This document shows positions 1 to 12,186 of a DNA stretch of 12,186 nt, one piece after another. How positions within the stretch are numbered: position 1 is the first letter of the stretch; each line of letters begins with the position of its first letter. Location: positions 1 through 12,186 of the forward strand of contig CAZSVG010000011.1 of assembly GCA_964610195.1 (NCBI GenBank), read 5' to 3'. A program made the translations under genes and the position numbers. Under the pieces are notes generated by a model, which was given only the letters and a program-made list of their open reading frames with translations, made no database searches and was not told the DNA's origin. The stretch is from an uncultured Candidatus Cloacimonadota bacterium (GTDB lineage: Bacteria > Cloacimonadota > Cloacimonadia > Cloacimonadales > JAJBBL01).

Positions 1-2224
1 TCCCATTGCGATAAATATTGTATCCTTCCAAAGCACGGTTTCGAATATTTTCTATTCCGGGAGATTCCCAATAGAGATTGACATAGTCAGCACCCGATTG
101 GGCAGTCAGATTCTGAGGAGGAATCAGAAATATGGTTACATTCTGCTGATCGGAAAGAGAAGATTCATACAAACCATCGTATGCATCTGTTCCATATAAT
201 ACCGAGATCTGGTATTGGTAGTTACCATTATTCAAACCTTCATCCAGATAATTTTGGATGTCCGGTGCTTCTATTGAAAAAATCATACTCCCATTACGGT
301 AGATATTATAGCCGGTAATCTCATCCGGCCTGAATCCCACATTTATTGGCGCTATCCAATTTAAGAGAACATTATCAATATTGACCACCTCGACACTGAA
401 AACCTCTATACCGTTCAGATTGTCGATAGTACTGAAAGACCAGACAGCTGACCATGAGCTTGGATAAGCTCCATTATTGGAATTTACTCTCCAATAGTAT
501 GTTGTATTTAAATCCAGATTTCCAACCCAATAAGCTGTGGTAGCCTGATTATGGGTCAGAACAAGATCGTCAAACTCGGCGTCAGTGGCAACCTGGAGAG
601 TATAATAGACAGCATTGGTAACAGATTGCCATTGTAATTGAACATTAGTCGCCAACTCTTCCGTTTCATCGGGTGGTAAAAGCAATAGAGGCGGATCTGT
701 TGGGTCAGGAATGTCACCTATAACAAAAATTTGTTCGCCACTAAAGGAAGAACCGGCATATATATGGTCTATCGCCTGAACACTCCAGTAATAGACCCCT
801 TCTTCCAGGTAATTCAGTAGAGCACTGTTCGATTTATACTTGCCCAATGAAGCCACCCTTCGAAAACCAGTGTCCGGATCTGCCATGGGAGAAATTATAT
901 CAAGCCCATTTGATATACTCCCCACCCTTAGATTATATGTTAATCCGGTAGCCGGAGTTGTTCCTCCTGCTGATTGTTCCCAGTTAAATTGGACTCCATC
1001 GTCTGTGAGGGTAGTAAACAGACCTGTTGGGGCAGAGGCCAAACTATTGGTGGTAGGAATTATATTTTCATAAATTGTGGCTATATAGTCCTGTGAGGCA
1101 GCCCAACCAATCAAGAGAAAGTCCAGTTTACCGTCATTATTATAATCTGCGGGGACTACTGTTGATCTTCGGGCATTGATAAAAGTTAAATTTGAATTAG
1201 TAAAAGTATCAGTTCCTGTCTGGAGATAAATCCTGGTAGTCCAGGCACCTTCGATCTCTCCGGTGACTACAAGATCAAGAAGTCCGTTATTATTAAAATC
1301 ACCCCAGACTACATAACCCTGTCTGGTCCCGATAATATCTGCATTTATATTGGTGAAGGTGCCATTCCCATTATTTCTGTAAATAACCGTGAACTTTACT
1401 TCGGCATTATCTGAACCATTCATCAGGATATCGAGATATCCGTCATTATTATAATCTCCCAGAGATATAGAGGAATATCGTAAACCGATCAAGGGTTGAG
1501 CCGATAGAGTAAAAGTTCCATCCCCATTATTGATATAGATATAGGAGACATAATTAAAAGACCCGATTCTGCCAGTGACAACAACATCCAACCATCCGTT
1601 GTTATTCAGGTCACCACCTGCTACTGCTCCATGTGTAACTCCGGTGATATTTGCATCCAGATCAGTGAAGATAAAGTCTCCATTATTAATATATATTGAG
1701 GTAATCCCTTCTCCATTCTGTAACTCTCCGGCAACCATGATATCCAATAATCCGTCGTTATTAAAATCACCAAGGGTCAAATCCCCTCGATAAAGGTCAG
1801 GGATGTCACTTATTATTTCGGTAAAGGTTTCATTGCCGTTATTCATATAGATCTTGAAGTAGGAACTTCCACCTAAACCGGTATAACCGAACATGACTAT
1901 ATCATTCCAGCCGTTGTTGTTAAGATCTCCCACTACCGCTTTACTGACCCCGAGATCAAAAAGCCCTGCTTCCATGTCACTGAAAGTCCCATCTCCATTG
2001 TTACGATATATTTCGGTAAAGGGAAGATTTTCGTTACCTGTTCCGTATGTATAACCGGTGATCAGAATGTCGAGATGACCATTATTATTAAAATCACTCC
2101 AGACAGCGTCACCGAAGTAAACCTCCTGTAAACCAACATCCAGAGCTGTAAAACTAAGTTGGCCATATAGTGTTGATAGCAAAAATAACATCATTATTGC
2201 TATACCTATAGACATTATTTTCAT
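1..2224 (-). CDS. Secreted FG-GAP/VCBS-repeat beta-propeller protein with FN3-like domains. Partial: N-terminal ~741 aa are in the window and the C-terminus lies beyond the 5' edge.
   Basis: Manual reverse-complement translation from ATG (complement of 2222-2224) reads MKIMSIGIAIMMLFLLSTLYGQLSFTALDVG..., an N-terminal signal peptide. GGAGGA sits 3 nt upstream of the ATG. Seven D-x-N-x-D-G-x-x-D blades are seen (GDLNNNGWNDIV, GDFNNDGLLDIMVAG, GDLNNNGWLDVVVTG, GDYNNDGYLDIL, GDFNNNGLLDLVVTG, ADYNNDGKLDFLLIG), the pattern of FG-GAP/VCBS integrin-alpha-like propellers. These are followed by Ig/FN3-like segments with the YYW motif (YYWSVQAIDH, TYYWRVNS). The frame stays open to position 1. No plus-strand ORF longer than 77 aa overlaps it. 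The track does not list it because the stop codon is outside the window. Confidence 0.7.
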   Translation of the reverse strand, partial: MKIMSIGIAIMMLFLLSTLYGQLSFTALDVGLQEVYFGDAVWSDFNNNGHLDILITGYTYGTGNENLPFTEIYRNNGDGTFSDMEAGLFDLGVSKAVVGDLNNNGWNDIVMFGYTGLGGSSYFKIYMNNGNETFTEIISDIPDLYRGDLTLGDFNNDGLLDIMVAGELQNGEGITSIYINNGDFIFTDLDANITGVTHGAVAGGDLNNNGWLDVVVTGRIGSFNYVSYIYINNGDGTFTLSAQPLIGLRYSSISLGDYNNDGYLDILMNGSDNAEVKFTVIYRNNGNGTFTNINADIIGTRQGYVVWGDFNNNGLLDLVVTGEIEGAWTTRIYLQTGTDTFTNSNLTFINARRSTVVPADYNNDGKLDFLLIGWAASQDYIATIYENIIPTTNSLASAPTGLFTTLTDDGVQFNWEQSAGGTTPATGLTYNLRVGSISNGLDIISPMADPDTGFRRVASLGKYKSNSALLNYLEEGVYYWSVQAIDHIYAGSSFSGEQIFVIGDIPDPTDPPLLLLPPDETEELATNVQLQWQSVTNAVYYTLQVATDAEFDDLVLTHNQATTAYWVGNLDLNTTYYWRVNSNNGAYPSSWSAVWSFSTIDNLNGIEVFSVEVVNIDNVLLNWIAPINVGFRPDEITGYNIYRNGSMIFSIEAPDIQNYLDEGLNNGNYQYQISVLYGTDAYDGLYESSLSDQQNVTIFLIPPQNLTAQSGADYVNLYWESPGIENIRNRALEGYNIYRNG

Positions 2225-2391
2225 GGTTCCTCCACTTATACATCAAGTAACAATTTTATTATCGGATGTCAATGAAAATGAACTCAACAAGAAACTGTTT
2301 TGATCGAATGGCGTGATATTTTAAAAGTTTTATATAAATCAATTACTGATCAATTTTGATTACTAATTGAAGTATTCCTTGATATTCGATA

Positions 2392-2421
2392 CTAAAAAAG
2401 GGACGGATAAAGTCCGTCCCC
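2392..2421 (-). terminator. Rho-independent terminator downstream of the encapsulin shell gene.
   Basis: Perfect 7-bp GC-rich inverted repeat GGGACGG-ataaagt-CCGTCCC at 2400-2420. On the transcribed minus strand it is followed by UUUUUU (plus-strand A6 at 2394-2399). It lies 28 nt after the TAA stop at 2448-2450. Confidence 0.65.
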
Positions 2422-2447
2422 TGATAAATACTTTTTCTTCCAGTAAA

Positions 2448-3245
2448 TTATTTGATCTGGATATTTACAACTGCTTTTGGTTCCAGAATCTGCAGGCTGA
2501 ATGATTCTGTCAGAAAGAGGGTAACCTCTTTACTGGTATGATGTTCATAACCAATAGAAAAATCAGAGCCGAGAACCATTTTGAAATCTCCACCTCTGGT
2601 CGAGACTAATAGTCCGGAATCGATAAAGTTTGAGAGGATTATTTCTCCCTGCAAAACATCTTCGATCTGGGGAAAGAGGGGATAACATTCGGCAAAGTAA
2701 TTGACCGTCTTCCAAACTGAGGGTGGTAAAATCAGGGAATATGGTCCTTCTATGGCATTGTCATTCATCTTCAAAACTGCTTCTGTTAATGATGCTAACC
2801 ATTTAGACGGATCTTTGGGAAAACTTATAGCTTCTTTATTAACCGTCATTAATCCTTCTATACCAGCATCTTTTAAACCGTAATAGATCGCTTTTTCTTC
2901 GAATTCAGCAATCTGTTTGACTCCGGTCATCAAGTTATCCAATTCGATATCTTCTGCTCCCCGAGCAGCATTATCCAGGTCCCAGATCTTGAGAGTAAAA
3001 CTAACTCTCGGTTCTACTGCCGGTATGATCTTGCGGATTCCGTATGATATTCCTTTATTCTTAGCCGGTTCAACTATTTTCATTCTACCTGTAGGTATAC
3101 CGGCAAAATCCCAACCTTTAGGTCCTTCTATATCAACTACTTTTCGTGCGGAAAGTAAGCTAATCAATCCTTTTTTAGCCTGATCTTCGATCTGCTCCCA
3201 GGCCTCTTCTGTAATTGGTGCTAAATTGCGTCTTAAGATACTCAT
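2448..3245 (-). CDS. enc: Family 1 encapsulin nanocompartment shell protein (Linocin M18-like, HK97 fold).
   Basis: The 265-aa protein can be aligned along its whole length, from memory, with the Thermotoga maritima encapsulin. Examples: [19 protein letters not shown] vs [44 protein letters not shown] vs [52 protein letters not shown] vs [35 protein letters not shown] lies 8 nt upstream of the ATG. The gap to the upstream cargo gene is 13 nt. Confidence 0.9.
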   Translation of the reverse strand: [265 protein letters not shown]

Positions 3246-3258
3246 GATTCATTTCCTC

Positions 3259-3594
3259 CTATTTCAGTTTCCCGATCCCCAGATCACTCTCTTTACTCTC
3301 CCCTTCTTCATCTTCAAGTTCGGTAACGGGTTTGGTAGTAAAGAGATAAGTTCTCATCTGTTCGTCCCAACCGGGCATATTACGTCTGAGCCATTCCAAA
3401 ACCATGACAGCATGTTCAATCTCTTCATCACGATTATGGGCTACTATTTTTTTTAATTCCGGATCTGTTGCGGTGGCTACCCTTTGCTGGTACCAATCAA
3501 CCGCTTCAATTTCCTCTTTCAAGCTGTTTAATGCTCTTGAAAAATCACGGTCATTTTTTGTTAATTCATCAACGGGCTCATGATAAGCACTCAT
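3259..3594 (-). CDS. encFtn: Encapsulin cargo: encapsulated ferritin-like protein (EncFtn/Flp) with C-terminal cargo-loading peptide.
   Basis: The 111-aa protein has a helical ferritin-like core carrying Glu-rich and E-x-x-H motifs typical of the EncFtn di-iron ferroxidase site (EEIEAVDWYQQR, DEEIEHAVMVLEW). Its C-terminal tail ...EDEEGESKESDLGIGKLK matches the encapsulin targeting-peptide consensus (D/S-L-G-I-G-x-L-K). AAAGGAGGA lies upstream of the ATG. The gene sits immediately upstream of, and co-oriented with, the shell gene. Confidence 0.85.
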   Translation of the reverse strand: MSAYHEPVDELTKNDRDFSRALNSLKEEIEAVDWYQQRVATATDPELKKIVAHNRDEEIEHAVMVLEWLRRNMPGWDEQMRTYLFTTKPVTELEDEEGESKESDLGIGKLK

Positions 3595-3679
3595 AATTCC
3601 TCCTTTATTATTAGATTCTAACTCTACTTAAGATAATATAATCTATATTCTTAGATTGTTAAACGTTTTTTTTGTTTTC
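3595..3679 (-). promoter_or_regulatory. Candidate sigma70-type promoter and 5'UTR for the encFtn-enc operon.
   Basis: This is an 85-nt AT-rich gap. The minus-strand reading contains TTAACA, a spacer of about 16 nt, then TATATT, ahead of the AAAGGAGGA SD. There is no terminator hairpin after the upstream FAH gene, so read-through from FAH is also possible. Confidence 0.3.
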
Positions 3680-4327
3680 TTAAAGATCTCTCATTACCCG
3701 GCACTGCAGGGTTACCAATTTTCCCAGAGATGCTTTGACAATATCTCCATCTTCGATTTTTCCCACCCCTTTGGGGGTTCCGGTGAATATCAAGTCACCC
3801 CTCTCCAGGGAAATGAAGCGGGAGATATAGGATATGATCTCATCTATCCGAAAGATCATGGCAGCAGGGCTATTATGCTGTTTCAATTCATCATTAACCC
3901 ACAGAGATAATTCTTCATGGTAGATATTGGTGATCAATTCTTTGGGGACAAATCTTGAAACCGGAGCAGAAGTATCGAATCCTTTCGCCAGAGTCCATGG
4001 ATACCCTTTCTCTTTACCTGCCAATTGGATATCTCGCAAGGTTACATCAATCCCTACTCCATAACCGGCAATATGCTCATTGGCAGCTTTGAGAGGTATT
4101 TTTTTTCCACCTTTCCCGATCAAGACAGCCAACTCCACTTCGTAATGGATATTCTGACTGGCCTGAGGTAAGATGATCATATCTCCATCTCTGATCACCG
4201 CTGTAGATGGTTTCAGAAAGAATACCGGATCGGTTGGAACTTCACTATTCATCTCGGCAATATGGTCACTGTAATTCATTCCCAGGCAGAATATCTTGCG
4301 AATTTCAAAATCCTCTTCTATGAACAT
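3680..4327 (-). CDS. Fumarylacetoacetate hydrolase (FAH) family protein (2-keto-4-pentenoate hydratase / HpcE-like).
   Basis: Typical FAH-family segments are present: KIFCLGMNYSDH, PVFFLKPSTAV, HYEVELAVLIGKGG, GYGVGIDVTLRD, GDLIFTGTPKGVG. The track ORF begins at a TTG (4346-4348). An in-frame ATG at 4325-4327 is preceded by AAAGGAGAT with 7-nt spacing, so the start is set there (MFIEEDFEIRK...). Confidence 0.8.
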   Translation of the reverse strand: MFIEEDFEIRKIFCLGMNYSDHIAEMNSEVPTDPVFFLKPSTAVIRDGDMIILPQASQNIHYEVELAVLIGKGGKKIPLKAANEHIAGYGVGIDVTLRDIQLAGKEKGYPWTLAKGFDTSAPVSRFVPKELITNIYHEELSLWVNDELKQHNSPAAMIFRIDEIISYISRFISLERGDLIFTGTPKGVGKIEDGDIVKASLGKLVTLQCRVMRDL

Positions 4328-4503
4328 AAACGTATCTCCTTTAACCAAACAAAAATGAATCTAACTTTGACGGCAATAAATTTTTTCTGAACCTGGATAT
4401 TTTCCTTAGATTATCAGTTCGTTCCTTCATATTCTGGAACCCTATTTGTTATTCTACAAGGGTTGTTTAGGTAATTAAGTTGTAATTTATTTTTTTTATG
4501 AAT

Positions 4504-5310
4504 TCAGTTCTTCTCAGGATTTGAGGTCAGACTGATTTTTCTTAAAGCCGCTTCAATAATCTCAACCGCAACAGATGTATTAATACATGGACCAAAAGGT
4601 CTATCGTTTAAAACACCGTAAACAGGAATGGGGAAGACATCAAGCAGACCATCTACCAGATCCCTTTCACAGGCTACTGCAATAATGAATTTAGGTCTGT
4701 GTTTGATGATTATTCTCCGGGCCAGTGAGCCCCCGGTAGCAATGGCAATATTTACTCCAGTTTCCCGTGCTATTCTCTTCAGGTCAGTGATCTTACATTT
4801 TCCACAATCGCGGCAGTTGTTGATATCAACAGTGACTCTGATCTGGCAATCTGTATTTTGCAGACAGTGGGGTAAAAGGATCAGGATATCTCGTGGCTGG
4901 TATTTTTTGGACAATACTTTAACGAAGGTGTTGTTGACATGAACAAACGAATCCCTTATCCGGTCTTTTGATATCCCTAAAACTTTACCGAGAATGATCG
5001 TTACCGGAAAGAGGAATCTGATAGCAATTAATACTGCCGATCTGGCGATTAGAAAATTTCTCTCCAGATAGGAAGTTAGCAGAACCAAGACGATTCCCAC
5101 CACCACAATCAGATAGTATAGTCTCAGAATATTAAGAACAGAATTAGCCAGGATCTTATTGATTTCATGGAGTCTGGGTGAAATAAACCACCAGAGCAGG
5201 GTAGTGAGAACCAACATCAGGATCAGACTGACTGTAGACAGGATCAGAAACAGATTTTTCTGTTTATGATCAATCTGAAAATCCGCTTCTAAAGCTCTCC
5301 CCTCTTTCAA
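4504..5310 (-). CDS. Integral membrane Cys-rich protein of unknown function, DUF116-like.
   Basis: The protein has two or three N-terminal hydrophobic helices (LFLILSTVSLILMLVLTTLLWWF, LYYLIVVVGIVLVLLTSYL, LIAIRFLFPVTIILG). These are followed by a soluble domain with LLPHCLQNTDCQIRVTVDINNCRDCGKCKI (C-x5-C-x10-C-x2-C-x2-C), which I recognise as the DUF116 signature. The start is a TTG preceded by GGGAG. It overlaps the fmt 3' end by 41 nt. Confidence 0.6.
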   Translation of the reverse strand: MKEGRALEADFQIDHKQKNLFLILSTVSLILMLVLTTLLWWFISPRLHEINKILANSVLNILRLYYLIVVVGIVLVLLTSYLERNFLIARSAVLIAIRFLFPVTIILGKVLGISKDRIRDSFVHVNNTFVKVLSKKYQPRDILILLPHCLQNTDCQIRVTVDINNCRDCGKCKITDLKRIARETGVNIAIATGGSLARRIIIKHRPKFIIAVACERDLVDGLLDVFPIPVYGVLNDRPFGPCINTSVAVEIIEAALRKISLTSNPEKN

Positions 5311-6250
5311 TTCTCGCTCCCATATTAAATTCGAAACCGGTCATAATTCTCTTCCCTGCCGGTTGAACTTTGGTCAAGATAATTTTTTTGTCCTGGCTGT
5401 TGACCACAATACCTTCATTTTTGATAATGCTTGATACCTTTCCCGGAGCCAGGTCTGACTTTTCTTCCAGAACTATGGTTTCCAGAATCTTGATCTGATT
5501 ATCCCGGAAAGTTGCTACTGCCCCCGGTTCAAAAGCCAATCCACGAACTCTGTTATGAATATTGATGGCTTTGTCGTGCCAATCTATGATTAGATCAGCT
5601 TTTTCTAATTTATAACAATAGGTCGCTTCGTTGTCATCCTGTATAACTTCTCTAATCTGACCATCTTCTAATTTTTGGAGGACCTGTAACACCTGTTTTC
5701 CACCTAAATCAGCAAGTTTGGCAGACAGAGAACTATAATTATCTTCATCTTTGACAGGAACCTTTACTTGTTGTAATATGGGTCCACTATCCATCTTCAC
5801 AGTCATTCTGGTGATGGTGATTCCGGTTTCAGGATCTCCATTAAAAAGAGCATGATTGATTGGGGTTGCTCCGCGGTATTGGGGAAGGAGTGAAGGATGA
5901 AGATTAATACACCCCAGACGGGGTAGCTGAAGAATTCTTCTGGGCAGGAAACCACCATAGGCAACAGTAACAACGATATCCGGTTCTATATCCTGTAATC
6001 TTCTAAAAATCTCTTCTTCTCTGATCTTTTCCGGCTGCAGAGTCTCTATTCCTAACTTCTGAGCAACCTCTTTCACCGGTGGAGAAATCAATCTAAGTTT
6101 TCTTCCCTGCGGTTTATCAGGTTGGGTTATTACTAATAAAGGTTTATATGGTGATTTTGCCAATAACTCCAGGGTTGGAACAGCAAAATCAGGAGTTCCG
6201 ACGAATACCGTTCTTTTTATCGAAGAAATATTTATCAAGATTAACCCCAT
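5270..6250 (-). CDS. fmt: Methionyl-tRNA formyltransferase.
   Basis: Diagnostic motifs are present: VFVGTPDFAVP, GCINLHPSLLPQYRGATPI and a C-terminal Fmt domain. It is positioned directly after def, the classical def-fmt operon arrangement. The ATG at 6248-6250 is taken as start. An internal TTG 4 codons later is an alternative start. Confidence 0.9.
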   Translation of the reverse strand: MGLILINISSIKRTVFVGTPDFAVPTLELLAKSPYKPLLVITQPDKPQGRKLRLISPPVKEVAQKLGIETLQPEKIREEEIFRRLQDIEPDIVVTVAYGGFLPRRILQLPRLGCINLHPSLLPQYRGATPINHALFNGDPETGITITRMTVKMDSGPILQQVKVPVKDEDNYSSLSAKLADLGGKQVLQVLQKLEDGQIREVIQDDNEATYCYKLEKADLIIDWHDKAINIHNRVRGLAFEPGAVATFRDNQIKILETIVLEEKSDLAPGKVSSIIKNEGIVVNSQDKKIILTKVQPAGKRIMTGFEFNMGARIERGESFRSGFSD

Positions 6251-6788
6251 TTTCGTCTTTTAACTGTTCCAGAGCTTTTAACTTCCATTTCAACGATAAT
6301 AATTTCAGTTTGGATATCCTGTCTATAAAGAGAACACCATCTATATGATCATATTCATGTTGCAGGGCTCTGGCAAAAAAACCCTCAGCTTCGTATCTGA
6401 TTAACTTACCGTTCAGGTCCAGAGCTTCTAATATTATTTTATTAGCCCGTTTCACGTCAGCACTGATCTCGGGTAGACTGAGACATCCCTCTTCATCAAT
6501 ATCTATTCCATCCATAGATATGAATTTCGGATTGATAAAAACCCGCGGGTTTTTCTGATCAGTCTTAGACCATTCCGGATCAACAACGAATATGCAGAGA
6601 TTAACACCAACCTGAGGAGCTGCCAGTCCCACTCCATCTTTTTCATACATGGTCAGGATCATGTTGGCAATGAAGTTTTTGAGCTTCTCCTCGATCTCTT
6701 TTACCGGTTCACACTTCTTACGTAAAGAGGGATCACCGTATATTCTGATCGGTAAAACTTTAGCTACATGATTATTTGACTGGTTCAT
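6189..6788 (-). CDS. def: Peptide deformylase.
   Basis: All three PDF motifs are present: GVGLAAPQVG, EGCLSLPE and QHEYDHIDGVLF. A long C-terminal helix extension overlaps the fmt start by 62 nt. Confidence 0.9.
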   Translation of the reverse strand: MNQSNNHVAKVLPIRIYGDPSLRKKCEPVKEIEEKLKNFIANMILTMYEKDGVGLAAPQVGVNLCIFVVDPEWSKTDQKNPRVFINPKFISMDGIDIDEEGCLSLPEISADVKRANKIILEALDLNGKLIRYEAEGFFARALQHEYDHIDGVLFIDRISKLKLLSLKWKLKALEQLKDENGVNLDKYFFDKKNGIRRNS

Positions 6789-7116
6789 TTGCTATTGGAG
6801 ACTCCTGCCATAAACCTGCTATAGCTACCCGGCGTATCTCTATCTTCGTATTATTGGAATCGTCAATTCTCAGGATAACAGTATCCTTGTCTTTCTTGAT
6901 ATTGGTTATCTTGCCGATTATGCCACCTGAGGTTATCACCATATCATTGATCTTCAGATCATCGAGCAGCCTCTGGTGATCTTTCTGTCTCTTCTGTTGC
7001 GGTCTGATAATCAAAAAATAGAGGATCAGAATCAGAAAAATAAACGGCAGAAAACTTATAAACGGATTCGGTTGGGCATCCGCAGTTCCTGTTTGTAATA
7101 GGATGTAAAACATCAT
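6772..7116 (-). CDS. yajC: Preprotein translocase accessory subunit YajC.
   Basis: The protein has a single TM helix followed by YFLIIRPQQKRQKDHQRLLDDLKINDMVITSGGIIGKITNI, the YajC signature. AAGGAGA lies upstream of the ATG ATG pair. The second ATG (7111-7113) has the better spacing. Confidence 0.8.
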   Translation of the reverse strand: MMFYILLQTGTADAQPNPFISFLPFIFLILILYFLIIRPQQKRQKDHQRLLDDLKINDMVITSGGIIGKITNIKKDKDTVILRIDDSNNTKIEIRRVAIAGLWQESPIANEPVK

Positions 7117-7241
7117 GTTTCTCCTTTTTTTGAATTAAATGGTTTATCCTCTAATCCAAGAGATTATTTGTTCTCTTCTTGGTAATATCTACGATTTTTA
7201 TTATTTAGCTCTGTTTTCTGCTAAATATCTCCCCCGCATAT

Positions 7242-7703
7242 TCAGGTCAAGAGGAATATAAAGTAACCGACCTGCAGGATAAGATTGGCATATATTCCGG
7301 CCATAACATCATCAGCTACCACTCCCCAGCCTGATGGCCATTTCTGGAGATCGTTGATCGGCGGCGGTTTATATATATCAAAGAACCTGAAAAGCAGAAA
7401 CGCTATCACTCCGATAATGATCGATTTCGGTAAAAAAATGATCGCATAGAAGTAACCGATAAACTCATCAAGCACGATTCTTTTATCATCTCTATTCATC
7501 CCTTTTTCTGCTTCACTAACAATAGTTACTACCGGAATGGTAAGTAAAATGGGAAACAACCAGAAGCATGGTAAATCGATAACTGAGGCTGGTAAGAGCA
7601 GATAGAGTATCAGGGCGGCCAGGGTTCCGACGGTTCCCGGTGCTATAGGAAAATAGCCGATGTAAAAAAGGGTGGAAATTATTTTGCAGATCTTTCTAAG
7701 CAA
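7242..7703 (-). CDS. pgpA: Phosphatidylglycerophosphatase A.
   Basis: PgpA motifs are present: GYFPIAPGTVGTLAAL, VLDEFIGY, FRFFDIYKPPPI and GWGVVADDVMAGIYA. The start is a TTG. It lies 23 nt downstream of the surA-like stop. Confidence 0.8.
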   Translation of the reverse strand: MLRKICKIISTLFYIGYFPIAPGTVGTLAALILYLLLPASVIDLPCFWLFPILLTIPVVTIVSEAEKGMNRDDKRIVLDEFIGYFYAIIFLPKSIIIGVIAFLLFRFFDIYKPPPINDLQKWPSGWGVVADDVMAGIYANLILQVGYFIFLLT

Positions 7704-7726
7704 ATTTTAACCTTAACAGAGAAGAG

Positions 7727-8983
7727 TCAGTTAACCAGAATTTCCACGTAGGAATTATCACGCAAATTACTTATCCAGCGATCAAAATATTCGATCTGCT
7801 TGGTGGTCAGAAGATGCTCTCTCAGTTCATCTCTAATCTCATCCAATCTAAAAGGTCTTTCCGGAACTGTTCCTAACTTTCCGAAAATATATAGGGTATT
7901 ACCCTCTCTGATAACGTCGGTATATTCTCCGACATTTAATGTTTCTATATAAGATTTGAACATTTCGGGATACTCATTTTCGGAAAACTCTCCGATAACT
8001 CCACCTCTGGCAGCACTTTCATCATCGGAGTTTGTAGCTGCAATCTCGGTAAAATTTTCCCCGGCCTGTAATCTGACAAGAACATTATCAATATCATTTA
8101 CCACTTGTTCGATGTCTTCTTCTGTCGGTTCGATCATTTTCAGAATATGTCTGACTCTGATATCATCCTCATCCCGTTCTTCCATTTTGATTATATGATA
8201 GCCGAAATGTGTTTCCACTACCCGGCTTATCTCTCCCGGCTTAAGGGCAAAGGCTACCTCTTCAAATTCTTTGATCATTGTTCCCGGTCCGAAAAAACCA
8301 AGATCACCTCTTCTCTGAGCACTTGGACAGTCACTTGTCTCCCGGGCCAGATTTCCAAAATCCTCACCCTCTCTGATCCGGTCGTAAACTCTGTTGATTT
8401 CGGCAAGTACTCTCCGTTTTGTTCTATCACTGGCAGTAATGTCTTTTCTGATCATTCCAATCTCTACTTTCTCAGGCCTGACTGGTAATTCCTCTAAATT
8501 TTCCTGATAATATTCGTCTATCTCTGCTTCAGTAACATGAATTCTATTCATGATCTCATTCTGGATAATCATGTCTTTTAAACGCTGTTCCCTGATCATC
8601 TGATCATAATAGTCCCTTAGATCGGAGAGTGACATTCCTACTTTTCTCAATTCTTCTCTGAGAGCAGATTCTGAGCCGAATCTGGTTATCTGGGTATTGA
8701 TTTGATTATCAATTAACTGCCGAATCCGAAATTCATCGAGTCGGTAATTTCTATCTTTAGCGGTTTGTAGAATCAACCGAGATTCTACCATCTCATTTAT
8801 GATTTCCAGATCTGTCATCCCGGATTGCATCATTCCTAATTGTTGCATCTGAATTTTCTGCATCTCCAGATCACTTTTCAGGATAACCTCTCGTCCCACT
8901 TTAGCTACTATGTAGTCAACTAATTCAGCTCCTATTAAACAACTGGTCAATATAACCAGAATGATGAAAAATAGATACTTCAT
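7727..8983 (-). CDS. surA: SurA-like periplasmic chaperone / parvulin-type peptidyl-prolyl cis-trans isomerase.
   Basis: It has a signal peptide and a SurA N-terminal domain (VDYIVAKVGREVILKSDL). A canonical parvulin domain follows, with RHIL, RRGDLGFFGPGTMIKEFEEVAF and THFGYHIIK. A SurA-type C-terminal segment completes it. Confidence 0.85.
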   Translation of the reverse strand: MKYLFFIILVILTSCLIGAELVDYIVAKVGREVILKSDLEMQKIQMQQLGMMQSGMTDLEIINEMVESRLILQTAKDRNYRLDEFRIRQLIDNQINTQITRFGSESALREELRKVGMSLSDLRDYYDQMIREQRLKDMIIQNEIMNRIHVTEAEIDEYYQENLEELPVRPEKVEIGMIRKDITASDRTKRRVLAEINRVYDRIREGEDFGNLARETSDCPSAQRRGDLGFFGPGTMIKEFEEVAFALKPGEISRVVETHFGYHIIKMEERDEDDIRVRHILKMIEPTEEDIEQVVNDIDNVLVRLQAGENFTEIAATNSDDESAARGGVIGEFSENEYPEMFKSYIETLNVGEYTDVIREGNTLYIFGKLGTVPERPFRLDEIRDELREHLLTTKQIEYFDRWISNLRDNSYVEILVN

Positions 8984-8992
8984 CTCTTTCCT

Positions 8993-9817
8993 CTATTTTG
9001 ATATTATTATCTCTGTATTGCTCAACAGACTATTCACCAGATTATTGATCAGGTCCTGCCTTCTTTCTTGCATTACTTCTTCTCTCACGTCATCCATCAC
9101 TTCGGTAAATGGTCTATCAATAGTTCTGTTCCTTTTGTCGGTATAACGAACAAGATAAATTCCGTTACTTACCGGAACCCTTACAAAGCGGTATTGACTG
9201 ACATTACTCAAACTGTTCCAGATTTGGGGACCCATCTCTTCAGAAGTCTGATAACCAACAAAACCGTCTGTCTCTCTGCTTCTCTCCTGGGAGTAATTCC
9301 TGGCAGCTTGAGCAAAAGTTAGATTATCATTAACTATCATTGTCGCCACTGAATCAGCCATGGTATTATTATTTAACAAGATTCTCTGGATTCTGTATTC
9401 TTCACGCTCTGTTGTATATCTGCTTTTGTGTATTTGATAGTGATTGAAGACCTCTGATTCGGTTAGCTCTATATCATTAATAACAGAAGCCAGCAAAGCA
9501 TTGGCTTTGATCCTCTTTTCAGCAATCCTGATCCTTTCCCGGACCTCAGGATACTCATCTATTCCTCTTTTATGAGCTTCCTGGGCCAAAACCGTTAATT
9601 TGATAAGGTCCTCTATTTTCTCTCTTAATTCAGCATCACTTAACCCCTCAAGGGAGGTTAGATCGGTAAATTCCAATATCGAATTGAGAGTTAAAACCTC
9701 TCTGTTAACTGTAGCAATAATCTCCTGGTCATCAGGATGTTGATCTCTGCTGCAGGAGAGAATCACTAACCCTGTTATTAATACTAACAGGCAAAATAAA
9801 CTCTTTTTCTTCATCAT
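8993..9817 (-). CDS. SurA/PrsA-like lipoprotein with a degenerate, probably catalytically inactive, parvulin domain.
   Basis: It has a lipoprotein signal with lipobox LSC-S and a SurA-N-like helical region. The C-terminal parvulin-like fold (FAQAARNYSQ...GFVGYQT...PVSNGIYLVRY) has both catalytic His positions replaced (QRILL for HIL, IYLV for YHII). A 9-nt gap separates it from surA. Confidence 0.65.
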   Translation of the reverse strand: MMKKKSLFCLLVLITGLVILSCSRDQHPDDQEIIATVNREVLTLNSILEFTDLTSLEGLSDAELREKIEDLIKLTVLAQEAHKRGIDEYPEVRERIRIAEKRIKANALLASVINDIELTESEVFNHYQIHKSRYTTEREEYRIQRILLNNNTMADSVATMIVNDNLTFAQAARNYSQERSRETDGFVGYQTSEEMGPQIWNSLSNVSQYRFVRVPVSNGIYLVRYTDKRNRTIDRPFTEVMDDVREEVMQERRQDLINNLVNSLLSNTEIIISK

Positions 9818-11079
9818 TGCGGCTCAAAAGGCAGGGTATAAATTACTCTCAGATATGGTTTTTTACTTTCATCGAGAGTATTAGGCGGATAGAAAGAGAT
9901 AAAGCTGTTGTCTTTATTCTCCAACGAAGAACTTATCACCAGACCGTAATTATCTTTCAGTTCCGATATATGAGATTGCACTATGGAGGTTATGTTTACA
10001 GCTACCGAATCCGCCGTTTCACTGATTATAGATGTATAAGTGGGATTAACTATTCCCATATTTTCTACAGCAATCGGTAAACTACCAATCTCTTCAGGAG
10101 AAAATTCATTGATCAGATAGTAGGGATAGATTTGAAAGAGCTGCTCAGCAAAATGTGAAGCTTCATTTTGGGTCTGCTTAAAAAGGATTAGTTCTGCTTT
10201 ATTAACTGTTATCTTCTTTAGATCATCATCTTCCGGAAGAGGATTGAAATATTCACTTTGCAGGTTTAACTTCACCACACTTCTCGTGGGAACTATATTT
10301 CCCACTAAAATCTCTTCCTCAATGTAATAACCATCAACAGGTTGTTTGGAATTGATAAAACTGTTATAAATAGGCATTCTTTCATAGGTAACAAAAGTTG
10401 TGTCTCCGGGAGCAGCCAGATATTCAAATTTCAGAACCGGTCCGTCTGATGTTTCTCTGGAAAAGAACTCCACATAGGAATTGTTATTATTTTCAGCTAA
10501 ATCAGCAAAAATGGCCAGACCATAAGTTTCCGGAGTATCCTTTATCCAACCCTGAATCAAATCGGTCATCAGATCCATGGGAAGATTTACCGTGAGAGTA
10601 CTGTCTGTTTCACTTATCTGTTGAACTATCTCCTCCAGAATGGTCATATTACTGTAATCATCCCAGCTTTGATGCCATAACGAATCCTGACCGGATTTCT
10701 CCCAGCTAACATGGAGAGGGTCCCAAATCTGGGAAATAGTTCCGAATCTGAGATTCATTCCTTCACTATTATAGTGTTTGTTCATAGTCAGGATGAGTTG
10801 GGGATCTTCCTGCAACACAAAATTACTGTCAGGAAGATTACTGAACCTGATCAGGGTAATAGACTCATTTCCCCGAAAATTACCCACAATGCTTTTAGTG
10901 TTTCGGATAAAATTTCCTGTCTCATTTTCATAAGCATAATAATATTCAAATAGATCTTCCGCTCTAATATCAACTAAATATGGGTGAAGATCAGTTCCTT
11001 CACCTATGACATTTTTTTTATCTGAACATCCTGAAATTAAGATCAAAATCAGGATGCTTATTACAATAACTACTCTCAT
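9814..11079 (-). CDS. Hypothetical lipoprotein of 421 aa.
   Basis: Signal peptide plus lipobox (ILISGC-SD). No motif I can place confidently. Possibly a Bacteroidota/FCB-type DUF lipoprotein. Its TGA stop overlaps the downstream ATG in ATGATGA, a 4-nt overlap that indicates translational coupling. Confidence 0.55.
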   Translation of the reverse strand: MRVVIVISILILILISGCSDKKNVIGEGTDLHPYLVDIRAEDLFEYYYAYENETGNFIRNTKSIVGNFRGNESITLIRFSNLPDSNFVLQEDPQLILTMNKHYNSEGMNLRFGTISQIWDPLHVSWEKSGQDSLWHQSWDDYSNMTILEEIVQQISETDSTLTVNLPMDLMTDLIQGWIKDTPETYGLAIFADLAENNNNSYVEFFSRETSDGPVLKFEYLAAPGDTTFVTYERMPIYNSFINSKQPVDGYYIEEEILVGNIVPTRSVVKLNLQSEYFNPLPEDDDLKKITVNKAELILFKQTQNEASHFAEQLFQIYPYYLINEFSPEEIGSLPIAVENMGIVNPTYTSIISETADSVAVNITSIVQSHISELKDNYGLVISSSLENKDNSFISFYPPNTLDESKKPYLRVIYTLPFEPQ

Positions 11080-11127
11080 TCTATTAATAGTTCCTTTTAG
11101 ATATATTTTTAGTAATAGTATTAGGTT

Positions 11128-11145
11128 TGGTGGATAGGGGGATAA
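11128..11145 (+). promoter_or_regulatory. Degenerate double DnaA-box module, GGTGGATAG at 11128-11136 followed after a 1-nt gap by GGGGATAA at 11138-11145.
   Basis: The two half-boxes have 2 mismatches each to TGTGGATAA. They share the extended ...GGATAAGTC context with the module at 11310-11326. Confidence 0.4.
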
Positions 11146-11203
11146 GTCAAGCTTAATGTTCGTAAGTTGTTACTTAAGTATGTTTTTATGCTTTCGGGAA
11201 GGG

Positions 11204-11212
11204 TGTGCATAA
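11204..11212 (+). promoter_or_regulatory. DnaA box with 1 mismatch (TGTGCATAA).
   Basis: It differs from the TGTGGATAA consensus at position 5. Confidence 0.45.
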
Positions 11213-11242
11213 CTTGTGTATATTTTTTTCCTCTCCTCTCTC

Positions 11243-11251
11243 TTATCCACA
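11243..11251 (-). promoter_or_regulatory. Perfect DnaA box (TTATCCACA on the plus strand).
   Basis: Exact 9-mer consensus in the opposite orientation to the 11318-11326 box, preceded by a CT-rich and T-rich tract. Confidence 0.6.
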
Positions 11252-11309
11252 TCTCTTTAGCAGCATTAATCATTGAATCTATTTCTCAACAACTATTAAC
11301 AAACAGCAA

Positions 11310-11326
11310 TGTGGATATGTGGATAA
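11310..11326 (+). promoter_or_regulatory. Tandem head-to-tail DnaA boxes: TGTGGATAT (1 mismatch) overlapping a perfect TGTGGATAA.
   Basis: The boxes occupy 11310-11318 and 11318-11326, located 40 nt below the dnaA stop codon. Confidence 0.6.
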
Positions 11327-11365
11327 GTCGATTTGAGTTCATTGATATCTAAGATAGTCAAGGAG

Positions 11366-12186
11366 TTAGCTTACTGTGCGGATGTCTTTGATGATTTTTT
11401 CTAATTGAATGCGAAAATTGACATCATTCCGGAATAATTTTTCGACATGTTTCTTAGCATGTAAAACGGTAGTATGATCTTTTCTTTGATAGTAAAGGGC
11501 GATATCTTTCAGCGAGAGTTGAGGGATCAGAAGATTGGTCAGATACATCGCTACCTGTCTGGGGAATACTATATTCTTCTTTCTCGTATTACCAAGTAAT
11601 TGACCCGGCGTAAGACTGAAATGAGCACAGACTTTGTTCATGACACTGTTAATATTGATATCAATGATCTTGTCCGAGATCATATCATTCAATATCTCCT
11701 GGCAGAGAACTTTATCGATCTCATCAGGATTGAGATTATTATAAGAGCAATAAGCAAGGATCCTGATCAAGGAACCCTCCAGAGCCCTGACATTGCTGCT
11801 GATGTTTTCAGCCACGTATTCGAAAATATCTTCACTGAGAATGATATTCTCGGTTTCGGCCTTCTTTTTAAGAATGGCCATTCTGGTCTCGAAATCGGGA
11901 GTTTTCAGATCGGCCAGAAGTCCACATTCAAATCTGGTAACCAGTCTCTTCTCCAGGTCCTGGATATCTTTGGGAGGACGGTCACTGGTCATTACTATCT
12001 GCCGTTTGCTTTCATAAAGAGTATTGAACGTGTGGAAGAACTCTTCCTGGATACCCTCTTTCTTGGCCAGAAAATGAACATCGTCGATCAACAAAATATC
12101 GATATTACGATATTTACTCCTAAAATCAGGCATGGTATGATTTCTGATAGCATCGATCATTTGATTGGTGAACTCTTCAGCGGTTA
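11366..12186 (-). CDS. dnaA: Chromosomal replication initiator DnaA, partial. The C-terminal ~273 aa are in the window and the N-terminus lies beyond the 3' edge.
   Basis: The ORF-track start is artificial, since the frame stays open to the window edge (...TAEEFTNQMIDAIRNH...). The AAA+ region matches E. coli DnaA along its length (IDILLIDDVHFLAKKEGIQEEFFHTFNTLYESKRQIVMTSDRPPKDI, SNVRALEG). The domain IV signature QRKDHTTVLHAKKHVE is present. Confidence 0.95.
   Translation of the reverse strand, partial: TAEEFTNQMIDAIRNHTMPDFRSKYRNIDILLIDDVHFLAKKEGIQEEFFHTFNTLYESKRQIVMTSDRPPKDIQDLEKRLVTRFECGLLADLKTPDFETRMAILKKKAETENIILSEDIFEYVAENISSNVRALEGSLIRILAYCSYNNLNPDEIDKVLCQEILNDMISDKIIDININSVMNKVCAHFSLTPGQLLGNTRKKNIVFPRQVAMYLTNLLIPQLSLKDIALYYQRKDHTTVLHAKKHVEKLFRNDVNFRIQLEKIIKDIRTVS

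Follow-up and report, generated by a model that had tools for sequence, protein, structure and literature searches.

The question raised by this locus is whether a compact pair of genes in a Cloacimonadota genome encodes a functional encapsulin system and, if so, of which type, in which transcriptional setting and with what mobility. Cloacimonadota are abundant syntrophic fermenters in anaerobic digesters. The window analysed here, a stretch of 12,186 nucleotides, belongs to a metagenome-assembled genome (MAG) of this phylum. The earlier note had described the pair as a Family 1 shell gene preceded by a ferritin-like EncFtn cargo gene and had left the strand unstated; the whole cargo-shell unit at 2392..3679 is encoded on the minus strand. 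In the direction of transcription a promoter-like site, the EncFtn gene, a 13-nt spacer, the shell gene and an intrinsic terminator follow each other, and the Shine-Dalgarno (SD) sequences, the gap and the terminator of the proposed two-gene unit were all recovered. The features are as follows.

3680..4348, minus strand: FAA-hydrolase-family gene (YcgM/FAHD-like), directly upstream of EncFtn
3633..3662, minus strand: promoter-like site TTAACA, 16-18 nt, TATATT/TATTAT; it falls within the 85 nt that separate the FAA-hydrolase gene from EncFtn
3599..3605, minus strand: EncFtn SD AAGGAGG (GGAGG 3603..3599), 4 nt 5' of the ATG
3259..3594, minus strand: EncFtn ORF, 111 aa (ATG 3594..3592, stop TAG 3261..3259)
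3511..3513 and 3490..3492, minus strand: ferroxidase partner residues E28 and Y35, aligned to R. rubrum EncFtn
3412..3423, minus strand: ExxH ferroxidase motif E58-I-E-H61, aligned to R. rubrum EncFtn
3262..3288, minus strand: targeting peptide S103-DLGIGKLK-111, cargo end ...ESDLGIGKLK
3259..3255, minus strand: shell-gene SD GGAGG, 9 nt 5' of the ATG, its first G being the last base of the cargo TAG
3246..3258, minus strand: intergenic spacer, exactly 13 nt
2448..3245, minus strand: shell ORF, 265 aa
2982..3008, minus strand: codons of W88 (2982..2984) and R80 (3006..3008), aligned with the FMN-sandwiching Trp87/Arg79 of the T. maritima encapsulin (TmEnc)
2682..2690, minus strand: codons of E186-C187-Y188, in the alignment opposite G186-H187-Y188 at the five-fold pore of TmEnc (PMC8086157)
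2388..2422, minus strand: intrinsic terminator AGGGGACGGAC-TTTAT-CCGTCCCTT followed by TTTTAGTATC, hairpin 2422..2398

Codon differences from the relative L009 were predominantly synonymous (107 synonymous to 48 non-synonymous in the shell gene, 39 to 8 in the cargo gene), which indicates purifying selection on the pair. Due to this selection in relatives and to scores far above the curated family cut-offs, the ORF pair is no product of chance. Scans of the window with Rfam models and for tRNAs gave no match. All genes of the window could be assigned, and those for an FG-GAP surface protein, a DUF116 protein and a disaggregatase-repeat protein are among them, so that, contrary to what had been stated, the window is not otherwise made of housekeeping genes.

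The cargo passed the EncFtn-like model PF22277 with 145.5 bits (cut-off 27, E 4e-43) and TIGR04535 (ferrit_encaps) with 161.2 bits (cut-off 125). An M. xanthus-type EncB cargo was ruled out by scores below the cut-offs of NF058679 (EncB_fam; 69.3 bits, cut-off 90) and NF058678 (EncB; 18.2 bits, cut-off 210), and the protein is of the short EncFtn type. Its best solved-structure matches were the proteins of R. rubrum (5da5, 33bf) and H. ochraceum (7oe2), with E-values between 2e-31 and 6e-30. Counted by eye in the alignments, about 50% of its residues are identical to those of 5da5 and 7oe2, both of them decamers, and from this identity an annular D5 decamer may be inferred; identity to the Cloacimonadota relatives is 81-95%. 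The cargo has every residue of the ferroxidase and entry sites known from R. rubrum EncFtn, those of the entry site being E27, E30 and W34, and all are invariant across five Cloacimonadota sequences. With an offset of +4 to the R. rubrum numbering, their counterparts are presumably E32, E62, H65 and Y39 for the ferroxidase site and E31, E34 and W38 for the entry site. ExxH, which the earlier note had read in this protein, is the di-iron motif of EncFtn-type cargo (PMC11202242).

The D/S-L-G-I-G-x-L-K peptide claimed for the cargo was likewise found at its C-terminus. It is preceded by an acidic linker, ELEDEEGESKE (residues 91-102), which is probably disordered, and its positions D-L-x-I-x-x-L are invariant in the Cloacimonadota relatives. 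The peptide resembles the T. maritima sequence GGDLGIRK, bound in 3dkt, the H. ochraceum peptide, for which binding has likewise been shown by experiment, and the T=1 consensus DGSLGIGSLKG; compared with the GxLGIxxL core, it has S in place of the first G. A PDB search with the 23 C-terminal residues, a query too short to inform, gave no match. Judged by its residues, the cargo is an EncFtn with all di-iron ligands, a linker and a targeting peptide of the Flp-TP class, in which a linker of some 10-40 aa leads to a peptide with the core LGIxxL and a basic residue.

The shell protein passed PF04454 (Linocin_M18) with 247.9 bits (cut-off 24.3, E 1.3e-73) over profile positions 1-252 of 253, and the equivalog model NF041155 (encap_f1) with 256.2 bits (cut-off 100) over positions 1-260 of 261, so that both proteins came through the HMM search that had been suggested as a check. 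It matched the T. maritima encapsulin from end to end (E 5e-61, 37.5% identity over 261 aligned residues). The N-helix and P-domain are highly conserved, their invariant columns being P10, W16, I19, L31, A33, R34, G226, D228, G232, L243, T246, E247 and F249. The curated models, the fold described below, the non-viral context and the adjoining EncFtn gene, which ends 13 nt 5' of the shell gene and encodes a C-terminal DLGIGKLK, identify the shell as a Family 1 encapsulin.

The locus is therefore best explained, with a probability of about 0.9, as a Family 1 ('classical') encapsulin system of the Flp/EncFtn type that consists of two genes and is functional in its Cloacimonadota host; its assembly and activity would follow by homology. 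No observation spoke against this reading. What was observed or computed here comprises family membership, the catalytic residues and the peptide motif, a fold prediction, the anatomy of the operon, and its conservation and synteny. The pairing of shell and cargo in the earlier note was thus borne out by curated HMMs, homologues of solved structure, catalytic residues, peptide and predicted fold.

For the expression of the pair, a promoter-like match is TTAACA-16-TATATT at 3662..3635, a bare consensus match that may not correspond to the promoter type of Cloacimonadota; such consensus sites showed no enrichment over shuffled sequence. The site is kept in part: its -10-like GATTATATTAT block is common to L009 and L010, the two closest relatives. 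The EncFtn SD lies within a conserved AGGAGGAATTATGAGT block that is identical in four of five upstream alignments and carries two substitutions in L014. Only this SD/start block and the -10-like block are conserved among the five aligned EncFtn upstream regions, in which a search for a Fur/PerR-type operator revealed no obvious palindrome. The overlap of the shell SD with the cargo stop codon by one base suggests translational coupling of the pair. An ATG in another frame, 7 nt 5' of the shell start, was rejected as the true start: only 2 nt separate it from the SD, it leads into a dead-end ORF of about 30 codons, and M1 of the shell aligns with M1 of TmEnc. The terminator-like hairpin (10 pairs, 6 of them G-C, a 5-nt loop and a T-run) begins 25 nt past the stop codon of the shell gene; no other site of this kind occurs within 2000..4500.

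The alternatives were weighed against this two-gene reading. The first concerns the extent of the operon and assumes a functional unit of three genes, in which the FAA-hydrolase-family enzyme is a co-transcribed, conserved accessory and not cargo. The protein matches PF01557 (E 1.6e-57) and scores 195 bits with PRK10691, slightly below the cut-off of 201. Its gene lies on the same strand directly upstream of EncFtn in the window and is linked to EncFtn-Enc in five of six relatives (L009, L010/L011, L012, L016, L017), so that the unit is not the isolated two-gene block that had been described. Moreover, it was inverted together with EncFtn-Enc as one block, no terminator-like site separates it from the EncFtn gene, and non-cargo accessory genes occur in Family 1 operons (PMC8346489). 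Co-transcription with the EncFtn and shell genes is possible. However, EncFtn-Enc is kept in L014/L015, where the FAA-hydrolase gene is missing beside it, and the 85-nt spacer holds a promoter-like site 5' of EncFtn. To our knowledge, FAHD-type enzymes have no link to iron storage. As encapsulin cargo the enzyme was rejected, since its C-terminus, ...CRVMRDL, is not of the LGIxxL type and it is without a targeting peptide. On balance we regard a three-gene functional unit as rather unlikely and retain the two-gene system.

The second alternative concerns particle size and takes the shell to assemble as a T=3, T=4 or otherwise non-canonical particle and not as a T=1 60-mer. An AlphaFold (AF2) monomer model of the shell (pLDDT 88.5, pTM 0.84) was compared with solved structures by Foldseek. 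The predicted fold is HK97-type with N-helix, P-domain, A-domain and E-loop; in T=1 shells the E-loop is directed away from the A-domain. The best 27 matches were all T=1 encapsulin protomers (TM 0.85-0.93, rmsd 1.9-2.9 Å), wild-type T=1 shells reaching TM 0.90-0.93 at an rmsd of about 2 Å, whereas T=3 and T=4 protomers fitted clearly worse (TM 0.75-0.82, rmsd 4-8.5 Å). The length of 265 aa is also that of all T=1 shells. The T number is read here from monomer similarity, and a monomer gives no certain T number; single mutations can be enough to convert EncA among T=1, T=3 and T=4 shells (PDB 8v4n, 9b9q, 9bc8). A larger or non-canonical shell is nevertheless considered very unlikely.

The third alternative, put forward in part by the earlier note, takes the cassette for a mobile island of recent arrival. 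The distribution of Family 1 operon types over distant phyla is consistent with horizontal transfer (PMC8346489), and the 2-kb cassette underwent inversion as one block, in the window's lineage only, the terminator travelling with it (window 2395 corresponds to L009 10849). Two more distant Cloacimonadota are without the cassette at its site next to DUF116, a distribution that partly supports the patchy, accessory occurrence previously suggested. In six related lineages the cassette sits at one fixed position on the chromosome, some 8 kb from a dnaA/DnaA-box cluster, and the four shells retrieved from related lineages by shell search are just 56-82% identical to that of the window, so that the cassette must be old in the subclade. 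GC and GC3 of the cassette equal those of its flanks, and neither an integrase or transposase gene nor a tRNA or flanking repeats turned up near it in the window. In collections of plasmids and phages the single DNA match (66%) was located on a 2.6-Mb Acetoanaerobium replicon, which is no mobilisable plasmid. The nearest outgroup shells came from Bacteroidota, KSB1, Zixibacteria and Fodinibius, which we take to belong to the FCB superphylum, as do Cloacimonadota. The best inverted-repeat pair near the inversion (18 nt at 89%, 2479-2496 / 4424-4441) was rejected as its boundary because one arm lies within the shell gene; a search for the breakpoints by inverted repeats and leftover fragments left them unmapped, the junction spacers being too diverged. 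Due to the site shared by six lineages, the absence from two distant ones, the flank-like GC and the lack of anything mobile nearby, the cassette is regarded as subclade-specific, stably inherited and not demonstrably mobile; recent arrival as an island would be most improbable, and the description as mobile is not upheld.

Finally, old database names would make the shell gene the leftover of a prophage HK97 capsid or a 'linocin-type bacteriocin'. The HK97-like fold and the name 'bacteriocin family protein', still given to relatives by some sources, speak for this view, but it can be practically dismissed, since phage genes are absent from the window and the relatives' loci (no terminase, portal, protease or tail gene near the shell), tblastn of the shell against 50,697 phage records gave no match, and the shell passes the encap_f1 equivalog with a dedicated, peptide-tagged cargo adjoining.

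For the two-gene encapsulin system a mechanism can be drawn by homology with the systems of T. maritima, R. rubrum and H. ochraceum, and it is from this homology that the assembly and T number, the loading of cargo, the iron chemistry and the physiological role are deduced. Transcription of the operon would run leftward, starting near 3660 and ending at the terminator near 2400, and its two genes would be translationally coupled. EncFtn subunits of two helices would pair, forming a di-iron ferroxidase centre (E28, E58, H61, Y35) at each dimer interface, and the pairs would assemble into the annular decamer. During shell assembly the acidic linker and the C-terminal DLGIGKLK would hold the decamer at the hydrophobic cleft between N-helix and P-domain on the luminal side, while a T=1 cage about 24 nm in size would be built from 60 shell protomers. 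Fe2+ would enter via the pores, EncFtn would oxidise it, O2 or H2O2 serving as the oxidant, and a ferric mineral would be laid down within the shell. In an anaerobe such a system may serve for the detoxification of Fe2+ and oxidants and as an iron reserve.

Two sites of the shell deserve attention beyond this scheme. W88 and R80 are invariant across 121 close relatives, and the shell thereby carries the conserved Trp/Arg pair of a TmEnc-like flavin site, flavin binding being putative; among 126 diverse representatives Trp occurs at position 88 in only 44. The flavin-site Trp is present in about 10% of PF04454 (PMC8086157). The sole cysteine of the shell, C187, takes the position of TmEnc His187 at the five-fold pore. 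Cysteine is found there throughout the Cloacimonadota-type clade, but 105 of 121 close relatives and 90 of 126 diverse ones have glycine. We offer as a speculative, on the whole doubtful, proposal that the Cloacimonadota-type shell is a pore variant, in which a ring of C187 and E186 acts as a soft-ligand Fe2+ filter or a redox-sensitive gate and which, together with the Trp/Arg pair, forms an active, redox-responsive shell. If so, five thiols and five carboxylates would surround the outer mouth of the five-fold pore on the presumed path of Fe2+ to the EncFtn decamer, the gate could sense exposure to oxidants in a strict anaerobe, and the flavin pair and the pore cysteine would make the shell responsive to redox state and no passive cage. 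A cysteine-lined five-fold pore would be a natural variant of use for encapsulin pore engineering and studies of iron entry.

Overall, the system is real but ordinary, a textbook Family 1 shell with a ferritin-like cargo, as standard (PGAP-type) family models already name both proteins automatically. Among the papers searched, none mentions encapsulin together with Cloacimon*, and the term did not occur in the searched portions of the supplements of Andreas & Giessen 2021. Cloacimonadota are hereby added to the hosts of EncFtn-type encapsulins, an addition with little importance past cataloguing. It suggests that anaerobes of this phylum use a protein cage, encoded near the replication origin, to sequester iron and oxidants.

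Among known systems, that of T. maritima (3DKT, 7KQ5, 7K5W) provides the best solved match of the shell (TM 0.92). Both shells have about 265 aa and a T=1-type protomer, and in both loci an EncFtn-type cargo is encoded upstream, with peptides GGDLGIRK in T. maritima and ESDLGIGK here; the T. maritima genes for encapsulin and cargo are presumably TM_0785/TM_0786. The Trp87/Arg79 FMN pair corresponds to W88/R80 and Tyr188 of the five-fold pore is kept, whereas pore His187, preceded by Gly, is replaced by Cys187, preceded by Glu. T. maritima is a hyperthermophile, while the host here is a Cloacimonadota from metagenome assemblies.

The best cargo matches, from R. rubrum and H. ochraceum (5DA5, 33BF, 7OE2, 7ODW), have the ferroxidase and entry-site residues in common with the protein of the window, as well as a localisation sequence of the GxLGIxxL type and a shell of T=1 form, assigned here by monomer similarity. 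They are longer (131-140 aa compared with 111 aa), the linker here is short and strongly acidic, and the first position of the peptide motif is Ser/Asp here and Gly in R. rubrum and H. ochraceum. The encapsulins of M. xanthus (EncA with EncB/C/D) and Q. thermotolerans (IMEF cargo), with T=3 / T=4 shells, are also iron-mineralising Family 1 systems that load cargo by a C-terminal peptide, but their shells are distant from that of the window (E 1e-11 to 1e-5, TM 0.75-0.82, rmsd 4-8.5 Å) and differ in E-loop conformation and shell size. Tight cargo-shell operons, as found here, are the rule in Family 1 (PMC8346489). With ferritin, bacterioferritin and Dps, EncFtn has di-iron ferroxidase chemistry and a role in iron storage or detoxification in common; EncFtn itself is an open decamer without mineral capacity of its own, and it is the HK97-fold shell that does the storing (PMC8346489, PMC11202242).

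The encapsulin unit lies on the minus strand, the sole item left unstated in the earlier note, and comprises the gene of a 111-aa ferritin-like cargo (EncFtn) and that of a 265-aa Family 1 encapsulin shell (Enc). Its features, including the shell codons placed by alignment with the Thermotoga maritima shell (TmEnc), were as follows:

3662..3635, minus: sigma-70-like site TTAACA-16-TATATT (consensus match)
3605..3599, minus: AAGGAGG, SD of EncFtn (sequence)
3594..3259, minus: EncFtn ORF, 111 codons (sequence)
3259..3255, minus: second GGAGG, SD of Enc, sharing one base with the TAG stop of EncFtn
3258..3246, minus: intergenic spacer, 13 nt (sequence)
3245..2448, minus: Enc ORF, 265 codons (sequence)
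3008..2982, minus: shell codons R80 and W88 (TmEnc alignment)
2690..2682, minus: shell codons E186-C187-Y188 (TmEnc alignment)
2422..2388, minus: hairpin of 10 bp with 6 G-C pairs plus T-run, 25 nt past the Enc ORF

The 13-nt gap, both SDs and the terminator were found in the sequence exactly as the earlier note had described them. The region was reproduced in two independent ENA assemblies of the same lineage, L001 (99.9% identity over window 822..5164) and L002 (100%), and is therefore not an assembly artefact.

The proposed identity of the shell was borne out by Pfam PF04454 (Linocin_M18; 1.3e-73, whole profile covered) and by the NCBIfam equivalog NF041155 'family 1 encapsulin nanocompartment shell protein' (256 bits, cut-off 100). 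Of the solved structures, that of T. maritima encapsulin was the closest (E 5e-61; identity at 98 of the 261 aligned positions, M1 on M1). Next came T=1 shells from H. ochraceum, E. coli, K. pneumoniae and mycobacteria; matches to T=3/T=4 shells, from M. xanthus and Q. thermotolerans, were far weaker (1e-11 to 1e-5). An AlphaFold2 model of Enc was built on 25 homologues (pLDDT 88.5, pTM 0.84), and its top 27 Foldseek matches in the PDB were all T=1 encapsulin protomers (TM 0.85-0.93, rmsd 1.9-2.9 A). Wild-type T=1 shells gave TM 0.90-0.93 at an rmsd of about 2 A, as against TM 0.75-0.82 and 4-8.5 A for T=3/T=4 protomers.

The cargo was likewise recognized by its family models, PF22277 (EncFtn-like; 4e-43) and TIGR04535 'encapsulin-associated ferritin-like protein' (161 bits, cut-off 125), and fell short of the cut-offs of NF058679 and NF058678, the two models of the M. 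xanthus EncB type. Alignment with decameric EncFtn proteins, 5da5 and 33bf from R. rubrum and 7oe2 from H. ochraceum, gave E values of about 1e-30 and an offset of +4. By the R. rubrum residue numbers of the ferroxidase and entry sites, this offset places the predicted ferroxidase ligands at E28, E58, H61 and Y35 and the predicted entry-site residues at E27, E30 and W34. The ExxH motif, a di-iron motif (PMC11202242), was confirmed as E58-I-E-H61, and the C-terminus as ...ESDLGIGKLK. For comparison, the experimentally bound T. maritima targeting peptide is GGDLGIRK (PMC8229669), and the T=1 consensus is DGSLGIGSLKG, of which the LGI core fills a hydrophobic pocket while the terminal Lys contacts an acidic patch (PMC7925596). 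A GxLGIxxL core is defined by GSLGIGSLR, the peptide of H. ochraceum. SDLGIGKLK shares the LGI core and the second Leu, and it has two lysines. Among five Cloacimonadota EncFtn orthologues, D104, L105, I107 and L110 were invariant and the acidic linker was variable. The same cargo-shell pair was also observed in a high-GC uncultured bacterium (L004 7615..8798; shell 43% identical), where the stop of EncFtn and the start of the shell gene overlap and the tail of the cargo extends beyond the LGIG motif (...QDLGIGGHRKEKD).

By analogy with characterised homologues (PMC8346489, PMC11202242, PMC8229669), a single transcript would yield cargo and shell in translationally coupled form, and EncFtn dimers would build the di-iron centres and assemble into decamers. 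The C-terminal peptides of EncFtn would bind the N-helix/P-domain cleft while 60 protomers close a T=1 shell about 24 nm in diameter, and Fe2+ would diffuse in via the pores and, once in the lumen, be oxidised and mineralised. In T. maritima the ring at the decamer's centre is aligned with the five-fold pore by five bound peptides (PMC8229669).

The five-fold pore of TmEnc is lined by His187 outside and Tyr188 inside (PMC8086157), whereas Enc has Glu186-Cys187-Tyr188 at the aligned positions, with Cys187 as its sole cysteine. Among the query and its 120 closest 90%-clusters, position 187 was Gly in 105 and Cys in 13, namely the query, P0001-P0011 (eleven shell clusters of at least 55% identity, which take in every relative shown to have the common synteny) and P0083; among 126 diverse 50%-cluster representatives, there were 90 with Gly, 4 with Cys and 3 with His. 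The variant is thus rare but recurrent. As judged from these alignments, Cys187 is conserved across the Cloacimonadota-type clade, most relatives having Gly. No characterisation of the Cys187 pore variant was found in the literature search, and a functionally thiol-lined, possibly redox-responsive pore is considered unlikely. In TmEnc, FMN is sandwiched by Trp87 and Arg79 (PMC8086168, PMC8086157), corresponding to W88 and R80 in Enc, which were invariant in all 121 close relatives. The Trp was present in only 44 of the 126 diverse representatives and occurs in about 10% of PF04454 (PMC8086157). Retention of the pair places Enc in the putative flavin-binding subgroup and suggests a flavin-binding shell.

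One of the closest shells (69-82% identity) bears the name 'Candidatus Cloacimonetes bacterium', and the shell of a GTDB species representative named 'uncultured Candidatus Cloacimonadota bacterium' is 72% identical to Enc. Named matches below 56% identity came from Bacteroidota, KSB1, Zixibacteria and Fodinibius, which belong to the FCB superphylum, as does Cloacimonadota. The same neighbourhood was found in six related lineages (L009, L010/L011, L012, L014/L015, L016, L017), in the common order dnaA, disaggregatase-repeat protein, two PPIase/SurA-like genes, pgpA, yajC, def, fmt, DUF116, the cassette of Enc, EncFtn and FAA hydrolase (FAAH), FG-GAP surface protein, EamA and onward; the FAA-hydrolase gene is missing in L014/L015 and the surface-protein gene in L017. 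Codon differences from L009 are mostly synonymous in both genes (synonymous/non-synonymous: Enc 107/48, EncFtn 39/8). The earlier note had called the system mobile and accessory. Mobility was not borne out, since Enc and EncFtn have the same GC (0.40-0.42) and GC3 as the flanks, no integrase, transposase or tRNA was found in the window, tblastn of the shell against 50,697 phage records gave no match, and the sole plasmid-collection match was weak and on a 2.6-Mb replicon. The term accessory is fair at phylum scale: in two Cloacimonadota that are more distantly related (with a DUF116 protein 65% identical; one of the two loci is on a 3.68-Mb contig), DUF116 is flanked by other genes, with no encapsulin there. 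The cassette is subclade-specific and stably inherited within its subclade.

Compared with L009, both flanks align in the forward direction, but window 2395..4363 aligns in reverse, with L009 10849..8873. Besides the terminator, this inverted block of about 2 kb carries Enc, EncFtn and FAAH, plus the 15 nt that precede the start of FAAH. The same inversion was seen relative to L003, L010/L011, L012 and L014/L015, and gene order shows it for L016 and L017 too; only in the window's lineage (window, L001, L002) is the cassette co-directional with its neighbours, and all 13 window genes are consequently on the minus strand. The arrangement was confirmed by the independent assemblies L001 and L002, and a search for repeats at the inversion junctions found none. 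Just downstream of dnaA, the spacer 11080..11365 holds a cluster of four DnaA boxes (11204..11326; TTATCCACA occurs without mismatch at 11243(+) and 11318(-) and with one mismatch at 11204(-) and 11310(-)). In every relative the homologous spacer, also of about 290 nt, contains 4-6 boxes, compared with about 0.5 per kb elsewhere. The cluster lies some 7.5 kb away from the encapsulin operon and is a candidate for oriC or for a part of it; if the spacer is oriC, the cassette was head-on to replication before the inversion and is co-directional with it now.

Several neighbouring genes were also recorded. Of a large surface-protein gene with six FG-GAP_3 repeats and fn3 domains, window 1..2224 (minus) holds 741 codons of the 5' part, and the gene continues beyond the window; its full-length orthologues have about 1180 aa and a terminal Por_Secre_tail (T9SS sorting) domain. 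The DUF116 protein (4504..5310, minus) has N-terminal hydrophobic segments and a Cys-rich CLQNTDC...CRDCGKC stretch, and its gene is kept beside fmt-def-yajC across Cloacimonadota, encapsulin-free ones included. A lipoprotein-like protein of 421 aa, in which a disaggregatase-related repeat was recognized (PF06848, 3e-10), is encoded at 9814..11079 (minus); its gene has the PPIase genes on one side and the DnaA-box spacer on the other, and is kept in relatives. Just past dnaA, at a position the window stops short of, relatives carry a rubrerythrin gene (L009 20542..20798, L010 20409..20798, L012 19884..20372), so that a second oxidative-stress di-iron protein is encoded there at most about 10 kb from the encapsulin.

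Among the cargo classes of Family 1, Flp/EncFtn operons rank second in size. This exact protein already has entries in NCBI and ENA, and current NCBIfam models would name both Enc and EncFtn. Since a literature search found no paper linking encapsulin with Cloacimon*, the host phylum is the only literature-level novelty. Every testable defining feature of a Flp/EncFtn Family 1 operon is present here, and assembly, encapsulation, decamer formation and activity are predicted.

Follow-up and report, generated by a model that had tools for sequence, protein, structure and literature searches.

A probable Bacillus-type chromosomal origin between dnaA and an envelope-biogenesis operon in the Cloacimonadota

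Introduction

Where does replication of the chromosome start in a bacterium whose dnaA is not followed by dnaN? The question is raised by a stretch of 12,186 nucleotides from an uncultured Candidatus Cloacimonadota bacterium (the whole of this stretch is called the window here). All genes of the window lie on the minus strand, and a gap of 286 bp (11080-11365) is found directly downstream of dnaA, on its 3' side. In a preliminary description, this gap was put forward as a candidate oriC or as half of one. No specific description of a Cloacimonadota oriC was found in the literature, including part of the supplementary table of the study that defines the basal unwinding system (BUS).

The sequence elements of the gap, their statistics, their conservation and their geometry point to the chromosomal oriC, or at least to the part of it in which DnaA assembles and the duplex is opened. 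Judged from the sequence, the probability of this reading is about 0.85. A canonical BUS, its conservation throughout the phylum and a geometry like that of Bacillus subtilis all lend support to the original proposal.

The gap and its neighbours

The identity of dnaA is clear from its translation, which is matched by the Pfam families Bac_DnaA (1e-32) and Bac_DnaA_C (2.7e-22) and contains the DHTTV box-recognition motif. The fragment is 60-89% identical to the DnaA of Cloacimonadota MAGs and about 50% identical or less to those recovered from other phyla.

On the other side of the gap, a lipoprotein gene sits where many bacteria have dnaN. Neither the annotation of the window nor Pfam revealed a DnaN gene downstream of dnaA, in agreement with the preliminary description. 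The operon that it placed there (lipoprotein-surA-pgpA) is indeed present, and it also includes a PpiC-like gene. The order past the lipoprotein gene is PpiC-like, SurA, PgpA, YajC, deformylase and formyltransferase. Further along the window follow DUF116, a gene of the fumarylacetoacetate-hydrolase family, an EncFtn/encapsulin pair and an FG-GAP repeat protein.

The block of dnaA, origin and lipoprotein operon is syntenic among the relatives. In each of the 17 loci whose sequence extends past the BUS, a lipoprotein orthologue comes next, with its ATG at 48-64 bp from the box. These orthologues diverge fast and share only 23-57% identity. In most lineages the lipoprotein (9814-11079, minus strand) has kept a lipobox and an N-terminus resembling CTKKDNLTGNNWS, and its single Pfam match is a weak one, to Disaggr_repeat.

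Two other features of the window are recorded here. At 2448-3594 (minus strand), an EncFtn-like ferritin gene is followed by a gene for an encapsulin (Linocin_M18) shell. The 89%-identical relative L001 has open reading frames of the same length at 18383-19530 (265 and 111 aa; not annotated), inverted with respect to the rest of the syntenic block. The large FG-GAP/fn3 repeat protein (2-2224, minus strand) carries a signal peptide, is cut off by the left end of the window and is unrelated to the origin.

The gap itself is AT-rich (GC 0.32-0.33). Rfam matched no family in the gap or in its counterparts from three relatives, so that a riboswitch or small RNA does not explain it. A scan for promoter and terminator consensus sequences detected no sigma-70-like promoter and no terminator inside the gap. 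As there is no terminator after dnaA, transcripts of dnaA may continue through the origin and into the operon. Terminator-like sites close to the gap are limited to a hairpin with a T-run on the plus strand (10979-11008), within the lipoprotein coding sequence, and its mirror on the minus strand. The features of the gap are listed in Table 1.

Table 1. Features of the gap downstream of dnaA and of the two genes that flank it (window coordinates).
Feature	Position	Strand	Description
Lipoprotein gene	9814..11079	-	First gene of the lipoprotein-PpiC-SurA-PgpA operon; ATG 49 bp past the BUS box
DNA unwinding element	11095..11124	.	AT tract and trios; least stable duplex of the gap
Five DnaA-trios	11110..11124	+	5'-TAG TAA TAG TAT TAG-3', equal to 3'-GAT TAT GAT AAT GAT-5'
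Spacer of 4 bp, proximal box to first trio	11125..11128	.	GTTT on the plus strand, AAAC on the dnaA-sense strand
BUS box pair	11129..11145	-	On the dnaA-sense strand: distal TTATCCCCC (11137-11145) and proximal CTATCCACC (11129-11137), offset 8 nt
CTTGAC motif	11146..11151	-	Abuts the distal BUS box; kept in most relatives, usually after an A-run
Tandem box pair	11204..11223	-	11-bp period; TGTGCATAA at 11204-11212 (1 mismatch) and TGTGTATAT at 11215-11223 (2 mismatches)
Perfect inverted box	11243..11251	+	Position -114
Degenerate box pair	11283..11301	+	TTCTCAACA at 11283-11291 (2 mismatches) and CTATTAACA (3 mismatches)
dnaA-proximal double box	11310..11326	-	TTATCCACA and TATCCACA on the dnaA-sense strand; perfect at 11318-11326, 1 mismatch at 11310-11318, offset 8 nt
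dnaA, 3' part	11366..12186	-	End of the AAA+ domain and DNA-binding domain IV; runs off the right end of the window

DnaA boxes in the gap

The boxes were scored by their number of mismatches to the perfect DnaA box TTATCCACA. The only two perfect boxes of the window are both located in the gap, in opposite orientations (11243-11251 on the plus strand and 11318-11326 on the minus strand). The scan thereby reproduced the perfect boxes that had been described before, as well as the one-mismatch boxes at 11204-11212 and 11310-11318. The degenerate pair that had been claimed at 11128-11145 resolves into two boxes with two mismatches each (11129-11137 and 11137-11145). Additional weak boxes, absent from the preliminary description, are TGTGTATAT (11215-11223) and TTCTCAACA (11283-11291).

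The whole window has seven boxes with no more than one mismatch, and four of them fall in the gap, where the rate outside it predicts 0.072 (Poisson P = 1e-6). With up to two mismatches allowed, the gap holds eight boxes against 1.3 expected (P = 6e-5), and its box score was reached by none of 5000 shuffles of the gap. The clustering is well above the background rate, as it should be in an oriC.

Part of this cluster is a repeated module. The sequence GTGGATANNNGGATAAGTC is found exactly at 11130-11148 and 11311-11329 and nowhere else. The direct repeat of a double box, previously given as about 180 bp apart, thus consists of two exact copies at a distance of 181 bp. Only 0.01 matches would be expected, and none of 200 shuffles gave two. 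The copy closest to dnaA, with its perfect and its one-mismatch box, is likely to be an anchor site of high affinity, and it is not followed by conserved trios. Between the two copies lie the degenerate pair at 11283-11301, the perfect inverted box and the tandem pair at 11204-11223. The degenerate pair is the counterpart of the conserved TGTTGATAAnTGTTGA block of the relatives, which is inverted and located at -164/-154 (positions are given relative to the BUS box). The sequence GTGGATAAG, with the perfect box at 11243-11251, is invariant in alignment A1. The tandem pair equals the TTATCCACAnnTTATCCACA of the relatives at -86/-75.

A basal unwinding system next to the operon

In the definition of the BUS, a DnaA box with no more than two mismatches is accompanied by trios of the form 3'-NAN-5', with GAT preferred near the box. 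The published search asks for a box no more than 16 bp away from a run of three or more NAN triplets, usually with the boxes in tandem, and the spacer from the better box peaks at 10-13 bp (Pelliciari et al. 2021, PMC8287927).

Such an arrangement is found at the lipoprotein end of the gap. Read on the dnaA-sense strand, the layout is cTTGAC, TTATCCCCC with TATCCACC, the spacer aaac, the triplets CTA ATA CTA TTA CTA, aaaatatat and, further on, the ATG of the lipoprotein gene. The two boxes form a tandem pair with an offset of 8 nt, the proximal box 4 bp and the distal box 12 bp from the first trio, so that both are within the 16-bp limit. Five consecutive trios follow, with a GAT nearest to the box. 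These trios, which had escaped the preliminary description, are predicted to form the track on which the DnaA oligomer binds single-stranded DNA. With two mismatches each, the boxes of the window (GGTGGATAG at 11129-11137 and GGGGGATAA at 11137-11145) are the most degenerate of the family. The spacer is AAAC in the window and in its relatives L001 and L002 and more GC-rich elsewhere (gagc, gcgt, gccc), while the BUS definition expects a GC-rich cluster of about 4 bp.

A lenient BUS scan also finds matches in 14% of shuffled 12-kb windows. A single match therefore counts for little, and the argument depends on conservation. A scan of Bacillus and Neobacillus loci, which served as positive control, returned TTATCCACA tattaacaagcc CTACTATTATTACTACTA downstream of dnaA.

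The stability of the duplex was calculated from nearest-neighbour energies in 30-mers. The segment 11095-11124 has a dG of -27.3 kcal/mol, compared to a window mean of -37.1 (sd 2.8), and is the second least stable 30-mer of the 12 kb. An easily melted, AT-rich element is thus located at the edge of the box array, as expected of an oriC. The same was seen in all 11 relatives tested, where the DNA just past the BUS boxes belongs to the top 0.00-0.02% of the locus in instability; in nine of the 11 it is less stable than anything upstream of dnaA. Three AT-rich tracts had earlier been named as suited to unwinding and placed between the two double-box modules. Only the tract at 11101-11123 turned out to be relevant, and it lies outside both modules, on the lipoprotein side. 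The other two (11181-11190 and 11218-11230) are neither unusually unstable nor conserved.

A second, mirror BUS at the dnaA-proximal double box was also considered. Its first triplet varies (TGT in the window, CAG in L002). Since the triplet phase is not conserved and the sequence aligns as degenerate inverted boxes, this candidate was rejected.

The lipoprotein operon may have its -35 element in the CTTGAC motif directly beside the distal BUS box. A search of the relatives yielded no consistent -10 element at 16-18 bp, and with 4 occurrences versus 5.2 expected the window shows no enrichment of the word. The assignment as -35 element was set aside for these reasons. CTTGAC-type words may still serve more generally as the -35 of the phylum, together with an UP element; a similar word precedes groES in locus L088.

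Conservation across the Cloacimonadota

The sample consisted of 20 Cloacimonadota dnaA loci from genome and metagenome scans, the closest with 89% DnaA identity and the longest of 20 kb. The module was found downstream of dnaA in 17 of the 20 loci, at DnaA identities down to 60%.

The spacer is exactly 4 bp long in 18 of 18 Cloacimonadota loci, and this length is also seen in other phyla. Within the trios, the middle base (T on the complementary strand) is kept in 15-18 of 18 loci for trios 1-5, and this base occupies the other two positions in 0-5 of 18. The 3-nt periodicity is confined to these five trios and stops after the fifth. Of the 17 tabulated downstream modules, 16 have GAT as first trio, a count raised by the search pattern, which admitted only CTA or TTG at this place; trios 2-5 are unbiased.

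When the window is aligned with its three closest relatives, the boxes and the BUS block show little or no change, and the stretches between them are scrambled. The spacing of the boxes is retained: relative to the BUS box, their positions are fixed within 1-2 bp across the phylum. Boxes in direct orientation occur at -189 (and -181), as a tandem at -86/-75 and as the BUS pair at -8/0. Inverted boxes occur at -164/-154/-143 and at -114. In the window, the dnaA side of this array is made up of 11318-11326 and 11310-11318 (-189/-181) and the weak pair 11283-11301 (-164/-154). Towards the BUS follow 11243-11251 (-114), 11215-11223 with 11204-11212 (-86/-75) and finally 11137-11145 with 11129-11137 (-8/0). 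The -189/-181 position and the -114 position are each kept in 14 of 18 loci. Positions fixed this closely would be expected of a structured initiation complex (orisome) rather than of a loose titration site.

Three lineages depart from this pattern. In L007, a complete chromosome (OY782499.1), no cluster follows dnaA: 62 bp (10790-10851) separate it from a convergent gene of the histidine-phosphatase family. L088 has no box cluster after dnaA (760-1020), groES being located there, and L083 has no box in the 200 bp of sequence available after its dnaA. Neither the lipoprotein gene nor a BUS was found elsewhere in the 2-20 kb searched in these three. L007 and L088 show that the origin is not always at the position downstream of dnaA in this phylum, which implies that either the origin or dnaA has moved within it. 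The lineages of L007, L083 and L088 probably have their origin at another place or in another arrangement.

The region upstream of dnaA and the GC skew

All relatives also have a non-coding region of 560-800 bp upstream of dnaA (for example, L001: 8761-9442; L004: 8654-9397; L006: 8819-9457), with 2-6 boxes and no trios. Relative to the dnaA ATG, a tandem TGTGGATAAnnTGTGGATAA with an 11-bp period occurs near -130 and a lone box near -30. The word gCTTGACAAAt is conserved about 200 bp before this ATG (L001-L012), and Rfam gave no match to the region. L007 keeps the upstream box set without the downstream cluster. The genes further upstream vary by lineage (rubrerythrin, GFO oxidoreductase, radical SAM, SmpB and others).

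A richer cluster with an unwinding element upstream of dnaA had been named beforehand as evidence that would reduce the gap to an autoregulatory or titration site. L001 and L002, the closest relatives, show no such cluster: upstream of dnaA they carry just two boxes and no trios, in DNA that is harder to melt than the downstream site. The upstream region looks like an autoregulated dnaA promoter or leader. It is either a long dnaA leader or the second half of a bipartite origin, and that its boxes would also be required for initiation is a minority possibility, with roughly one chance in three.

The cumulative GC skew of the window is lowest at about 10750-11250, and pieces of 12-20 kb from L001, L004 and L006 display V-shaped minima or inflections near dnaA. 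Of 71 genes beyond the BUS, 58 are directed away from it (82% co-directional, on that side only). The genes upstream of dnaA are mixed, with 24 on the minus and 28 on the plus strand, and do not clearly point away from the site. Per-gene skew is dominated by the coding strand, and the replication signal in it is weak. The skew of dnaA itself is near zero. The attempt to place the switch upstream or downstream of dnaA by per-gene skew was underpowered and was abandoned. Overall, the skew is compatible with an origin at the gap and not decisive, given the short pieces, the dependence on the coding strand and the mixed genes upstream.

Alternative explanations

The DnaA boxes might also belong to a site that regulates the lipoprotein-SurA operon, or that titrates DnaA like datA or DARS, with replication starting elsewhere. 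The operon is close: the lipoprotein ATG lies 48-64 bp beyond the boxes in every lineage, so that the operon's promoter or leader must overlap with the unwinding element and the DnaA array. The conserved CTTGAC by the boxes could be the -35 element of such a promoter, L007 and L088 have a dnaA without the downstream cluster, and the skew does not settle the matter. Neither function, however, would call for a phased 3-nt trio track at 4 bp from two paired boxes or for the most easily melted duplex of the locus beside it, and the layout agrees with that of origin unwinding modules established by experiment. An orisome is suggested instead by the eight boxes, which are spread over 200 bp with positions constant to 1-2 bp, and the gap yielded no sigma-70-like promoter. 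A purely regulatory or titrating role is therefore considered unlikely.

In Escherichia coli, oriC is separated from dnaA. The gap could similarly be a conserved relic of an ancestral dnaA-linked origin that no longer fires, the active origin having moved. Some Cloacimonadota without a cluster at dnaA (L007, L088) indicate that the origin or dnaA can indeed move, and each BUS box of the window has two mismatches. Decay would be expected in a relic, yet the boxes, the length of the spacer, the phase of the trios and the positions are all kept down to 60% DnaA identity, in contrast to the DNA between the boxes and the neighbouring gene, which are free to diverge. The local skew minimum also coincides with the site, and a relic is regarded as very improbable. 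Hardly any weight is left for a chance cluster of box-like words in AT-rich intergenic DNA. The composition of the gap (GC 0.32-0.33) and the 14% of shuffled windows with a lenient BUS match would favour it, but a Poisson P of 1e-6 with none of 5000 composition-matched shuffles, a module found twice where 0.01 is expected, and conservation in 17 other genomes speak against it. The preferred reading thus remains that of a chromosomal origin, very probably a textbook one of the Bacillus type: real but ordinary.

Proposed mechanism and implications

By analogy with characterized origins, DnaA binding, unwinding of the duplex and firing of the origin would all take place at 11080-11365. As in B. 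subtilis, DnaA would bind double-stranded boxes that form a fixed array along the dnaA-sense strand. This array would run from the anchor double box by the dnaA stop codon over the inverted boxes and the tandem pair to the double box at 11129-11145. From the latter, an oligomer of ATP-DnaA would extend onto the five trios of the plus strand (11110-11124). The oligomer would thereby stretch and open the adjoining AT-rich DNA at about 11095-11124, where the helicase would be loaded. Forks would then leave in both directions, the leftward one (in window coordinates) being co-directional with every gene of the window.

An origin of this kind would be placed at base-pair resolution in an uncultured phylum that is common in biotechnology (the Cloacimonadota of anaerobic digesters). 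It could be put to use in the finishing of genomes, in coordinate conventions and in the estimation of growth rates from metagenomic coverage (peak-to-trough ratio). The locus would also add an independent phylum to the evidence that the unwinding module of box pair plus trios is ancestral in bacteria, and the module survives the loss of the dnaA-dnaN linkage. The general view of origin function is unchanged.

The sole peculiarity of the locus is its neighbour, the conserved envelope-biogenesis operon in place of dnaN. A functional coupling of the origin and this operon, with the rigid box positions (partly shared with Rubrobacter and the Gemmatimonadota) as an ancestral orisome blueprint wider than the BUS, is a speculative and rather doubtful extension. 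If the coupling were real, DnaA occupancy or opening of the origin could gate the genes for outer-membrane biogenesis once per cell cycle. Alternatively, transcription into the unwinding element could activate initiation.

Comparison with known systems

Several DnaA boxes in non-coding DNA are not unique to origins. E. coli has box clusters of another kind in datA, DARS1/2 and DnaA-regulated promoters, and the gap resembles these in its boxes. No box-adjacent trio track and no unwinding element are known from datA, DARS or DnaA-regulated promoters, whereas both are present at 11080-11365.

Bipartite origins flank dnaA, as incA/B and incC do in B. subtilis and oriC1 and oriC2 in Helicobacter pylori. 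In the type represented by these two species, the unwinding element resides in the part downstream of dnaA. The Cloacimonadota relatives likewise have boxes on both sides of dnaA and the unwinding module in the downstream cluster. They differ in that their upstream set is small (2-6 boxes) and resembles an autoregulated promoter or leader.

The module of double box, 4-nt spacer and CTA trios is also found downstream of dnaA in loci from Rubrobacter, Gemmatimonadota and Clostridia. Several of the Cloacimonadota box offsets (about -164/-153, -113, -85/-74 and -8/0) recur in distant phyla, namely in Rubrobacter (L073 and L076), in Gemmatimonadota (L018) and in Bacillota (L020). The double box TTATCCACATATCCACA is even identical in Rubrobacter, a hint that the layout of the orisome may be conserved over more than the BUS.

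The closest parallel is the incC part of the B. subtilis oriC. It is located between dnaA and dnaN and comprises DnaA-boxes #6 and #7, a GC cluster, the DnaA-trios and an AT-rich 27-mer (Richardson et al. 2016, 2019; Pelliciari et al. 2021, PMC8287927). In Table S1 of the BUS survey, B. subtilis is entered (3' to 5') as AATAGGTGT, TTAGGTGT, CCGG and GATGATAATGAAGATGAT, with trios that start GATGAT and a spacer of 12 (Pelliciari et al. 2021, PMC8287927). There, the unwinding module has been defined by experiment, whereas the Cloacimonadota site is predicted from its sequence. The two differ in their neighbour (the lipoprotein-PpiC-SurA-PgpA operon here, dnaN in B. subtilis) and in their spacer (AAAC here, GC-rich in B. 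subtilis). Both BUS boxes are degenerate here, while the distal one is perfect in B. subtilis, and five trios are found here instead of about seven to nine. The BUS pair at 11129-11145 is the counterpart of DnaA-boxes #6/#7. Like these, it lies immediately downstream of dnaA and in the same orientation relative to it. In both systems, the boxes are offset by 8 nt and a 4-nt spacer is followed by 3'-GAT-5' trios 12 bp from the distal box. After the trios comes AT-rich DNA, and then the next gene.
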